Assembly: GCA_036390995.1 (NCBI GenBank)
Contig: DASWAT010000064.1
Span: 18,282 to 82,281 of the forward strand
Direction of reading: 5' to 3'
Length of the DNA stretch: 64,000 nucleotides
Source of the DNA: Actinomycetota bacterium
GTDB taxonomy: Bacteria > Actinomycetota > UBA4738 > HRBIN12
The position numbers and the translations under genes were made by a program. The notes beneath the pieces were generated by a model. That model was not told the origin of the DNA. It saw only the letters and a list, made by a program, of their open reading frames with translations, and did not search any database. Below are positions 1 through 64,000 of this stretch, one piece after another. The first letter of the stretch is position 1; each line of letters opens with the position of its first letter.

Positions 1-9
1 GGCTCGCTC

Positions 10-1329
10 ATGGAACGCGAGGAGGCGCGCTTCCTCGCCGAGCACGCGAGGTCGGGCGAGCTGTTCGAACGCGGCAAGCGGCACCTCCTGGCCGGCGTCC
101 CGATGCCGTGGATGAGCGAGTGGGCGGGCCCCTACCCCGTGTTCGTCGCCGAGGCCGAGGGGGCGCGCTTCACCGACGTCGACGGCCACGAGTACGTGGA
201 CTTCTGCCTCGGCGACACCGGCGCCATGACCGGCCACGCGCCGAAGGAGGCCGTGGCGGCCATCGCGGAACAGGCTGCGAAGGGCATCACGCTCATGCTG
301 CCGTCCGAGGACTCGCTGTGGGTGGGGCAGGAGATGGCCCGTCGGTTCGGCCTGCCGTTCTGGCAGTTCTGCCTCACCGCCACCGACGCGAACCGGTTCA
401 CCCTCCGCCTGGCGCGCGCCATCACCGGCCGGCCGAAGATCCTCGTGTACTCGTGGTGCTACCACGGGTCCGTCGACGAGACGATCGCCGTGGCGGAGGC
501 CGGGACCACGATCGCGCGGCCCGGCAACATCGGACCGGCCGTCGATCCGGCCGTGACGACCCGCGCCGTCGAGTTCAATGACGTCGCGGCGCTCGAGGAG
601 GCCCTGGCGCACGAGGACGTCGCGTGCGTCCTGGCCGAGCCGGCCCTCACGAACATCGGCATCGTGCTGCCCGAGCCCGGCTACCACGACACCCTCCGCG
701 AGCTCACCCGCACGCACGGCACCTACCTCGTGATCGACGAAACCCACACGATCTGCGCCGGCCCCGGCGGCGCCACGAAGGCCTGGGGACTGGAGCCCGA
801 TTTCGTGACGATCGGCAAGCCGCTCGCGAGCGGGGTCCCGGCCGCCTGTTACGGCATGAGCGAGGAGGCGGCCGAGAAGGCGAACGCGTACATGCGGACC
901 CTTCCGACCACCGACGTCGGCGGCGTGGGCGGCACGCTCTCGGGCAACGCGCTGTCGCTGGCCGCGATGCGGGCCACGCTCGAGCACGTCCTCACGGACG
1001 AAGCGTTCGAGCGGATGATCGGGCTCGGGGCGCGCTGGACCGACGGGGTGAAGGCGGCGATCGAGCGGCGCGGGCTCCCGTGGGAGGTGCAGCGCCTGGG
1101 CTGCCGTGCCGAGTACTGGTTCTGCCCTTCGCCACCGCGCACCGGCGGCGAGGCGGCCGAGTCCGACGACCACGAGCTGGCCAGGTTCACGCACCTGTAC
1201 GCGCTGAACCGAGGGATCCTCCTCACGCCGTTCCACAACATGGCGCTGATGTCGCCGGCCACCACGGCCGAGGACGTGGACCGGCACTCGGCCGTCTTCG
1301 ACGAGATGTGCGGGGAGCTGACCGGTTGA
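10..1329 (+). CDS. Class-III (PLP-dependent) aminotransferase, glutamate-1-semialdehyde-aminomutase-like subfamily
   Basis: Full-length ORF with ATG at 10. Class-III aminotransferase fold recognised by eye. Clear paralog of the ORF at 38046..39407 (shared LPSEDSxWV..ARR..LP.WQF blocks). Confidence 0.8.
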   Translation: MEREEARFLAEHARSGELFERGKRHLLAGVPMPWMSEWAGPYPVFVAEAEGARFTDVDGHEYVDFCLGDTGAMTGHAPKEAVAAIAEQAAKGITLMLPSEDSLWVGQEMARRFGLPFWQFCLTATDANRFTLRLARAITGRPKILVYSWCYHGSVDETIAVAEAGTTIARPGNIGPAVDPAVTTRAVEFNDVAALEEALAHEDVACVLAEPALTNIGIVLPEPGYHDTLRELTRTHGTYLVIDETHTICAGPGGATKAWGLEPDFVTIGKPLASGVPAACYGMSEEAAEKANAYMRTLPTTDVGGVGGTLSGNALSLAAMRATLEHVLTDEAFERMIGLGARWTDGVKAAIERRGLPWEVQRLGCRAEYWFCPSPPRTGGEAAESDDHELARFTHLYALNRGILLTPFHNMALMSPATTAEDVDRHSAVFDEMCGELTG

Positions 1330-1431
1330 TGGAGATCGAGGGGTAGACCGTCCCTCCGGCGGCGGTCCGGGCGGCCCGTCGCGGCCGAGGGCGCGACGAG
1401 CAGACTGAGATCGGTCGAGGCGGGAGGCGCG

Positions 1432-1728
1432 ATGGAGGACAAGGAGATCCACTGGCAGGAGATCCGGGTCACCAGCGACCAGCTGGTCGGCACCGTCAAA
1501 CAGCTCGTCCACGAGGGGAACGTCCGCCGGATCATCCTGAAGAACGAGGAAGGTCACACGTTCCTGGAGATCCCGCTCACCGTCGGCGTCGCGGGGGCGA
1601 TCCTGCTGCCGATCTGGGCCGCGCTCGGCGCGATCGCCGCGCTGGTGAGCGGGTTCACGATCGTCGTGGAGAAGGTCGAGCCGGCCGCGGACGAGAACCA
1701 GGACGAGCACTTCGCCCACGCCACCTGA
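1432..1728 (+). CDS. Small DUF4342-like protein with C-terminal hydrophobic segment
   Basis: 98-aa ORF preceded by GGGAGG-like RBS. N-terminal charged region followed by a hydrophobic helix (GVAGAILLPIWAALGAIAALVSG). Confidence 0.55.
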   Translation: MEDKEIHWQEIRVTSDQLVGTVKQLVHEGNVRRIILKNEEGHTFLEIPLTVGVAGAILLPIWAALGAIAALVSGFTIVVEKVEPAADENQDEHFAHAT

Positions 1729-1743
1729 GCCGCGCCGGGCCGT

Positions 1744-2679
1744 TCAGTCGGCGCGCAGGATGAGGACGGCCTTGCCGTCGACGCGCCGGTCGAGCAGCGC
1801 GCGGATGGCCGCAGCCGCGTCGGTCCAGTCCGCTCGGAGCGCGACGTCGATCCGCAGCTCGCCGGAGGCCGCGAGCCCAGCCAGGTATCCGAGCTCGCGG
1901 CTCCCGATCCGGCCGTTCGAGAGCAGCCACGTCACGAAGAACCCCTCGATCCTCGGCGCGCCTTTCCGATAGAGGACCCGCGGGTCCAGCGATGTCGCTT
2001 CGTTCGACGAGTTCCCGAATGACACCAGCAACCCCTCCGGCGCCAGAGCCGAGACACCCGCGGCGAACGACGCGCCGCCGACCGACTCGAGGATCAGGTC
2101 GAAGACCGGCCCTTCCGGCTCGAACCCCACCACCACCTCGTCGGCGCCGAGCTCGGCCAGACCGGCGCCCCGCTCCGGGCGGCCCACGATCGCCGTGACG
2201 TGCGCGCCGGCGCGATGGGCGAGCTGGATGGCGAACCGGCCCACCCCCCCGGCCGCCCCGGTGATCGCCACGCGCGAGCCGAACAGCGACCCCCGCAGGG
2301 CAAGCGTCCCCAGCGCCGTGAGCCCGGCCACCGGGAGCGTCGAGGCGACGTCGAAGCCGAGCTCGCCGGGGATCTCGGCCAGGTGGTCGGTGCGCACCGC
2401 CGCGAGCTCGGCCCACGATCCTCCATCCACCCATCCCACCACGCGGGTGCCGGATGCGGGGCCGCTGCCGTCGGCGGCCTCGCGGACGATCACGCCGGAC
2501 AGGTCCCAGCCGGGCCGCCAGCCGTCCGCAGCCGCGCCGAGCGCCGAGCACTCGCCCCGGTTCAGAGAGACGGCGCGGACCTCCACGACCGCCTCGTCCT
2601 GGTGAGGCTCCGGCTCGGGCACGTCGCGGAGCTCGATGCCGCTCTCCGCCGCGGGCGAGGCAACCAGCGCACGCATCAT
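1744..2679 (-). CDS. Zinc-binding/MDR-family NAD(P)H quinone oxidoreductase
   Basis: 311-aa ORF. Rossmann motif AITGAAGGVGRFAIQLA. Medium-chain dehydrogenase/reductase architecture. Confidence 0.75.
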   Translation of the reverse strand: MMRALVASPAAESGIELRDVPEPEPHQDEAVVEVRAVSLNRGECSALGAAADGWRPGWDLSGVIVREAADGSGPASGTRVVGWVDGGSWAELAAVRTDHLAEIPGELGFDVASTLPVAGLTALGTLALRGSLFGSRVAITGAAGGVGRFAIQLAHRAGAHVTAIVGRPERGAGLAELGADEVVVGFEPEGPVFDLILESVGGASFAAGVSALAPEGLLVSFGNSSNEATSLDPRVLYRKGAPRIEGFFVTWLLSNGRIGSRELGYLAGLAASGELRIDVALRADWTDAAAAIRALLDRRVDGKAVLILRAD

Positions 2680-2705
2680 GACTCCACTCTAGAGGGAGGC
2701 GAAAC

Positions 2706-3554
2706 TCACGTGGCCTCGATCGACCCGATGTCATCCGCCGACAGCCGGATCTGCGCCGCGGCCAGGTTCTCCTCGAGATGCGAGACACGGGAAGTGCCGG
2801 GGATCGGCAGCATCACCGACGAGCGCGCCAGCAGCCAGGCCAGAGCCACCTGCGCCGGCGTCGCGCCGTGTGCCTGCGCCACGCGGTCGAGCGCGGTGCC
2901 GGGGCGGGCGAGCTTGCCGACGTCGAGCGGGGACCACGGGAGGAACGCGATCTCCTCGGCCTCGCAGACGTCGAGGACCCCGTCGGAACGCCGGTTCCGC
3001 AGGTTGTACAGGTTCTGGACGCTCGCCACCGGGAAGAACCGCTGGGCCAGTCGGAGCTGCTCGACGGTCACCTCGGACAGACCGATGTGGCGGATCTTCC
3101 CTTCGTCCTGCAGCTCGCGGACGGTTGCGAGCTGGTCCTCGGCAGGGACCTTCGGATCGATCCGGTGGAGTTGGTACAGGTCGATCCGGTCCAGGCGAAG
3201 GCGCTTCAACGAGCCCTCGCACGCCTCGCGGAGGTACTCGGGGCGGCCGTCCTCCTCCCAGCGGTCGGGGCCGGGGCGCTGGAACCCCCCCTTCGTCGCG
3301 ATCACGAGGTCCGCCGGGTAGGGGTGCAACGCCTCGGCGATGAGCTCCTCGCTCACGTCCGGGCCGTAGGAGTCGGCGGTGTCGATCAGGTTCACGCCGA
3401 GCTCGACCGCCCGCCGGAGGACCCGGATGCTCTCGACGCGATCCTTCGGCGGACCCCAGATCCCCTTGCCGGTGACGCGCATGGCCCCGAACCCGAGCCG
3501 GTTGACCGTGAGCTCCCCGCCCATCGCGAACGAACCCGACGCGGACGCGTGCAT
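2706..3554 (-). CDS. Aldo/keto reductase
   Basis: 282-aa ORF with AKR hallmarks ([22 protein letters not shown]). Confidence 0.85.
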
Positions 3555-3604
3555 GCGGCTCCTTCCTTCGCGGACGGCTCTACCGTGCCCGTTGCTGCTC
3601 CGGC

Positions 3605-5950
<2,346 letters not shown>

Positions 5951-6150
5951 GTCGTTTCCTTCTCTTCTCGCGCTTCCGGAAGCCGCGGATGCGGCCTCGC
6001 ACCTGCAACAACGGGAGCGCCGTCGTGCCTATTCCGGAATTGTAAGTGCGATTACATGAAGTTCGGGCGCCGCCCGGACCGGTGCGAGGCGGCTGCGAAG
6101 GGCAGGAAACCGGAAGCCCGGCAGGGGGTCCCTGCATCTATCCTGACCAC

Positions 6151-7107
6151 ATGAGCGAGCCCGGGGTTGCGCGGGCGTTCTTCGGATCCCTCGCCGAGCG
6201 GATCGACGAACGGCTGTTCGGCGTCCGGGAGCCGCTCAGGCTCATCCTGGTGGGGATCGTCACCGGCTCGCACGTCCTCATCGACGACGTCCCCGGCACC
6301 GGGAAGACCACCCTGGTTCGGATGCTGTCCGCCCTCATGGGACTCTCGTTCCAGCGGGTCCAGTTCACGCCGGACCTCATGCCCACCGACATCACCGGCA
6401 CGTCGATCCTGAACCTGAAGACGCAGGAGTTCGAGTTCCGACCGGGACCCGTCTTCACGCAGGTCCTGCTGGCCGACGAGATCAACCGCGCCACCCCGAA
6501 GACCCAGGCGGCCTTGCTCGAGGCGATGCAGGAGCGACAGGTCACGGTGGACGGCGCCACCCATCCGCTGCCCCAGCCGTTCTTCGTCCTGGCCACGCAG
6601 AACCCGGTGGAGCTGGAGGGGACGTTCCCGCTGCCAGAGGCCCAGCTGGACCGGTTCCTGCTGCGGGTGAAGCTCGGGTACCCGGGCGAGCGGGACGAGG
6701 AACGGATCCTCACCACGCCTCCGGAGCAGCGGATGCTCCCCGACCGGCCGCTGCCCGACGTGCCGGACCTCCTCACCCTGGCGAAGGTCGTGGGCACGGT
6801 GCGGATGGAGCACGAGGTGCGCACGTACGTCATCGCGCTGGCCAGGGCCACCCGCGACCACCCGGAGCTCGCGGTCGGCGTGAGCCCCCGGGCCGTGGAG
6901 CAGATGGGCGACGCCGCCCGGGCCTTGGCCCTGCTCGACGGCCGGGAGTACGTCCTGCCCGACGACGTGAAGCAGCTTGCGCCGCCCGTGTTCGGCCACC
7001 GGCTGGTCCTCACCACCGACGCCCGGATCCGCGACCGCCAGCCCGAGGAGGTGCTGGCCGAGGTCCTCCGCTCGGTCCCGGTGCCCACGGAGTACCGGGA
7101 GGACTGA
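6151..7107 (+). CDS. MoxR-family AAA+ ATPase
   Basis: Start at ATG 6151 (MSEPGVARAF...). Walker A GTGKTT. Motifs LLADEINRATPKTQAALLEAMQE and FFVLATQNP. First gene of a three-gene operon. Confidence 0.85.
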   Translation: MSEPGVARAFFGSLAERIDERLFGVREPLRLILVGIVTGSHVLIDDVPGTGKTTLVRMLSALMGLSFQRVQFTPDLMPTDITGTSILNLKTQEFEFRPGPVFTQVLLADEINRATPKTQAALLEAMQERQVTVDGATHPLPQPFFVLATQNPVELEGTFPLPEAQLDRFLLRVKLGYPGERDEERILTTPPEQRMLPDRPLPDVPDLLTLAKVVGTVRMEHEVRTYVIALARATRDHPELAVGVSPRAVEQMGDAARALALLDGREYVLPDDVKQLAPPVFGHRLVLTTDARIRDRQPEEVLAEVLRSVPVPTEYRED

Positions 7108-7108
7108 C

Positions 7109-8269
7109 ACGGACACGGCGGACCGGCGCGGGATCGCGCTGTCGGTCGCGATCGTCCTCGCGCTCGCCGCCACGGCCTGGGGCGAGCTCACCGTCCTGCT
7201 GTGGGCGGCGGCCGTCGGGGGCCTGGCCACCGCGCTGTCGCTGTGGGCCCGCGCGGCATGGAACCGCGTGGAGGTCGAGGTTGCCTTCGAACCGACTCGA
7301 GCGTTCCTCGGCGAGGACGTGTGGCTGCGCGTGTGGATCCGAAACGGCAAGCGGCTGCCCCTGCCGATCGTCCGCGTGGTGGCGAGGTTCCCGCCCGGCC
7401 TGCTGCAGGAGCCCTCACCGGACCCGACGGCGCTCCGGGGCCACCGGCGCCGGATGTCGATCGCCGGGCGCACCGACGTCACCCTCCGGCTCCCCGTGGT
7501 CACCACCGAGCGCGGCGAGTTCTGGCTGGAGGGAGTGGAGATCGAGCTGTCCGACCCGTTCGACCTCACCCCCGTGGGGCAGGAGGTCTTCCCCGACCGG
7601 CCCCTGCTGGTCATGCCGGAGCCGCGGGTCCTGGTCCCGCTGACGCTCCGGCGGCGACTGCCGTTCGGCCGGCCGGCCCCCGCGGCTCGGCTTTTCGAGG
7701 ACCGAGAGCACTTCGCCGGGGTCCGCACGTACGAGCCCGGGGACCCGATGCACCACGTCCACTGGAAGCTCACCGCGCACGCCGGCGAGCTGCTCACGAA
7801 GCGGTACGAGCCCACCCGTTCCGCCGAGGTCCTCTTCGCGGTCGACGTCGCGCACGGCGAGCCCTTCTGGTACGCGGTGGACCCGCCGACCGCCGAGGAG
7901 ACGATCGGGTGGACCAGCTTCCTGGCCCGGCAGGCCATCGCGGCGGGGTGGCGGATCGGCCTGGTGGCGAACACGCACCTGAAGCGGGGGCGCGGTCCGC
8001 TCCGCGTCCGGGCCTCGTCCGCGCGGGGGCACGAGGCCGCCCTGTTCGCGGCGCTCGCCCGGATGCCGAACCAGCCCACGAACGACCTCGGGCCGGTCCT
8101 GCGCGAGGTCGGGCGCCACCTGCCCGGGCGGACCACGATCGTGGTCGTCTCCCCCCGGCCGGGGCCGGCCCTGCAGCACGAGATGGAAGTCCTGCGCCGC
8201 AAGGGATCCGAGGTCGTGCTCCTGTCGCCTCCCGGCCGCGAGTGGCCCGAGCCGGAGAGCGTCCGGTGA
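7109..8269 (+). CDS. DUF58 domain protein (MoxR partner); start codon unresolved
   Basis: Frame continuous from 6977. N-terminal two TM helices, then RVWIRNGKRLPLP and FAGVRTYEPGDPMHHVHWK motifs typical of DUF58. No canonical in-frame start between the MoxR stop (7105-7107) and the TM region, so the start is approximate. Ends with TGA inside GTGA overlapping the next gene. Confidence 0.7.
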   Translation, partial: TDTADRRGIALSVAIVLALAATAWGELTVLLWAAAVGGLATALSLWARAAWNRVEVEVAFEPTRAFLGEDVWLRVWIRNGKRLPLPIVRVVARFPPGLLQEPSPDPTALRGHRRRMSIAGRTDVTLRLPVVTTERGEFWLEGVEIELSDPFDLTPVGQEVFPDRPLLVMPEPRVLVPLTLRRRLPFGRPAPAARLFEDREHFAGVRTYEPGDPMHHVHWKLTAHAGELLTKRYEPTRSAEVLFAVDVAHGEPFWYAVDPPTAEETIGWTSFLARQAIAAGWRIGLVANTHLKRGRGPLRVRASSARGHEAALFAALARMPNQPTNDLGPVLREVGRHLPGRTTIVVVSPRPGPALQHEMEVLRRKGSEVVLLSPPGREWPEPESVR

Positions 8270-9570
8270 TCCGCGCCCGGTCCGTTCCCCGCCCCACCAC
8301 GCGAGAGCTCCGCGCCTGCGGGCTCGCGGCCCTCGCCGAGGCCGGCCTCATCTACCTACCGGCCCACATGATCATGAGCCAGGCAGGCAACCTCGGGGTG
8401 AGCGTGAACGCGCTCGCCTTGCCCTTCGTCGTGCTGTTCGTCGGGGGAGCCCTGCTCGTCTGCCTGTTGCGGGATCGCCCGGGCGTGCCGACCGGCGCCG
8501 GCCTGGTCGCGGTGGCGCTCGGCCTGTACCTGGGCCGGGGCGACGTGAACCGAGAGGTGTTCGCCGTGGCCGTGACGCTGCTCGTGGCGATCCGGGTGGT
8601 CACGCTCGGCCTGCGGGACTGGCGGGAGCCGATCTTCGCGTCGATCGGATGGGGCGCTGCGGCCCTGGCGGTGGAGGTGGTCGTCTCGACCGGGCCCCAG
8701 CAGAACTGGAAGCCGCTCCTCGTGCTCTTCGTCCCGGTCTTCTTCCTCGCCTCGCTGGCCAGCCGGGCCACGATCGTGTGGACCGCGGACCTGTCCGGGG
8801 CGCTGTCCGAGGAGACCCGAGCGGGATGGGTCCGGCGCGCGCTCCTGCTGATCGGCGCGCTGGCCGGGGCGATGGTGGCGGCGGCGGCCTTGGGGATCCG
8901 GGGCGGCGTCCTGGACCGCCTGGGCGGCCTCATCACGCCCGTCGCGAACGCCGTTGCCTATGCCCTGGCGTTCGTGATGGCCCAGCTGGCCCGGCCGGTC
9001 TTCTGGCTGATCGACCGCCTGAACGTGGACCCGGAGAAGGTCCGGAGCTTCTTCGACCGTCTCCAGGAGCGGACGACGAACATCCGGCACTCCCCCCAGC
9101 CCTCGGGCCCTTCGCTCGTGCAGCGGATCCTCGGCCTCGTGGCGTTCGCGGCCATCGTGTGGCTGCTGGTCGCGGTGATCCGCAGGCTCCGCGCGAACGT
9201 TCAAGAGTACGACTCCGTGCGAGCGCAGCTCGGGACGGTGAGCAGCGCGCCGATCCCGAGCGAGGAGGCGCCGCCGGGGCGCAGGAAGCCGTTCCGTCAC
9301 GAGCCGCCCGCGGACGTCGTGCGCCGCTGGTACGCGGAGACGCTCACGCTCCTGCACGGCAGGGACGTCGACAAGGAGCCGGCCCTCACGCCGGCCGAGT
9401 TCGTGCCGGAGGTGGCGGCCGCCTTCCCCGCGTGTGCGACGAGCTTCGAGGCTCTCACCCACGCCTACGAGGACGTCCGCTACGGCCACCGCACGATCCC
9501 GCGTCCGGACCTGGCGCGAGTGGAGGCCCACCACCGCGAGGTGGTGCGCATCGTGAGTGCGAAGGAGTAG
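8266..9570 (+). CDS. Polytopic membrane protein with C-terminal DUF4129-like domain, without a transglutaminase core
   Basis: GTG at 8266 in frame, overlapping DUF58 TGA (GTGA). About 8 hydrophobic segments. C-terminal RRWYAETLTLLHGRDVDKEPALTPAEF resembles the DUF4129 tail of MoxR-operon transglutaminase-like proteins. No Cys-His-Asp TGase core seen. Confidence 0.6.
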   Translation: MIRARSVPRPTTRELRACGLAALAEAGLIYLPAHMIMSQAGNLGVSVNALALPFVVLFVGGALLVCLLRDRPGVPTGAGLVAVALGLYLGRGDVNREVFAVAVTLLVAIRVVTLGLRDWREPIFASIGWGAAALAVEVVVSTGPQQNWKPLLVLFVPVFFLASLASRATIVWTADLSGALSEETRAGWVRRALLLIGALAGAMVAAAALGIRGGVLDRLGGLITPVANAVAYALAFVMAQLARPVFWLIDRLNVDPEKVRSFFDRLQERTTNIRHSPQPSGPSLVQRILGLVAFAAIVWLLVAVIRRLRANVQEYDSVRAQLGTVSSAPIPSEEAPPGRRKPFRHEPPADVVRRWYAETLTLLHGRDVDKEPALTPAEFVPEVAAAFPACATSFEALTHAYEDVRYGHRTIPRPDLARVEAHHREVVRIVSAKE

Positions 9571-9637
9571 TTCGCCGCGAGGGCAAGGGCCGGGTAGCAT
9601 GCCCGGACGGGCGCCGCCGGGCACGAGGGGAGAGACG

Positions 9638-10636
9638 ATGACCGACTCGGCGATCGAGGCCGAGGGGATCCGCAAGAGCTTCGGGACGGTCCGCGCGCTC
9701 GACGGCGTGGACCTGCGCGTCGAGCGCGGTACGGTCCTCGGCCTGCTCGGACCGAACGGCGCCGGCAAGACCACGATGGTGCGGATCCTCACGACCCTGC
9801 TCCGCCCGGACGAGGGCCAAGCCACGGTCGTCGGGCACGACGTCGTGCGCGACGCCGAGGCCCTCCGACACCAGATCGGGCTGGCCGGCCAGTCGGCGGC
9901 GATCGACGAGAACCTGACCGGGCTCGAGAACATCGAGATGGTGGGCCGCCTCTACCACCTGCCCGCCGCGGAGGCCCGGCGGCGCGCCGAGCAGCTGCTC
10001 GACCGATTCGAGCTCACAGGGGCGGCGAACCGCACGGCGAAGACCTACTCGGGCGGGATGCGCCGGCGCCTCGACCTCGGGGCCAGCCTGGTCGGTCGTC
10101 CCCAGGTCCTGTTCCTGGACGAGCCCACCACCGGGTTGGACCCCCGCAGCCGCATCGGCATGTGGGACGTCATCCGCGAGCTGGTCCACGACGGCACCAC
10201 GCTGCTACTGACCACCCAGTACCTGGAGGAGGCGGATCGTCTGGCCGACGTCATCGTCGTGATCGACGGCGGCAAGGTGATCGCGGAGGGAACCGCGGAC
10301 GAGCTCAAGACGCGGGTGGGGGGCGAGGTCCTGGCCCTCCGCGTCGCGGATCGGTCGCGCACGGCGGAGGCGGCCGGCCAGGTGCTCGGCCTCGGGCCCG
10401 GAGGCGGCCAGGTGGACAACAACACCGGCGAGATCACGGTCCCCGTGGGAGCGGATGGACCGGGCGTGCTGACGGAGGCCGTTCGGCGGCTGGACGCCGC
10501 CGGCATCCGGCTGGCCGACATCGGCCTTCGCCGGCCGACGCTCGACGACGTGTTCCTGGCCCTCACCGGCCACGTCGCCGAGGATCAGGCCGAGCCAGAG
10601 GCGGCCGCCGGCCGGCGGGGACGGAGGGGACGATGA
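9638..10636 (+). CDS. ABC transporter ATP-binding protein (DrrA-like)
   Basis: ATG at 9638 after a GAGGGGAGAG RBS. Walker A GPNGAGKTT. Signature YSGGMRRRL. Walker B LFLDEPTTGLD. Confidence 0.85.
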   Translation: MTDSAIEAEGIRKSFGTVRALDGVDLRVERGTVLGLLGPNGAGKTTMVRILTTLLRPDEGQATVVGHDVVRDAEALRHQIGLAGQSAAIDENLTGLENIEMVGRLYHLPAAEARRRAEQLLDRFELTGAANRTAKTYSGGMRRRLDLGASLVGRPQVLFLDEPTTGLDPRSRIGMWDVIRELVHDGTTLLLTTQYLEEADRLADVIVVIDGGKVIAEGTADELKTRVGGEVLALRVADRSRTAEAAGQVLGLGPGGGQVDNNTGEITVPVGADGPGVLTEAVRRLDAAGIRLADIGLRRPTLDDVFLALTGHVAEDQAEPEAAAGRRGRRGR

Positions 10637-11484
10637 GCACGACGACCACCAGGACAGCGGCGCCGCTGAAGGGCAGGCTGCGCTACGCCGTCGCCGACGG
10701 CTACACGCTCACGAAGCGCAACCTGCTGACGTACATCCGCAAACCCGACCTGCTGGTGTTCTCCACGATCCAGCCGGTGATGTTCGTGCTGCTGTTCGTC
10801 TACGTGTTCGGCGGCGCGCTGAAGCGCACGCTGCCGCCCACGATCCCGTACGTGGACTTCCTGATGCCGGGCATCTTCATCCAGACCGCCATCTTCAGCG
10901 CGCTGCAGACGGGCGTCGGCCTGGCCGAGGACCTGCAGAAGGGGCTCGTCGACCGGTTCAAGTCGCTGCCGATGGCGCGCTCGGCGGTGCTTGCCGGCCG
11001 AACCCTGGCCGACACCTTCGCGATCGTGTTCCAGGTCGTGCTCATGCTGATCGTGGCCTGGCTGGTGGGCTTCCGCTTCCACGAGGGCTTGGCCGAAGCG
11101 CTGCTGGCGTTCGCCGGGGCCGTCTCGGTGGGCTACGCGTTCACGTGGATCGCGGCGTTCGCCGGCCTGTCGCTGAAGAGCGTCGAGGCCGTCCAGGCGG
11201 CCAGCTTCACGATCGTGTTCCCGTTCGTGTTCGCCAGCTCGGCTTTCGTCCCCTCCTCGACGTTCCCCGGGTGGCTCCAGGCCTGGGCGAACGTGAACCC
11301 CGTCACGATCTGGGTCGAGACGTTCCGCGTGCTCACGCTCGGTGACCTGTACACGGCCTACCGCATCGCGCAGAACGATGCGCTCGCCTCGCTGGGCACC
11401 TTGCTGTGGCAGTCGACGGCGTGGTTCCTGGGGATCCTGGCCGTGGCCGTGCCGCTCGGGGTCCGGGTCTACCGGCGGACCTGA
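10633..11484 (+). CDS. ABC-2 type exporter permease (DrrB-like)
   Basis: ATG at 10633 overlaps upstream TGA (ATGA). Six hydrophobic segments. ABC-2 family pattern. Confidence 0.8.
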   Translation: MSTTTTRTAAPLKGRLRYAVADGYTLTKRNLLTYIRKPDLLVFSTIQPVMFVLLFVYVFGGALKRTLPPTIPYVDFLMPGIFIQTAIFSALQTGVGLAEDLQKGLVDRFKSLPMARSAVLAGRTLADTFAIVFQVVLMLIVAWLVGFRFHEGLAEALLAFAGAVSVGYAFTWIAAFAGLSLKSVEAVQAASFTIVFPFVFASSAFVPSSTFPGWLQAWANVNPVTIWVETFRVLTLGDLYTAYRIAQNDALASLGTLLWQSTAWFLGILAVAVPLGVRVYRRT

Positions 11485-11634
11485 CGCACCGGCTCCTGCA
11501 CGTCCGAGGGTCGGCTCGACATGCCCGGGCGCGGGAACATCCGGTGCCGCCCGGGTGGTTGTCACCCAGCGAACGTATCCTGGGAAGCTCATCGGGCCCG
11601 ATCCGGACCCAGACCAGAGGAGAAGGAGCCCGCC

Positions 11635-13209
11635 TTGCCGTTGCTGGGGTTCGAGGGGGAGAACGCGCGCGAGAAGGTCATCGTCCTGCTGACGATGTGC
11701 TTCGCGCTGGCCATGGCCATGCTCGACAACACCGTCGTGAACGTGGCGCTGCCCACGATCAGCGAGAAGCTGGGCGCCGGCGTCTCGGGCCTGCAGTGGA
11801 TCGTCGACGGCTACACGCTGGCCTTCGCCTCGCTCCTTCTTACCGGCGGGATCGTGGGCGACCGGTACGGTCGCAAGCGCATGTTCGTGACCGGGCTCTC
11901 CGTCTTCACCCTCGCCTCGCTCGCGTGCGGGCTGTCACAGAGCACCGGACAGCTCGTCGTGTTCCGGGCCATCCAGGGGCTCGGGGCCTCGCTGCTGATC
12001 CCGGGCACGCTCTCCATCATCACGGTCACGTTCCCACCCCACGAGCGCGCGCACGCCATCGGGCTGTGGGCCGGGATCTCCGGTTTGGCGCTCGCGCTCG
12101 GGCCGACCGTCGGCGGGCTCATGGTCGAGCACCTCGGATGGCAGTCGGTCTTCTTCCTGAACGTGCCGATCGGCGTGCTCGCGTTCGTGATCGCCATCCG
12201 CACCGTGCGCGAATCCGTGTCCGAGATCGAGCGGCGGCTGGACATCCCCGGCCTGGTCCTTGGAACCGGTGCCCTGTTCTCGGCGACCTACGGGCTCATC
12301 GAGGCCAATCAGCTCGGATGGGGTGACCCGATGATCGTCTCCTCGTTCGTGGTGTTCGGGCTCCTCCTGCTGGGGTTCCTGACGGCGGAGCTGCGCAACC
12401 CGCACGCCATGATGCCGCTCGGGTTCTTCCGCATCCCCGCGTTCTCCGCGGGGAACACCGTCGCGTTCGCCGTGTCGCTGGGGATGTTCGCGGCGTTCTT
12501 CTTCCTCAGCCTGTACATGCAGCTGATCCACCTCTACTCACCGTTCCAGGCGGGGCTCCGGTTCCTGCCGATGACGCTCGGGATCGTGGCCACGGCGCCG
12601 GCCGCCGGGCGATACGCGCAGCGGAACGGCTCGCGCGCCCCCATGACGTACGGACTCCTGCTGTCGGGCGGCGGGCTCCTGCTCCTCGGCATGTCGCTGC
12701 AGACCGACAGCTCGTACCTGTACATGTTCCCGATCTTCGTGTTCATGGGGCACGGGATGGGGGCCACCATGGCGCCCATGACCGCGGCCGTCATGAACTC
12801 GGTTGGCCCGCAGCGCGCCGGAATGGGGTCCGCCATGACGAACACGTCCCGGGAGGTCGGCGGGGTGCTGGGGATCGCGCTGCTCGGCACGATCCTCACC
12901 ACGAAGCTCAAGGGCACGCTGATGCCGGCCCTCGTCGGCCTGGGGCTTTCCCCCGCCCATCAGCAGGTCATCGCCGAGGCGGCGGGCCACGGGACGCTCG
13001 ACCCGTCTCTGCTGGCCGGCCTGTCCCCCACGCAGGCCGTCGGGGTGCAACAGGCCTTCGGACATGCGTTCATGGACGGGTTCCACGTGGCACTCACGTT
13101 CGGCGGGATCATCCTGCTGATCGCCGCGGTGGTTGCGAATCGCTGGATCCCCAGCGGAGGTACGGTCCGCGAACACGCCGAGGTCGAGGCCGTCGTCGCC
13201 CAGGTCTGA
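11635..13209 (+). CDS. MFS transporter, DHA2 (14-TMS) drug:H+ antiporter family
   Basis: TTG at 11635 preceded by a GAGGAGAAGGAG RBS. Motifs AMAMLDNTVVNVALPTI and GxLxDRYGRKR. About 14 TM segments. Confidence 0.8.
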   Translation: MPLLGFEGENAREKVIVLLTMCFALAMAMLDNTVVNVALPTISEKLGAGVSGLQWIVDGYTLAFASLLLTGGIVGDRYGRKRMFVTGLSVFTLASLACGLSQSTGQLVVFRAIQGLGASLLIPGTLSIITVTFPPHERAHAIGLWAGISGLALALGPTVGGLMVEHLGWQSVFFLNVPIGVLAFVIAIRTVRESVSEIERRLDIPGLVLGTGALFSATYGLIEANQLGWGDPMIVSSFVVFGLLLLGFLTAELRNPHAMMPLGFFRIPAFSAGNTVAFAVSLGMFAAFFFLSLYMQLIHLYSPFQAGLRFLPMTLGIVATAPAAGRYAQRNGSRAPMTYGLLLSGGGLLLLGMSLQTDSSYLYMFPIFVFMGHGMGATMAPMTAAVMNSVGPQRAGMGSAMTNTSREVGGVLGIALLGTILTTKLKGTLMPALVGLGLSPAHQQVIAEAAGHGTLDPSLLAGLSPTQAVGVQQAFGHAFMDGFHVALTFGGIILLIAAVVANRWIPSGGTVREHAEVEAVVAQV

Positions 13210-13260
13210 CGCGTCGCTGCGGCGTCTCCCGGGTAGTAGGGTTTGGGCAGGAGGTCAGGG

Positions 13261-13506
13261 ATGGCCGACGACGAAGACGTCATCGCGCGGATCAACGAGC
13301 TCGCGCACGAGGAGCACGAGCTGTTCGAGAGGGAGTCGCGGGGTCAGGCCGCGCCGAGGGAGCGGGCCCGCCTGAAGGAGATCGAGGTGCAGCTCGACCA
13401 GTGCTACGACGTGCTGCACCAGCGGCGGGCCAGGCGGGCAGCGGGCCTGGATCCGAACGAGGTATCGGTGAGAGACGCCGCCACGGTCGAGGGGTACACG
13501 GGATAG
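13261..13506 (+). CDS. DUF2630-like small protein
   Basis: Start MADDEDVIARINELAHEEHELFERE...; charged helical roughly 80-aa protein matching the DUF2630 pattern. Confidence 0.5.
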   Translation: MADDEDVIARINELAHEEHELFERESRGQAAPRERARLKEIEVQLDQCYDVLHQRRARRAAGLDPNEVSVRDAATVEGYTG

Positions 13507-13723
13507 CCCTCGTGTACCACGTGACGTACCGCGCCCTGCAGCTCTGCGACGAGGACCTCGAGATCGCCCCGAGCTGATGCTGGTCACGCCCCGGCCGCAC
13601 CCCCGGCCATCAGGCGCCCTCCCACTTCGACCACCCGACCCCGCGGTTCCGGGTCACCCGGCCCTCCGGGCCGTGTCGCGCACGGCCTACCGTGACCGGT
13701 AGCGAACCCCGCGGAGGTGGCTC

Positions 13724-14410
13724 ATGACCAGCAAGACCTTGGTGCGTCGGCTCGGCCTGCTCGCCGGAGCCGCCGTGGCGTACACGACGCTCGTTCGACC
13801 CTGGCAACTCCACTGGGGGGCGACCTGTGCGGAGGACCTCGAGGAGCTCCCCGGCGACGACCTGCTGCCCCAGGCACGACTCCAGGCAACGCGGGCCGTC
13901 ACGATCCAGGCCCGGCCCTCTGACGTCTGGCCCTGGCTCGTGCAGATCGGCGCCGACAAGGGGGGGTTCTACACGTACGACGCGCTGGAGAACGCCTTCG
14001 GCCTGGGGATCCACAGCGTGGAGCGGCTGGTCAGCGGGTGGCAGCACCTGCGGCCGGGCGACTTCGTCGCGGCCGACCGGAGGAAGCGCGGCGGTTGGTA
14101 CGTGGAGACGCTCGAGCCCGAGCGCACGCTGGTGCTGTGGACCGGTGACCCCAAGACCGGCTGGCGCTTCGACGGCGTGGAGACGCCCGCCGGCTACACG
14201 TGGGCATACGTCCTCCGCGAGCTGCCCGACGGATCCACCCGGCTGCTCGTGCGGGCCCGCTTCGCGTACCGGAACCGCCTGCTGGGGCTCCCGGTGGAGC
14301 TGATCGAGCTGGTGGATTTCCTCATGGTCCAGCGGATGCTCCGAGGCATCCGGGACCGGGCCGAGCACTGCGCACCCACGCCCGTGATGCTGGAGGGCAC
14401 GGCCGCGTAG
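13724..14410 (+). CDS. SRPBCC (START/polyketide-cyclase-like) family protein
   Basis: 228-aa ORF. GGAGG RBS region upstream. Hydrophobic N-terminus followed by SRPBCC-like fold features. Confidence 0.55.
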   Translation: MTSKTLVRRLGLLAGAAVAYTTLVRPWQLHWGATCAEDLEELPGDDLLPQARLQATRAVTIQARPSDVWPWLVQIGADKGGFYTYDALENAFGLGIHSVERLVSGWQHLRPGDFVAADRRKRGGWYVETLEPERTLVLWTGDPKTGWRFDGVETPAGYTWAYVLRELPDGSTRLLVRARFAYRNRLLGLPVELIELVDFLMVQRMLRGIRDRAEHCAPTPVMLEGTAA

Positions 14411-14476
14411 ATGTAGCGCGTCCTCCCGCCGCCTTGCTACGGTCGTGCCACCCCGGCGCCCGGTGAGGAGGAGGCC

Positions 14477-15598
14477 ATGGCGCACATCGACACGTTCGCG
14501 ATGGAGCGGATGCAGTCGCTCCACTGGCACGAGGTCGAATACGACCTGTCCGAGAGCGGCGTGACGCCGCTCTCCGTGGAGGAGCTCCTCGGCGATGGAG
14601 CGGACCCACGCGAGTTCCTTCACACCGCGCTCGGCTACCCGTTGTCGGAGGGCTCGGAGGCCACGCGGGAGCGCATCGCCTCCTGGTACCCGGGCGCGGG
14701 CACAGAGAACGTCACGGTCGTGAACGGGGGCTCCGAGGCCAACCACCTGGCGCTGTGGACGCTGCTCGAACCGGGTGATCGCCTGGCCTTCATGGTCCCG
14801 AACTACCTGCAGGGCTTGGGCCTCGGCCGCCACTACGGCGAGGCCACCGACGTCTTCCGGCTGCGCATGACCGGGGATCGGTGGATGCTCGACCTCGACG
14901 AGCTGGACCGGGCCGTAACCGAGCGGACGAAGGTGGTGATGGTCTGCAACCCGGACAACCCAACGGGCCACGTCCTGTCCGACGAAGAGATGACCGCGGT
15001 GATCGAGGCTGCCCAACGCGCGAACGCGTGGCTCGTGGCGGACGAGGTCTACCGCGGTGCCGAAGTGGGCGTCGATGAGTCCTCTCCCACCTTCTGGGGC
15101 CGGTACGACAAGGTGATCGTGTCGTCGGGCCTGTCGAAGGCGTTCGCCATGCCGGGCTTGCGGATCGGATGGGTCGTCGCGCCCGAGGAGACCGTCCGGG
15201 AGATCTGGATCCGGCACGACTACACGACGCTGACGCCCGGCATGCTCTCGGATCTCCTGGCCACCGTCGCCATGGAGCCGGCGCGCCGCGAGCAGATCCT
15301 GGCGCGCACCCGCGGCATCATCCGCCGACAGCTGCCGCTGCTCGAGGAGTGGATCAACACCCACGACGACGTGTTCGGCTACGTGCCACCCGACGCAGGA
15401 GCGATCGCCTACGTCGAGTGCGACCTACCGGTGGCCAGCGCCGATCTCGCGGAGCGTATCCGCACGGAACGATCGGTGCTGCTCGTGCCCGGCGAGATGT
15501 TCGGCCTTGGGAACGGGTTCCGGTTCGGCTACGGGTACGACATCGAGCACACCCTGAAGGGTCTGGCCCGAGTGGACGAGGTGCTGCGCACGCTCTGA
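14477..15598 (+). CDS. Class I/II PLP-dependent aminotransferase
   Basis: 373 aa. Motifs MVCNPDNPTG and SSGLSKAFAMPGLRIGW (PLP-Lys). GAGGAGG RBS. Confidence 0.8.
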   Translation: MAHIDTFAMERMQSLHWHEVEYDLSESGVTPLSVEELLGDGADPREFLHTALGYPLSEGSEATRERIASWYPGAGTENVTVVNGGSEANHLALWTLLEPGDRLAFMVPNYLQGLGLGRHYGEATDVFRLRMTGDRWMLDLDELDRAVTERTKVVMVCNPDNPTGHVLSDEEMTAVIEAAQRANAWLVADEVYRGAEVGVDESSPTFWGRYDKVIVSSGLSKAFAMPGLRIGWVVAPEETVREIWIRHDYTTLTPGMLSDLLATVAMEPARREQILARTRGIIRRQLPLLEEWINTHDDVFGYVPPDAGAIAYVECDLPVASADLAERIRTERSVLLVPGEMFGLGNGFRFGYGYDIEHTLKGLARVDEVLRTL

Positions 15599-15618
15599 GG
15601 CGGCCGCGTTCTCGCGCG

Positions 15619-16806
15619 TCACACCTCGCCGCCGCGCCACGCCTCCTTCAGTCTCACCCGGCGACCGATCCGCAGCACCGCTCCGGCATATATCCGCCCG
15701 GCCAGTTGCACCATCGCGTAGATCGTGGCCAGCATGAGCGCGACCGAGAGGACGATCTGCCACCAGGGCACGGCGCCGTTCGCGATCCGGACGGTCATGA
15801 CCATCGGGGCCGTGGGCGGGACGAGCGAGCCGATCAGGGCTCCCAGGCTGTCGGGTGACTGCACGGCCCCGAACGAGAAGAAGTACCCGACCAGCAGCAC
15901 CGCCGTGATCGGGAACGTCATGCTCTGCGCCTCCTCCTGGCGCGAGACCAGCGAGCCCGCCGCCGCGTACAGGACCGAGTAGAAGCCGTAGCCCAGGACG
16001 AACCAGAACAGGATCCACCCGATCGTCCCCGGCGTGGTCGTCGGCGCCAGGGTGTTCCCCGAGAGCGCGAGCGCGACGAGCGCCGAGGCCGCCACCGCCG
16101 CGAACTGCGCCAAACCCACCAGCCCGATCCCGGCGATCTTGCCGGCGAGCAGCTCGGTGGGCCGAAGGCGCGAGAGCAGCACCTCGACCACGCGGCTGGA
16201 CTTCTCCTCCACCACGCCGACCAGCAGGAAGCCGCCGTAGAAGCTGATGGCCATGAACAGCAGCACCAGGCCGATCGTCGCCAGCGTGATGCGCGCGGAC
16301 CGCTCCTTCGAAGCTGGCTCGAGGCTCTGGGACACGAGATCCGGCGGTCGCAGCAGCCGCTGCGCCTGCTCGGGCGTGAGGCCGAGGTCGGCGATCGCCT
16401 GCTGCTGCTCCACGGCCTGCACCGCAGAGGTCACGATGGACCGGAGCTGCTCGTCCGCCTCGGCCTTCCACACGAGCTCCCGCTGGTCCACCAGCAGGAC
16501 CGCGATGTCGCCCGAGCGCAGGGCGACCCGTCCGGCCGTCTCGTCGGAGAACCCGCGCGTCTTCACCGTGAGATCGAACTGCTGCCCCGCCGCCCGCAGG
16601 AGCTCGGGGAGCTGCGACGAGCTCTCGCCGGCCAGGCCGACCGTCCGAGTGGGCTTCGCGCCTCCGCCGTACATCTCGGGCACGACGATGATGGCCACGA
16701 CGATCAGGACCGACAGGAGCGTCGAGATCCGGAAGGCCACGGAACGTACGCGCTGGTTCCACTCGCGCCGGGCAACCAGCAACACACGTCGCGCACCGCC
16801 GGTCAT
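15619..16806 (-). CDS. ABC-2 family transporter permease
   Basis: 395 aa. N-terminal TM, large extracytoplasmic loop, then five TM segments. Translationally coupled (ATGA) to the upstream ATPase. Confidence 0.75.
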   Translation of the reverse strand: MTGGARRVLLVARREWNQRVRSVAFRISTLLSVLIVVAIIVVPEMYGGGAKPTRTVGLAGESSSQLPELLRAAGQQFDLTVKTRGFSDETAGRVALRSGDIAVLLVDQRELVWKAEADEQLRSIVTSAVQAVEQQQAIADLGLTPEQAQRLLRPPDLVSQSLEPASKERSARITLATIGLVLLFMAISFYGGFLLVGVVEEKSSRVVEVLLSRLRPTELLAGKIAGIGLVGLAQFAAVAASALVALALSGNTLAPTTTPGTIGWILFWFVLGYGFYSVLYAAAGSLVSRQEEAQSMTFPITAVLLVGYFFSFGAVQSPDSLGALIGSLVPPTAPMVMTVRIANGAVPWWQIVLSVALMLATIYAMVQLAGRIYAGAVLRIGRRVRLKEAWRGGEV

Positions 16807-17699
16807 GCGCCCCGCCCCTCCGACACCGCTTCCAGGAACAGATCCGTGAGCGAGGGCGGCTCGAAGCTGAACGCGGTGACCTCACCGGCCTGGCGCGCGC
16901 TCGCGAGGATCCCGTCCAGGTCGACCGAAGCGTCGACCAGGACGCGCAGCCGGCCGTCCTGCCGGCTGGTGACGGTTCCGCTCGGCAGCATGGGCACCCA
17001 CGGTTCCCCGTTCACGGTGACCTGCAGCGAGCGGTGCGGGGAGGCCGCCTTCAGCTCCTCCACCACGCCGGCCAGCACGATCCTGCCGTGGTCGATGATC
17101 ACGACGTCCTGGCATACGTCCTCGACCAGGTCGAGCTGGTGGCTCGAGAACACCACGGCCACGCCGGTCACGGCCGTCTGCACGAGCATCTCGGCGAGCG
17201 ACTCCACGCCGAGCGGATCGAGCCCGCTGAACGGCTCGTCCAGCACGACGAGCTCGGGCTCGTGGACCAGCGCGGCGGCCAGCTGCACGCGCTGCTGGTT
17301 CCCGTGGGAGAGCTCCTCCAGGCGGGCGTCGGCCCGGTCGCCCAGGCCCAGTCGTTCGAGCCATCGCGCGGCGGCGTCCTTGGCCTTGGCCCCGCTCAGT
17401 CCCGACAGCTCGGCGAGGTACGCGAGCTGCTCACCGACCTTCATCTTCGAGTAGAGCCCTCGCTCCTCCGGCATGTACCCGAAGCGCGCGCGCTCCTCCG
17501 GGCCGACCGGCGCCCCCTTCCACCGCACGTCGCCCCGGTCCGGGCGCACGAGGCCGAAGACCGCCCGCATCGTGGTGGTCTTGCCGGCTCCGTTCGGTCC
17601 CAGGAACCCGACGATCCGCCCCGGCGCCACGCTGAACGTTGCCCCATCGAGGGCCACCACGTCCCCGTAGCGCTTCGTCAGGTCCCGGATCTCGAGCAC
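16803..17699 (-). CDS. ABC transporter ATP-binding protein with C-terminal DUF4162-like extension
   Basis: Walker A GPNGAGKTT. Signature LSHGNQQRV. Walker B LVVLDEPFSGLD. Confidence 0.85.
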   Translation of the reverse strand: MLEIRDLTKRYGDVVALDGATFSVAPGRIVGFLGPNGAGKTTTMRAVFGLVRPDRGDVRWKGAPVGPEERARFGYMPEERGLYSKMKVGEQLAYLAELSGLSGAKAKDAAARWLERLGLGDRADARLEELSHGNQQRVQLAAALVHEPELVVLDEPFSGLDPLGVESLAEMLVQTAVTGVAVVFSSHQLDLVEDVCQDVVIIDHGRIVLAGVVEELKAASPHRSLQVTVNGEPWVPMLPSGTVTSRQDGRLRVLVDASVDLDGILASARQAGEVTAFSFEPPSLTDLFLEAVSEGRGA

Positions 17700-17851
17700 G
17701 GGCGCCTCCAGAGCCGCATCCAGCTTCCCCGGTGCGGCACGATACTGGACGACGCGAGGGTCCCGGCCGCCGAGGGCCGTCCGTCCCTTCGCGGGGCGGA
17801 AGTGGGTCTGCTGTGCTCGCCTGGGATACAGCCCGTTCGAGGGGGCTCGTG

Positions 17852-18301
17852 ATGTGGTTCCTGAACCGGGTGGCGAACCCGGTCCTGCGATGGGTCTTGC
17901 GATCGCGGATGCACCGGCTGGCCAGCGGGTCGCTCATGCTGATCACGCTCCATGGGCGGCGCACCGGGCGCGCCTACACGATCCCCGTGCAATACGCGGA
18001 GGACGGCGGGCAGGTGATCGTCTACCCGGGACGGCCCGGGCGGAAGGTGTGGTGGAAGAACCTCGAGGGCGGCGTCCCGGTCACGTTCCGGATCCGCGGT
18101 CGCGAGACGGCCGGCACGGCCCACGTGGTACGCGAGCCGTCCGCCGTCGCCGACGGTCTGGCCGTGTTCCTCGCCCGGTTCCCGTCCGCGGCCCGCTCGC
18201 TCGGCGTCCCCAAGAGCGCCGACGGCGCGTGGAACGCGTCGGAGCTCCTCCACGCGGCGATGGAGCGTGTCATCGTCCGGATCGAGCCATCGGACGGCTG
18301 A
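17852..18301 (+). CDS. Deazaflavin(F420)-dependent nitroreductase family (DUF385/PPOX-class) protein
   Basis: ATG 17852 (MWFLNRVANPVLRWV...). Motif LLITLHGRRTGRAYTIPVQY. Typical size of about 150 aa. Confidence 0.6.
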   Translation: MWFLNRVANPVLRWVLRSRMHRLASGSLMLITLHGRRTGRAYTIPVQYAEDGGQVIVYPGRPGRKVWWKNLEGGVPVTFRIRGRETAGTAHVVREPSAVADGLAVFLARFPSAARSLGVPKSADGAWNASELLHAAMERVIVRIEPSDG

Positions 18302-18305
18302 CGGG

Positions 18306-18794
18306 TCACCCTCCTTCTTCGAGGATCCTTCGCAGGGTCGCCAGGGTGATCTGATCCTTGAGGCGGCCGGCGGCCTCCTTCGAACGGATCACGTCCTCGA
18401 GGGCGGCGACGGTCGTCTCCACATGCGGGAGGCGGACGCGCAGGGCACGTGCGGCCAGGTCCTTGTACCCCCGGGTTCCGGACGGTTCGAACGTGAGATC
18501 GAGATCGCCGTACTTCGTGACGAGGTTCCAGACCCGCGTGCGGGACAGTGACGCGGCGTCGTGATCGAAGGCGAGGCCATCCGGCTCACCGGCGGTCCTG
18601 ATCCGAGCGTTCAACTCGACGAGGACCCGGGACAGACGTTCGAGGTTGTCCCGGCTCTGCTCCGGCGTGATGTCGACGTCGCCGGTCCCGTGCGGTGAAC
18701 CGTGGATGATCCCCGCGAACCCGCCGATCACCACGTAGCGAACACCGTTGCGCTCCAATGCTTCCAGGATCTTCTCGGGCTCGAACTCACCCAC
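18306..18794 (-). CDS. Nucleotidyltransferase-fold protein (MNT/AbiEii/MenT-like), candidate toxin-antitoxin or defence component
   Basis: 162 aa. GG-x13-DVD (YVVIGGFAGIIHGSPHGTGDVDI) resembles the minimal nucleotidyltransferase G[GS]...DxD motif. Overlaps the upstream HTH gene by 8 nt. Confidence 0.5.
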   Translation of the reverse strand: MGEFEPEKILEALERNGVRYVVIGGFAGIIHGSPHGTGDVDITPEQSRDNLERLSRVLVELNARIRTAGEPDGLAFDHDAASLSRTRVWNLVTKYGDLDLTFEPSGTRGYKDLAARALRVRLPHVETTVAALEDVIRSKEAAGRLKDQITLATLRRILEEGG

Positions 18795-19113
18795 GCCGGG
18801 CTTCCTTCACCGCCCGCCGGCCCGCCGACGACAGTTCGAGCACCTTCTCGAACCGATCGACCCGCTCGGCCGGGGTGAGCCTGAGCAGCGCCTCGACCTG
18901 CGCCCACTCGGCTTCCTCCAGCGGGACCAAGCGGAACTGGAGATCGAAGCCACTGGCGCGAACCAGCTCCACGACTCGCTCGAGCGTGGGGGCCTCGGTC
19001 CCCGACTCGACCCGCGCGATGGCCGACTGGGTGGTCCCGGCCCTGGCCGCGAGCTCGGCCTGGCTGAGCCCCGCCCGGTGCCGCGCCTCACGAACGAACT
19101 GCGCTCCTCTCAT
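18787..19113 (-). CDS. XRE-family helix-turn-helix transcriptional regulator (putative antitoxin)
   Basis: 108 aa. Classic XRE HTH GLSQAELAARAGTTQSAIARVESG. Palindromic operator immediately upstream. Confidence 0.7.
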   Translation of the reverse strand: MRGAQFVREARHRAGLSQAELAARAGTTQSAIARVESGTEAPTLERVVELVRASGFDLQFRLVPLEEAEWAQVEALLRLTPAERVDRFEKVLELSSAGRRAVKEARRG

Positions 19114-19121
19114 GGGCAGAG

Positions 19122-19161
19122 TATAGCGTATCCGAGCTGGAACTAACCCTGGATACGATAT
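19122..19161. promoter_or_regulatory. Imperfect palindrome ATAGCGTATCC-N17-GGATACGATAT, candidate autoregulatory operator of the XRE/NTase operon
   Basis: Located 9-48 bp upstream of the HTH start codon, in a locally AT-rich patch. 10 of 11 matching arm positions. Confidence 0.45.
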
Positions 19162-19215
19162 GAGGGGCCGGCGCCCGACGGCTCCAACGTCGGGTCGCGC
19201 CCGATGGAACCGATG

Positions 19216-19623
19216 CTAGCCGGCAGCCGCTGGGCTTCCGAGCCTCGGCTCCCCCTCCACCAGGTGCCGCACCGTGGCGAGGAGCCACATGACGCCCATG
19301 ACTCCCGCGAGCGCCACGAAAGCCCCCCGGGTCCCCATGACGAGCCCGACGACGACGAGGATCATCGCCGCGATGCCCAGCGCCATGTTCACCGCGATCA
19401 ACGGATCGTGGAGCGTCAGGGCCGGATGCTTGATGGCCTCGCTGGTCCAGAACGCCGCTCCCCCGGTCCGGCACATCGGCTGGGCGACGATGAACAGGAC
19501 GATGACGCCCATCCGGTAGCTCCCGAGCAGCGGCCAATCCCACGACTGCAGCACCGCGACCGCGATCACCGCTCCGACCGCTGCGGCGATCGTCGCGACC
19601 CCGTCCCTCCATGTCAGATGCAT
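19216..19623 (-). CDS. Hypothetical 4-TM membrane protein
   Basis: 135 aa with four hydrophobic helices. No recognised family. Confidence 0.45.
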   Translation of the reverse strand: MHLTWRDGVATIAAAVGAVIAVAVLQSWDWPLLGSYRMGVIVLFIVAQPMCRTGGAAFWTSEAIKHPALTLHDPLIAVNMALGIAAMILVVVGLVMGTRGAFVALAGVMGVMWLLATVRHLVEGEPRLGSPAAAG

Positions 19624-19787
19624 CGTCGGTCCCTCCCGGCGGCCGTCGAGCGACGACCGGACGTCGCCGTCACGAAGGCCGGTTCGCGTGGCTCCTCCAG
19701 CATCGGCGTCGGCCCCCGGCGACGGCTACGGGCCACCGTCCCTCGAGCGACGGGCCGGCAGACCCGGCTCCCGGGCGACGGCACCCA

Positions 19788-20504
19788 TCAGGTCGGCAGG
19801 GATCCCCCGCGGGCCAGGAGGTGGTGGTAGGCGTAGCCCTCCAGGTGCCAGGGGCCCTCGGCGTCTTCCTCGATGGCGAAGCCCGCATCCGCGACCCATG
19901 TCCGGACCTGCTCCATGCTCGGATAGTGGTGGTAGTAGCCGTCGGGCTCCTCCCACATGACCTCGCCATCCACCACCGGAAGCCCCGACGTCCGGGCCTC
20001 CGCGTTCGCGGCACGGACGTCCTGTTCGCGGGCCAGCTCGACCGTCAGGTACAGGCCGCCGCCCTGGTGAAGGGCACGGCGGAAGCGCGTCAGGACGCCC
20101 GGCCAGTCCTCCGGGGGGACGAACTCCATGGCGTCAACGCACATCACGCCGTCGAACGCGTCCTCGTACGGGAGGTCCTGGAGGTCGTGCTTCTGGGTGG
20201 GGACGCCGGGGAACTTCTCTCCGGCCTTCGCCAGGTAGCCCCGGGTGTGGTCCACGCCGAGCAACGAGCGGCCACTCTCGAGGACCATCCCGAAGTACTT
20301 GCCGGTGCCACACGCGGCGTCGAGGACCCTGCCTTCGGGCGGGAGCGTCGAGAGGAACCGCTCGATGAACGCCCGGTGCGTGTCCTCGATCCGACCCCAC
20401 AGCGCGTCGTAGTCGGGGGCCAGCGCGTCCTCCTGATCCTCGTTCTCGCGCCGAAGCCTGCGAAGCCACGCCGCCCTGCCGGCCGCCGGGGTGGTATCGC
20501 CCAT
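19788..20504 (-). CDS. Class I SAM-dependent methyltransferase
   Basis: Motif I VLDAACGTGKY. Post-I acidic residue. Rossmann-like MTase architecture. Confidence 0.75.
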   Translation of the reverse strand: MGDTTPAAGRAAWLRRLRRENEDQEDALAPDYDALWGRIEDTHRAFIERFLSTLPPEGRVLDAACGTGKYFGMVLESGRSLLGVDHTRGYLAKAGEKFPGVPTQKHDLQDLPYEDAFDGVMCVDAMEFVPPEDWPGVLTRFRRALHQGGGLYLTVELAREQDVRAANAEARTSGLPVVDGEVMWEEPDGYYHHYPSMEQVRTWVADAGFAIEEDAEGPWHLEGYAYHHLLARGGSLPT

Positions 20505-20595
20505 GGGATGGCCCCTCCTCTCGGAGGACGTGGTGCGATGTCCTTTGCCCGGCCTAGTATCGTCCGCTCGGGACGGCCTGAGGAAGGGGAGCTCG

Positions 20596-21162
20596 ATGCA
20601 GGGGTTCGACCTCGACGGTCCGCTGCAGACCGAGCGGCTGCTCCTGCGTCCGTTCGTGGCCGACGACTTCGACGCGCTCCTCGCGATGCAGTCGCGGCCG
20701 GACGTCGTCAGGTACCTCTACTGGCACCCCCGGGACGAGGCCGAGGTCCGCACCGCCCTCGGGAAGAAGCTCGCGAGCGTCGGCATCCACTCGGAGGGCG
20801 ACGTCATCGCCCTCGCCGCGGTCCTCAAGGAGACGAACGAGGTGGTCGGCGATCTCATCCTCCAACTGATCAGCGCCGAGCACCAGACGGGCGAGATCGG
20901 CTTCATCGTCCACCCCGACCACCAGGGTCGCGGGTACGCCACCGAGGCGGCACGCGTGTTCCTGCGGATCGCGTTCGAGGACCTGCGGCTGCATCGTGTC
21001 ATCGGGCGGGTCGAGGCGCGGAACGCGGCCTCGGGCCGGGTTCTCGAGAAGCTGGGGATGCGGCAGGAGGCCCATCTGGTCGAGAACGAGTTCGTGAAGG
21101 GCGAATGGCAGAGCGAGCTCGTCTACGCGATCCTCGAGCGGGAGTGGCGCGGGGACCCCTGA
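20596..21162 (+). CDS. GNAT family N-acetyltransferase (RimJ/RimL-like)
   Basis: ATG 20596 after an AGGAAGGGGA RBS. Motif ERLLLRPF. Acetyl-CoA motif QGRGYATEA. Confidence 0.8.
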   Translation: MQGFDLDGPLQTERLLLRPFVADDFDALLAMQSRPDVVRYLYWHPRDEAEVRTALGKKLASVGIHSEGDVIALAAVLKETNEVVGDLILQLISAEHQTGEIGFIVHPDHQGRGYATEAARVFLRIAFEDLRLHRVIGRVEARNAASGRVLEKLGMRQEAHLVENEFVKGEWQSELVYAILEREWRGDP

Positions 21163-21223
21163 CGAAGCCGACCCCGTGCGCGGAGGGACTGGCTGGGCCA
21201 CTCGTCAGGACCTGGCCGCAGGG

Positions 21224-21955
21224 CTAGCGCCATTCGACCGAAACGACCTCCACCGGCTCGGACACGCCCCGAAGGCTGACCGTCCGAGGCTCGGACACGG
21301 GGAACCTCGAGCCCGCCGCGGTGGAACGGCTCGCGAGGATCTCGCCGCCGTCTGCCAGTGCGGCGATCCGCGCGGCCTCGTGCACCCCTCGGCCGGTGAA
21401 GTTCCGGCCCACCTGGGTGGCGCCCGTCGCATGGACGCCGATCCGCACCTGCGGGGCGAACCCCTGCGCCTGCCGTTGCTCCGCCAGGCGGCGTTCGATC
21501 GCCACGGCGCAGGCCAGGGCCTCGTCGGGCGAGTCGAAGCCCACGAAGAACCCGTCGCCGAGCGCCGAGACCTCCTCGCCCTGGTGGGCGGCGAAGATCG
21601 AGCGGAGGGTCTCGTCGTGCCAGTGCTGCAGGGCCTCCCAGGCCTCGTCGCCGAGGACCTCGATCAGGTTCGTCGACTTCACGATGTCCGTGAACATGAA
21701 CGTCTTCTCCACCCGCCGGGGCGCCGTGCTGCCCCGGAGCTGCCACGGCAGCAGCTGCTCGACCTCGTCGATCACGATGGCCTGGGTGGGACACGCCAGA
21801 GCGGCCTCGCGCAGCAGCTCTTCCTCGGCGTCCTCCGCATCGATGACGGCGGCCTTCGCGAAGTCGCCCTCGTGCCAGTCGAACGCGGTCGGCGCGATCG
21901 TGATGCAGTTGCCCGCGCCCACACAGCGCTGACGATCGAGCCGGATCCTGATCAT
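21224..21955 (-). CDS. Fusion protein: N-terminal 3Fe-4S-type ferredoxin domain + class III adenylate/guanylate cyclase catalytic domain
   Basis: ATG at 21955 (MIRIRLDRQRCVGAGNCITIAP...ALACPTQAI), with the CxxxxxC...CP pattern of actinobacterial 3Fe-4S ferredoxins. Followed by cyclase motifs FMFTDIVKST and GDGFFVGF. Start sits 2 nt downstream of the LuxR stop. Confidence 0.7.
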   Translation of the reverse strand: MIRIRLDRQRCVGAGNCITIAPTAFDWHEGDFAKAAVIDAEDAEEELLREAALACPTQAIVIDEVEQLLPWQLRGSTAPRRVEKTFMFTDIVKSTNLIEVLGDEAWEALQHWHDETLRSIFAAHQGEEVSALGDGFFVGFDSPDEALACAVAIERRLAEQRQAQGFAPQVRIGVHATGATQVGRNFTGRGVHEAARIAALADGGEILASRSTAAGSRFPVSEPRTVSLRGVSEPVEVVSVEWR

Positions 21956-21957
21956 CG

Positions 21958-24900
21958 CTACAGCACCTGCTCCCGGAATGCGAACGCGGTGGCCTCGGCG
22001 CGTGAGGACGCGCCGATCGCTGCGAACAGCTCGCCCAGGCGCCGGGTGACGTCGGGCTCTTGCACCCCCAGCGCCGTCGCGATCTCGGCGTTCGTATGTC
22101 CCTCCATGACCAGCCTCAGCAGCTCCATCTTCCCCTCGTCGATCGTCGGGGAGGGGGCCTCGCCGCCGGGTGGTGGCGGCGCGTCCCCGAGCATCCGTGA
22201 CAGTCGACCGCCGACCGGTCCGCGGAACCACCGGGCCCGGACCTCACCGTCCAGTGTCCGCTGGGCGATCAGCGCGAGGACGATCCGAAGCTGGGAGCCG
22301 ACCACCCGGCGAGCGTCCTCTCCCCCTGCGGCGAGCATCGCCTCCGCCGCCGGCGCCATGATGTCCAGGTTGAGGTCCTCGTGCATGGCCGACTCCAGCG
22401 CCCCGAACGCCGACCCCGCGGCCTCCACCGCCTGCTCGTTCGCACCGCGCGCTAGCCACACCCGGGCCAGCGCGGCGTCGGCTTGCGCCCCCCACGGGGG
22501 GTGTCCCGGAAGCAGGTGGATCAACTCCTTGGCCTTGGCCGCAGAGCTCTCGGCCAGGGCGAGCAGTCCGTCCTCTCCGCGTTCGGCTCCGAGCTTCGCG
22601 GCCTCGAGCGCCAATCTGGCCAGGATCTCGCATCGGGCGGCAGGGCTGCCCTGCTCGGTGGCGAGCTCGAGGGCTCGCTCCAGGTGCCGGCGCATCCCCT
22701 CCGGGTCGCCGGCGCCCGCATCGGTGATCCCCCGCCACACCTCGAGCAGACGAGCCCGCAGCGGGGTGGGACTCTGGACCGCGGCGGTGGACGCCCGGTC
22801 CACCCAGGTCCGCGCGCCGGCGACCTCCCCGAGGTCCAGATGAGCCAGAGCGGTCCCGCCCGCGGCCAGGAACTCCAGCGCCCGGTCGCCGATCGCCTGG
22901 GCCAGCCGATAGGCCTCCTCGCCGCGCGAGACGGCCAGGTCGGGTATGCCCTTGGCACGGGCGAACACGTGGACCCCGTAGACCATCTGCGCCTCGGCGA
23001 GCGCCCGCTCACTCTCCTTGGCCATCGACTGCATCCGCGAAGCCAGGCGCCGGATCTCCTCGATGTGCCGGGCGGCACCCGATCCCAAGTGGATGTCGGG
23101 CGCCCAGTGGAGGTACGCCATCGCGATGATCGTCGACATCGCGCCGCGCCGGTCACCGACCTCCTCGAATAACGAGAGAGCCCGCTCGAGCTTCTCCGCC
23201 GTCCGCGGGATCAGGACCTCGAGCGGGGTCCCCACGCTGATCTCGTGCAGCGTCTCGCCGGACGTGATCCGGTCGAGCATCTCGAACATCCTGCCCGCCT
23301 GGACCTGTTCCACGAACCATGCGCGGACCCGACCGAGATCGATGACCCCCAGCTCGCGGAGCGACGACGCCAGGGCCGCTCGGTCCTGTAGCGCCTCGGC
23401 CAGTTCGGCGGCACGCGCATAGGCCTCCTCGGCGGCATCGAAGTCGACCTCCCGCTCCGGCGGGGTGAAGGTCTCCCCCAGCGGAGCATGCAGGAGGTCC
23501 TGGCCCAGCTCGAGGCAGGCGGCGAGCTCCGCCTCGCGGTCCTCCTGCTGGAGAGCCAGCTCGCGCACGCGCATCGACATGGCCGCCGCCTGGTCGTCCT
23601 GCTCCGACAGGCGGAGGGCGGCGGCCCGCCGGAGCTGGACGTCCAGCTCGAGGTGGGAATCGCCGAGGGCCTCCACCAGGGCAGCGAGCTCGGCAAGCCC
23701 CTGCAATCGGTCCTGCGGGCGACGAAGCATGTCCAGGCCCTGATCCCTCGCCTGCAGGAGCGCCACCCGGTCCTGCGCCGCCGAGGCCGTCGGCAGCGCG
23801 AGCTCCACCACCCGCAGCACCTCCTCGGGAGCGTTGGCGGCAAGGGCGTTCCGGGTGGCCTCGATGGAGAACCGCACGCACACCGCGGCATCGCCCGCCG
23901 CCCGGGCATGGTGGGCCAACACGGGAAGGCTCTCCGCGGTCGGCTCGCCCGCCAGGAGGAGCTGCACGATGGCCTGGTGCACACCTCGGCGGCGGGCGGG
24001 GGTGAGCGTCCCGGCGGCGAACTCGCGCACCTGCTCGTGCGCGAAGCTGTAGTCGGCCGGGGAATCCGCACCGTGCTGCAGGAGCAGGCCGGCGGCGACG
24101 GCCGGGCGGAGGGTCTCAGCCAGGACCTCCGGCTGGGGCGCCTCCTCGTCCGTGACCCGCACCATCACCTCCCGGACGTCCTTCAGGCTGAACCGCCGGC
24201 CGAGGACGGCGGCCAGGGCAAGGGCGCTTTTCGTGGCATCGGGCAGGCGGGCGGCCCGGCGGGAGATCAGCGTCCGGACCGCCGACGGCACCAGGCGCTC
24301 GGCGTTCTTCGCGAGCGTCCACCGCCCGTCGATCTCCTGGATCATCCCGGCGTCGCGATACGCGCGAGCCAGCTCCTCCAGGATGAACGGGACGCCCTCG
24401 GCCTGGGCATGGACGGTGGCGGCGCTGGGCCCGTCGATGGCCCCTCCAAGGACCTGGCGAAGCATCTCCGCGGTCTCCACCAGGGTGAACCGCTTGAGCT
24501 TGAGCCGTCGCACCAACCCCAGGCGCTCCATGTCGGCGATCAGCGTCACCGCCTCGGTGACGAACGCGAACTCGTCGGGCCGCAGCGCCAGCACCAGCAA
24601 GATCGGGCAGGTCGCGTCCGCCCGGACGAGGTAGCGGAGCAACCGCAGGCTGTCCTCGTCGGCCCACTGCAGGTCGTCGACCGAGATGGCGAGCGGACGC
24701 TGAGCGGCAAGGCTGCCCACGGCGATCGCCGCCAGGTCGCACGCGCGCAGGAGCTTCTGGTCGGGAGGAAGGCTGGCCAACCCCGCGTCGTCCCGGCCCG
24801 AAAGGATCTCCAGGCTTCGCCGGAGATCCTCCTCGGCCGGCGTGCCCGTCGCGACCGCGACGGCCTCGGGGGCGCCGAGGATGGACCGGGCCAGCAGGAA

Positions 24901-25173
24901 AGGGCCGCGAAGCTCCTCGTCCGCGGCGACGGTGATCGAGGTGTACCCGGCAGCCTCCGCCATCTCGTTCACCGCAAGCAGCAGCCGGGTCTTGCCGATG
25001 CCCGGCTCTCCTTCCACCGTGACGGCGGCAAGACGACCGGGCAACGAGGCTTCCAGCTCTTGGCGGACGGCCGCCAGCACCGATGGACGCCCTACGAGCG
25101 CACCCGTGACACGCCGCATCTGCAGCCCGAGGGGTGAGTACGGCTGCAGAGGTGGCTCCATCGCGGAGGTCAT
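21958..25173 (-). CDS. LAL-family (large ATP-binding LuxR) transcriptional regulator: AAA/NB-ARC-like ATPase + TPR + C-terminal LuxR HTH
   Basis: Walker A GEPGIGKTRLL. Long helical-repeat region. C-terminal LuxR HTH (EIATALGVQEPDVTRRLGELF). Start chosen at ATG 25173 (alternative 25161); the ORF-track start at 25383 is likely too far upstream. Confidence 0.8.
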   Translation of the reverse strand: MTSAMEPPLQPYSPLGLQMRRVTGALVGRPSVLAAVRQELEASLPGRLAAVTVEGEPGIGKTRLLLAVNEMAEAAGYTSITVAADEELRGPFLLARSILGAPEAVAVATGTPAEEDLRRSLEILSGRDDAGLASLPPDQKLLRACDLAAIAVGSLAAQRPLAISVDDLQWADEDSLRLLRYLVRADATCPILLVLALRPDEFAFVTEAVTLIADMERLGLVRRLKLKRFTLVETAEMLRQVLGGAIDGPSAATVHAQAEGVPFILEELARAYRDAGMIQEIDGRWTLAKNAERLVPSAVRTLISRRAARLPDATKSALALAAVLGRRFSLKDVREVMVRVTDEEAPQPEVLAETLRPAVAAGLLLQHGADSPADYSFAHEQVREFAAGTLTPARRRGVHQAIVQLLLAGEPTAESLPVLAHHARAAGDAAVCVRFSIEATRNALAANAPEEVLRVVELALPTASAAQDRVALLQARDQGLDMLRRPQDRLQGLAELAALVEALGDSHLELDVQLRRAAALRLSEQDDQAAAMSMRVRELALQQEDREAELAACLELGQDLLHAPLGETFTPPEREVDFDAAEEAYARAAELAEALQDRAALASSLRELGVIDLGRVRAWFVEQVQAGRMFEMLDRITSGETLHEISVGTPLEVLIPRTAEKLERALSLFEEVGDRRGAMSTIIAMAYLHWAPDIHLGSGAARHIEEIRRLASRMQSMAKESERALAEAQMVYGVHVFARAKGIPDLAVSRGEEAYRLAQAIGDRALEFLAAGGTALAHLDLGEVAGARTWVDRASTAAVQSPTPLRARLLEVWRGITDAGAGDPEGMRRHLERALELATEQGSPAARCEILARLALEAAKLGAERGEDGLLALAESSAAKAKELIHLLPGHPPWGAQADAALARVWLARGANEQAVEAAGSAFGALESAMHEDLNLDIMAPAAEAMLAAGGEDARRVVGSQLRIVLALIAQRTLDGEVRARWFRGPVGGRLSRMLGDAPPPPGGEAPSPTIDEGKMELLRLVMEGHTNAEIATALGVQEPDVTRRLGELFAAIGASSRAEATAFAFREQVL

Positions 25174-25258
25174 TGTGTCACGCAGGTCGTTGCTTGAGCC
25201 GGGCCGCGATGCAGGCGACGATGCCGCGACGCGCTGCCCCGCGACACCTGGAGGATCC

Positions 25259-25456
25259 ATGACGGGATGGTGGGCAGCAGCGTTCGTGATCCTGTGGGTG
25301 CTCGTCTTCGTGCTCGCGGTCGTGGTGGTCGCGCTGGCGCGCCAGGTCGGCACGCTGCATCTCCGTCTCGGGCGGACGTGCATCGACCACGTCCCCGAGC
25401 GCTTGGACTACCCGCGGGTCGCCGACTTCACGGTGTGGGAGCGCCAGGAGGGCTAG
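25259..25456 (+). CDS. Candidate small single-TM membrane protein (66 aa)
   Basis: Strong GGAGGA RBS 4 nt before ATG 25259. Strong GC3 bias. Hydrophobic helix WWAAAFVILWVLVFVLAVVVVALA. 3' end overlaps the convergent cyclase gene by about 29 nt. Confidence 0.35.
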   Translation: MTGWWAAAFVILWVLVFVLAVVVVALARQVGTLHLRLGRTCIDHVPERLDYPRVADFTVWERQEG

Positions 25457-26633
25457 GCCCGAGCAGGAACCAGGTGGGCATCGTGCCCTTGCCCTTGACC
25501 TCGATCGCGCCCCGCGGCTCGAACACGAACCGGCCGTCGAGCCGGCGGACGACGCGCTCGGTCACCTGGATCCGCCCGGGCAGGCCGTGGCTCTCCATCC
25601 GGCTCGCGGTGTTCACCGTGTCGCCCCACAGGTCGTAGATGAACTTGCGGGTGCCGATCACCCCTGCCACCACCGGACCCGTGTCGATCCCGACCCGCAG
25701 CGGCAATCGATCCGTGGCCGACGCGAGCATGGCAAGCGCCATGTCGGCGACGGCCTCGAGGTGATCCGCCCGGGGCTCCGGGATCCCACCGGCGAGCATG
25801 TAGGCGTCACCGATCGTCTTGATCTTCTCCAGGCCGCGTTCGTCGGCCAGGCGATCGAACACCGTGAACACCTCGTCGAGCAGCTCCACCACCCGCTCGG
25901 GAGGAAGCGTGGCCGAGCGAGGCGTGAAGTCCACGATGTCGGCGAACAGCACGCTCGCTTCGGGGAAGCGATCGGCGATCACCTCCTCGCGCTCCTTCAG
26001 CCGGGCGGCGATCGGGCCTGGAAGCACGTTCAGGAGGAGCCGTTCCGAGCGCCGGTGCTCTCGCTCGCGCTGGCGGACGAAGTACTGGAGCAGCAGGTAC
26101 GCGGTCAGGGACACGCCGGCCACGTTGCCCACGAAGAAGGCCACCCGCACGGCGGTGGGGATGTCGGCCGGGGTGAGGCCCGGATCCACCAGCCCCGAGA
26201 TCCCGAGCAGCGCCAGGTACCCGCCGAACCACGGCCAGGCCTGCCGCGTCCCCGAGAACATCAGCGCGCCGAGCGGCGACGTGAGCGCCCACAGCGAGAC
26301 CCCGCTCGAGGCCTCGAACCCGCCGAGGCTCCATTGCAGCAGGAAGGGCAGCCCCAACATCAGGCCGAGCTGGGCAGACCGGAACGCCCGGTACCGCTTG
26401 GTACGCACGAACAGCGCCAGGGACGCCCCCGACACGACCTGGTAGGCGAAGGGGATCGAGGCCGACAGCGGCAGCCCCAACAGCAGATACGTGATCACCC
26501 ACCCGGACGCCAGCACCAGGACCAGGACGGTCGACAGCGTCAGGGTCGCCTTGCGGATCCGCTCGTCCTCGTCGTCGGTGGGCAGTACGCCCACGGAGAC
26601 GAGGCGCTGGACGAACCCCCCACCGAGCTGCAA
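25428..26633 (-). CDS. Membrane-anchored class III adenylate/guanylate cyclase (6-TM N-terminal domain)
   Basis: Six hydrophobic segments, then the cyclase core FADIVDFTPRS, KTIGDAYMLAGG and GDTVNTASRMES. Confidence 0.8.
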   Translation of the reverse strand: MQLGGGFVQRLVSVGVLPTDDEDERIRKATLTLSTVLVLVLASGWVITYLLLGLPLSASIPFAYQVVSGASLALFVRTKRYRAFRSAQLGLMLGLPFLLQWSLGGFEASSGVSLWALTSPLGALMFSGTRQAWPWFGGYLALLGISGLVDPGLTPADIPTAVRVAFFVGNVAGVSLTAYLLLQYFVRQREREHRRSERLLLNVLPGPIAARLKEREEVIADRFPEASVLFADIVDFTPRSATLPPERVVELLDEVFTVFDRLADERGLEKIKTIGDAYMLAGGIPEPRADHLEAVADMALAMLASATDRLPLRVGIDTGPVVAGVIGTRKFIYDLWGDTVNTASRMESHGLPGRIQVTERVVRRLDGRFVFEPRGAIEVKGKGTMPTWFLLGPSPPGAPTP

Positions 26634-26738
26634 CGGCCCCCCACGGATGCGAGTCGACGCCCGAATCTATCCCGGCCGGGCACGCGCCGCGACGATCCGT
26701 GTTGAAGATCGGTGGGACCGGGCGCTACCGTCCGCGGG

Positions 26739-28223
26739 ATGGGGGGTGCGAACCTGGGGCTTGGGTCGTGGATCGCGCGTCGCGCGCGCGCGTCGCCGTC
26801 GCGCGCGGCGCTTGTCTCCGAGGAGCGCTCCCTCACGTACGCCGAGCTCGACGAGAGGATCCGCAGGCTGGCGAACGCCCTCGTCGCGATGGGTGTGCAG
26901 CCGGGGGACCGAGTCGGCTACGTGGGTCCGAACCATCCGTCCTTCCTCGAGACGCTCTTCGCCACCGGCACGGTCGGCGGGGTGTTCGTCCCCATCAACC
27001 CGGCCCTGCCGCACGAGTCGATCGCGTTCGAGCTCGGCGACGCCGGATGCCGGGTGCTCTTCCAGGCGGCGGGCGTCGGAGGAACCGACGGGGTCCCCAT
27101 GCGCGTGGTCGTCGGTCCCTCCTACGACGCGGTCGTCGCCGACGCGCGGGCCGACCCGGTGGAGCGCTCGGTGGGGCTCGACCATCTGGCGGTCCTCCCG
27201 TACACCTCGGGGACCACTGGGTCGCCCAAGGGCGTGATGCTCACCCACGGCAACCTCACGTGGAACGTCGTGAACATGCTCGCCGCGGTCGACTTCGGTT
27301 CGGGCGAGGCGACCCTTGCGACGGCGCCGCTGTTCCGGATGGGCGGGCTCGGCGTGACGGTGCTCGAGACCCTGTTCGTGGGCGGCACGGTGGTGCTGAT
27401 GGCGCGGCCGGATCCCGAGGATGCCCTCGACCTGATCGAGCGGCACCGCATCGGCCTGGTGTTCGCGGGGCCGGACATCCTGGGCGGGCTCACGCGGAGC
27501 CCGCGGTGGGAGCACGCCGACCTGTCGAGCGTCCGGATCTGCATCACCGGCGGCACCACGGTCCCCGAGCGCCTGATCCGAGCGTTCCTCGACCGCGGGC
27601 TCCCGCTGAACCAGGGGTACGGCCTCACCGAGGCGTCGCCGGTCGTATCGATCCTCGGCTCGGACGACATGCTCCGCAAGCTCGGTTCCGCCGGCACCCC
27701 TGCGATGCTGTGCGACGTGCGCGTGGTGAACGAGGACCTGACCGACGCCCCTCCCGGGCACATGGGCGAGATCCTGATCCGCGGTCCGAACGTGACGGTC
27801 GGATACTGGCGACGGCCCGACGCCGCGCCGTTCACGGACGACGGCTGGCTCCGGACCGGCGACGCCGGTCGTCTGGACGACGAGGGCTTCCTGTACATGG
27901 TCGACCGGGTCGCGGACGCCTACACGGTGGACGGGCGGCGGGTGTTCCCCTCGGACGTCGAGCGGGCGCTACTCGAGCATCCCGCCGTGGCCGACTGCGC
28001 CGTCACGAGCGTCCCCGACAGAGCGGCGATCGAGGTCGGGGTCGCGTTCGTCGTGGTCGAGGCCGGAGCCTCCGCGGACGGCCCCGCGCTCCTCGAGTTC
28101 GCCCGGGAGCGCCTGCCGAGGCCTGAGGTCCTCGGCCGGGTCGAGCTCGTCGACGCGATCCCCCGCAACCCGGTGGGCAAGGTCCTTCGGCGAGAGCTCC
28201 GCGGCCGCCCCCGTGCCGACTGA
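26739..28223 (+). CDS. AMP-dependent synthetase/ligase (acyl-CoA synthetase)
   Basis: AMP-binding motif YTSGTTGSPKGVMLTH. Ligase motifs TGDAGRLDDEGFLYMVDR and the C-terminal GK. Confidence 0.8.
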   Translation: MGGANLGLGSWIARRARASPSRAALVSEERSLTYAELDERIRRLANALVAMGVQPGDRVGYVGPNHPSFLETLFATGTVGGVFVPINPALPHESIAFELGDAGCRVLFQAAGVGGTDGVPMRVVVGPSYDAVVADARADPVERSVGLDHLAVLPYTSGTTGSPKGVMLTHGNLTWNVVNMLAAVDFGSGEATLATAPLFRMGGLGVTVLETLFVGGTVVLMARPDPEDALDLIERHRIGLVFAGPDILGGLTRSPRWEHADLSSVRICITGGTTVPERLIRAFLDRGLPLNQGYGLTEASPVVSILGSDDMLRKLGSAGTPAMLCDVRVVNEDLTDAPPGHMGEILIRGPNVTVGYWRRPDAAPFTDDGWLRTGDAGRLDDEGFLYMVDRVADAYTVDGRRVFPSDVERALLEHPAVADCAVTSVPDRAAIEVGVAFVVVEAGASADGPALLEFARERLPRPEVLGRVELVDAIPRNPVGKVLRRELRGRPRAD

Positions 28224-28227
28224 CGGC

Positions 28228-28262
28228 TTGCGTTCCGATTGCACTTGCGTTTTCCTTGCGTT
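28228..28262. promoter_or_regulatory. Three direct TTGCGTT repeats upstream of the toxin-antitoxin operon, candidate operator
   Basis: TTGCGTT at 28228-28234, 28245-28251 and 28256-28262, in the AT-richer intergenic region immediately 5' of the antitoxin ATG (28274). Confidence 0.4.
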
Positions 28263-28273
28263 AGCCTGGACCC

Positions 28274-29086
28274 ATGGCGACCCTCCTCACCTTGAAGCAG
28301 CCGGCCGTGGCCGCCGATCGCCTGGAGCCCGTGGCGGGCGACCTGATCCGCGACCTCGACGACTTGATCCCGCGCGCGCTCCGGGGATCCGGCTCGGCCG
28401 CCACGGCCTACGTCCGCACCTGGCGGCTCCTCGCGGCCCGCCTCCTCGAGCTCGCCCACGTCGAGCGCCCGGAGGCGGTCGCGATGTCGGAGACCGGCTT
28501 CATGCTGGCGGACGTGACGGCCTCCCCCGCTCCCCTCGCCGCCAGGCTCCTGGACCAGCTGGCGCTCCAGGCGCCGTTCTCGCCGTGGGTGGCGCGCTAC
28601 GGCCCGGGCCGAGGCATCGCGGTGTTCCTCCTGGACGAGATCCGGCGCCTGGTGCCGGACCTCGAGCCGATGTCGCACCGGGGCACCGCGCTCCCCCACT
28701 GGGACCTGTCGCCGGACGACTTCTCCCGGTTCGCGCACAACGTTTGGGTCCAGATCCAGCAGGAGACGCCTCCGCTGGCCCGGATCCAGGCGGTCCTGCG
28801 GCTGTCCGACACCGAGCTCGGCCGGCTGTTCGGCGTCCGTCGGCAGGCGGCGTCGCAGTGGCTGCAGGACGGCATCCCCCCGGCCAGGCTCCGGAAGGCG
28901 CTCGCGGTGCTCCAGGTCGTCGACCTGCTGGAGCGGAACCTGCAGCCGGATCGCATCCCCGCGGCGGCCCGGACGCCGGCCCCCGCCTACGACGGCCTCA
29001 CCATGCTCCAGATGATCGAGCGCGACCGCCACGTGGACCTGCTCGAGATCACCCGCGCCTCGTTCGACTGGACGGCGACGGCTTAG
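28274..29086 (+). CDS. Xre/MbcA/ParS-type antitoxin with C-terminal DUF2384 domain (unusually long N-terminal extension)
   Basis: C-terminal region LSDTELGRLFGVRRQAASQWL...DLLEITRASFD fits DUF2384, the antitoxin partner of RES toxins. At 270 aa it is longer than typical family members. Confidence 0.65.
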   Translation: MATLLTLKQPAVAADRLEPVAGDLIRDLDDLIPRALRGSGSAATAYVRTWRLLAARLLELAHVERPEAVAMSETGFMLADVTASPAPLAARLLDQLALQAPFSPWVARYGPGRGIAVFLLDEIRRLVPDLEPMSHRGTALPHWDLSPDDFSRFAHNVWVQIQQETPPLARIQAVLRLSDTELGRLFGVRRQAASQWLQDGIPPARLRKALAVLQVVDLLERNLQPDRIPAAARTPAPAYDGLTMLQMIERDRHVDLLEITRASFDWTATA

Positions 29087-29089
29087 GCC

Positions 29090-29620
29090 GTGGCCGTCCG
29101 GTTCCGGCACGTCCGGCGCGCCGGCACCTACCTGCGCGTGGCCGACCCGGACTGGGATGACCCGCTCGACGGCTCGTTCGCGGCCGAGCGCGGTGGCCGA
29201 TGGAACCCTCCCGGCTCGTTCGCCGTGGTCTACCTGTGCGCCACGGTCGAGGTGGCGAGAGCCAACGCGCTGCGGAAGCTCGGAGGACTGCCGTACGGCC
29301 TGCTGGACCTCCGCTCCGACCGCCGGCCCGATCTGGTGGCCGCGGAGGTTCCGGATGCACGGCCGGTCGACGTCGTGACCGACGCCGGGTGCAGGGCCGC
29401 CGGGCTCCCGGCGACCTACCCGAAGGACGGTCGCGGCCGCGAGGTTCCCTGGACCCGATGTCAGCCCGTGGGGTCGGCGGCGTGGAGCCAAGGCGAACCC
29501 GGCATCGTGTGCCGCACGGCCGCGTCGGTCGAGCGGGGCGAGGAACTCGCCTGGTTCCCCGACCACGGGGGCGCGCTCCGGTTGCTCACCCGTCGGGCCT
29601 TCGACGACTGGTTCGCGTAG
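29090..29620 (+). CDS. RES-domain toxin (MbcT/ParT-like NAD+-targeting toxin family)
   Basis: GTG 29090, 3 nt after the antitoxin stop. Conserved RES-domain blocks GGRWNPPGSFAVVYLCATVEVARANALRK, SDRRPD and ...CRTAAS. Confidence 0.7.
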   Translation: MAVRFRHVRRAGTYLRVADPDWDDPLDGSFAAERGGRWNPPGSFAVVYLCATVEVARANALRKLGGLPYGLLDLRSDRRPDLVAAEVPDARPVDVVTDAGCRAAGLPATYPKDGRGREVPWTRCQPVGSAAWSQGEPGIVCRTAASVERGEELAWFPDHGGALRLLTRRAFDDWFA

Positions 29621-29629
29621 GTTCTCACC

Positions 29630-30220
29630 GTGCAGAGGCGATGCGCGTGGGCGGACGGGAGCGATGCGCTGTACCTCGCCTACCACGACGAGGAGTGGGG
29701 GGTGCCCTCGCACGACGACCGGCACCTGTTCGAGATGCTCGTCCTCGAGGGCGCCCAGGCCGGCCTGTCGTGGTCCACGATCCTGCGCAAGCGCGAGGGC
29801 TACCGCTCGGCGTTCGCGGGCTTCGACGCCGAGCGGGTTGCCCGGTTCGACCGACGCAAGGTCGAGCGGCTGCTCGCCGATCCGGGCATCGTCCGCAACC
29901 GCCTCAAGGTGGAGTCGGCCGTGAACAACGCCCGATGCGCGCTCCGGGTCCGCGTCGAGCTTGGATCGCTCGACGCCTACCTGTGGGGGTTCGTCGACGG
30001 CACGCCGATCCGCAACCGCTGGACGAGGCTGGAGGAGATACCCGCCGAGACCGACGAGTCACGAGCCATGAGCAAGGACCTCAAGACGCGCGGCTTCCGT
30101 TTCGTCGGCCCGACGGTGTGCTACGCGTTCATGCAGGCGACCGGCATGGTGAACGACCACGTAGCGTCTTGCTTCCGATACAAGGAGCTGAGTCTCCACG
30201 AAGGAGATCCGAGACCCTAA
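29630..30220 (+). CDS. tag: DNA-3-methyladenine glycosylase I
   Basis: N-terminal RCAWA..DALYLAYHDEEWG and C-terminal CYAFMQATGMVNDHV blocks typical of Tag. Confidence 0.85.
   Translation: MQRRCAWADGSDALYLAYHDEEWGVPSHDDRHLFEMLVLEGAQAGLSWSTILRKREGYRSAFAGFDAERVARFDRRKVERLLADPGIVRNRLKVESAVNNARCALRVRVELGSLDAYLWGFVDGTPIRNRWTRLEEIPAETDESRAMSKDLKTRGFRFVGPTVCYAFMQATGMVNDHVASCFRYKELSLHEGDPRP
30141..30183 (+). repeat. Direct repeat copy 1 (tag 3' end, core CGGCATGGTGAACGACCACGTAGCGTCTTGCTTCCGATAC)
   Basis: Core of about 40 nt, repeated at 30844-30886 and 32508-32550 with 3-4 mismatches. Confidence 0.85.
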
Positions 30221-30261
30221 GCCACACCCGTCGGGACTTCAGATCGAGGTCTCGGATCAGA

Positions 30262-30636
30262 CTAGATCGACCCCGATCCCTTGCACACCTCGCCGTTCTT
30301 CTTGTTCACGGCACGCACCGCGATCGTGTCCGTGCCGGAGGCGTTCCTCACGGTCCTGTCGATCTCGAAGTCTCCATCGTGCTCTGTGGCCCGCGTACCG
30401 CGCCAGACCACCGAGCCGTTGTGCCGCATCACGGCCCGCCAGGTTTGCCCTGCCCGCGGTGTGTGCCCCTCGAAATCGACCTCGATACTGCCTTCGCGGT
30501 CCAACTCCAGCGTCCAATGCGACCTGAGCGTGCACTGGCCGCTCTTGAAGACTTCCGTGTCTTCAGCTCGGGCGGCGGGAGCCGCGATCGTAAGGAGAGC
30601 CAGAAGAACGATGATCGTCCGCATGAGTCTCGTCAT
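30262..30636 (-). CDS. Small secreted protein (signal peptide), cargo of islet 1
   Basis: Strong GGAGGAAG RBS. N-terminal signal peptide MTRLMRTIIVLLALLTIAAPAARA. 124 aa. Confidence 0.55.
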   Translation of the reverse strand: MTRLMRTIIVLLALLTIAAPAARAEDTEVFKSGQCTLRSHWTLELDREGSIEVDFEGHTPRAGQTWRAVMRHNGSVVWRGTRATEHDGDFEIDRTVRNASGTDTIAVRAVNKKNGEVCKGSGSI

Positions 30637-30843
30637 GCTTCCTCCCGACCTTCTATGGTCGATCCCATGCTCGCAAGCGGACTGATCCTGGACTGCGGTC
30701 GGGCGACCCGCAGGTTAAGGGACTGTTGGCCGCCATGGTGTCAGGGCCGGGTATCGCGAGGACTCGGGAGAGAAGTACAGCAGACAACAGGCGCTTGCCG
30801 GGTTGCGTCGCCATGTCGATCGTCTCGTGTACGCGAGCTCTAT

Positions 30844-30886
30844 CGAGCGGCATGGTGAACGACCACGTAGCGTCCTGCTTCCGGTA
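30844..30886 (+). repeat. Direct repeat copy 2 of the tag 3' end
   Basis: CGGCATGGTGAACGACCACGTAGCGTCCTGCTTCCGGTAC. In-frame pseudo-C-terminus GMVNDHVASCFRY followed by a divergent tail. Confidence 0.85.
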
Positions 30887-31033
30887 CGCCGAGATCGAGG
30901 CCATGAGCAGGGGGCCGGGGCGGATCTAACGTTCACAGCTGCGCTGCCTGTTGGACATGCTGGACGAGTGCTCGGGCCACGCGGACGAGCTCCAGGGGCC
31001 GGGCACCCAGCGCCCGAGGTAAGGGCCCCGGGG

Positions 31034-31438
31034 TCAGATCGGCGGAGCACCGTGCCACGCGATCTGGTTGCAGGTGCCGTGGTAGCGGTCGTGGACGAGG
31101 TCGATGGGGACATCCCACACGCCTTGGATGTGCCGACCGGGGGGAGCCCAGAATCCGATGCTGCGCGGGTGACCCGAAGGTGGGGGCGGGATGATGCCTG
31201 CGTACACCTCTCGTCCGCTGGATCCGAACGCGAAGACGCGGCATTGGACGTTCAGGGCCTGATCGGCAGAGTTGACGGTTACCACCTTGCAGCAATCATG
31301 GGATCCCTCCCCGTAAGGCAAGAGCAGCATCCTCACGGGACTGTCCGATGCAGCCTCCGAGTCGCTGGGGTGCGCCTCACCGCAGGCAACGAGGGTCACG
31401 AGTAGCACGCAAACGGCGGAGAGAACGGCTCGCACCAA
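31034..31438 (-). CDS. Putative lipoprotein, cargo of islet 2
   Basis: Signal peptide with lipobox LVAC. 134 aa. Locally reduced GC upstream. Confidence 0.5.
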   Translation of the reverse strand: MVRAVLSAVCVLLVTLVACGEAHPSDSEAASDSPVRMLLLPYGEGSHDCCKVVTVNSADQALNVQCRVFAFGSSGREVYAGIIPPPPSGHPRSIGFWAPPGRHIQGVWDVPIDLVHDRYHGTCNQIAWHGAPPI

Positions 31439-31716
31439 TCCACCCTTCCGCTCGCGAACCTACACGCCAGCACGCGAGAGGACAATCTGGAGGAGGATGA
31501 ACTTGCGCGCTTGCATCTTCGTCGAGACGTTGCGACGGACCGTAGACATACGCTAGGCGCCTCTCCGCAGTCCTTTTGCCGTATGTACATCGTCGAAGTG
31601 GCCTGCTTGACTTACTGCGTTTGATGGGTTGGCGTGTCCTCGCCGACCTCGGACAATCGGTCACTTCGTCGCGGAGCCCGCGCCGAGATGGGCGACCCGA
31701 GGGGAGGGGTTCGCAC

Positions 31717-32202
31717 ATGAAGAAGCCCACCAAGCGTGGGTGGGGCCTGGTGCTCTTGACGGTGGCACTCGCTGGGACACTGGCGGCTGCCACCATGCTT
31801 CCTGGGTTGGCGACCCCAGGGATCAACAGCGCGAGCACGCTACTGGCCCGGGGCACGGACCAGTCTCCCGGGACCCTTCCGTTCCGGGAAGGAACGGACG
31901 TGGTCGTCGCGCAGAACACGTTCGAGGTCGGTGGCTCGTCAGGGTGGCATTCCCATCCTGGAGGCGTGATCGTGGTGGTCCAGCAGGGTGAGCTCACGCT
32001 GTACCGCTCCGTGGGCAATCACTGTGAATCGACGAGGTACACGGCGGGACAGTCATTCATCGAGCGGCCCGATGACGTGCTGAACGGCGTGAACACCGGC
32101 TCGATCCAAACGATCGTCTACGCGGTGTTCCCCAACGTGCCGATTGGTGGCCCAACAAGGGTCGATGTCGCCAACGATCCCGGCACCTGCCCTGGGGTCT
32201 GA
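31717..32202 (+). CDS. Secreted cupin-domain protein, cargo of islet 2
   Basis: ATG 31717 after a GGGGAGGGG RBS. Signal peptide MKKPTKRGWGLVLLTVALAGTLAAA. Cupin-like GWHSHPGGVIVVV. Confidence 0.55.
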   Translation: MKKPTKRGWGLVLLTVALAGTLAAATMLPGLATPGINSASTLLARGTDQSPGTLPFREGTDVVVAQNTFEVGGSSGWHSHPGGVIVVVQQGELTLYRSVGNHCESTRYTAGQSFIERPDDVLNGVNTGSIQTIVYAVFPNVPIGGPTRVDVANDPGTCPGV

Positions 32203-32507
32203 GGCCTCACGGCTGGCGCGGCGTCCCCCCGCCCGATGGGGGACGTCGCCGCCGACCTGTAGCTTCACGATCCAGGGCTCCACGCAGTCACGGACCTGGC
32301 CCAATCGAAGACCAGTGTCCAGGACTACGACCAACAGTTCCGGCGTGTACCAGCCAGCGGACTCGGCGTGCCTCGCGTTCCTCGGAACGAATCCTCCGGT
32401 CGCAGTGCCGGGTGACGCCTTCACGCAAGATGCGGCCTGCGAGCAGGGAGGGGTACTACGCCTCCAAGCGGGCTACGAGCTGATCGGCGCGATCAAGAAA
32501 GCGACCG

Positions 32508-32550
32508 GCATGGTGAACGACCACGTCACGTCCTGCTTCCGACACCGGGA
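32508..32550 (+). repeat. Direct repeat copy 3 of the tag 3' end (longest upstream match: GCGACCGGCATGG...)
   Basis: GCGACCGGCATGGTGAACGACCACGTCACGTCCTGCTTCCGACAC. Encodes ATGMVNDHVTSCFRH and then a stop. Confidence 0.85.
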
Positions 32551-32552
32551 GC

Positions 32553-33709
32553 TCACGCAGACGTGATGCGTTTGCGGAGCAGGTTGGTCGCCAGTAAGAG
32601 CAGCACCGCCGCGTAGCCGGCCAGCATGGCGAGCTCCGGCAGGACGGCGCCGATCCCGGCGTCGTGCCCGAGGATCTCGCCGAACGCGTCGAGCGCCCAG
32701 GCGTGCGGGGTCACGTGGGCGATCGTCCGCATGACCGGCGGGAAGACCTCGAGCGGCACCATGCAGCCCCCCAGGGCGGCCAGCACGAGCCCGAAGAAGA
32801 CGCCGAACGACCCGGCCTGCTGGGCGTTCGACAGGGCCGAGCCCATCAGCATGGCCGCCCCGGTGCCGACGAGCGCGGTCAGCACCACCACCGCCGCGGT
32901 GGCGAGCGGGTCGCCCCAATCCACGCCGAACAGGAGCAGGGTCACGGCCACGATCAGCGCGCCCTGGAACAGCGCGATGGCGAACCGCCCGAGCCCTTCG
33001 CCCACGATCACCGTCCCCGGCGACGTGGGCGACGCCAGCATCCGTCGCGACACGCCCAGCCGCCGCGTCTCGATCAGCATCGCCGAGGCCGAGAGCGAGA
33101 CGACGAAGATGAACAGCACGACCTCCTGGGCCGCGCCGTACCCCAGCGTGCCGCCGAGCTCGTCGCCCCCGGCCGCCGTGGCCCGCACCGTCACGAACGG
33201 GACCGTGCCGGCGACCTGCCTTGCGCGGGCCAGGGCGGCGTCGAAGCCGGCGGCGCCCTCCTGCTGCGCGAACCGGGCGGCCCGCAGCTCGATGGCCTGG
33301 CGGTCGACGACCCCGGCGACGATCAGGCTGCCCTCCTGCCCGCCGCCCGTCGGCCTCGCGATGTACGGCAGCGACGCGGTCTCGCCCGCGCGGACGTCGC
33401 GGTCGTAGCCCTCGGGGATCACCAGCCCGGCCTCCACCTGCCCGCGCTCCACGGCCGTGGTCAACGACGCCCGGTCGTCGTAGGCGCGCACGCGGATCCC
33501 CTCGGTGCGCTCGAGCCGGTCGAGCAGATCGGCGCCCAACGGTCCGCTCCCCCGGGACACCACGCCGAGCGCCGGCGTGGACGAGGAGCCGAACACCGCC
33601 CGATGGCCAGGATGATCAGGAACGGGAACACCACCATGAAGAACAGCGCGGTCCGGTCCCGGACGATCCGCCGGAGGTTGGTCCCCGCGATGGCCAGGAC
33701 GCGGCTCAT
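32553..33709 (-). pseudogene. ABC-2 family permease with an apparent -1 frameshift near 33596-33605 (possible pseudogene or sequencing error)
   Basis: N-terminus MSRVLAIAGTNLRRIVRDRTALFFMVVFPFLIILAIG (ATG 33709, ATGA-coupled to the upstream permease) runs in one frame. The remaining 347 aa (VFGSSSTPALG...) run in another frame. The junction is at a G-run (ATCGGGCGGTG). Confidence 0.55.
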
Positions 33710-34872
33710 CGCGCGGTCAGCCTCCCCGCCCGGACGGCCCCGAGGCCGCCGAGCACCACCGCGAAGGCCAGCACCGCGCCGACGGAGGGGAGGATCTCGG
33801 CGGCCGTCCCGCCGCCGGCCAGCTCCTGGAACCCGCGCATGAGCCACGCCTGGGGCGCGATGAGGCTCAGGTTCGCCAGGAAAGCCGGACCCTGCGACAC
33901 CGGGAAGAACGTGCCTCCAAGGAGTCCGAGGACCACCGCGGCGGTTGACGCGTACCCGCCCGCCTGCGCCGGGGTCTTCGCCAGGCTCGACACCAGCGCG
34001 GTGAGCCCCATGGCCGCCAGCACACCCGAGACGACGAGCAGCGCCACCCCCACCGGGTCGCCCCAGTCGGCCCCCAGCAGCAGCGTGCTCGCCACCACGA
34101 GCGCGGTCATGCTCACCAGCCCGACCACGAACGTGGCGATGGACTTGCCAGCCAGGATCGCGCCGGGCCGGATCGGCGCCACCAGGAGCCGCGCCAGCGT
34201 TCCGCTCTCTCGCTCGGCCAGCAGGCTGCGCACGCCGAACTCGACCGTGAAGAACACGAAGAACACGGCCATCCCCGCGGCGTAGAACGTGGTCGAGCTG
34301 AACAGGCGGCTCTCGGCGGTGTCCTGCTGCAGGGTCGCGGTGGGGGCGGTCGTCCGGGCCCGCTCCACGAGCGCCGCGAGCTCGGCCGGGTCGGGGGTCC
34401 CGGCGTGGTCGCCGAGCGCGACGGCGACGGACACCTGGATCGCGTTCAGGTCGCTCGCGAACGAGGTGGCCAGCGACCGGGCCACGACGCCGCCGATCGA
34501 CGAGTCAGGGTTGGTGATCACGTCGATCCGACCGCCCCCGCCGGCCGAGGCCGAGAACCCCGCCGGGATCACGAAGGCCGCGGAGACGTCCCCGTCGTCG
34601 GCGAGCCGCTCGGCCGCGGCCGCCGTCGGTGCGGTGCGGAGCTTCACGAAGTCGAGACCCTCGAGGAGCCGGACGAACGAGCCGGCCACCTGGCCCCCGT
34701 CGCGGTTCACGACGGCGTAGGTGGCGGTGAAGGAGCCCTCCTCGACGTTCGCGAGCGTGAGGCTGAAGATCAGCGCCAGACCGAACGGGACGAGGAACGC
34801 GATCACGTACGCGGACCGGTCGCGCATCCGCTGGCGGAGGTCCTTGGCCGCGACGGTGAGGATGCCGCGCAC
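33706..34872 (-). CDS. ABC-2 family transporter permease
   Basis: 388 aa. N-terminal TM, large loop, five C-terminal TM segments. Confidence 0.75.
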   Translation of the reverse strand: MRGILTVAAKDLRQRMRDRSAYVIAFLVPFGLALIFSLTLANVEEGSFTATYAVVNRDGGQVAGSFVRLLEGLDFVKLRTAPTAAAAERLADDGDVSAAFVIPAGFSASAGGGGRIDVITNPDSSIGGVVARSLATSFASDLNAIQVSVAVALGDHAGTPDPAELAALVERARTTAPTATLQQDTAESRLFSSTTFYAAGMAVFFVFFTVEFGVRSLLAERESGTLARLLVAPIRPGAILAGKSIATFVVGLVSMTALVVASTLLLGADWGDPVGVALLVVSGVLAAMGLTALVSSLAKTPAQAGGYASTAAVVLGLLGGTFFPVSQGPAFLANLSLIAPQAWLMRGFQELAGGGTAAEILPSVGAVLAFAVVLGGLGAVRAGRLTAR

Positions 34873-34874
34873 GG

Positions 34875-35834
34875 CTACTCCCGGAGGGCTCGGCCGGTGA
34901 GGTGCAGGAAGACAGCCTCGAGGTTCGGCTCGGCGATCTCCACCGAGGTGACGTGGCCGCCGGCCCCGGCCACCGCCGCGAGCACCGCCGGCAGCACCCG
35001 ATGGGCCTCGCGGGCCACCACGTCAAGCCCGCCCTCGTGCCGGCTCACGTCGTCCACGCCCGACAGCGCTCGCACGGCTGCCTCGGCGGCCTCCAGCTCA
35101 CCCGTGGCCGACAGGCCCACCCGGTCGCGCTCGCCGACCATGGCCACGAGCTCGCGGCGCGTGCCCTCGGCCCTCAGCCGTCCGTGATCGATGATCCCGA
35201 CGCGGTCGCAGAGCCGCTCCGCCTCCTCCATGTAGTGCGTCGTGTACAGGACCGCAAGACCCTGCTCGCGGAACCGCTCGACGCTCGAAAGGATCGCGTT
35301 GCGGCTTTGCGGGTCGACACCGACGGTGGGCTCGTCCAGGACCAGCAAGCTCGGGCGGTTGAGGAGCCCCAGGCCGATGTTCAGGCGGCGCTGCATGCCG
35401 CCCGAATAGTGCTCGACCCGGTCACCGGCCCGCTCGGTGAGGTCGATGACCTCGAGGACCTCGTCCACGCGCGACTCGAGCTCATGGCCGGCCAGGCCGT
35501 ACAGCTTGCCGAAGAACCGGAGGTTCTCCAGCCCGGTGAGGTCCGGGTACAGGGCGAGCTCCTGCGGGACGTAGCCGATCGACGCCTTGACCGCGATGGT
35601 GCGGGTGTCGAGCGGGCGCCCCTCGAGCAGGACCTCGCCCGCGTCGCGGGCCAGCAGACCGCACACCATCGAGATCGTCGTGGTCTTCCCGGCGCCGTTG
35701 GGGCCCAGCAGCCCGTACGTCTCGCCGGCCGCGATGTGGAACCCGACCCCGTCCACGGCCACGAGGTCCCCGAAGGATCTGCGCAGCCCTTCGCAGGCGA
35801 GGATCGTCTCGCTACGTCGCGGGCTCGGCTGCAT
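34875..35834 (-). CDS. ABC transporter ATP-binding protein
   Basis: ATG 35834. Walker A GPNGAGKTT. Signature YSGGMQRRL. Walker B LVLDEPTVGVD. Confidence 0.85.
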   Translation of the reverse strand: MQPSPRRSETILACEGLRRSFGDLVAVDGVGFHIAAGETYGLLGPNGAGKTTTISMVCGLLARDAGEVLLEGRPLDTRTIAVKASIGYVPQELALYPDLTGLENLRFFGKLYGLAGHELESRVDEVLEVIDLTERAGDRVEHYSGGMQRRLNIGLGLLNRPSLLVLDEPTVGVDPQSRNAILSSVERFREQGLAVLYTTHYMEEAERLCDRVGIIDHGRLRAEGTRRELVAMVGERDRVGLSATGELEAAEAAVRALSGVDDVSRHEGGLDVVAREAHRVLPAVLAAVAGAGGHVTSVEIAEPNLEAVFLHLTGRALRE

Positions 35835-36495
35835 CGCGGAACCCCACGATCTTGTGCGAGCCGTCGCAGAACGGCTTGTTGCGCGAGTGGCCGCACCGGC
35901 AGAGCGTGACCCGGTTGCGGACCTCCCAGGTGGTGCCGTCCTCGGACTCCACCGGGATCCGCCCGCGGACCCAGAATGGGCCGTTCGGCTGCACGCCGAT
36001 CGAGGGCTCGAGGGCCGGCTCCAGGTCCTCGTCCGCGTCCGACTCGCGCAGGACCAGCCGGCCCGAGGGGCACCGGTGGACCATCCCGACGAGCTGCTCA
36101 CGGGCCTCCGGGTCGTCCCCTTCCTCCTCCACCAAGGTCCACACGTTCGTCGTCAGGTTCGTGCAGAAGCCCGCTTTCGAGCACAGGGACAGGTCGTCCG
36201 TGAGGATCAGGTCCTCGCCCTCGAACGATCCCCTGCGCGCCGCGGTGGGCCTTCGGTCCGCCGTCTCGGCCCAGTCCCACTCGATCGTTTCGCACGCCCG
36301 GTCGCAGAAGGGCCGCTGCTGGGAGCGATCGCACCGGCACAGGAGGTACTCGCCATCCGGTGTGAGGAACGACGGGCCCTCGTCCCAGTCGACGGGCTCG
36401 CCATGCTCGGTCTTCACGATCGCGGTGCGAAGGAGCGGAGGATCGCCTTGAACGGCGTACGGACCACCTCGCCGCACCTCGATGCGCGCCTGCAC
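35812..36495 (-). CDS. CDGSH iron-sulfur domain protein (two CDGSH-type zinc-finger motifs)
   Basis: Motifs CRCDRSQQRPFCDRAC and CRCGHSRNKPFCDGSHK. Overlaps the start of the downstream ABC ATPase by 23 nt. Confidence 0.7.
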   Translation of the reverse strand: MQARIEVRRGGPYAVQGDPPLLRTAIVKTEHGEPVDWDEGPSFLTPDGEYLLCRCDRSQQRPFCDRACETIEWDWAETADRRPTAARRGSFEGEDLILTDDLSLCSKAGFCTNLTTNVWTLVEEEGDDPEAREQLVGMVHRCPSGRLVLRESDADEDLEPALEPSIGVQPNGPFWVRGRIPVESEDGTTWEVRNRVTLCRCGHSRNKPFCDGSHKIVGFRDAAEPAT

Positions 36496-36504
36496 GGCCG
36501 AAGC

Positions 36505-38013
36505 CTACCCGAGACCGCCGGAAAGGCGCCGCAGCGCGTCGAGCATGCGATCCACGTCGGCCTCGGTGGACAGGTAGTTCACGATACCGGCGCGCAGGTA
36601 GGTGCGGCCGCGGAGCTTCGTCGTGGAGACCCACGCCTCGCCCGACACCTCGAGGGCGCGCTGGAGCCGGTCCTGGTACGCGTCGAGCTCGTCCGGGTCA
36701 AGACCCGGCGGCACGTGACGGAAGCACACAACCGACAACTCGGGCTCGGGCGGCGCCACCTCGAACTCATCGCTCTCGCGGCACCGCCGGGCGAGGTACG
36801 CCGCGAGGTCCACGTTCGCCTCGATGAGCCGCCCGAACCCCTCGCTGCCGAGGTGTTTCCACGACAGCCACAGCTTCAGCGCTCGGAACCGGCGGGTGCC
36901 CTCGATCGAGTACTGCATCCAGTTGAGCGGCGCGTCCTCCGGGTTCGGGGAGCGGTAGTACTCGGGCTCGCGATGGAACGTGCGGACCAGGTCCTCCCGG
37001 CGCTTCACGACGAGCGCGCCGATGTCGTACGCCTGGAAGAACCATTTGTGGGGGTCGATCGTGACGGAGTCGGCACGCTCGAGGTCGGGCACGCGATCCG
37101 CGTCGCGCTTCGAGAACCGGGCGGCGCCGCCGTACGCGGCGTCGACGTGCAGCCACATCCCCTCGCGCTCCGAGATGTCGGCCAGCTCGCCCACCAGGTC
37201 CACCGACCCGGTGTTCGTGGACCCGCTCACCGCGGCGATCGCGAGCGGGGTGAGGCCCTCGGCCCGGTCCTGGGCGATCGCGGCCGCGACCGGCGCCCCC
37301 TGCAGCCGGAACCGCTCGTCCGAGGGGACGATCCGAAGCGTCACCGGCGGGAACCCCAGCGTGGACAGGGCGCGCTCGATCGAGAAGTGCGCCTGGTCCG
37401 AGGCGTACACGCGGACGCCCTCCAGGGCGGACCCCCGTGGCGGCTCGGGCAGGTCGAGGAGCCGCGCGAGGTGCACGTCGCGGGCCACGTTCAGGGCCAT
37501 GATGTTCGCCATCACGCCGCCGGACGTGAGCACCCCCCAGCTGCCGGGCCCGAACCCCACCAGGCCGCGGAGCCAGGACGTGACCTCCTCCTCCACGAGC
37601 GCGGCCACCGGGCCCGCGGCCCACACGTCGACCCCCTGATGCACCCACTGGGACAGGACCTCGCCCGCGATGGACGCCGGCAGGGGGGGCGGGGTGAAGT
37701 AGCTGAACGACCTCGGGTGCTGCGAGTTGAAGACGTGCGGCGCGATACGCTCCCGGAACTCGGCCAGGATGTCCTTCGACGTCGACGGCGCGTCGGGCGC
37801 GGGTCCCGGCTCGTTCGTCCGACCGTAGAACCAACGTCGCAGGTCGGGGTAGGAGTCGGGCGCGACGGGACGGCGCATCGCCTCGCCGTAGAGGTAGTCG
37901 AGGGAGGCCTCCCACGTGAGCCGGCCGAGCTCCTCGAGCGCCTCGCGCGCCTCGGCGGGGTCGCGGAAACCGATCAGCTCGGGTTCGGGATGCCAGGAGA
38001 AGGCGTCGGACAC
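36505..38013 (-). CDS. Group II PLP-dependent amino-acid decarboxylase (DABA/aromatic/glutamate decarboxylase family)
   Basis: Motifs SGGVMANIMAL, HVDAAYGG and DPHKW (PLP-Lys). Confidence 0.85.
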   Translation of the reverse strand: MSDAFSWHPEPELIGFRDPAEAREALEELGRLTWEASLDYLYGEAMRRPVAPDSYPDLRRWFYGRTNEPGPAPDAPSTSKDILAEFRERIAPHVFNSQHPRSFSYFTPPPLPASIAGEVLSQWVHQGVDVWAAGPVAALVEEEVTSWLRGLVGFGPGSWGVLTSGGVMANIMALNVARDVHLARLLDLPEPPRGSALEGVRVYASDQAHFSIERALSTLGFPPVTLRIVPSDERFRLQGAPVAAAIAQDRAEGLTPLAIAAVSGSTNTGSVDLVGELADISEREGMWLHVDAAYGGAARFSKRDADRVPDLERADSVTIDPHKWFFQAYDIGALVVKRREDLVRTFHREPEYYRSPNPEDAPLNWMQYSIEGTRRFRALKLWLSWKHLGSEGFGRLIEANVDLAAYLARRCRESDEFEVAPPEPELSVVCFRHVPPGLDPDELDAYQDRLQRALEVSGEAWVSTTKLRGRTYLRAGIVNYLSTEADVDRMLDALRRLSGGLG

Positions 38014-38045
38014 GCCCGGACTCTACCGAATACGCTGGCCGCTCC

Positions 38046-39407
38046 ATGGGTGAGCCGACGATCGAGCGGGGGCGCGTCCACGAGCTGAAGCGCCGCGAGG
38101 ACGAGCGGTTCGCGGCGGAGCACCCGCGCTCGTTGGAGCTGCTCGCCCGAGCCCGAGCTTCGATGCCGAACGGCGTGCCGATGGCATGGTTGGCCGATCC
38201 CGGCACGTACGAGCACCCGGTGTGGGTCCTCGAGGGCAAGGGCGCGCGGTTCCGCGACGCCGACGGCCGGGAGTACGTGGATTTCAACCTCGCCGACATG
38301 AGCATGTTCTGCGGCTACGCGCCGGGACCCATCGTCGAGGCCGTGTCCCGCCGGATGGCGGGCGGGAACCAGTTCCTGCTGCCCGTCGAGGACTCCATCT
38401 GGGTCGCCGAGGAGCTGGCCCGGCGGTGGGCGCTCCCGAAGTGGCAGTTCACGCTGTCGGCCTCGCAGGCCAACACCGAGGTGATCCGTGTGGCGCGGGT
38501 CGCAACGGGCCGCTCGATCGGACTCATGTTCGAGGGCAAGTACCACGGCCACTTCGACCAAGCGCTCGTGGCACTGGAGGACGGGCACGAGGTGCCCGAG
38601 GAGCTCGGGCTGCCCGCCGGGGTCGCCGAGCAGACCCGCGTGATCGCGTTCAACGACCTCGAGGCGCTCGAGCGCGCGCTCGAGCCGCACGACGTCGCCG
38701 TGGTGCTCCTCGAACCGGCCATGACGAACAACCACGGCCTGATCCTTCCGGACCCCGGCTTCCACGAGGCGCTCCGACGGATCACGCGCGAGACCGGCAC
38801 GCTCCTCGCGTACGACGAGACCCACACGCTCGTGTGCGGGCCCGGAGGGCTGGTCCGGGAGTGGAGCCTCGAGCCCGACCTCGTGTCGCTCGGCAAGTCG
38901 ATCGCGGGCGGCGTGCCGATCGGCGCCTACGGGATGACCGACGACGTGGCCGAGGTGTTCCGCTCCGCCGACCCGCCCGAGGGCGCTCACCCCGGGGTGG
39001 CCACCGGCGGCACCCTGTTCGCGAACGCGCTGACGTTCGCGGCCGCACGCGCCGCGCTCGGGGAGGTCCTCACCGCGGATGCCTACACGCACACCGCGGC
39101 GCTCGGCGGCCGGCTGGCAGACGGGATGGAGGTGTCGGTGCGGCGGGTCGGGCTGCCCTGGACGATCCACAGGCTCTCCCCGCGGTCCGGGTACACATTC
39201 TCGAAACGGTTGCCGCGCAATGCTCGGGAGGCCATCGCCTGCGAAGACCGGCTGCTGGTGCACCTGATCCGCGTGTGGCTGGCGAACCGAGGCGTGTGGG
39301 AAGCGATCCCCGGAGCCGGGCCAACCGTATCGGTGCCCGCAGCGGAGGGCGACGTGGACGGCTACGTCGGGGCCTTCGCCGAGCTGCTGGCCGCGCTGAC
39401 GGCCTAG
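38046..39407 (+). CDS. Class-III aminotransferase (paralog of 10..1329)
   Basis: 453 aa. Divergently transcribed from the decarboxylase. Conserved blocks shared with the first gene in the window. Confidence 0.8.
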   Translation: MGEPTIERGRVHELKRREDERFAAEHPRSLELLARARASMPNGVPMAWLADPGTYEHPVWVLEGKGARFRDADGREYVDFNLADMSMFCGYAPGPIVEAVSRRMAGGNQFLLPVEDSIWVAEELARRWALPKWQFTLSASQANTEVIRVARVATGRSIGLMFEGKYHGHFDQALVALEDGHEVPEELGLPAGVAEQTRVIAFNDLEALERALEPHDVAVVLLEPAMTNNHGLILPDPGFHEALRRITRETGTLLAYDETHTLVCGPGGLVREWSLEPDLVSLGKSIAGGVPIGAYGMTDDVAEVFRSADPPEGAHPGVATGGTLFANALTFAAARAALGEVLTADAYTHTAALGGRLADGMEVSVRRVGLPWTIHRLSPRSGYTFSKRLPRNAREAIACEDRLLVHLIRVWLANRGVWEAIPGAGPTVSVPAAEGDVDGYVGAFAELLAALTA

Positions 39408-42400
39408 GAGGTTCTCGCGAGGGCGCGGCCCAGGAGCTCGTCCGCCTCGTCCACGAAGACCCGCGCCCCGAGCAAGCTCATCACGTCGCGCGCCTTCCGC
39501 AGGGCCTCGGCGGCCTCGGCCGTCCGACCGAGCCCCAGCAGGCACCGGCCCCTGCCGAGCAGCGACCGGCCTCGCTCCAGAGGGAACCCGTAGTCCGTCC
39601 AGACCCTCACCGAGCGCGCATACAGCTCCTCGGCCCGTGCGAGGTCCCCGCCATGCTCGGCCAGGATCGCCCGGCACGTGAGCAGCGACAGCTCCTGCCG
39701 GGTGGCGGTGGGCTCACCTGCGCCGTCGACGAGCTCCTCGGCGCGGCCGACCTGGCCGATCCGGATCAGCACCCGGACGGCGACCGGCAAGAACATCCGC
39801 CGGTAGTCGGGCTGGTCCTCGGTGGCCTCCAGGAACTCGTCGAGCAGCCCGGCGGAGCCCTCGAGGTCGCCCTGCCGGTACCGGAGCTCGGCGACGACCA
39901 GCAGCGACGGCGCGAGGTACTCGGCGTACTGGATGTCACGGGCCCGCGCGAGCAGTCCCTCGGCCGTCGCCGCAACGGGTTCGAGCTCGCCGCGCCGCAG
40001 GAACACCCACGACCGGTAGATGAGGGCCACCGTGCCGACCCGCGTGGCGCCGTGGGCCTGCTCCCACTCGAGCATGTCCCCGGCGATGCGCAGGACGCGA
40101 TCCCAGTCGCCGAGGTCGAAGAGCGCCTCCAGCGCGCCGCCCTCGGCCCACATCGCCATCGTGGTGAACCCCCGGACCTCACAGAACTCGGTCATGTCGG
40201 CCCACACGGCCGAGGCCGCGGACGGTCCCTCCCACGCCCACAGCGCGTAGGCGAGGTTGTTGTACGCCACCGCAGTCTCCTCGCCCAGGCCGAGCTCGAG
40301 CGCGCGGCGAAGCGCCTCCCGCAGGTCGTCCAGGCCCTCGCGATCGCCCAGCGCGCTGCGGGCCGCCCCCCGGTACTGGAGCGCCAGGACCTCCTCGTCC
40401 TCCAGCCCGAGCTCGTCCGCGAGGCCGATGGCCCGCTCGGCCCACGGGATGGCCTCCGCGCTCTCCCCGGCGACGTACAGGTGAGCGGCCATGCGGGTGC
40501 ACGCCCGCGCGAGCTCCGGGCCCGGCCCCTCGCGCTCCAGCAGCGTGATCGCCTCGCGTAGCAGCCCTCGCGCCTCCTCGCCGTGCTTCGTCGGCAGGCG
40601 GGACAGCCGGGCCATGGTCTCCCCCAGGCCGAGGTCGTCGCCCTGGAACTCGCGCATGGCCAGCGCGAAGTCCTCTTCGGCCTGGGCGAACCGCCCGAGA
40701 GCCCCCGCCACCTCCGCCGCCTCCACCAGGGCCCGGGTCCGGTCGGGGTCGCCCACCGCCAACACCTCCCGGGCCCGGCGGTAGAACGTCTCGGCCCGGG
40801 TCGCATCGAGCCGCTTCGCCCGGTCGCCGGCGAGGAGCAGTGCCGAGCCGGCGTCGCGCTCCAGCTCCGGCGTGACCTGCCCCGTGGCTCGGGCCAGCTC
40901 CAGGGCCTCGCCGTAATGGTGGGCCAGGAGCTCCGACAGATCCGAGACCCGATCTCCCGCCACGCTTCGGATCCAGGAGGCCACCGCCAGGTGCTTGACC
41001 CCGCGCGCGGCGCGTGGGATCTGTCCGTACGCCACGTCTTGCACGAGGACGTGCCAGAACGCGTACTCGGCCTCCCCCTTCACGGTGGAGATCCGGGAGG
41101 GTCGAACGAACTCGCGACGGACGAGCTCGTGGAGGATGACCTCCGCCTCGTCGCGACCGATCCCGGCCATCGACGCCACGGCGCCAGCCCAGAAGACCTT
41201 GCCGGCGACGGCGGCATCCTGCAGCACCACCTTGTGGTCGAGCGGCAGCGTGTCGAGGCGCGCCCCGATCAGCAGCTGGAGGGTCTGCGGGACGGCGACC
41301 TCTGCGGCCGCGCCCGACACCCCTCGAGCCACGTCCACGATCCCCTGGTCCCGCAGCATCCGGACGAACTCCTCGGCGTACAGGGGGTTACCGCCCGAGC
41401 GCTCCAGCAGCGTGGCCTGGGTCTGCGCCGGCAGCACGGCGCTGTCGAGGAGCGCGGACACGAGCATCGCGGTCTCCTGGGAGGAGAACGGCGCCAGCGC
41501 GATCGAGGTGGCGTTGCGGCGTCCTCCCCCCCAGTTCGGATGGCGCTGGTAAAGCTCCGGACGGGCCGCGCAGACCACCAGGAGCGGCAGCCCCACGATC
41601 CAGTCCACAACGTGCTCGATGAACGCGAGCATCGGCTCGTCGGCCCAGTGGAGGTCCTCGAACACCAGGATCGTGGGCGAGCTCGCGGCCAGCGCCTCCA
41701 CCCATCGTCGCCAGGCGGTGAACAGCTCCTCCCTCGGCACGTCGGCCGCGGAGCGCGGCAACCCTGCGAGGGGCGCGAGCCGAGCCTGCATCCAGTCCCG
41801 CTCGCCAGGATCGGCCACGAACGGCTCGACGGCGCCCCGAAGCTTCGGCTCGACGTCGGCCGGCGGGTCGGACTCGAGGATCCCGGCCTCCGCTTTCACG
41901 ATCTCGGCGAGCGCCCAGAAGCTGATCCCCTCGCCGTACGGCAGGCACCGGCCCTGGCGCCACCGGATGAGATCGGGGAACTCGTCGACGAACGAGCCGA
42001 GCTCCTGGATCAGGCGCGTCTTGCCCACGCCGGGCTCGCCCGTGATCGTGACCAGCTGAACGGATGATTCCGAGACCGCCCGGCGGAACGCACCCTCCAG
42101 CAGCGTGCGTTCCTCCCGACGACCGATGAACGGCGTCTGCGGCTGCGGACGCGCATCCACGCCGAACCGGCTCCGAGCCTCGACGGCCCGCCACACCTCG
42201 AGGGGCTCCGCCTTGCCCTTCACCACGACGGGATCGCGATCCTCGTAGCTGAAGGCGCGGTCGGTCGCCCGGTGCGTGGGCTCGCCTACCACGATCTCGC
42301 CCTCGGCGGCGATCTGCAGGAGCCGCGAGGCCGTATTCACCACGTCGCCGGTCACGGCTTCGCCGATCTGCGGACCGGAGCCGGGCCGAGCCACGACCGC

Positions 42401-42814
42401 CTCCCCCGTGTTCACGCCGACCCGCACGGCGGCCGGCAGGTGCGGGTTGCGCTCGGCGAGCCCGGGCATCGCCTCCACCACGTTCAGGGCCGCGCGGACG
42501 GCACGCTCCGGATCGTCCTCGTGTGCTACCGGAGCGCCGAACACGCCGAGCACCGTGGGGCCCATGAACTTGTCGATGGTGCCGCCGAAGTTCGTGACCT
42601 GCTGCCGGACCAGGCCGTGGTAGGGGGCGAGGGCCTGTTGCAGGTCCTCGGGATCGCCGCCCTCGCCGACGCCGAGCAGCTCACAGAACACCACGGTGAC
42701 GATCTTGCGCTCCTCGCCGCCGGGACCCGCCGGTGGCGCGAGCGCCGAGCCGCACCGGCCGCAGAACCGCGCCCGGTCGGGGTTCTCCTCGCCGCAGTGC
42801 CCGCAGACCAGCAC
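39404..42814 (-). CDS. Multidomain signalling protein: zinc-ribbon + class III adenylate cyclase + AAA/NB-ARC-like ATPase + TPR repeats
   Basis: N-terminal CGHCGEENPDRARFCGRCG. Cyclase-like region. Walker A GEPGVGKTRL. Long C-terminal helical repeats. Confidence 0.8.
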   Translation of the reverse strand: MLVCGHCGEENPDRARFCGRCGSALAPPAGPGGEERKIVTVVFCELLGVGEGGDPEDLQQALAPYHGLVRQQVTNFGGTIDKFMGPTVLGVFGAPVAHEDDPERAVRAALNVVEAMPGLAERNPHLPAAVRVGVNTGEAVVARPGSGPQIGEAVTGDVVNTASRLLQIAAEGEIVVGEPTHRATDRAFSYEDRDPVVVKGKAEPLEVWRAVEARSRFGVDARPQPQTPFIGRREERTLLEGAFRRAVSESSVQLVTITGEPGVGKTRLIQELGSFVDEFPDLIRWRQGRCLPYGEGISFWALAEIVKAEAGILESDPPADVEPKLRGAVEPFVADPGERDWMQARLAPLAGLPRSAADVPREELFTAWRRWVEALAASSPTILVFEDLHWADEPMLAFIEHVVDWIVGLPLLVVCAARPELYQRHPNWGGGRRNATSIALAPFSSQETAMLVSALLDSAVLPAQTQATLLERSGGNPLYAEEFVRMLRDQGIVDVARGVSGAAAEVAVPQTLQLLIGARLDTLPLDHKVVLQDAAVAGKVFWAGAVASMAGIGRDEAEVILHELVRREFVRPSRISTVKGEAEYAFWHVLVQDVAYGQIPRAARGVKHLAVASWIRSVAGDRVSDLSELLAHHYGEALELARATGQVTPELERDAGSALLLAGDRAKRLDATRAETFYRRAREVLAVGDPDRTRALVEAAEVAGALGRFAQAEEDFALAMREFQGDDLGLGETMARLSRLPTKHGEEARGLLREAITLLEREGPGPELARACTRMAAHLYVAGESAEAIPWAERAIGLADELGLEDEEVLALQYRGAARSALGDREGLDDLREALRRALELGLGEETAVAYNNLAYALWAWEGPSAASAVWADMTEFCEVRGFTTMAMWAEGGALEALFDLGDWDRVLRIAGDMLEWEQAHGATRVGTVALIYRSWVFLRRGELEPVAATAEGLLARARDIQYAEYLAPSLLVVAELRYRQGDLEGSAGLLDEFLEATEDQPDYRRMFLPVAVRVLIRIGQVGRAEELVDGAGEPTATRQELSLLTCRAILAEHGGDLARAEELYARSVRVWTDYGFPLERGRSLLGRGRCLLGLGRTAEAAEALRKARDVMSLLGARVFVDEADELLGRALARTS

Positions 42815-42830
42815 GCGGCAAGTCTACGGG

Positions 42831-43835
42831 TCACCCGGCCGTGGCCAGCCAGCCGTCGATGCCCTGCTCGATGTCGGCCTTCAGGGCGTCGTCGGCGAAG
42901 GACGCACGGACGCCGTTCCGCGCGATGGCGCCGAGAACCTCGTCGTCGAGCCCGAACGTCTCGCGGACCAGCTCGTACTCGCCGGTGAGCGGCGAGGAGA
43001 ACATCGACGGATCGTCGCTGTTCAGCGTGACCACGAGGCCGGCGTCGAGCAGCCTCGGCAGCGGGTGGGCGCCCATCGACCGGACCACGCGTGTCATCAC
43101 GTTCGAGGTCGGACAGACCTCGAGCGGGATCCGCCGATCGCGGAGCTCGGTCACGAGGCGCTCGTCCTCCAAGCACCGGATGCCGTGCCCCAGGCGCTCG
43201 GCCCGGAGCGAGTCGAGCGCCCCCCGGATGCTGGCCGGGCCGGCCGTCTCCCCCGCGTGCGGCAGGGAGTGCAGGCCGGCGTCCGTGGCCCGATGGAAGA
43301 GCTCCGCGTAGGCCTCCGGCGGATGGCGCTCGTCGCCCCCCAGGCCGACGCCGATCACGCCGTCGGCGCGGTGCCGGACCGCCGACTCGAGGGCCGCGCG
43401 GGAGAGCTCCATCGGCAGGCCTCGGACCAGGTCCACGAGGGGGCGGCAGACGATCCCGAAGTCGCGCTCCCCGTCGGCGAACCCCTGGAGCACGCCGAGG
43501 ACCGGCCCGTCCCAGTCGTCCAGGCGCGGCCCGTGCTCGGGCAGCGAGAACGAGACCTCGGCGTACCGGACGCCCTGCGCCGCCTCGTCCTCGCAGAGCT
43601 CGTACGCGATCCGGCGGAAGTCCGCGGGCGCGCACAGGCACTGGAGCCCGGCCACCCACTCGTCGATGAAGTGCCGGAAGTCCCGGAAGCCGTATCGTCC
43701 GTCGCGCAGACCCTCCGGCAGCTCGACGCCGGCCCGCGAGGCCAGCTCGACGACGGTCGACGGGCGCATCGACCCCTCGAGGTGGACGTGCAGGTCCACC
43801 TTCGGGAGTGCGGACAAGGCTCGGCCGGCGTTCAT
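42831..43835 (-). CDS. add: Adenosine deaminase
   Basis: Motifs DLHVHLEGS, SLPHAGE and TLNSDDP characteristic of adenosine/AMP deaminase-family metal hydrolases. Confidence 0.85.
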   Translation of the reverse strand: MNAGRALSALPKVDLHVHLEGSMRPSTVVELASRAGVELPEGLRDGRYGFRDFRHFIDEWVAGLQCLCAPADFRRIAYELCEDEAAQGVRYAEVSFSLPEHGPRLDDWDGPVLGVLQGFADGERDFGIVCRPLVDLVRGLPMELSRAALESAVRHRADGVIGVGLGGDERHPPEAYAELFHRATDAGLHSLPHAGETAGPASIRGALDSLRAERLGHGIRCLEDERLVTELRDRRIPLEVCPTSNVMTRVVRSMGAHPLPRLLDAGLVVTLNSDDPSMFSSPLTGEYELVRETFGLDDEVLGAIARNGVRASFADDALKADIEQGIDGWLATAG

Positions 43836-43857
43836 GGCCGGCGAGCCTATCGGACCG

Positions 43858-45582
43858 CTACGCGGCCGGGATCCTCCGCCCGTACATCTCCTCGGCTGCC
43901 GGCCGCCCCGCGGGTGCCCCGGCGTCGCCCGGCAGCCAGCCGGCGGTTCCGCCCGGTGCCTGCCGGGCCATGGCCTCGGCCATCATGCGGACCAGCCGAG
44001 CCCCCCACGGACCCCAGCAGTGCGGCTTGTTCTTGCCGTAGTGGAACTCCGCCTCGGCAGCCGGGTGGGTGGTCGAGTCCAGGAACGCCTGCAGCAGCTC
44101 GACCGCGTTGTTGAGGAAGAACGTGTCGTCGTCGCCCACCCAGACGTGGATCTTCCCGGCCAGCTTCGGGCCCACGCCCGACCAGTGCTCGTCGAGGTAC
44201 CAACGCAGGTCCATGGGGTGCCAGGCCCTCGCCACGGCGTGGTCGATCTCGCCGGTCATCTTGTCCCAGATGGGGGCCGGATAGCCGTCCTCGCCCTGGG
44301 GACCGTACACGGCCTGCCAGATGTCCCACTGACCGAGCTGCGAGCGACCGTTCGTTCCGAGCGCCGCCTCCCAGTGGTTCTCCTCGTCCATGGTCCAGAT
44401 CGTGTCGCCGGGGACGGTCCTGGCGGACGGCCTCGGCACCTGCTCCCACTCGTACGGGGTCCAGTAGGCGTTCTGATCCTCGTACACGTTCACGAGCTGG
44501 TGGGACCGGAAGTCCACGGAGTCCGGGCACAGACCCCACGCCCCACCGTAGAAGCCCGGGTAGAAGACCTGCTGCGCGAGCGCCTCCCAGCCTCCGGTCG
44601 ACCCGCCCGTGAGGGTCCGGGCCCAGGGCTTGGGCATCCCCCGGAACTGCTTCTGGATCGCGGGGATGAGCTCGTCGACGATGGCATCGCCGTAGGGCCC
44701 GAGGTTCGCCGAGTTCACCGCGTACGAGTCGTCGAAGAACGGGTTCTCGTGCCGGAGCTCGACCACGATCGCACGAGGCGCGGCGTCCGACACCCACCAC
44801 TTGGAGAACCGTCCCGCGAGCTTCTCGTCGAACCCGAACGGGTTGTCGAACGGGAAGTGCCCGTGCAGGTAGATCACCGGGTACCGGCGAGTCCCGTTCG
44901 CCCGGTACCCCTCGGGGAGCAGCACGTTCGCCGCGATGTACATCGGCTGGCCCCAGAACTCGGTGAGCAGGTGGCTCCGGATCTTGACGTGCTTCACGTG
45001 CTTCGAGTCCTTGGGGTTCCCCTGCTGGCAGGTTCCGCCCTTGGGAACGGGATCGGAGGGCTCGATGGTCTGGTCCAGCGTCAGGTCGACGGCGCCGGCG
45101 TCCGGCGACAGATGCAGCTTGACCGGTGTGCTGTACAGGTTCCCCGGCGAGTCCAGGAAGTACCCGCCGTCGCCGCACGGCAGGTGCAGCTGCACGACGG
45201 ACCCGTCGGATCGATCGAACGTGGTGTAGACGTTCAGGAACGCCTGCACCGAGTAGTCGCCTGCCGGGAGCTGGTCGAGCGAGGCGAGCGGGTACCCGTA
45301 GACGTCGGCCCCGCCGTCCAGCACCATGGCTTGCCCCGGCGCCACGTCGGAGACGTCCGTACCCCAGAACGGCGGACCGAGGATGTCCACCTGGAACCGC
45401 GGCTCCGGATCTTGCGTCGTGGACACGATCACGAACACCCGGCCTGTCGCCGCGTCCGCGCGCACGTCCGATCCGAACGACACCCGGAACTGGAGCGCCC
45501 CAGCTCCCTGAGCGCCTCCGGCCGTCCCGAACGCGGCCGTCGCCAGCACCAGCGCCGCAACCCACGCAGCATGTCTGCGCAT
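43858..45582 (-). CDS. Secreted esterase-family alpha/beta hydrolase
   Basis: Signal peptide MRRHAAWVAALVLATAAFGTAGGA. GxSxG-like GGSTGGW. 574 aa. Confidence 0.6.
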   Translation of the reverse strand: MRRHAAWVAALVLATAAFGTAGGAQGAGALQFRVSFGSDVRADAATGRVFVIVSTTQDPEPRFQVDILGPPFWGTDVSDVAPGQAMVLDGGADVYGYPLASLDQLPAGDYSVQAFLNVYTTFDRSDGSVVQLHLPCGDGGYFLDSPGNLYSTPVKLHLSPDAGAVDLTLDQTIEPSDPVPKGGTCQQGNPKDSKHVKHVKIRSHLLTEFWGQPMYIAANVLLPEGYRANGTRRYPVIYLHGHFPFDNPFGFDEKLAGRFSKWWVSDAAPRAIVVELRHENPFFDDSYAVNSANLGPYGDAIVDELIPAIQKQFRGMPKPWARTLTGGSTGGWEALAQQVFYPGFYGGAWGLCPDSVDFRSHQLVNVYEDQNAYWTPYEWEQVPRPSARTVPGDTIWTMDEENHWEAALGTNGRSQLGQWDIWQAVYGPQGEDGYPAPIWDKMTGEIDHAVARAWHPMDLRWYLDEHWSGVGPKLAGKIHVWVGDDDTFFLNNAVELLQAFLDSTTHPAAEAEFHYGKNKPHCWGPWGARLVRMMAEAMARQAPGGTAGWLPGDAGAPAGRPAAEEMYGRRIPAA

Positions 45583-45654
45583 GGCCCCCTCCTTCGGTGT
45601 GCCTCCTGCCGAACCTACTCCCTCCCCCAGGGGTCGCCGGAGGGGCGAAGGTCC

Positions 45655-46488
45655 CTAGCGGACGAGGCGCGAGAGCCGCCGGTCGGCGAGCACCTTGCCG
45701 CCGGTCTGGCAGGTGGGGCAGTACGTGACCTCGTGCGACTCGTACGAGATCCGCCGGAGGTCGTCACCGCACATCGGGCACGGTGTCCCGGAGCGGCCGT
45801 GCACGGTGAAGTGATCGCCGATCTTCGTGGGGAGCCCTCCCGTGCGCCGGCGTTCGACCTCGAGGGCTTCGGCGAGGATCGAGCGCGTGGCGTCGAGGAG
45901 ATCCGCTCGCTGCTTCGCGGACAGCGAAGCGAGCGTCGCGTAGGGAGACAGCTTCGCTCGGTGCAGGACGTCGTCCGAGTAGCCGCGGCCGATGCCGGCC
46001 ACCGTTCGCTGGTCGCGCAGGATCGTGTGGATCCGCCGTCCATCGTCGCCCTCGAGCACGAACCGCTCGAACGCCGGCGAGTCCGGCTCGGGGCCCAGCT
46101 TGGCCAGGGGCCCGTCGTCGCCATCGCCGAGGATCCACCACCCGGCCTTGCGCTCGCGCCCGAACTCCTTCACCAGGATCGATGGACGCGCGTCGAAGCG
46201 CAGCCGGAGGACGGCGCCGCGAGGCTTCGTCCGCTTCGGGGGGTCCTCCACATCCACGCGTCCTCCCTGCGACAGGTGCACCAACAGTCGCGGGCCGTCG
46301 AGATGGAAGACCAAGAACTTGCCGCGACGGCCGACCGTACGCAGCGGACGCCCCTCGAGCTCCGAGACGCGCGGGGTGACGGTCTTGAGCGACGAGAAGC
46401 TCAGGAGGTCGGCGCCCTGCAGCGTCGTGCCGCCCACGGCGGCGTCCAGCCGCTCGGCGAGGGCTTGCACCTCGGGGAGCTCCGGCAT
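45655..46488 (-). CDS. Formamidopyrimidine-DNA glycosylase / endonuclease VIII family (Fpg/Nei)
   Basis: N-terminal MPELPEV. C-terminal zinc finger CPMCG...CPTCQ. Confidence 0.85.
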
Positions 46489-46576
46489 CCCGCCACTCTA
46501 GCCACCCGAACGCGATCGAGCCGCCGGGCGGCTTCCGGCGGCTCGATCGACGTCGTGCTCGTTCAGGCGGTGATGT

Positions 46577-46813
46577 TCATGCGGTGATCAGCTCCCGAGC
46601 GCTCATCGTCCGGCGTATCGCGGCGGCCCGGGCGGCCACGTACACGCCGGACAGGCCAACGAGCCCGTACACGACCCGGGTGATCGCGCTGGTCTCTCCG
46701 AAGTCCATCCCGAACAGCGCGGCCACGAGGTCGAACCTGGCGATCGCCACCAGACCCCAGTTGAGCGCGCCAACGAGCACCAGCAACAGGGCCAGGACAT
46801 CGAGCTTCTTCAT
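46577..46813 (-). CDS. DUF378-like small membrane protein
   Basis: MKKLDVLALLLVLVGALNWGLVAI... Two TM helices, about 78 aa. Start coordinate approximate (±1). Confidence 0.55.
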   Translation of the reverse strand: MKKLDVLALLLVLVGALNWGLVAIARFDLVAALFGMDFGETSAITRVVYGLVGLSGVYVAARAAAIRRTMSARELITA

Positions 46814-46877
46814 CGGTGCGGCTCCTTTCGCTCCGTCGGACCCCCTCGGTCCGTCGATCCCATGATGCCGGAAGCTA

Positions 46878-47078
46878 TGCGACGTCGTCCATTCTGGCAG
46901 CCACAGTGCATAGGTTTTGGCCCGAGCCACTCGGCGGACTGGTCGCGGGTGGCGGTGGTCCGTCGCCGATGAACCGCATGACCTCGGGCTCGGCGTACAT
47001 CGCGGCCAGGTCGTCCATATCCTCGGGGACGAACGGTCGCAGACGCAGGCGCGCGGTCTCGATGACCGGGATGCTCAT
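46878..47078 (-). pseudogene. Remnant of a GNAT acetyltransferase gene (N-terminal about 40 aa intact, then frameshifted/truncated)
   Basis: MSIPVIETARLRLRPFVPEDMDDLAAMYAEPEVMRFIGDG, then junk in frame. An alternative frame continues to a TGA that overlaps the DUF378 ATG. Total length is far below a GNAT domain. Confidence 0.35.
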
Positions 47079-48463
47079 CCGATCCCGGCGGCGGCGCGAC
47101 GGACGATCTCGACGCACTCGTCGATCCTGTCCTTGTGCGTGCGGTGCGACAGGATGCACGCCCGGATCGTGAAGCGGCCGTCGATCACGGTGCTCGACAG
47201 GAACACCCGCTTCGACGCGTTGATCGCCTCGAGCAGGCGCCGGTTGGCGGCGTCGGCGCCGCCGGCCAGCCGGAACGGGACCACCGTGAGGTCCGGCTGC
47301 CACGGCAGCTCCAGGGCGGGATCGGCCCCGAGCTCCTCGTAGAGGTGGCGCGCCAGGTCGAGCTTCTCGTCGAGCGCCTCCCGGAACGCCGAGACCCCGT
47401 GGAGCTTCAGCGGGAACCACACGCGGAGGCCGCGGAAGTCGCGCGAGAGCTCGGCCGAGTACTCGGCGAAGTTCGGGATGTCGGCATCGGCCGCCAGGTC
47501 CTGCAGGTACGCGGCCCCCACGAAGTGCGCCTCGCGGAGCTTCGCGCCGTGCCGCACCACCAGCGCGCCGGTCCCGTACGGCAGGAACATGCCCTTGTGC
47601 GGGTCCAGCGTGATCGAGTCGGCGCGCTCGATCCCCGCGAACCGCTCGCGGCCGCGCTCGGTGAGCTGGAAGAACCCGCCGTACGCGCCGTCCACATGGA
47701 GCCACAGGCCCTCGGCCTCGCACACGTCGGCGATCCCGCCGAGCGGGTCGATCGTGCCGGTGTTCGTCGTGCCGGCCGAGGCCACCACGGCGAACGGCGC
47801 GAACCCGGCGCCCCGGTCCTCGGCGATCATCTTCCGCAGCGCGCCGACGTCCATCCGCAGCTCGGGCGTCGCCGGCACCCGCCGGACGTTCCGCGCCGGG
47901 AACCCGGCGAGCATCGCCGCCTTCGTGACCGAGGCGTGGACGTGCTCGCTCACGTACAGCGCGCCGTGCAGGAAGTCCTCGGGCAGGTGCACGGTGCGCG
48001 CCGTGACGATCGCCGAGAGGTTCGCCATCGAGCCGCCGGAGGTGAGCACGCCGCGCGCCTCGGCCGGGAAGCCGAACAGCTCACAGAGCCATCGCACGAC
48101 GTTGTTCTCGATCTGGGCGGCGACCGGAGCCTCGCCCCACAGGTTCACGAACCGATCGATCGTGGTGGACAGGAGGTCGGCCAGGGAGGATGCGAAGAGC
48201 CCTCCCCCGGGGATGTACGCGAGGAACCCGGGGCCCGCGTTGTCGGCCGAGTTGTTCGCGATCGTGTCCACGAGTTCGATGAGCGGCGGGAACTCGCCCC
48301 CGAGCTCGGACGGCGACTCGCGGTGTCGCCGAGCCACGGCCTCCGCCTCCTCGAACCTCGAGGCCGGCGCTTCCCCCCGCCCGCGCAGGAACTCGATCAC
48401 ATAGGCGAGCGCGGCCTCGCCCATCTCGCGCATCTGCTCGGGGGACGGATCGAGCGGATACAT
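47075..48463 (-). CDS. Group II PLP-dependent decarboxylase (second paralog)
   Basis: ATG 48463 after AGGA. Motifs SGGSMANLSA, HVDGAYGG and DPHKG. Confidence 0.8.
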   Translation of the reverse strand: MYPLDPSPEQMREMGEAALAYVIEFLRGRGEAPASRFEEAEAVARRHRESPSELGGEFPPLIELVDTIANNSADNAGPGFLAYIPGGGLFASSLADLLSTTIDRFVNLWGEAPVAAQIENNVVRWLCELFGFPAEARGVLTSGGSMANLSAIVTARTVHLPEDFLHGALYVSEHVHASVTKAAMLAGFPARNVRRVPATPELRMDVGALRKMIAEDRGAGFAPFAVVASAGTTNTGTIDPLGGIADVCEAEGLWLHVDGAYGGFFQLTERGRERFAGIERADSITLDPHKGMFLPYGTGALVVRHGAKLREAHFVGAAYLQDLAADADIPNFAEYSAELSRDFRGLRVWFPLKLHGVSAFREALDEKLDLARHLYEELGADPALELPWQPDLTVVPFRLAGGADAANRRLLEAINASKRVFLSSTVIDGRFTIRACILSHRTHKDRIDECVEIVRRAAAGIG

Positions 48464-48507
48464 AGCGCCCATCCTACCGAGCCCTCGTCGGGGGCCGTGA
48501 CGGACCG

Positions 48508-48789
48508 TCAGGCAAGGCGGTGCCGCATCCAGATGTTCGGCTCGACGTACACGCACTGGTCCCGCTCGCGGTCGACGTGCACGGGAACGAGCGCGCCGGG
48601 GGCCAGCACGGCGTCGGACTCCTCCTCGAACAGGAAGAACTGGAACGGTGCGAACGTGCCCTCGAACAGCTCGCCCCACAGCTCGTTGCACACGGTGTCG
48701 TGGAGCATGAACTCCGGCCATGCCGGACGGACGGTCTCGTCCCACCGCTCGTCCAGGTCCGGCCGCTCGACGAGGGAGACGACCTTCAC
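48508..48789 (-). CDS. Hypothetical protein (about 93 aa), GTGA-coupled to the upstream DUF2277 gene
   Basis: GTG 48789 overlaps the DUF2277 TGA. Sequence VKVVSLVERPDLDERWDET...; no family recognised. Confidence 0.4.
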   Translation of the reverse strand: MKVVSLVERPDLDERWDETVRPAWPEFMLHDTVCNELWGELFEGTFAPFQFFLFEEESDAVLAPGALVPVHVDRERDQCVYVEPNIWMRHRLA

Positions 48790-49001
48790 GGGCGCGGCGC
48801 GGGCCGAGCAACGACCGTGAGGAGCCTCCGGGACGCTTCGGCCACCTCGTCGACGGCCGCATCGAAGGCTTCCGCGTTGCGCTTGGAGGGCGCGCGATAC
48901 CCGCTCACCTTCCGGACGAACTGGAGCGCGGCCTCTCGGATCTCGTCCTCGGTCGCGATCTCGCCATCCGGGCTTCGAAGACGCTTGATGCTCCTGCACA
49001 T
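48786..49001 (-). CDS. DUF2277-like small protein
   Basis: MCRSIKRLRSPDGEIATEDEIREAALQFVRKVSGYRAPSKRNAEAFDAAVDEVAEASRRLL matches the DUF2277 pattern. Confidence 0.55.
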   Translation of the reverse strand: MCRSIKRLRSPDGEIATEDEIREAALQFVRKVSGYRAPSKRNAEAFDAAVDEVAEASRRLLTVVARPAPRP

Positions 49002-49073
49002 GTCGCGATGCTACCCATCACGCGAGCACTACGTCGCGACGGAGCCACCGCGCGACGTCATGGATGGTCACGT

Positions 49074-50720
49074 TCAGGAGGCGGGGCTCCGCAACGACCG
49101 CCCGGCGGTGACGCCGGTCGGCTCGCCGTCGGCCACGGCCACCCGACCGTTCACGACGACCCAGTCGACGCCCTCGGGGAAGTCGTGCGGGTAATGCTCC
49201 GTGATGGGGTCGTGGGGGAACAGGTTCGTGGCCCGGTCGCGGACCCGCTCGAGGTCGAGCACGACGAGGTCCGCGGCCATCCCGGGCGCGATCGCGCCGC
49301 GATCGGTCAAGCCCAGGCGGCTCGCGGGCATCCAGGTCATCTTGCGCACGGCCTCCTCCACGGTGAGCACCGGCTCGTTCACCACGAAGCGCTCGAGGAT
49401 GCCTGGGAACTCGCCGTAGCTGCACGGCATGTACGGCGGAGGATCGGCGACGTTCGCGCCGCGCGGCATGACCCAGCCGTCGGAGCAGAGCATCACCATC
49501 GGATGGCGCATGAGCGCCTTCACCACGTCGAGCTCGATGTAGTCGAACAGCCCCATCGCGGCGCCGCGGCTCGCGACGATGCGGTCGAGGTAGGCGGTCC
49601 ACCCGTCGGTCCCCTCCCGCTCCGCGATCTGGGCGATCGTCCGCCCCGCGTCCCCGTCCGCGCCGGGACCCGGCAGGAGCCACACGCGGTCCCACGCCCG
49701 ATGCTTGAGCAGCCCCACCGGCCCGTACGCCGGCCGGCGATCATCGGTCGTCTCGGCGATCAGCTCACGCCGCCGCTCGGGTGAGCCCAGGAGCGCCATC
49801 AGGTCGTCCGGCGAAAGCTCGTGCGTCCACTGCGGCAGGCCGTACCGGAGATCCCATCCCAGGTCCGTGTGACCGTCGTTGTCGACCGCGACGTCGAGAC
49901 CGCGAGCGCGAGCGTTCTCCCACAGTCGCATCACGTCGGGAAGCAGATGGGTGCCGCCGTGCTTCGGCGCGTTGTGGCTGATCTGGATGCGGCACCCGGA
50001 GCGCTCGCCGATCTCGATGCACTCGCGGACGGCGTCTGCCACGGTCTCGCGCTCACCCCGGATGTGGCTGGCGTACAGCCCGCCGTGGCTCGCGACGACC
50101 TCCGCGAGCGCGACGATCTCGTCGGTGTCCCCGAAGCAGCCCGGCGGGTAGACGAGCCCGGTCGACATGCCGAACGCGCCGGCGCGCATGGCCTCCTCCA
50201 CGTGGCCCCGCATCCGGTCGAGCTCCTCGGCCGCGGGCGGACGCTGCTCGTAGCCCAGCACCGCAAGACGCACCGACCCGTGGCCGACCAGTGGAACGAC
50301 GTTCACACCGACGCCGGCACGCTCGACGGCGTCCAGGTACTCCCCGAACGTGGACCATGCGTACGGCACGGGATGCCCGTAGTCGGGGAAGCTCTGCTCG
50401 GCCAGGTGCCGGGTTCCCTCTGCCACCGGTGCCGGAGAGACCCCGCAGTTGCCGGTGACGTGCGTGGTCATCCCCTGCCGGACCGCGTTCTCCGCGGTCG
50501 GGTCCTGCAGGATCCCGATGTCGCTGTGGGTGTGGATGTCGACGAAGCCCGGACAGACGTACCGGCCCTCGGCCCGGACCACGCGGGCGGCATCGGCCGG
50601 TTCGAGCGCGCCCACCGCGACGATCCGGTCCCCCACGATCCCGACGTCCCCGGGCCGCCACGGGCTCCCGGTCCCGTCGACGATCCGGCCGCCCCGGATC
50701 AGCAGGTCGAACGCAGGCAC
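49074..50720 (-). CDS. N-acyl-D-amino-acid deacylase (D-aminoacylase) family amidohydrolase
   Basis: Motifs PGFVDIHTHSD and MTTHVTGNCG, plus the C-terminal amidohydrolase fold. Confidence 0.8.
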   Translation of the reverse strand: MPAFDLLIRGGRIVDGTGSPWRPGDVGIVGDRIVAVGALEPADAARVVRAEGRYVCPGFVDIHTHSDIGILQDPTAENAVRQGMTTHVTGNCGVSPAPVAEGTRHLAEQSFPDYGHPVPYAWSTFGEYLDAVERAGVGVNVVPLVGHGSVRLAVLGYEQRPPAAEELDRMRGHVEEAMRAGAFGMSTGLVYPPGCFGDTDEIVALAEVVASHGGLYASHIRGERETVADAVRECIEIGERSGCRIQISHNAPKHGGTHLLPDVMRLWENARARGLDVAVDNDGHTDLGWDLRYGLPQWTHELSPDDLMALLGSPERRRELIAETTDDRRPAYGPVGLLKHRAWDRVWLLPGPGADGDAGRTIAQIAEREGTDGWTAYLDRIVASRGAAMGLFDYIELDVVKALMRHPMVMLCSDGWVMPRGANVADPPPYMPCSYGEFPGILERFVVNEPVLTVEEAVRKMTWMPASRLGLTDRGAIAPGMAADLVVLDLERVRDRATNLFPHDPITEHYPHDFPEGVDWVVVNGRVAVADGEPTGVTAGRSLRSPAS

Positions 50721-50792
50721 GCCGGGAGCTTACGGGTCCCCGCGACCTCGTGCTTGCCCCCGCTCCGATCCCCGATTACCATCGTCGAACGC

Positions 50793-52859
50793 ATGTTCGA
50801 TGCCTTCGCTGCCTTGAACCCGGCCCAACGCGAGGCCGTGGAGCACGTCGACGGTCCTCTGCTCGTCGTGGCCGGCGCCGGGAGCGGTAAGACGTGGACG
50901 CTCGCATGCCGCGTGGCGCGACTGGTCGAGCACGGCGTGAAGCCAGAACGGATCCTCTTGCTGACGTTCACCCGCAGGGCGGCGCGCGAGATGCTGAGCC
51001 GCGCCGAGCGGCTGACCGGCCGGCTGCCGCTCGGGCGCGTGTGGGGTGGCACGTTCCATGCCACCGCGAACCGCCTGCTGCGCCTGCAGGGACGTGCGGT
51101 GGGCGTGCCGCCCGACTTCACCGTGCTCGATCGCACCGACACCGCCGACCTCATGGACCTGATCCGGGGCGAGCTCGGCCTGGGCCAGGGCACGCGGCGC
51201 TTCCCGCGCAAGGAGACCCTCGCCGACGTCTACTCGCGCACCGCGAACGCCGAAGAGAAGCTGCCGCAGGTCCTCGAGCGCGACTTCCCGTGGTGCGCCG
51301 ACGAGCTCGATGGCATCCGCGCCGTCTTCGAGGGGTACACCCGACGCAAGCGTGCGCAGCGGTGCCTGGACTACGACGATCTCCTCCTCTTCTGGCGCGC
51401 ACTCGCCGCGTCCCCGGCCGGCCCTCGCGTGGCCGCGATGTTCGACCACGTCCTCGTGGACGAGTACCAGGACACGAACGCCCTCCAGGCCGACATCCTG
51501 GCCGCGCTGAAGCCCGACGGGCGGGGGCTCATGGTGGTGGGCGACGACGCGCAGGCCATCTACGCGTTCCGGGCAGCGACGGTCCGCAACATCCTCGAGT
51601 TCCCCCAGCGCTTCCCCGGCACCACCATCGTGCGTCTCGAGCAGAACTACCGCTCCACGCAGCCGATCCTCGACGCCACGAACGCGGTGATCGCGCTGTC
51701 GTCCCAGCGGCACGAGAAGACGCTCTGGTCCGAGCGGGCGGACGGACCCCGGCCGCTGCTGCTCACCTGTCTGGACGAATCCGACCAATCCGACGCCGTG
51801 TGCCGCGCCGTGCTCGAGCATCGCGAGCGCGGCGTTCTGCTCAAGGACCAGGCGGTACTGTTCAGGGCCGCGCACCACAGCGACCTGCTCGAGGTCGAGC
51901 TGTCCCGGCGGAACATCCCGTTCGTGAAGTACGGAGGGCTCGCCTTCATGGAGTCGGCGCACGTGAAGGATGCGCTCGCGGTGTTACGCCTGCTCGACAA
52001 CCCGCGCGACGAGGTCAGCTGGTTCCGGGTCCTGCAGCTGCTCGACGGCGTGGGGCCGGCCACGGCACGTCGGCTGATGGGCGAGGTCGGCGTGACCGGC
52101 GCCGCCACAGGAACCGATGGAATCGAGAGCCCTTCACCACTGACCCGCCTGCTCGAGACCGACCTCTCGGTCCCCGCCGAGGCGCGCTCGGAGCTCGACG
52201 AGCTGCGCGGCGTGACCCGCGACTGCGCCGATGATATCCCCCTTGCGGTGCAGCTCGAGCGGGTCCGCCGGTTCCTCGAACCGATCTTGGTGCGGCGGTA
52301 CGACAACGCCGACGTCCGCCTCCGCGACCTCGAGCAGCTCGAGCAGCTCGCGTCGGCCTATCCCACGCGGGAGCGGTTCGTCACCGACCTCACGCTGGAC
52401 CCGCCGTCGGCCACCGGCGACCTGGCCGGGCCGCCGCTGCTGGACGAGGATCACCTCGTGCTCTCCACGATCCATTCGGCCAAGGGCGGCGAGTGGGACG
52501 TGGTCCACGTGATCCACGCCGCCGACGGCATGATCCCCTCGGACATGGCCACCGGCGACGACGCCCAGATCGAGGAGGAGCGCCGTTTGTTCTACGTCGC
52601 GCTCACCCGGGCCCGCGACGAGCTCCGCGTGTACGTCCCGCTCCGGTACCACCGGCGGAACCGGGGCCGAGAGGACCGGCACCTCCACGCCCAGCTGACG
52701 CGGTTCCTGCCCGAGGGCGTCATCGAACGCTTCGACCGGTGCGCCTCGTACTCCGACCCGCAGGCCGGCGACGCTGCCCCGTCCACGGCCGACGGCGAGG
52801 GTGAGCCGGCCGAGATGGAAACGGTCGACCGGTTCCTGGCCGGCTTGTGGGCAAGCTAG
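50793..52859 (+). CDS. UvrD/PcrA/Rep-family ATP-dependent DNA helicase
   Basis: ATG 50793. Walker A AGAGSGKT. Motifs LLTFTRRAAREM, VLVDEYQDTN, QNYRST and VLSTIHSAKGGEWDVV. Confidence 0.85.
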   Translation: MFDAFAALNPAQREAVEHVDGPLLVVAGAGSGKTWTLACRVARLVEHGVKPERILLLTFTRRAAREMLSRAERLTGRLPLGRVWGGTFHATANRLLRLQGRAVGVPPDFTVLDRTDTADLMDLIRGELGLGQGTRRFPRKETLADVYSRTANAEEKLPQVLERDFPWCADELDGIRAVFEGYTRRKRAQRCLDYDDLLLFWRALAASPAGPRVAAMFDHVLVDEYQDTNALQADILAALKPDGRGLMVVGDDAQAIYAFRAATVRNILEFPQRFPGTTIVRLEQNYRSTQPILDATNAVIALSSQRHEKTLWSERADGPRPLLLTCLDESDQSDAVCRAVLEHRERGVLLKDQAVLFRAAHHSDLLEVELSRRNIPFVKYGGLAFMESAHVKDALAVLRLLDNPRDEVSWFRVLQLLDGVGPATARRLMGEVGVTGAATGTDGIESPSPLTRLLETDLSVPAEARSELDELRGVTRDCADDIPLAVQLERVRRFLEPILVRRYDNADVRLRDLEQLEQLASAYPTRERFVTDLTLDPPSATGDLAGPPLLDEDHLVLSTIHSAKGGEWDVVHVIHAADGMIPSDMATGDDAQIEEERRLFYVALTRARDELRVYVPLRYHRRNRGREDRHLHAQLTRFLPEGVIERFDRCASYSDPQAGDAAPSTADGEGEPAEMETVDRFLAGLWAS

Positions 52860-52870
52860 TCTGGACCAGA

Positions 52871-55045
52871 CTAGCTGGGCCGTGCCAGCCGCTCGTGCAC
52901 CCGCGCCGCGGCGGCCAGCGCGTCCGCCGCCTGTTCCGGGGGAAGGTCCACCCCCGAGAACCGCTCCCACTCGAACGCGCGGACCACGGCCTCTGCGTCC
53001 GGAACCGCTTCCTGCACGAGGATCCCCTCGCGGCGAACGCCGGTGAGGAACTCCTCGGGCGTCTCATGGTCGCGCCGCGCGCGGCCCTCTTCCGCCAGCG
53101 CCCGGGACAGCGTCACGAACGCCGCGGCCGCACCGGTGGGCGACGGTCCTTGCCCCCGGACGCGCTTCCGCCGGCGGGCGAGCACGCCGATCGCGATCAG
53201 CCCGCCGAGTCCCGCCACCGCCACCGGCCACGCCGCCAGCACTCCCTGGGCGGCGGTCGCGATCGCTCGCCCCGCGGCGCGCCCTGCGGCCCTGACCGGC
53301 TCGGGCGTGATCGACGCCAGGAACCGGCCGACCGCTCGGATGACCTCCGGCGCGATGAACCTGCCGCCGAGCCCCGGGTCCGCCGGCGGCACCCCGAACG
53401 TCGGGTCGTAGGGCACCCACCCGATGCCGGGGTACAAGACCTCCACCCACGCGTGGGCGTCGGCCTCGCGGACTTCGTAGTAGCCGGTGAACGGGTTCCG
53501 CTCCCCCGGCCCGAACCCCGTCACCAGGCGCGTGGGGATGCCCTCGGCCCGCAGCAGCACCGCCATCGCGCTCGCGATGTGTTCACAGAAACCCTCGCGC
53601 TCGTCGAACAGGAACCAGTCCACGGCATCCACGCCGGGGGGCTGGCGGGGGACGTCGAGGTTGTAGGTCGTGTTGCGCTGCAGCCATCGCTGCACCGCCA
53701 TGACCTTGTCGTAGGTCGTGACCGCCCCCCCGGTGATCCGATCCGCGAGCGCCACGTCTCGCTCCGGCAGGTCGTTCGGCAGCTGCGTGTACCGCCGTAC
53801 CGCTGCGGCATCGTACGTGCCGATCGCTCCCCGCAGGATCGCCGGAGTGGTCACCGGCACCTGCGACACGACCGAGTAGACCATCCCGTCTTCGAGGTAG
53901 ATCGGCGACCGGAGCGATCCGTACGCGTCGATCGAGAGGTTCGCGGTGGGGAAGAAGACCTGCTCGGGAGCGAACGCGGAGAACACGATGTTCGGCTCCC
54001 GCCCCGCCACGTAGAACGTCGTCACGATGCGCCGCGTCGGCGCGCCGAACCCCTCGGCCGGTGCGGGGATCGCGAAGCTCTGGTCGATGGAGTCCTGCCC
54101 GATCGTCTGCGTCTGCGTGTCCGACGCCGTCCACGCGGTCCCGTCGAACGTGTCGTAGACCTGTCCCCGCCACAGCGCCGCCTGCGGGGTCCGCACGCGC
54201 ATCACGATGCGATCCGACAGCCGTCCGCGGGCGCGCAGGTCCACGGTGGAGCCGAACCCCGGGTATGCGGTCGGGGCGAAGTCCACCACCGGACCGCCGG
54301 GCCCCGCCGACGCCGGCAGGCCGGGGTTCAGCACCTGCCCCGCGAACCCCTCGACCGCAACGGCGTTGCGAACGGCGAACGGCGGCAGCCGGACGAACGC
54401 ACCGGGGAGCCGGGGCAGGACCAGGAACACGGCCGAGACGGCCGTGAGCGTCGCGGCCGTCGCGGCCACCAGCGATCGGCCGAACGCCGGCGCGGCGCCG
54501 CCCCGTTCCCGGAACCGCCGGACGAACGCCGGCTCGGCCACCTCGTGCGTCGCCGGCCGCTGCGAGAGGTACAGCCACGCCCCCGCCAGCGCGGTCCACG
54601 GGACCAGGAAGACCAGGAAGCCGGTGCCGAAGGACAGGGCGCCGGCCTCGGCCATCAGGATGAGGCTCGAGACCACGGAGAAAGCCAGGTCGCGCCGGCG
54701 CGGAACGTCGAACGAGTGCAGGACCTGCACCCACACGAACAACGAGGCGAGCGGGATCCGGGCCTCGTCCACGGTCTCGGCGAACCGAACGCCCTGCAGG
54801 AACGACCCGAGCGCGGCGAGCAGCCCGACGGCCAGCACCACCTTCGTCGCGACGTTCGCCTTCCGGCGCTGGACGTACGAGAAGACGTAGCCCGCCGGCA
54901 CGAGCAACAGCCCCCCGACCGAGGTGAACGCGTCCGTGGCCCTCTGGGCGACGACGGCGACCAGGGCGACCATCACCAGCGCCCCCACGATCGCGCGGAG
55001 CGGGATCGAGTCCTCCGGCGGCTCCTTCGGACGCCGGGGCCTCAC
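52871..55045 (-). CDS. Transglutaminase-like membrane protein (N-terminal polytopic domain + TGase core + C-terminal TM + DUF4129)
   Basis: GTG 55045 overlaps the DUF58 TGA (GTGA). TGase core GFCEHIASAMAVLLRAEGIPTR...ADAHAWVEV...VPYDPT (Cys-His-Asp). C-terminal DHETPEEF DUF4129 tail. Confidence 0.8.
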   Translation of the reverse strand: MRPRRPKEPPEDSIPLRAIVGALVMVALVAVVAQRATDAFTSVGGLLLVPAGYVFSYVQRRKANVATKVVLAVGLLAALGSFLQGVRFAETVDEARIPLASLFVWVQVLHSFDVPRRRDLAFSVVSSLILMAEAGALSFGTGFLVFLVPWTALAGAWLYLSQRPATHEVAEPAFVRRFRERGGAAPAFGRSLVAATAATLTAVSAVFLVLPRLPGAFVRLPPFAVRNAVAVEGFAGQVLNPGLPASAGPGGPVVDFAPTAYPGFGSTVDLRARGRLSDRIVMRVRTPQAALWRGQVYDTFDGTAWTASDTQTQTIGQDSIDQSFAIPAPAEGFGAPTRRIVTTFYVAGREPNIVFSAFAPEQVFFPTANLSIDAYGSLRSPIYLEDGMVYSVVSQVPVTTPAILRGAIGTYDAAAVRRYTQLPNDLPERDVALADRITGGAVTTYDKVMAVQRWLQRNTTYNLDVPRQPPGVDAVDWFLFDEREGFCEHIASAMAVLLRAEGIPTRLVTGFGPGERNPFTGYYEVREADAHAWVEVLYPGIGWVPYDPTFGVPPADPGLGGRFIAPEVIRAVGRFLASITPEPVRAAGRAAGRAIATAAQGVLAAWPVAVAGLGGLIAIGVLARRRKRVRGQGPSPTGAAAAFVTLSRALAEEGRARRDHETPEEFLTGVRREGILVQEAVPDAEAVVRAFEWERFSGVDLPPEQAADALAAAARVHERLARPS

Positions 55046-56256
55046 GACGCCAGCACGGTCGGTCGTGCCAGACACGCGGCCAGGTCCTCCTTCGCTCGGA
55101 CTCGGTAGACGGCGACACCGCGGGCCAACAGCCCCTCCGCCAGCCGATCGGCCTCCCGCTCGGACATCACCGGCGCCCGGCGGTCGGCCGGAAAGCCGTG
55201 GGCCTCGATCAGCGCCGCGGCCACCCTCGGCGCCACGGCCTGCACGGCGGCAACGGCATCGGGGAGACCGGCGTTCGCACGCCATGTCGGCACGGCCAGC
55301 AGCACCGTCTGCACCCCGCGCAGCCTGGCTCCCAGCTCGGGAAGCATCTGCGCGAGGGCCAGACCGCCGAACGCCGGGAGCTCGGCCAGCCACTCCAGCA
55401 GGTGCGGCGGTTCCGCCCGCATCAGCGCGTCGACCGAGCCCTCACGCGCGGCGAGCAGCCGCACCCCGTGCCCGCGGCCGAGGGCCGAGAAGGCCACCGA
55501 CGCGGCGACCGAGCAGGCCGTGTCGAGCGGCGTCTCCTCCTCGCCCGCGTCGGCGAGCGTGTCCACGACGATGGCCAGCCGGCGCGTGTGTTCCTGCTCG
55601 AACTCCCGGACCATCACCTGGCCGTGGCGGGCCGTCGACGGCCAGTGGACGTGCCGCATGCTGTCTCCCACCCGGTACTCGCGGATCCCCAGATACTCCG
55701 GACCCGTGCCCCGGCGCGGGGCGCTGTGGATGGCGTGCTCCGGCGTCGGAGACGCGTCCACCAGCGGCGTCGAGGGCAGCCGCACCAGGGCCGGCAGCAC
55801 CAGCGTCCGCCCCGGGACCTCGAGCCGCCGCCGGCTCTCCGCGACGCCGAACGGCGCGGCCGACCGGATCCGAACCGGCGTGTCCTCCTGCAGACCCCGG
55901 CGGGCCGCACGCCGCACGGTCCCGATCACCACCCGCTCGCCCGGTGCGAGCGGCGGAACGCTCACCCGTGCGTTCGCGACGTGCGTATCCTCGACCTCGA
56001 GGCCGAGCTTCACGCCGCGGCCCCGGTTCGCCACGATCACCTCCACGAGGACGTCGTCGCCCTGCGAGGCCTCGGACGGCGACCGCCGCTCCACCTGCAG
56101 GCCGCGCACCATCCGACGAGGAAGCAGCAGGCCGACGAGCGCGGCCCCGAGCAGGATCGAGGCCAGCACCAGCAGCCACCCGGCCTGGACGCTCGTCCCC
56201 ACGACGAACAGGAGTCCCGCGCCGACCACCATCGCGGCAGCGCGGCGGCGGGGCAT
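55042..56256 (-). CDS. DUF58 domain protein (MoxR partner)
   Basis: ATG 56256 overlaps the MoxR TGA (ATGA). Two TM helices, then the GIREYRVGDSMRHVHW motif. Confidence 0.8.
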   Translation of the reverse strand: MPRRRAAAMVVGAGLLFVVGTSVQAGWLLVLASILLGAALVGLLLPRRMVRGLQVERRSPSEASQGDDVLVEVIVANRGRGVKLGLEVEDTHVANARVSVPPLAPGERVVIGTVRRAARRGLQEDTPVRIRSAAPFGVAESRRRLEVPGRTLVLPALVRLPSTPLVDASPTPEHAIHSAPRRGTGPEYLGIREYRVGDSMRHVHWPSTARHGQVMVREFEQEHTRRLAIVVDTLADAGEEETPLDTACSVAASVAFSALGRGHGVRLLAAREGSVDALMRAEPPHLLEWLAELPAFGGLALAQMLPELGARLRGVQTVLLAVPTWRANAGLPDAVAAVQAVAPRVAAALIEAHGFPADRRAPVMSEREADRLAEGLLARGVAVYRVRAKEDLAACLARPTVLAS

Positions 56257-57224
56257 CACGCCCCCGCGACGCCGAGGGGGACGGGCACCTGGTCGAGGAT
56301 CGATCGGACGATCTCGGTCCCGCGCCCCGTGGCCGACGCTCCGACGCTTCGCAGGACCAGCCGGTGGCCGAGCACGGCCGGTGCGAGCGCCTTCACGTCG
56401 TCGGGCAGGACGAACGTCCGGCCCTCGGCAACCGCCCGGGCCTGCGCCGTGCGGGTCAGCCACAGCATCGACCGCGGCGAGGCGCCGAGCACGACCTCCG
56501 GGTGGGCCCGAGTGGCCTGGACGAGCATCACGACGTAGTCCACCACCCCCGGCTCGACGTGCACGGACCGCACCACGTGCTGATGCGCGGTCACCTCACC
56601 GGCGGAGAGCACCGGCAACAGGTCCTCGATCGGGTGCCTCAGCATCTGGCGGCGGACGATCTCCTTCGCGGCGTCGTGGCCGGGGTAGCCGACCCGCACG
56701 GTCATCGCGAACCGGTCGAGCTGCCCCTCGGGCAACGGATACGTGCCGTGCTGCTCGACCGGGTTCTCGGTGGCGATCAGCAGGTAGGGCCGGGGAAGCT
56801 CGTGCGTCACGTTCTCCACCGTGACCTGCCGTTCCTCCATCGGCTCCAGCAGGGCCGACTGCGTCCGCGGCGTGGTCCGGTTGACCTCGTCCACCAGCAC
56901 GACGTTGGCGAAGATCGGCCCGGGGACGAACCGGAACTCCTTCGCGTCCTGGTCGTAAACGGAGATGCCGGTGAGGTCGGAGGGCAGCAGGTCGGGTGTC
57001 GCCTGGACCCGGCTGAAGCTGCCGTCGATCGAGGCCGCGATGGCCCGAGCCAGCATGGTCTTGCCCACGCCGGGGACGCCCTCCAGCAGCAGGTTGCCCT
57101 CGGCGAACAAACAGATCACGGCGTCCTCGACGGCTTCGCGGCCGGCGATCACGCGCTCAACGTTGTCGACCACGCGGCGGAGCGCGGCCGAGGTCTGCGC
57201 CAGGTCGAGTGGGGCGGTGGGCAT
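56256..57224 (-). CDS. MoxR-family AAA+ ATPase
   Basis: Walker A GVGKTM. Motifs VLVDEVNRTTPRTQSALLEPMEE and LLIATENP. GGGAAGGG RBS. Confidence 0.85.
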   Translation of the reverse strand: MPTAPLDLAQTSAALRRVVDNVERVIAGREAVEDAVICLFAEGNLLLEGVPGVGKTMLARAIAASIDGSFSRVQATPDLLPSDLTGISVYDQDAKEFRFVPGPIFANVVLVDEVNRTTPRTQSALLEPMEERQVTVENVTHELPRPYLLIATENPVEQHGTYPLPEGQLDRFAMTVRVGYPGHDAAKEIVRRQMLRHPIEDLLPVLSAGEVTAHQHVVRSVHVEPGVVDYVVMLVQATRAHPEVVLGASPRSMLWLTRTAQARAVAEGRTFVLPDDVKALAPAVLGHRLVLRSVGASATGRGTEIVRSILDQVPVPLGVAGA

Positions 57225-57302
57225 CCCTTCCCGTTTCCATCGACGGGGTCCCCGCCCCGCTTGACCAGCCTAGCCGGTCCCGACCGTTCGCACGCCGGGG
57301 GG

Positions 57303-57326
57303 CCGCGGCCGGGCTTCGGCCCGGCT
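57303..57326 (-). terminator. GC-rich hairpin (GCCGGGC-CGAA-GCCCGGC) immediately after the heliorhodopsin stop codon
   Basis: Perfect 7-bp stem with a 4-nt loop directly 3' of the TGA. No U-tract, which is common in high-GC actinobacteria. May be a partial terminator between the heliorhodopsin gene and MoxR. Confidence 0.35.
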
Positions 57327-58117
57327 CAGTTGCCGGTGGCCAGCGTGCCGGCGAAGACCTGCCACGCGAGGATCGACTTCGCCACGAGGCTGAGCAGGAC
57401 GTACACCGACTCCCCGACCAGGTAGTTCCGCCACGGCCCGATCCGCTTGTACTGCAGGTACATGTTGATCGCGAAGCTGTTGAAGAAGACGAACAGCGAG
57501 ACGAAGATGCCGTAGACGAAGCCGGGTGGGTTCGCCGCCGTCGTCGGGCTGATCAGGTAGATCCCGATCGCGATCCACGGCACGATCCCCGCGAGGCACC
57601 CGAGCCAGAACGGAAGGAGCCGGCCGCCGGGCTCCTCGTAGTGCTCCTGCACCAGGCCGAACAGGATCATCGCGGCGTTCACGCCGAACAACGCGACGAG
57701 CGCCGCGACGTCCGAGATGCCGGTGATCATCGCGATCAGCACCACCATCACCGACGCGCTCACCGAGTACTCGATCCACCGGGCGTCGTTCCGGTTCCGC
57801 TCGAGGTTGCGCCGGTACCAGTCGAACACGCCCGGCGAAGCGATCAGCCAATGGGCGATCGCCGAGAGGAACACGAACGCCGCCACGCCCCACGCGATCC
57901 GCACGTCGAACAACGTCTCGGGGACGCCGGGGTTCGAGCCCGGCGGTCCTTCGAGGAACGAGGCCGTGACCGGAAGCGAGGATCCGTTCGAAAGGAGCAG
58001 GATCGCAACGCCCTGCGCGGCGTGGAAGAAGCCCATGAGCACGTTGTATCGGCGCAGGCGCCGCATCCTGCCATCGACGTCGGTGTCGCCCCGTCGAGGG
58101 ATCGCCTCGGTCTCCAT
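57326..58117 (-). CDS. Heliorhodopsin (retinal-binding 7-TM photoreceptor, inverted topology)
   Basis: 263 aa, 7 TM. Blocks GPPGSN, NLERNRNDARWIEYSVSASVMVV and FWLGCLAGIVPWI. Retinal-Lys helix LSLVAKSILAWQVF. These match the family pattern as I recall it from characterised heliorhodopsins. Confidence 0.75.
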   Translation of the reverse strand: METEAIPRRGDTDVDGRMRRLRRYNVLMGFFHAAQGVAILLLSNGSSLPVTASFLEGPPGSNPGVPETLFDVRIAWGVAAFVFLSAIAHWLIASPGVFDWYRRNLERNRNDARWIEYSVSASVMVVLIAMITGISDVAALVALFGVNAAMILFGLVQEHYEEPGGRLLPFWLGCLAGIVPWIAIGIYLISPTTAANPPGFVYGIFVSLFVFFNSFAINMYLQYKRIGPWRNYLVGESVYVLLSLVAKSILAWQVFAGTLATGN

Positions 58118-58265
58118 GTCCCCACGGTACCGGATGCCCCGCGCCCGATCCTATGCATCGCTGCATGGCTTCAGGAGCCTCGCTCGGCGGGCGCCCGGCG
58201 GGCGCCGCTCGGTTCGGAGGCTCGGCTGGGGTGAACACGCGCATGGGGTCCAGTAGCGTGAACGT

Positions 58266-59120
58266 ATGCGTGTCGTTCGCACCGACGACGCGGCGGCGTT
58301 CCTGGGCTTGGCCGGCCCGCTGCTTCACCGCGACGAGGCGCGCAACAACCTGATCCTGGGGATCGCCGCCACCATGGTGGCCGACCCGAAGGCCTACGAG
58401 GCGCACGACGGATGGGTCGTGCTGGACCCCGACCCGGTTGCGGCCGCCATCCGAACCCCGCCGCGGCACCTCGTTCTGGGAGACCCGGCCGAGCTCGACG
58501 CGATGGCCGTCCTGGCCGATGCCGTCCGCGAGGACGTCCCGAACCTTCCCGGCGTGACCGGCACCCGCCCGGGCGTCGACGCGTTCGTGGCCGCGTGGAC
58601 GACGGCGACGGGGCAGACCGCTCGAACCCTCATGCGTCAGGGGGTGTACGCGCTCGAGCACGTGGTCGACGTGCCGAGGGCGGGCGGAGTCCCGCGGCTG
58701 GCGACGCGCCGCGACCGCGATCTGGTGGTCGGATGGATGGCGGCGTTCGCTCGCGAGGCGACACCCGAGGACGAGATCATCGAGGAAGAGCTCGTGCGGT
58801 TCCTCGAGGGCCGCCTGGAGAGCGAGGACGCCGGCTATCGCCTGTGGGTCGTCGGCGAGAAACCCGTGTCGCTGGCCGGCTACCAGGCGGCCACGGGGAC
58901 CGGGATGCGCGTGGGTCCCGTGTACACCCCGCCCGAGCAACGGCAGCAGGGCTACGCCACGAGCCTCGTCGCCGAGCTCAGCCGCCACCTCCTCGAGCGC
59001 GGCTACCGCGCCTGCTACCTGTACACCGACCTCGACAACCCCACGCCGAACGAGATCTACGAGTCGATCGGCTATCGGCAGGTGGCCGAGTCCCGGATGG
59101 TCGCGTTCGAGGCGCCCTAG
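58266..59120 (+). CDS. Two-domain GNAT family N-acetyltransferase
   Basis: C-terminal acetyl-CoA motif QRQQGYATSLVAEL. 284 aa. Divergent from the heliorhodopsin gene. Confidence 0.65.
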   Translation: MRVVRTDDAAAFLGLAGPLLHRDEARNNLILGIAATMVADPKAYEAHDGWVVLDPDPVAAAIRTPPRHLVLGDPAELDAMAVLADAVREDVPNLPGVTGTRPGVDAFVAAWTTATGQTARTLMRQGVYALEHVVDVPRAGGVPRLATRRDRDLVVGWMAAFAREATPEDEIIEEELVRFLEGRLESEDAGYRLWVVGEKPVSLAGYQAATGTGMRVGPVYTPPEQRQQGYATSLVAELSRHLLERGYRACYLYTDLDNPTPNEIYESIGYRQVAESRMVAFEAP

Positions 59121-60709
59121 GACTTCTTCAGGTCGGCCAGGATCTCGCGCACGGCGTTCGCGCCCGGAGCCCCCGTCACGCCGCCTCCCGGATGGGCCCC
59201 CGAGCCGCACAGGTACAGCCCCTCGATCCCGAACCGGTACCGCGCGTGTCCCAGCAGCGGCCGCCAGGCGAAGAACTGGTCCAGGCCGGGCTCGGCGTGC
59301 AACGGATGGCCCTGCGGGAGGCCGTACTCGGCTTCGAGGTCGACCGGGGTGAGCACCTGCGTAGCGGTGACGAGCTTGGAGAACCCCGGCGCGTACCGCT
59401 CGAGCGTGTCGATCACCAGATCGCCTACCCGCTTGCCCTCGGCCTTCCAGTCGCCGTCGCGCAGCGCGTGGGGCGTCCACTGGACGATCACGCTCGCCAC
59501 GTGGGTGCCCTCGGGCGCGAGCGACGGATCCGACAGCGAGGGGATCGTCACCTCGAGGAACGGCTCCTCGCTGATCCGCCCGTACTTCGACGCGTCGAAC
59601 GCCCTCTCCACGTAGTCGACGCTCGGCGCGATCAAGATCCGGCCCTTCAGGCGATCCGGATCGTCCGCCCCCGCGAACACCGGGAGCTCCGACAACGCGA
59701 GGTTCACCTTCGAGACCACGCCGGGCGTGCGGATGTTCTTCGCCCGCCACACCAGATGTGGACCCAGCACCACGGGATCCACGAGCTTGGTGAGCGTCCG
59801 CTTCGGGTCGGCGTTCGAGATCACGGCCGTCGCCCGGAGCTCCTCGCCGGAGCCCAGAGCAACGCCCACCGCGCGGTGGTCCTCCGTGAGGACCTGGGCC
59901 ACCTCGGCGCCGGTGCGGATCTCCGCCCCGAACGAGCGCGCCGCCTCGGCCAGGGCCTCGGCCAGCGCGCCGGGCCCGCCCCTGGCGAACGTCGACTGCC
60001 CGGCCGCCCCGCCGTCGTTGCCGGCGGAGTCCGAGAGCAGGACGAAGGCCGTACCGGCGGACCACGGTCCCATCGCCGCGTACAGCACGGCGCGCGACGC
60101 GATCGCGCCACGGACGGCGTCGGTCTCGAAGCTCTCGGCCACCAGGTCGGCCACCGCCATCGGCAGGACGCGGGTGGTCTCCCGCGCCGCCTTCTTGCCG
60201 AGGTCGCGGAACGCCCTGCCGGCGCGAAGCCCGGTGAGCAGGTCGGCGAACGTCAGGTGCTTCACGTCGGGCGGTGTGGCCGCGTTGAGGTACGCGAGGA
60301 AGCTCGCGACGGAGCGCACGCGCCTGTCGAACCCCGGATACGCGTCGGCGTCGTGCGTCGACCGGGAGCGCAGCTCCTGCGCCGTGCGCACGGGGTCGGC
60401 CCACAGCGTGAGCGCCGAACCATCCGGCTGCGGCGCGAACACGCGGATCGCCGGCTCGATCGGCGTGAATCCGTGGCGGGTCAAGCCGAGGTCGCGAACG
60501 ACCGAGGCGCGCAGGCGCCCCACCGTGTGGGCCACCCCCGGCGCCCTCACGCCCGGTGCGAGCTCGACCGTGTCGAGCACTCCACCGACCCGGTCGCGAC
60601 GCTCGAGCACCAGGACCCGCCGGCCCGCCTTCGCCAGGTAGCCGGCGGCGACCAGCCCGTTGTGGCCGCCGCCGATCATGATCGCGTCGTACCGGGTCTG
60701 CGCCATCAT
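59117..60709 (-). CDS. Phytoene-desaturase-family (CrtI-like) NAD(P)/FAD-dependent oxidoreductase
   Basis: ATG 60709 overlaps the upstream TGA (ATGA). N-terminal dinucleotide fold YDAIMIGGGHNGLVAAGYLAKAG. C-terminal GSGAHPGGGVTGAPG. Confidence 0.8.
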   Translation of the reverse strand: MMAQTRYDAIMIGGGHNGLVAAGYLAKAGRRVLVLERRDRVGGVLDTVELAPGVRAPGVAHTVGRLRASVVRDLGLTRHGFTPIEPAIRVFAPQPDGSALTLWADPVRTAQELRSRSTHDADAYPGFDRRVRSVASFLAYLNAATPPDVKHLTFADLLTGLRAGRAFRDLGKKAARETTRVLPMAVADLVAESFETDAVRGAIASRAVLYAAMGPWSAGTAFVLLSDSAGNDGGAAGQSTFARGGPGALAEALAEAARSFGAEIRTGAEVAQVLTEDHRAVGVALGSGEELRATAVISNADPKRTLTKLVDPVVLGPHLVWRAKNIRTPGVVSKVNLALSELPVFAGADDPDRLKGRILIAPSVDYVERAFDASKYGRISEEPFLEVTIPSLSDPSLAPEGTHVASVIVQWTPHALRDGDWKAEGKRVGDLVIDTLERYAPGFSKLVTATQVLTPVDLEAEYGLPQGHPLHAEPGLDQFFAWRPLLGHARYRFGIEGLYLCGSGAHPGGGVTGAPGANAVREILADLKKS

Positions 60710-62304
60710 GCCACCGCCCTCCGGCTCGACCCCTTCAGGACCTCCAGCGCGGCCAGACGGCCGGGCGCGCCCATGATGCCGCCGCCCGGATGCGCGGCCG
60801 AGCCGCAGATCCACAGGTCCTTGATCGGCGTCCGATACCTCGCCCAGCCCGGCACCGGACGGTTGAAGAACAGCTGCTCCAGCGAGAGCTCGCCCTGAAA
60901 GATGTTGCCCTCCGTGAGTCCCGTCATCTCCTCGATGTCGAGCGGCGTGAGGAACTGCTTGTGGAGGATGTGGTCGCGGATCTTCGGGAACCGCTCCTCG
61001 AGCGTGTCGATGACGGTCTCGCCGAACCGCTCCCGCATCTGGTCGTCCCACACCCTGCCGTCGGCCAGGTGGTACGGCGCGTACTGCACGAAGCAGCTCA
61101 CGATGTGCTTGCCGGGCGGGGCCATCGACGGGTCCACGAGCGTGGGGATGATCATGTCGACGTACGGGCGCGAGCTGAACATGCCGTACTTCGCCTCGTC
61201 GTACGCCCGCTCCATGTAGTCCACCCCGGGCGAGAAGCTGATCGCGCCGCGCAGCCATTCCCCCTTCCCGGGCTTGCACGCGAGCTCGGGAAGCCCGTCG
61301 AGCGCGAGGTTCACCTTGCCCGAGGAGCCACGGTACTTGTAGCGCTTGACCTCGCGCAGGAAGTCGTCGTCGAGGTGCACGGGATCCATGAGCTTCACGA
61401 AGGTCCAGTTCGAGTCCAGGCTCGACAGCACGACATCGGCCTCGATCTCCTCCCCGGACTCGAGCGTGACGCCGGTGGCGCGCCCGTTCCGCACGTCGAT
61501 CCGGGCGACGGGAGCCTCCATCCGGATCTCGGCCCCCAGCGCGCGGGCGGCGCTGCCGATGGCCTCCGAGATCCCCCCGGTGCCGCCCTTCGGCACGCCC
61601 CAGGCGCGGAAGGCGCCGTCGATCTCGCCCATGTAATGGTGGAGGAGCACATACGCGGTGCCGGGCGACTGGATGCCCTGGTACGTGCCGATGATGCCCG
61701 AGGCCGACATGGTCGCGATCAGCGGGTCGGTCTCGAACCACTGGCGGAGGAAGTCCGTGGCGCTCATCGTCATGAGCTGGACGAACGTGGACTGCAGACG
61801 CGGCGACAGGTTGCGGAAGCTCTTCGCCAGCGGCACGAGCGGTGTCCAGTCGAACGGGTTCATCGTTCCGGGGTCCGGAGGCACGACCGACAGGATCGGC
61901 TTGATGAACCGAGCCATGTCGACCATCAGCTGCCCGTACTCCTCGTAGGCCTCGGCGTCGCTCTTCGACCACCGGCGCAGCTCTCGGATGGTCTTCCCGT
62001 GGTCGTTCACGCGCCACAGGTGGTCGTCGTCCAGCGGGGTGATCGTGCCGTCCAGTGGCAGGATCTCCAGGCCGTGGGACGGGAGGTTCAGCTCGCGGAT
62101 GATCTCGGGCCGGAGCAGCGACACCACGTAGGAGAACTCCGAGAAGCGGAAGCCGGGGAAGACCTCCTCGGTGACGGCGGCGCCGCCCAGCACGTGGCGT
62201 CGTTCGAGCACGAGGACCGTGCGGCCCGCGCGGGCCAGGTAGGCCGCCGCGGTGAGGCCGTTGTGGCCTCCGCCGATCACCACCGCGTCGTAGCGATGTG
62301 CCAC
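60706..62304 (-). CDS. Phytoene-desaturase-family (CrtI-like) NAD(P)/FAD-dependent oxidoreductase (tandem paralog)
   Basis: N-terminal YDAVVIGGGHNGLTAAAYLARAG. C-terminal GSAAHPGGGIMGAPG. Confidence 0.8.
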   Translation of the reverse strand: MAHRYDAVVIGGGHNGLTAAAYLARAGRTVLVLERRHVLGGAAVTEEVFPGFRFSEFSYVVSLLRPEIIRELNLPSHGLEILPLDGTITPLDDDHLWRVNDHGKTIRELRRWSKSDAEAYEEYGQLMVDMARFIKPILSVVPPDPGTMNPFDWTPLVPLAKSFRNLSPRLQSTFVQLMTMSATDFLRQWFETDPLIATMSASGIIGTYQGIQSPGTAYVLLHHYMGEIDGAFRAWGVPKGGTGGISEAIGSAARALGAEIRMEAPVARIDVRNGRATGVTLESGEEIEADVVLSSLDSNWTFVKLMDPVHLDDDFLREVKRYKYRGSSGKVNLALDGLPELACKPGKGEWLRGAISFSPGVDYMERAYDEAKYGMFSSRPYVDMIIPTLVDPSMAPPGKHIVSCFVQYAPYHLADGRVWDDQMRERFGETVIDTLEERFPKIRDHILHKQFLTPLDIEEMTGLTEGNIFQGELSLEQLFFNRPVPGWARYRTPIKDLWICGSAAHPGGGIMGAPGRLAALEVLKGSSRRAVA

Positions 62305-62512
62305 CGCTCCCTCCTCCCATCCGTGGACCGGGGACCGCTACGTCAACGCGGTCCCGCGCCGACACGCCGACGCCATGCTAGGCCGGGCAACCCCCGCCGA
62401 CCATCGGGGCCTTGACCACAGGTCAGAGGGAGCGCCCCAACCGAGGGGTCGGGCGGGTTCGGCCGCGTGCATACTCTACGCAGGCACTCCACGCGGTCGA
62501 GAGGAGGGCGTC

Positions 62513-63703
62513 GTGAGCGTCGGCACCGCGTTCCATCCGCGAACCTCGCAGCTCAATCAGAAGATGTCCTGGGGGGAATGGTCCGGCTACTTCTCGGCCC
62601 AGGTCTACGCCGACTTCCACGACATCGAGTACAACGCCATCCGCGAGGCGGCTGCGCTCATCGACGTGAGCCCGCTCTACAAGTACGTGGTCTCCGGCCC
62701 CGATGCCACGAGGCTCGTCGACCGCGTGATGACCCGTGACGCGTCCAAGCTGGCCCTCGACCAGGTGATGTACACCCCGTGGTGCGACGAGCGGGGCAAG
62801 GTGATCGACGACGGCACGGTGACGCGGCGCAAGGACCAGGAGTACTTCTGGACGGCCGCGGATCCGTCCTACCGGTGGTTCACGCTGAACGCCCACGGGC
62901 TCGACGTCCGGATCGACGACGTCTCCGAGAAGGTCGCGGGGCTGGCGCTCCAGGGCCAGAAGTCGCGTGACGTCCTGGAGGCCGTCACGCGGCAGGACTG
63001 GAAGGACGTGCGGTACTTCCGGCACCGCCGGACCGAGATCGGCGGCATCGAGGTGAGCGTGACGCGCACCGGCTACACCGGCGACCTCGGCTACGAGCTG
63101 TGGGTCGACGCGGAGGCAGCGGTGGAGGTGTGGGACGCCGTCTGGGAGGCCGGCGAGGCCTTCGGGGTGCGGCCCGCGGGGATCCATGCCCTCGACGTCT
63201 CGCGCGTGGAGGCGGGGCTCGTCCTCATCGAGGCCGACTACACGAGCGCCCGGCACGCCATCAGCGCGGAGCAGGAGTACTCGCCGTTCGAGATCTCGCT
63301 CGGGCGCCTCGTGGACTTCGGCAAGGCCGACTTCGTGGGCAAGCGCGCGCTCGAGATGGAGCAGGCCGATGGCGGGCCGGCTCGGCGTCTGGTGGGCCTC
63401 GAGCTGGACTGGAACGGGATCGAGGCGCTCTTCGCCAAGCACGACCAGCCGCCCGCCGTGTCGGCCTTCGTCCACCGCGATCCAGTGCCCGTCTTCAAAC
63501 AGGGGCGGCGCATCGGCCGGGCCACGAGCATCGTGTGGGGGCCCACCATCAAGAAGATGGTCGGCTTCGGCTCGGTGCCGCCGTCGAGCGCCGCGCCGGG
63601 CTCTCGCCTCTCGGTGGAGTGGACCGTCGAGGGCGAGCGCGGCAAGGTCGGCGCCACGGTCGTCGAGCTCCCGTTCCTCGACCTCCCTCGCAAGCGCCGG
63701 TAG
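62513..63703 (+). CDS. Aminomethyltransferase (GcvT/DmdA-like folate-binding) family protein
   Basis: GTG 62513 after a GAGGAGGG RBS. GcvT-fold blocks (DVSPLYKYVVSGPDA, RTGYTGDLGYELWV). Confidence 0.7.
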   Translation: MSVGTAFHPRTSQLNQKMSWGEWSGYFSAQVYADFHDIEYNAIREAAALIDVSPLYKYVVSGPDATRLVDRVMTRDASKLALDQVMYTPWCDERGKVIDDGTVTRRKDQEYFWTAADPSYRWFTLNAHGLDVRIDDVSEKVAGLALQGQKSRDVLEAVTRQDWKDVRYFRHRRTEIGGIEVSVTRTGYTGDLGYELWVDAEAAVEVWDAVWEAGEAFGVRPAGIHALDVSRVEAGLVLIEADYTSARHAISAEQEYSPFEISLGRLVDFGKADFVGKRALEMEQADGGPARRLVGLELDWNGIEALFAKHDQPPAVSAFVHRDPVPVFKQGRRIGRATSIVWGPTIKKMVGFGSVPPSSAAPGSRLSVEWTVEGERGKVGATVVELPFLDLPRKRR

Positions 63704-63750
63704 CCTGGCCCGGGCGCGCAGCCCTCGATCGTCTGGGAGAATAGGTAGAC

Positions 63751-64000
63751 GTGCGTTCGTCCTCCGCCCGTATCCTCGTCCTGCTCACCCTGGCCTGTGG
63801 CGTGGCCGCCCTGGTCGTGTCCTTCGAGAGTGGGCTCGTGGCGGCGCTCGCCACCGGCGTGCTGGTGCTGGCCGCCGTGCTCGTCGTGGCCCGGACGCGT
63901 CCGGAGACCGAGGGCCCGCCGAACCCCGGCCGAAGGCGGTTCCTCGGCGTGATGGGCCTGGCCGGCTTCGGCCTGATCGCCGGCGGTGCCGGCGCCGGGC
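63751..64000 (+). CDS. Partial ORF (runs off window): membrane/Tat-signal protein
   Basis: GTG 63751. A hydrophobic stretch, then RRRFLGVMGLAGFGLIAGGAGA resembling a twin-arginine signal. Truncated by the window end. Confidence 0.3.
   Translation, partial: MRSSSARILVLLTLACGVAALVVSFESGLVAALATGVLVLAAVLVVARTRPETEGPPNPGRRRFLGVMGLAGFGLIAGGAGAG

Follow-up and report, generated by a model that had tools for sequence, protein, structure and literature searches.

The window analysed here, a stretch of 64,000 nt from an Actinomycetota bacterium (GCA_036390995.1, DASWAT010000064.1:18282-82281), carries on its minus strand a gene for a LAL-type LuxR regulator, directly followed by a gene encoding a ferredoxin domain fused to a class III cyclase domain. 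The features are as follows, with positions counted from the first letter of the window.

21958..25173, minus strand: LAL-type regulator gene, 1071 aa plus TAG stop (ORF listing, Pfam)
24595..25098, minus strand: AAA_16 ATPase domain, aa 26-193 (Pfam, E = 1.9e-16)
24988-25011, minus strand: Walker A motif GEPGIGKT (read from the sequence)
24658-24690, minus strand: Walker B-like motif AISVDDLQWAD (read from the sequence)
21979..22128, minus strand: LuxR/GerE-type helix-turn-helix (HTH), aa 1016-1065 (Pfam GerE)
21953..21960, minus strand: gene junction TAG-CG-ATG, comprising the regulator stop, a 2-nt spacer (21957-21956) and the ATG of the fusion gene
21224..21955, minus strand: fusion gene, ferredoxin::class III cyclase, 243 aa plus TAG stop
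21761..21955, minus strand: single-cluster ferredoxin domain, aa 1-65 (Pfam Fer4_13, Fer4_15)
21905-21925, minus strand: CVGAGNC, aa 11-17 (read from the sequence)
21788-21793, minus strand: CP of the ferredoxin motif, ACP being aa 54-56 (read from the sequence)
21704..21760, minus strand: basic linker, aa 66-84, with LLPWQLRG at 21731-21754
21227..21703, minus strand: class III cyclase homology domain (CHD), aa 85-243 (Pfam Guanylate_cyc; phmmer against the PDB; AF2/Foldseek)
21686-21688, minus strand: metal-binding Asp D90 (alignment)
21566-21568, minus strand: S130 at the substrate-specifying Lys site (alignment)
21554-21556, minus strand: metal-binding Asp D134 (alignment)
21401-21403, minus strand: N185 at the substrate-specifying Asp site (alignment)
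21380-21382, minus strand: H192 at the catalytic Asn site (alignment)
21368-21370, minus strand: transition-state Arg R196 (alignment)

Read directly, the regulator gene extends from an ATG at 25173 to a TAG at 21960-21958, and the 243-aa ORF from an ATG at 21955-21953 to a TAG at 21226-21224, confirming the earlier observation that the fusion gene starts 2 nt past the stop of a regulator of about 1070 aa. A Shine-Dalgarno-like AGGTG is located 8 nt 5' of the second ATG, within the regulator gene. The fusion protein corresponds to NCBI entry HEX9122658.1, named 'ferredoxin', while its relatives are labelled 'class 3 adenylate cyclase' at JGI. It consists of three parts, a single-cluster ferredoxin domain, a linker containing LLPWQLRG and a class III cyclase domain. 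Sequence analysis revealed no transmembrane or hydrophobic segment, indicating a soluble protein of which the ferredoxin itself forms the N-terminus.

The regulator had been described in the sequence-only reading as an ATPase–TPR–LuxR protein. The AAA_16 assignment stands, and the C-terminus shows a sequence pattern typical of a LuxR/GerE HTH, although its GerE score (22.2-23.4 bits, E = 5e-5 to 1e-4) falls just under the cutoff of 23.5. The TPR part found no support in Pfam, where the best match was TPR_12 with E = 1 and TPR_MalT did not match at all. The middle region of about 800 aa (aa ~194-1015), long and helical by composition only, can therefore be called helical and TPR-like by analogy only. 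No relatives of the regulator were found in the PDB by sequence. The protein shares with the MalT/LAL family an N-terminal AAA_16 domain bearing both Walker motifs, an extended middle that is helical by composition and a C-terminal sequence pattern like that of a LuxR HTH, but differs in that TPR/SUPR repeats go undetected by Pfam and in its obligate pairing with a cyclase gene.

Pfam searches matched both halves of the fusion protein, to Fer4_13 (E = 4.7e-10, aa 7-60) and Fer4_15 (E = 6.1e-9) on the one hand and to Guanylate_cyc on the other, within one ORF, and so bear out the proposed fusion. The ferredoxin domain is acidic (pI 4.35) and has exactly three Cys residues. Its CVGAGNC...CP pattern fits the [3Fe-4S] motif CxxA/GxxC(x)nCP (PMC6237146). 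In an alignment of 135 homologs, which are ~67-95% identical, C11, A14, C17, C55 and P56 are invariant. Matches in the PDB (1dax, 2e-6; 1rof, 4e-6; 2z8q, 1e-5; 8amq, 3e-5) have the ligands in register, and the alignments to D. africanus FdI, T. maritima Fd, P. furiosus Fd and M. tuberculosis FdxE span the whole domain. By its motif, we infer that the domain is a [3Fe-4S]-type single-cluster ferredoxin, with cluster binding predicted. In the adjoining linker, residues L69, P70, W71, Q72, R74 and G75 are invariant among 43 sequences. The LLPWQLRG motif is missing from ferredoxin-less paralogs and is thus specific to the ferredoxin fusion.

The cyclase half matches Guanylate_cyc (PF00211) with E = 3.9e-7 and 30.3 bits against a cutoff of 21.9, over aa 85-228 and model positions 10-170 of 183. 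A phmmer search of the PDB retrieved Ma1120 (1e-22) and Rv1900c (1e-17), and the AF2 monomer model (pLDDT 80-95 in this domain) superimposes on 4wp8 with a Foldseek TM score of 0.91 and an rmsd of 1.6 Å. We take the domain to be a class IIIc cyclase in the scheme of Linder and Schultz. D90, D134 and R196 are invariant in 135/135 homologs, as is the phosphate loop FTDIxxST in the fusion family; among 91 representatives of the wider cyclase clade, each metal Asp and the Arg are kept in 89. The adenylate-specifying Lys/Asp pair, on the other hand, is absent from the fusion protein. In its family the Lys site (S130) is V in 101, S in 12, A in 12 and T in 8 of the 135 sequences, and the Asp site (N185) is Asn in 131. 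Residues at both sites vary over the wider clade too. The catalytic Asn is replaced by an invariant His (H192), which aligns with a His in Rv1900c. With this His and without the Lys/Asp pair, the nucleotide product is uncertain; by analogy to Rv0386 and Rv1900c, it may be cAMP, made with relaxed specificity.

Database searches turned up more than 2,500 relatives. The full fusion was located at 29 other genome loci, in soil Actinomycetota and Chloroflexota MAGs. In every one of these a regulator ortholog (52-62% identity) lies directly upstream, and no other neighbour is conserved among them. The tblastn alignments of these orthologs begin at residues 2-13 of the regulator as given here. Spacing is close at most of the 28 loci for which the gap was determined (2 nt in 13 and −1 to 3 nt in 6 more, with 10-19 nt in 8 and 43 nt in 1). 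Conservation is higher for the fusion protein (67-94% identity) than for the regulator. Cyclases of the same clade also occur fused to AAA_16-LuxR, SARP (wHTH-BTAD), TPR and protoglobin modules. Two relatives, P0130 and P0209, combine AAA_16, GerE and cyclase in one chain, the cyclase (61% and 57% identical to that of the fusion protein) being placed at the C-terminus, after the HTH. In P0150 a protoglobin precedes the cyclase, providing a precedent for exchange of the sensor. Gene order, spacing and the single-chain relatives together strengthen the suspected link between the cyclase and a STAND/LuxR regulator.

The closest solved relatives, in sequence as well as in fold, are Ma1120 of M. 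avium (4wp3/4wp8) and Rv1900c/LipJ of M. tuberculosis (1ybt/1ybu). Both share with the fusion protein the compact CHD, the metal Asp pair and the Arg. The Asn site is occupied by His in Rv1900c, as in the fusion protein, and by Ala in Ma1120. Rv1900c was reportedly found to be enzymatically active by Sinha and colleagues in 2005. Its N-terminal domain is an alpha/beta-hydrolase, where the fusion protein has a ferredoxin. Ma1120, which is active with Ala at the Asn site (PMC4215837), retains the Lys/Asp pair (K101/D157), unlike the fusion protein. Pairing with a LuxR-type STAND regulator is absent from the descriptions of both enzymes.

The mycobacterial proteins Rv0386, Rv1358 and Rv2488c likewise unite a class III cyclase with a STAND ATPase of the AAA type and a LuxR HTH. 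Castro and colleagues are said to have described, in 2005, Gln/Asn at the specificity positions of Rv0386. These proteins are single polypeptides with an N-terminal cyclase and no ferredoxin, whereas here the cyclase is encoded by a separate downstream gene and carries an Fe-S domain; in the covalent relatives of its own clade, moreover, the cyclase is C-terminal. Like the fusion protein, Rv0386 lacks the canonical Lys/Asp pair, and it is an active cyclase nonetheless (PMC3466318).

As to novelty, the literature yielded no characterised ferredoxin-cyclase, in line with the sequence-only reading, but a different ferredoxin-linked architecture had been noted before. Class IIIb membrane adenylate cyclases associated with a ferredoxin, such as R. 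palustris Q132R4, were reported as 30 sequences from alpha- and beta-proteobacteria, on bioinformatic grounds only (Beltz et al. 2016, PMC4821796). As here, the ferredoxin module directly precedes the class III catalytic domain. Those proteins, however, are bound to the membrane by a cytochrome-b-like 6TM haem anchor, whereas the present one is soluble and without anchor, is of the Ma1120/Rv1900c type, is found among Actinomycetota and Chloroflexota and goes together with a LAL regulator. The actinobacterial single-cluster [3Fe-4S] ferredoxins that serve P450s (M. tuberculosis Fdx/FdxE, M. marinum Fdx1-11) are free-standing or P450-fused and adjoin CYP genes. Unlike these, the ferredoxin domain described here is fused to a cyclase, and neither P450 nor ferredoxin reductase genes were found among the window neighbours or the conserved neighbours of the 29 other loci.

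Judged by its invariant Fe-S ligands, metal Asp residues and catalytic Arg, the fusion is genuine and maintained by selection. Beyond this, we consider the chances about even that the two genes constitute a self-contained signalling module, in which a STAND/LuxR regulator is translationally coupled to a ferredoxin-gated cyclase. The first gene would supply a STAND-type (LAL/MalT-like) ATPase that ends in a LuxR DNA-binding domain, and the second a soluble class III cyclase of the Ma1120/Rv1900c type with a [3Fe-4S]-type ferredoxin as regulatory N-terminal domain. To our knowledge, all class III cyclases work as dimers, and this one would presumably operate as a homodimer. The state of the cluster, whether oxidised versus reduced, or intact versus lost (holo versus apo) following O2, NO or iron stress, could act through the invariant LLPWQLRG linker on dimer geometry and so set cNMP output. 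Cyclase and regulator would form one unit, by complex formation or via the nucleotide, converting redox or Fe-S status into a transcriptional response. In such a scheme the fusion protein would bind a cluster, sense redox state and produce cAMP. Counting against it are the missing Lys/Asp pair, the modest Pfam score of the cyclase (30 bits), an AF2 pLDDT of only 40-55 over the ferredoxin part and linker, and the failure to find a conserved operator 5' of the regulator gene or, by Pfam, a cNMP-binding domain in the regulator. In addition, P0130 and P0209, despite their shared architecture, are not orthologs of the regulator, with 28% identity in the ATPase.

The CHD might instead not be mainly an enzyme, the ferredoxin-CHD serving as a protein ligand that switches the STAND ATPase or LuxR end of the regulator by its cluster state, much as MalT is controlled by MalK, MalY and Aes. 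Replacement of the canonical Lys, Asp and Asn alike, the repeated fusion of this CHD clade to GerE, SARP wHTH-BTAD and AAA_16-TPR modules, the matched amounts of the two proteins suggested by translational coupling and the want of a detectable cNMP-binding domain would all suit such a ligand. We nevertheless regard this explanation as rather unlikely: invariance of both metal Asp residues, FTDIxxST and the transition-state Arg is unexpected for a mere scaffold, and Ma1120, and reportedly Rv1900c, are active without the Asn. The ferredoxin domain could also act as an electron carrier or as a structural or dimerisation module, the cyclase being controlled through the regulator only. Its acidity, a size typical of electron-transfer ferredoxins and its full-length alignment with bona fide carriers are compatible with this. 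Set against these are the lack of a P450, reductase or other redox partner as conserved neighbour, the attachment to a signalling output by an invariant linker, as is typical of sensor domains, and the haem sensor found at the same position in P0150, which together make such a role improbable.

An anti-phage function, with a Pycsar-like cyclase and an Avs-like STAND NTPase, is brought to mind by weak PycC matches (E = 3e-4 and 6e-4) and by the frequency of STAND NTPases in defence systems. These matches, however, reflect no more than generic CHD similarity, PADLOC gave no match for the regulator, a gene for a cNMP-activated effector is absent, the output domain is predicted to be an HTH of the LuxR type, and the module is 67-94% identical across phyla and lacks the usual defence-island context; we consider such a function very improbable. 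Even less credence is due to an annotation artefact, by which two separate genes, or a downstream start leaving out the ferredoxin, would be mistaken for a fusion. In-frame GTG codons do occur between the domains, and the NCBI and JGI names cover one half each. Yet the ORF is single and uninterrupted, nearly all of the best 120 homologs are ~243 aa long, and GC3 is 0.89-1.00 in frame over the ferredoxin, linker and cyclase parts, the linker being invariant. The N-terminus MxRxRVDRHRC and an ATG/GTG at the same position recur at most of the 28 loci examined, so that the upstream start stands, and the artefact is effectively refuted. As ligands C11, C17 and C55 and the start are all conserved, neither doubt raised in the sequence-only reading, loss of the ligands in homologs or a start beyond the ferredoxin region, undermines the fusion.

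Haem, flavin, light, pH, bicarbonate and lipids are established regulators of class III cyclases. No Fe-S-cluster-controlled cyclase was found demonstrated in the literature, in which the only ferredoxin-linked cyclase architecture encountered was membrane-bound and had no characterised member. Tentatively, and with less confidence than in the module as such, we propose that the fusion protein represents the first Fe-S-gated cyclase, whose [3Fe-4S] domain would switch in response to redox, O2, NO or iron while in complex with a STAND/LuxR factor, in a hitherto unrecognised redox-to-cNMP-to-transcription module widespread in soil Actinomycetota and Chloroflexota. Since its specificity residues are non-canonical, the cyclase might make a nucleotide other than cAMP. 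Obligate pairing and the covalent fusions within the same clade suggest that cyclase and transcription factor function as one unit, and the findings as a whole suggest that many uncultured soil bacteria possess a module by which redox or iron-sulfur status would feed into second-messenger signalling and the control of genes. As it is small, strongly conserved and common in soil metagenomes, the 243-aa soluble fusion offers a tractable system in which to ask how a cyclase dimer could be gated by Fe-S state. The pairing with a LAL regulator and the LAL-, SARP- and TPR-cyclase fusions also bear on the role of the cyclase in mycobacterial STAND/LuxR proteins of the Rv0386 type. Finally, the divergent names 'ferredoxin' and 'class 3 adenylate cyclase' expose a gap in the annotation of this protein family.

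The module comprises two adjacent genes on the reverse strand:

21958-25173, (-): regulator gene (LAL-type STAND ATPase with a LuxR end), from a conserved ATG start (25173) to a TAG stop (21960-21958), 1071 aa according to an ORF listing and reading of the sequence
21224-21955, (-): fusion gene (ferredoxin::class III cyclase), from ATG (21955) to TAG (21226-21224), 243 aa, opening 2 nt after the regulator stop

These coordinates (TAG 21958, ATG 21955) bear out the sequence-only reading, in which the fusion gene begins 2 nt past the regulator stop. Likewise, its claim that a ferredoxin motif and a class III cyclase share one gene is confirmed by Pfam matches of the 243-aa protein to Fer4_13 (E 4.7e-10, aa 7-60), Fer4_15 (E 6.1e-9) and Guanylate_cyc (E 3.9e-7, 30.3 bits versus a cutoff of 21.9, aa 85-228). 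The upstream protein had been described as an ATPase–TPR–LuxR regulator. The ATPase was recovered as AAA_16 (E 1.9e-16), with a Walker A motif (GEPGIGKT) and a Walker B-like motif (VDDLQWAD) visible on reading the sequence, and the C-terminal GerE/LuxR helix-turn-helix scored 22-23 bits, slightly under the cutoff of 23.5; the TPR part found no support in Pfam, the best match having an E-value of 1. In-frame third-position GC amounts to 0.89-1.00 over the ferredoxin, linker and cyclase segments. A whole-window Rfam scan gave no match, nothing useful emerged when 20900-25700 was scanned for promoters and terminators or when the flanks were searched for inverted repeats, and no conserved operator 5' of the regulator rose above shuffled controls in 22 loci (9- and 10-mers, one mismatch).

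Ferredoxin and cyclase form a genuine, conserved fusion protein, with over 2,500 relatives recovered from among 5.8 billion proteins; the best 120 are nearly all ~243 aa long with 75-95% identity, and precomputed ferredoxin matches are present in all of them and a cyclase match in all but one. Residues C11, A14, C17, C55 and P56 of the ferredoxin motif and D90, D134, H192 and R196 of the cyclase are invariant over 135 aligned sequences, as are L69, P70, W71, Q72, R74 and G75 of the linker (aa 66-84) in a separate 43-sequence alignment. Both the Fe-S ligands and the residues of the catalytic core are under selection. Start codon and N-terminal sequence (M-x-R-x-R-V-D-R-H-R-C) occupy the same position in most of 28 loci compared. 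Two refutations had been proposed beforehand, namely that homologs lack the Fe-S ligands or that the true start lies downstream and excludes the ferredoxin; given the conservation of ligands and start, neither succeeds. An artefactual gene model is effectively excluded by the ~243-aa length of the homologs, the third-position GC and the conserved start.

In NCBI, the window's own protein is HEX9122658.1, titled 'MAG TPA: ferredoxin [Actinomycetota bacterium]' and located on an 87-kb contig. NCBI also uses 'ferredoxin' for its relatives, which are listed as 'class 3 adenylate cyclase' by JGI; each annotator thus saw one half, and neither name reflects the fusion. NCBIfam holds no model specific to the fusion family, the best match being the cyclase part of LipJ, far under cutoff.

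The ferredoxin domain (65 aa, pI 4.35) contains exactly three cysteines and aligns end to end, with ligands in register, with D. africanus FdI, T. maritima Fd, P. furiosus Fd and M. tuberculosis FdxE. It carries Ala at the site occupied by Cys or Asp in [4Fe-4S] proteins; the recognised [3Fe-4S] motif is CxxA/GxxC(x)nCP (Child et al. 2018, PMC6237146). Neither a P450 nor a ferredoxin reductase is found near the module in the window or among the conserved neighbours in other loci, and a role as P450 redox partner was rejected on these grounds. In the AF2 model, the ferredoxin part and the linker are of low confidence (pLDDT 40-55), and therefore no inference is drawn from its inter-domain geometry.

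The cyclase homology domain (CHD, aa 85-243) is modelled confidently (pLDDT about 80-95) and superposes on Ma1120 with a TM-score of 0.91 and an rmsd of 1.6 Å. Ma1120 (1e-22) and Rv1900c/LipJ (1e-17) are its nearest solved relatives.

Functional positions of the CHD in the fusion protein and in relatives
Metal-binding Asp: D90 and D134, invariant; conserved in relatives
Phosphate loop: FTDIxxST, present; conserved in relatives
Transition-state Arg: R196, invariant; conserved in relatives
Catalytic Asn site: H192, invariant; His in Rv1900c, Ala in Ma1120
Adenine-specifying Lys site: S130 (Val in most relatives); K101 in Ma1120
Adenine-specifying Asp site: N185; D157 in Ma1120

Judging from these residues, the CHD has probably retained catalysis. 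Among the wider clade's 91 cluster representatives, 89 keep each of the metal-binding Asp residues, 89 the Arg and 80 the His; both specificity positions vary freely. Rv0386, with Gln/Asn at the specificity sites, is reportedly an active cyclase with guanylate side activity. In Rv1900c, N342 and H402 are said, from work by Sinha et al. in 2005, to be dispensable for activity. Ma1120 is active with Ala at the catalytic Asn site, and putting Asn there removes its activity (PMC4215837).

The strongest new result on the module is the pairing of the fusion with the regulator. A one-genome-per-species scan gave 43 loci, 29 of which hold the full fusion. Nearly all of them belong to soil MAGs of Actinomycetota, including Solirubrobacterales and Gaiellaceae; Chloroflexota contribute several and Dormibacterota one, and one further bin carries the label Steroidobacteraceae, perhaps through mis-binning. 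A regulator ortholog (52-62% identity) lies directly upstream of the fusion in 29/29 loci, and an all-against-all comparison of flanking ORFs revealed no other conserved neighbour. Across 28 loci (the window and 27 of the 29), regulator stop and fusion start are separated by 2 nt in 13; a further 6 have spacings of -1 to 3 nt, 8 have 10-19 nt and one has 43 nt. The pairing is obligate and the two genes are closely coupled.

Two further class III cyclase genes are present in the window:

25428-26633, (-): canonical membrane-anchored class III adenylate cyclase (Pfam 7.9e-57; KTIGDAY and GDTVNTASRME motifs), on the same strand and 254 nt upstream of the regulator
39404-42823, (-): zinc-ribbon, Guanylate_cyc, AAA_16 and MalT-like TPR; resembles Rv0386, but lacks its LuxR HTH

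The membrane cyclase, a candidate third member of the module, was excluded because it is not a conserved neighbour in other genomes. Cyclase-AAA_16 giants similar to the 39404-42823 product occur near the module in seven related loci. On the related contig L044 (1967-3736), which is riddled with frameshifts, the module lies near a gene for a LipJ-like alpha/beta-hydrolase-cyclase and a small cNMP_binding protein.

In a search of 1.84 billion cluster representatives, the full fusion makes up few 50%-identity clusters, and many other proteins carry a 50-66% identical cyclase domain at the C-terminus. Their architectures include TPR-cyclase (about 650 aa), AAA_16-TPR-cyclase, SARP (wHTH-BTAD)-cyclase, SARP-AAA_16-cyclase with a long helical middle region, Ser/Thr kinase-STAND-cyclase and, in a single chain, AAA_16-GerE(LuxR)-cyclase (P0130, 1158 aa; P0209, 1098 aa). 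Members of this cyclase clade are regularly combined with STAND, TPR and DNA-binding modules, and covalent regulator-cyclase fusions exist among the relatives. The AAA_16-GerE-cyclase chains are collinear with the regulator and fusion gene pair, minus the ferredoxin; P0130 and P0209 are not orthologs of the window regulator (28% identity in the ATPase), so that their argument holds for architecture only. P0150, a metagenome representative of 409 aa, combines a cyclase domain of this clade (57% identity) with a protoglobin (haem sensor) in the place that the ferredoxin has in the fusion protein. It provides a second case of a small, cofactor-binding input attached to such a cyclase, and supports a putative role of the ferredoxin as input domain.

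Short transcription factor-cyclase fusions were also seen (P0127, P0139, P0158 and P0192: OmpR-type wHTH and BTAD (SARP) then cyclase, or GerE then cyclase), with the DNA-binding module joined straight to the cyclase clade and no ATPase between; some may be fragments. A concatenated-query search for a single-chain regulator-ferredoxin-cyclase matched only P0290, an apparent GerE-ferredoxin-cyclase that is probably an assembly artefact of the heavily frameshifted L044. Frameshifted stretches in P0123, P0125, P0151 and P0239 (50%-cluster representatives) were likewise set aside as assembly artefacts.

We infer a model in which the CHD would act as a homodimer and the redox state or integrity of a [3Fe-4S] cluster would reach the cyclase dimer via the invariant linker (LLPWQLRG) and so set cNMP synthesis. 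Cyclase and LAL regulator would act together, physically or via the nucleotide, to change transcription. The main rival reading, in our view rather unlikely, is that the CHD is mainly a protein ligand of the regulator, reporting cluster state without a diffusible messenger, for which MalK, MalY and Aes acting on MalT offer an analogy; the metal-binding and Arg residues kept in the CHD argue against a pure scaffold. An anti-phage system is effectively excluded, PADLOC having given only generic PycC similarity.

Fusion and regulator represent a real, well-conserved and unstudied form of class III cyclase system, in which a putative new sensor domain is combined with a constant LAL partner. CHDs commonly acquire other domains by shuffling and the ferredoxin-cyclase idea is already in the literature; the module, whose function is predicted, is therefore not categorically new. 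Ferredoxin-linked class IIIb membrane cyclases with a cytochrome-b-like 6TM anchor were reported bioinformatically from proteobacteria (30 sequences; Beltz et al. 2016, PMC4821796), whereas the present protein is soluble and differs in CHD subclass, phyla and partner. CHD+AAA+LuxR proteins with an N-terminal cyclase were thought to be restricted, among Actinobacteria, to Mycobacterium (Santos et al. 2012, PMC3466318); here, in contrast, the parts are divided between two genes and arranged in another order, with an Fe-S domain as an extra element. No characterised Fe-S-regulated cyclase was found in the literature searched, coverage of which was incomplete. Proof of Fe-S gating and of a complex with the regulator would make the module a notable addition to both fields.

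Elsewhere in the window, an ORF without Pfam match (28265-29086, (+)) is immediately followed by one with a RES domain (29087-29620, (+), Pfam 1.8e-10), and the two may form a toxin-antitoxin pair of the RES type. Next comes a Tag methyladenine glycosylase, and at 30-32 kb GC is down to 0.635-0.65 from about 0.72. A weak DUF6036 nucleotidyltransferase-like ORF (18306-18806, (-)) overlaps at its start with an XRE-type HTH ORF (18787-19113, (-)), a layout that resembles a small toxin-antitoxin or regulator pair.

Follow-up and report, generated by a model that had tools for sequence, protein, structure and literature searches.

CIMEs (cis-mobilizable elements) are defined in PMC5704250, alongside a three-step scenario of insertion, decay and accretion. 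In CIMEs and in ICE-IME tandems the integration and transfer genes are lost and the att junctions kept; the next element enters the regenerated site, and tandem arrays form. Those of Streptococcus thermophilus (ICESt1/ICESt3) occupy the 3' end of fda, which is conserved. We examined a similar structure at the 3' end of tag in a 64-kb window, meaning the whole stretch of DNA that was analysed. Two short islets lie there between copies of the Tag end, which share their left edge with the attL and attR of large serine recombinase (LSR) elements in other genomes. No recombinase was found in the window by tblastn, Pfam or tblastx. A homologue of one islet gene lies close to attL in such an element, and the islets show no deletion scars or gene fragments. 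The ICESt1/ICESt3 family is conjugative, with tyrosine integrases and an identical core, whereas the relatives of the tag islets are phage-like, encode an LSR and have repeats that are similar rather than identical. Because other soil bacteria carry phage-like elements with serine integrases at the same spot, the window probably holds integrase-less leftovers. We consider it likely that these are remnants of two tag-targeting LSR elements, arranged in tandem, lacking a recombinase and comparable to CIMEs or pseudo-SCC elements.

The SCC islands of staphylococci, at the 3' end of rlmH (orfX), also depend on LSRs; they insert into the final codons of a housekeeping gene and leave it intact, are marked by direct repeats, can be stacked and are sometimes recombinase-less (PMC7029136). 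Together with the ccr-less pseudo-SCC and ACME islands, they resemble the tag system in recombinase class, intact target gene, junction repeats and tandem stacking. The window has a full-length tag, three repeats and two recombinase-less units, as in an SCC-type composite, but the analogy is functional only: the target is tag rather than rlmH, and the related recombinases are not of the Ccr family. SCC repeats are of ~18 nt and the islands are not phage-like and occur in Firmicutes, whereas in the tag system the repeat replaces 16-25 codons. CcrAB and CcrC form another LSR branch, whereas the tag-related LSRs are closest to a phage-type integrase.

Serine recombinases also mobilise the ssrA-specific islands of Dehalococcoides. 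One report on these islands describes tandem insertion into the 3' terminus of a conserved gene present in one copy, with direct repeats of the gene end (PMC3146451). They differ from the tag system in having a tmRNA gene rather than a protein-coding gene as target, reductive dehalogenase operons as cargo and hosts in another phylum. The kind of structure is known, an ordinary form of genomic island; the target and the element family are apparently undescribed, and no report of tag as an attachment site was found in the searchable literature.

Tag-end repeats and cargo islets

The first-pass annotation had described three direct copies of a core encoding the Tag C-terminus, each followed by its own in-frame tail and stop. 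Precise alignment gave a 35-nt core, GGCATGGTGAACGACCACGTnnCGTCnTGCTTCCG, at 30143-30177, 30849-30883 and 32507-32541, with all copies on the + strand and with a common, sharp left edge. A pattern search allowing up to three mismatches found no further copy in the 64 kb, a profile search of the window returned the same three, and 100 shuffles gave no match (chance expectation 0). The translated core is the Tag zinc-site motif GMVNDHV.SCFR. Pairwise, the copies differ at 1-3 of 35 positions (32-34 alike), and they are spaced 706 and 1658 nt apart. The tails are Tag-like and all distinct, as claimed: FRYKELSLHEGDPRP, FRYAEIEAMSRGPGRI and FRHRELTQT, each ending in a stop. Because the same 35-nt stretch is conserved among tag genes generally, with 25-32 of its positions common to unrelated genomes, the identity of the repeats alone is no proof of duplication.

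Features of the tag locus (positions in the window)
Feature	Position	Strand	Description
tag (DNA-3-methyladenine glycosylase I)	29630-30220	+	196 aa, intact; Pfam Adenine_glyco 3.6e-83, profile positions 1-176 of 177
Repeat copy 1	30143-30189	+	attL-type junction: tag body plus putative replacement Tag C-terminus of islet A (P' arm); GC3 drop starts here
Islet A	30190-30848		~0.66 kb of foreign DNA, one gene; GC 0.60-0.66
Islet A cargo gene	30262-30636	-	124-aa secreted protein; signal peptide (..AAPAARA/ED) by inspection
Possible P-arm remnant of attP	30823-30848	+	Islet A right end, CGTGTACGCGAGCTCTATCGAGC, directly before GGCATGG
Repeat copy 2	30849-30896	+	Junction of islets A and B; Tag-like tail continues to stop at 30927-30929
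Islet B	30897-32506		~1.6 kb of foreign DNA, two divergent genes; GC 0.59-0.70
Islet B cargo gene	31034-31438	-	134-aa putative lipoprotein, lipobox LVAC; coding-type GC pattern
Islet B cargo gene	31717-32202	+	161-aa cupin, N-terminal signal-like segment; Pfam Cupin_2 3.5e-07, 30.3 bits against a cut-off of 27.2
Repeat copy 3	32507-32566	+	attR-type junction: original chromosomal tag end NDHVTSCFRHRELTQT and stop, displaced 2.4 kb from the gene
ABC-2 permease gene	32553-33596	-	Native right-hand flank, outside the island; Pfam ABC2_membrane_3 6e-33; GC3 0.97

Base composition separated the segment between the copies from its surroundings. GC was 0.59-0.68 over 30000-32600, the minimum of the window, compared with 0.70-0.79 in the flanks. 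GC3, taken per gene from GC-frame gene calls, was 0.75-0.81 in islet genes and 0.89-0.97 in neighbouring genes. By both measures the islets are foreign in composition, in agreement with the earlier description of low-GC islets of 0.7 kb and 1.7 kb; within islet B the minimum is the divergent intergenic region at 31440-31720. The Xre-RES pair upstream of tag had been suggested as part of the island. It lies beyond the att-bounded segment and has native GC3 (0.97 and 0.89), which removes it from consideration.

The three copies differ in character. Copy 1 is the true end of the tag gene, and GC3 falls within it from 0.93 in the body to 0.64 in the last 22 codons (30152-30217). The gene appears native to about 30151, and its last codons, compositionally foreign, were probably supplied by an element. 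Copy 2 has no Tag similarity upstream of GGCATGG; its tail would be the replacement C-terminus formerly supplied by islet B. Copy 3 is the original tag end. Its native character is seen directly in codon usage (GC3 0.94, with GC back to 0.74 directly after it) and in the overlap of its tail with the stop codon (32553-32555) of the convergent native permease gene.

The cargo was as first described: a signal-peptide protein, a lipoprotein and a cupin protein with a hydrophobic N-terminus. Seven homologues of the islet A protein were found, including an identical NCBI entry, HEX9122666.1. One, 52% identical (E 9e-34), is encoded inside an intact tag-integrated element (L170), adjoining attL and in the same orientation, and another, 62% identical, in a tRNA-Thr-flanked islet (L161). 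The 134-aa protein of islet B matched no Pfam or PHROG family. A word-indexed search gave it no relatives, unlike a full HMMER scan, which gave 27 of similar length (best 1.5e-30). One of these was viewed in context (L185), which is chromosomal. Both islets are clean to an unusual degree and hold whole genes only.

Serine recombinase elements and a second array at other tag loci

An LSR family of ~420 aa was found in phage-like elements of 7-10 kb. Four of these (L167, L170, L173 and L182, the last on L182/L184) are inserted at the tag 3' end with both junctions seen, and a fifth (L179) shows the attR, recombinase-side, junction only. In each element a Tag-end fragment lies 15-46 nt from the LSR start codon, with one extra gene between them in L167, and the full tag gene stands at the opposite end wherever the contig reaches that far. 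All five have an LSR adjoining attP; the window has no LSR gene and therefore carries remnants rather than an LSR element. The recombinases are 53-100% identical to one another. Judged by its matches to Resolvase (1e-32), Zn_ribbon_recom and the PHROG 95 integrase (2.9e-76), and by its best PDB match, the 500-aa integrase 9iu2 (6.9e-38), the enzyme is a bona fide LSR. From its length we take 9iu2 to be Bxb1-like. The hosts are Actinomycetota MAGs.

The elements are flanked by the same Tag-end repeats as those in the window, and their attP carries a replacement Tag C-terminus. In these relatives the right-hand half-site follows the host in attR and the element in attL, which puts the probable crossover at the repeat's left edge, near GGNATGGTN. 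With a left-edge crossover the two copies would be similar rather than identical, as in L167 (about 74% over 50 nt). Across the nine displaced copies, which come from six genomes, homology had its left edge no more than about 10 nt from GGCATGG, and the repeat edge in the window agrees with that of the LSR elements to within a few nucleotides. In the window, a crossover at this position is suggested by the composition and by a partial P-arm match. Similarity to the intact-element P-arm consensus, TGTACGGGATnnTACCTTAGCGGTC/GG, is partial upstream of copy 2 and unconvincing upstream of copy 3. The segment CGTGTACGCGAGCTCTATCGAGC is a weak match, 3-4 nt shorter than the consensus, and is missed by an ungapped profile.

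These loci establish directly that such elements exist, that they target tag and that one of them shares a cargo gene with islet A. The proposal of serial site-specific integration at the tag 3' end gains support from four independent elements at the same position with the same repeats, from the single junction of L179 and from the islet A homologue in L170, and the LSRs provide it with a candidate enzyme family. The accompanying idea, that att-like copies regenerate the gene end, is upheld by the flanked LSR elements, except that the repeats do not arise by target-site duplication: the attP of the element brings in a homologous Tag C-terminus, and this accounts for them.

The intact elements encode, besides the integrase, HTH regulators, primase/helicase-like proteins, HNH, terminase, portal, protease and major capsid proteins, and a variable cargo region occupies their attL-proximal end. 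No tail genes were recognisable in L167, L170, L173 and L182, in which many ORFs are unannotated. In small size, in capsid, portal, protease and terminase genes and in lack of recognisable tails, they resemble, in gene content, capsid-forming phage satellites (cf-PICIs) and other small integrative elements of phage-like make; none of these phage-like genes remain in the window. Described cf-PICIs mostly have tyrosine integrases and occur in Proteobacteria and Firmicutes. With actinophages such as Bxb1 (attB in groEL1) and phiC31 the tag elements have in common the enzyme class and an attP that adjoins the integrase gene. Phages of those types disrupt or truncate their target gene, whereas the tag-element attP supplies a replacement gene end.

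Genome and metagenome contigs were scanned with the Tag protein. An extra Tag-end copy was absent in 159 of 160 tag loci, a count to which many contigs too short to show one contribute, and the Tag-end motif was matched exactly once in 152. L081 has an uninterrupted tag/ProDH junction that corresponds to the occupied L173. For the lineage of the window itself the contigs offered no true empty or occupied site to compare, the nearest Tag being just 77% identical to that of the window, and an exact look-up of the window Tag gave no match. The array recurs at tag in another MAG (L008), again with three copies and no recombinase but with different cargo. Its Tag is 76% identical to the window Tag, its flanking genes differ, and the islets of the two arrays have nothing in common beyond the repeats. 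The attL tail of L008, KELGGT followed by a stop, is of the element type of L167, L170 and L173, and its middle copy is degenerate, with one codon deleted.

Origin of the islets

In the scenario that we favour, small phage-like integrative elements of one family, encoding an LSR of ~420 aa, would use the tag 3' end as their attB, and one arm of attP would bear a replacement copy of the last ~16-25 tag codons. Integration would cut near the left edge of the repeat, join the tag body to the element-encoded C-terminus, so that tag remains intact, and leave the gene's own end beyond the inserted element. Tag-end copies would then stand on both sides of the insert, because integration displaces the original end. 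Element B probably entered first and element A afterwards, into the regenerated gene end, which makes islet A the most recent insertion and islet B the older one. Both elements would then have lost their recombinase and phage modules, leaving two short cargo islets, with genes for secreted or lipoproteins, between att-type junctions. For LSRs, attL is normally no substrate. Tandem insertion would require the regenerated tag end to act as attB. The element-derived tails in the window retain the canonical NDH motif and do not end in ELGG, as is typical of intact LSR elements, and the parent elements may therefore belong to another subfamily. A puzzling repeat structure would be explained in this way by an ordinary process of site-specific insertion, stacking and decay.

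The absence of an integrase from the window, noted in the first-pass annotation, held under every search. In tblastn with four LSRs of the tag-targeting family nothing fell under E = 0.2, and no recombinase was found by Pfam among 20 window ORFs or among the remaining ORFs, which were judged by eye from their N-termini. When the islets were compared by tblastx with eight element loci, the only element gene matched was the cargo gene of islet A. Tblastn and tblastx gave no recombinase pseudogene or phage-gene fragment in islet A or B, and a remnant of a recombinase start sought upstream of copy 2 gave no significant similarity. In a check for a cognate recombinase in the source MAG, no NCBI-derived homologue had the VF984 locus-tag prefix. 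Because the islets hold no recombinase or phage-gene debris, we infer rather than see their descent by deletion from full elements. A second internal P-arm copy, which could explain clean deletions, was not found in the intact elements.

A different origin would be as non-autonomous mini-elements composed of attP-type ends and cargo, which never had a recombinase. A tag-specific serine recombinase encoded elsewhere, in a full element that is resident or transient, would bring them in and cut them out in trans, which would make the tag 3' end a cassette-like system of gene capture. All four islets in the window and L008 consist of clean, whole genes with no pseudogene debris; the tag-proximal islet in both genomes is a single opposite-strand gene of 0.7-0.8 kb; and members of one cargo family lie within an intact element, a tRNA-Thr-flanked islet and a tag islet. 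We nevertheless regard this origin as unlikely. Compared with intact elements, the islets show poor conservation of their P arms, which speaks against selection for functional sites, and the middle copy of L008 is degenerate. No circular or empty forms were seen, and the window has no recombinase. Intact elements carry variable cargo next to attL, so that simple internal deletion would give the same picture. Somewhat more doubtful still is that the islets are working minimal cassettes of one or two genes, shuffled in trans at tag by tag-specific serine recombinases. If they were, uncultured soil Actinomycetota would have in tag a serine-recombinase platform that captures genes for secreted proteins, a parallel to the integron in function with no relation to it in mechanism.

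It is improbable that the islets came from tag-targeting elements with another recombinase, such as a tyrosine integrase, and that their likeness to LSR elements reflects only a shared attractive target. The missing ELGG signature and the weak P-arm matches would fit such an origin, as would the repeats, which are more alike (32-34 of 35) than attL and attR of LSR elements and in this are more typical of the identity segment of a tyrosine integrase. Against it, none of the loci examined yielded a tyrosine-integrase element at tag, an LSR element contains the homologue of the islet A cargo, and the left edge of the repeats coincides with that of the LSR elements. A RecA-dependent single crossover (Campbell type), bringing in circular foreign DNA with a piece of tag through 35-60 nt of homology, is very improbable. 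The high conservation of the segment between unrelated genomes and the authentic Tag-like tail on every copy are compatible with it, but imperfect homology over 35-60 nt makes a poor substrate for RecA and intact elements with an adjacent LSR are present at tag. The constant left edge of the nine displaced copies also speaks against it, because random tag fragments would differ in length. The integron-like array that had been offered as an alternative, with Tag-end repeats as attC-type sites between short serial cassettes, is effectively refuted, as the repeats encode part of a housekeeping protein and form no imperfect-palindrome hairpin on either strand (folding z -1.33 to +0.56), the cargo genes lie in both orientations, and no integron integrase, other tyrosine recombinase or attI was found.

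Extent of the recombinase family

The structure at tag has consequences for annotation: in such genomes the last tag codons may be foreign, and small secreted-protein genes adjoining tag are likely horizontally acquired. The recombinases, compact at ~420 aa, form a family of good size, with 126 relatives in soil metagenomes, an attB in a widely conserved gene and an attP that would rebuild the target gene. Pairs of LSR and site of this kind are of practical interest for genome engineering, and the capsid-encoding elements of 7-10 kb are candidate phage satellites in poorly studied Actinomycetota.

Viral sequences scanned with the strict core pattern gave no match, and the relaxed pattern found L167. 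The L167 recombinase used alone recovered only L167 itself. With a recombinase alignment of 28 sequences the one addition was L176, whose target is not tag but a cpaF/tadA-like gene.

Direct copies of the tag 3' end enclose DNA of low GC

The first-pass annotation described three direct repeats of the 3' end of tag, the gene for DNA-3-methyladenine glycosylase I. Examination of the 64-kb window confirmed exactly three direct copies of the 35-nt core GGCATGGTGAACGACCACGTnnCGTCnTGCTTCCG, spaced 706 and 1658 nt apart; there were no matches in 100 shuffles, and a profile search of the window revealed no further copy. The copies differed from one another at 1-3 positions. The core covers the codons for His and Cys in the Tag C-terminal zinc site (GMVNDHV.SCFR), and each copy ran on through a distinct Tag-like tail to a stop codon. 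Because this stretch is conserved among tag genes generally (25-32 of 35 positions common to unrelated genomes), core similarity alone is no proof of duplication in situ.

GC content between the copies was 0.59-0.68, the minimum of the whole 64 kb, compared to 0.70-0.79 outside, and GC3 was 0.75-0.81 in the three islet genes compared to 0.89-0.97 in neighbouring genes. As described earlier, the low-GC cargo consists of secreted proteins: a 124-aa signal-peptide protein in islet A (between copies 1 and 2), a 134-aa ORF with a lipobox, whose 27 relatives mark a genuine small family, and a 161-aa Cupin_2 protein. The reported lack of an integrase also held, as searches of the window yielded no recombinase; none could be attributed to the source MAG. 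GC3 was 0.93 in the tag body, 0.64 in the 22 codons downstream of the copy 1 start and 0.94 in the copy 3 tail. The copy 3 tail overlaps the stop codon of a convergent ABC-2 permease gene, and directly past copy 3 GC returned to 0.74. The native-like GC3, this overlap and the GC return indicate that copy 3 is the native gene end in a displaced position. The tag gene in use terminates in foreign sequence.

Coordinates of features in the window and in comparison loci (LSR, large serine recombinase; identities are to the L167 recombinase)
Locus	Position	Feature
Window	14477-15598	aminotransferase homologue
Window	18306-19113	HTH_3 and DUF6036 genes
Window	28274-29620	270-aa ORF, then RES-domain protein
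Window	29630-30220	tag, true gene end = copy 1; Pfam Adenine_glyco 3.6e-83, whole profile covered
Window	30143	core, copy 1
Window	30849	core, copy 2
Window	32507	core, copy 3
Window	32553-32555	permease stop codon
L008	8864-9989	aminotransferase
L008	10502	gene end; occupied site
L008	11301	middle copy, degenerate, one codon lost
L008	13945	distal copy
L024	10001-10576	broken tag frame
L081	1533-1593	uninterrupted tag/ProDH junction
L161	3368-4968	low-GC islet with flanking tRNA-Thr and partial repeat
L161	3368-3398	partial tRNA-Thr repeat
L161	4896-4968, minus	tRNA-Thr
L167	124	occupied site
L167	268-342	tRNA-Asp(GTC)
L170		LSR 79%; Tag-end fragment beside LSR, full tag at far end
L170	17426	occupied site
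L171	9963-19926	LSR with distant P arm
L173 (3.45-Mb genome)		LSR 53%; Tag-end fragment beside LSR, full tag at far end
L173	19168	occupied site
L176	1-10896	element in cpaF/tadA-like gene
L179		LSR 58%; Tag-end fragment beside LSR, contig stops short of tag
L182/L184		LSR 73%; Tag-end fragment beside LSR, full tag at far end
L182	9951-10026	tRNA-Asp(GTC)
L182	10165	occupied site
L183	9880-11424	other small genes

Large serine recombinase elements target tag

Scanning viral contigs with a relaxed pattern recovered a 10.2-kb contig, L167, that starts inside a tag gene and finishes with a Tag-end fragment. It encodes a large terminase, prohead protease, portal, capsid-like, HTH and topoisomerase-like proteins and a 422-aa serine recombinase. 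The recombinase matched Resolvase (1e-32), Zn_ribbon_recom and the PHROG 95 integrase (2.9e-76); its best solved-structure match was the 500-aa integrase 9iu2 (6.9e-38), and 126 relatives were present in soil metagenomes at 43-100% identity. In L170, L182/L184, L179 and L173, only 15-46 nt separated the Tag-end fragment from the recombinase start codon, and the full tag gene at the opposite end lay 6.8-9.2 kb off in L170, L182 and L173.

In these elements the cargo varies at the end proximal to attL, the junction at the tag gene, with a secreted protein in L170, GerE and tRNA-Asp in L182 and tRNA-Asp in L167. Both tRNA-Asp(GTC) genes lie just within attL. As far as the GerE gene, L183 matched L182 at 99.5% identity; beyond it, L183 carried other small genes, HTH_31 among them, where L182 has tRNA-Asp and attL, which shows cargo replacement or further insertion at this end in near-identical strains. 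L171 (likewise L172) encodes a 58%-identical LSR, with a well-conserved P arm (the attP half upstream of attR, the recombinase-side junction) and Tag-end fragment 9.9 kb distant on the strand of the recombinase gene, and no tag gene within 10 kb. A plain attL/attR pair does not account for this arrangement, which may be composite or the product of rearrangement. Target choice shifts with recombinase divergence, as a 46%-identical relative on a 10.9-kb viral contig (L176) is seated not in tag but in a cpaF/tadA-like secretion ATPase gene, parts of which are encoded at both contig ends; this points to a sister lineage that uses another target gene.

Tag loci and neighbouring genes

Among 160 tag loci from representative genomes and metagenomes, the Tag C-terminus motif was matched once in 152 and not at all in 7. 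Extra copies were present only in L008, an Actinomycetes MAG with a 76%-identical Tag, where three Tag-end copies enclose two islets, one of 0.8 kb with a single gene and one of 2.6 kb. Its cargo and flanking genes differ from those of the window, and the array contained no recombinase. The tag/ProDH junction split by the element in L173 was uninterrupted in L081. The first-pass annotation proposed a search of related loci for empty sites: the single motifs, many of them on contigs too short to show an extra copy, and the intact L081 junction answer this in part, and a repeat array recurred only in L008. The L081 junction has an element-like tail (QDH...GLGGRSR*), which could be the scar of a lost element or a native tail type ancestral to the elements' replacement arm. 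In L024 the tag frame is interrupted at GMV|DRPH, where the repeat appears to have suffered a frameshift, and continues into a downstream hydrolase-like ORF.

The suggestion that a candidate Xre-RES toxin-antitoxin pair could belong to the island did not hold, the pair being outside the bounded segment and of native composition. Its 270-aa ORF, which had no hit in Pfam, is followed by a protein with a RES domain (Pfam RES 1.8e-10) just before tag. Elsewhere in the window, an HTH_3 gene (2.2e-12) overlaps one whose nucleotidyltransferase-like product resembles DUF6036 at a score under the Pfam cut-off; the two form a second toxin-antitoxin-like pair. An aminotransferase gene directly precedes tag in L008 and in another comparison locus, L096; the window homologue is 14 kb upstream of tag, and the stretch in between (15.6-29.6 kb) may be variable or have undergone rearrangement.

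Origin of the repeats and history of the islets

At attR of intact elements, the Tag-like half carries the canonical NDH motif and follows the host: L170 and L182, from related hosts, have similar attR tails running into similar downstream sequence. At attL it follows the element, not the host: L167 and L182, from different hosts, have the nearly identical tail QDHVT.CFRYAELGGT*, and the L170, L173 and L008 tails are of the N[S/G/C]H...ELGG type. The elements also have in common a P-arm consensus upstream of attR, TGTACGGGATnnTACCTTAGCGGTC, abutting GGNATGG. These three features led us to infer an attP that supplies a homologous Tag C-terminus in place of the host's and a crossover at the repeat's left edge. 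The repeats would thus not be target duplications, and the copies are similar rather than identical (~74% over 50 nt in L167) because attP would bring its own C-terminus. A left-edge crossover would also explain why the left edge of homology lay within ~10 nt of GGCATGG in 9/9 displaced copies, a constancy that speaks against plain homologous recombination.

At the occupied sites NDH is changed to NCH, NSH, NGH or QDH, and these element-supplied C-termini still keep the zinc-ligand His and Cys. NSH or NNH was also seen in four tag genes (L145, L153, L156, L083) that stand as single copies in the contig sequence obtained; each might mark the attL of an element extending past the contig.

A homologue of the islet A 124-aa protein (52% identity, E 9e-34) lies within the intact element L170, adjoining attL in the same orientation relative to tag. 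Upstream of copy 2 there is a partial P-arm match, 3-4 nt shorter, and the L008 attL tail, KELGGT*, is of element type. Counting against descent from LSR elements, no recombinase or phage-gene fragment is left in the window or L008 islets, P-arm resemblance upstream of copy 3 is unconvincing, and the window tails lack the ELGG ending. The serial site-specific integration proposed earlier is nevertheless supported by the LSR elements at tag and the shared cargo. Most likely, element B (islet B, between copies 2 and 3) inserted into tag, element A later inserted into the regenerated gene end, and both then shed their core modules, leaving two cargo islets. Such a history fits the scenario of cis-mobilizable elements and accretion (PMC5704250) and the composite staphylococcal SCC islands at rlmH with ccr-less units (PMC7029136). 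The islets could be cassettes mobilised in trans, but the poor conservation of their P arms makes inert debris the likelier reading. The alternative of an integron-like cassette array failed, as the repeats form no hairpin (z -1.33 to +0.56).

The structure type is already well known; in the literature that could be searched, neither tag as a target nor this family of recombinases and elements seems to have been described. In L161, a 1.5-kb low-GC islet without an integrase holds a homologue of the islet A gene at 62% identity; tRNA-Thr lies on one side of the islet and, on the other, a 31-nt repeat of part of this tRNA (81% identical). The islet A cargo family therefore also occurs in a tRNA-targeted remnant.
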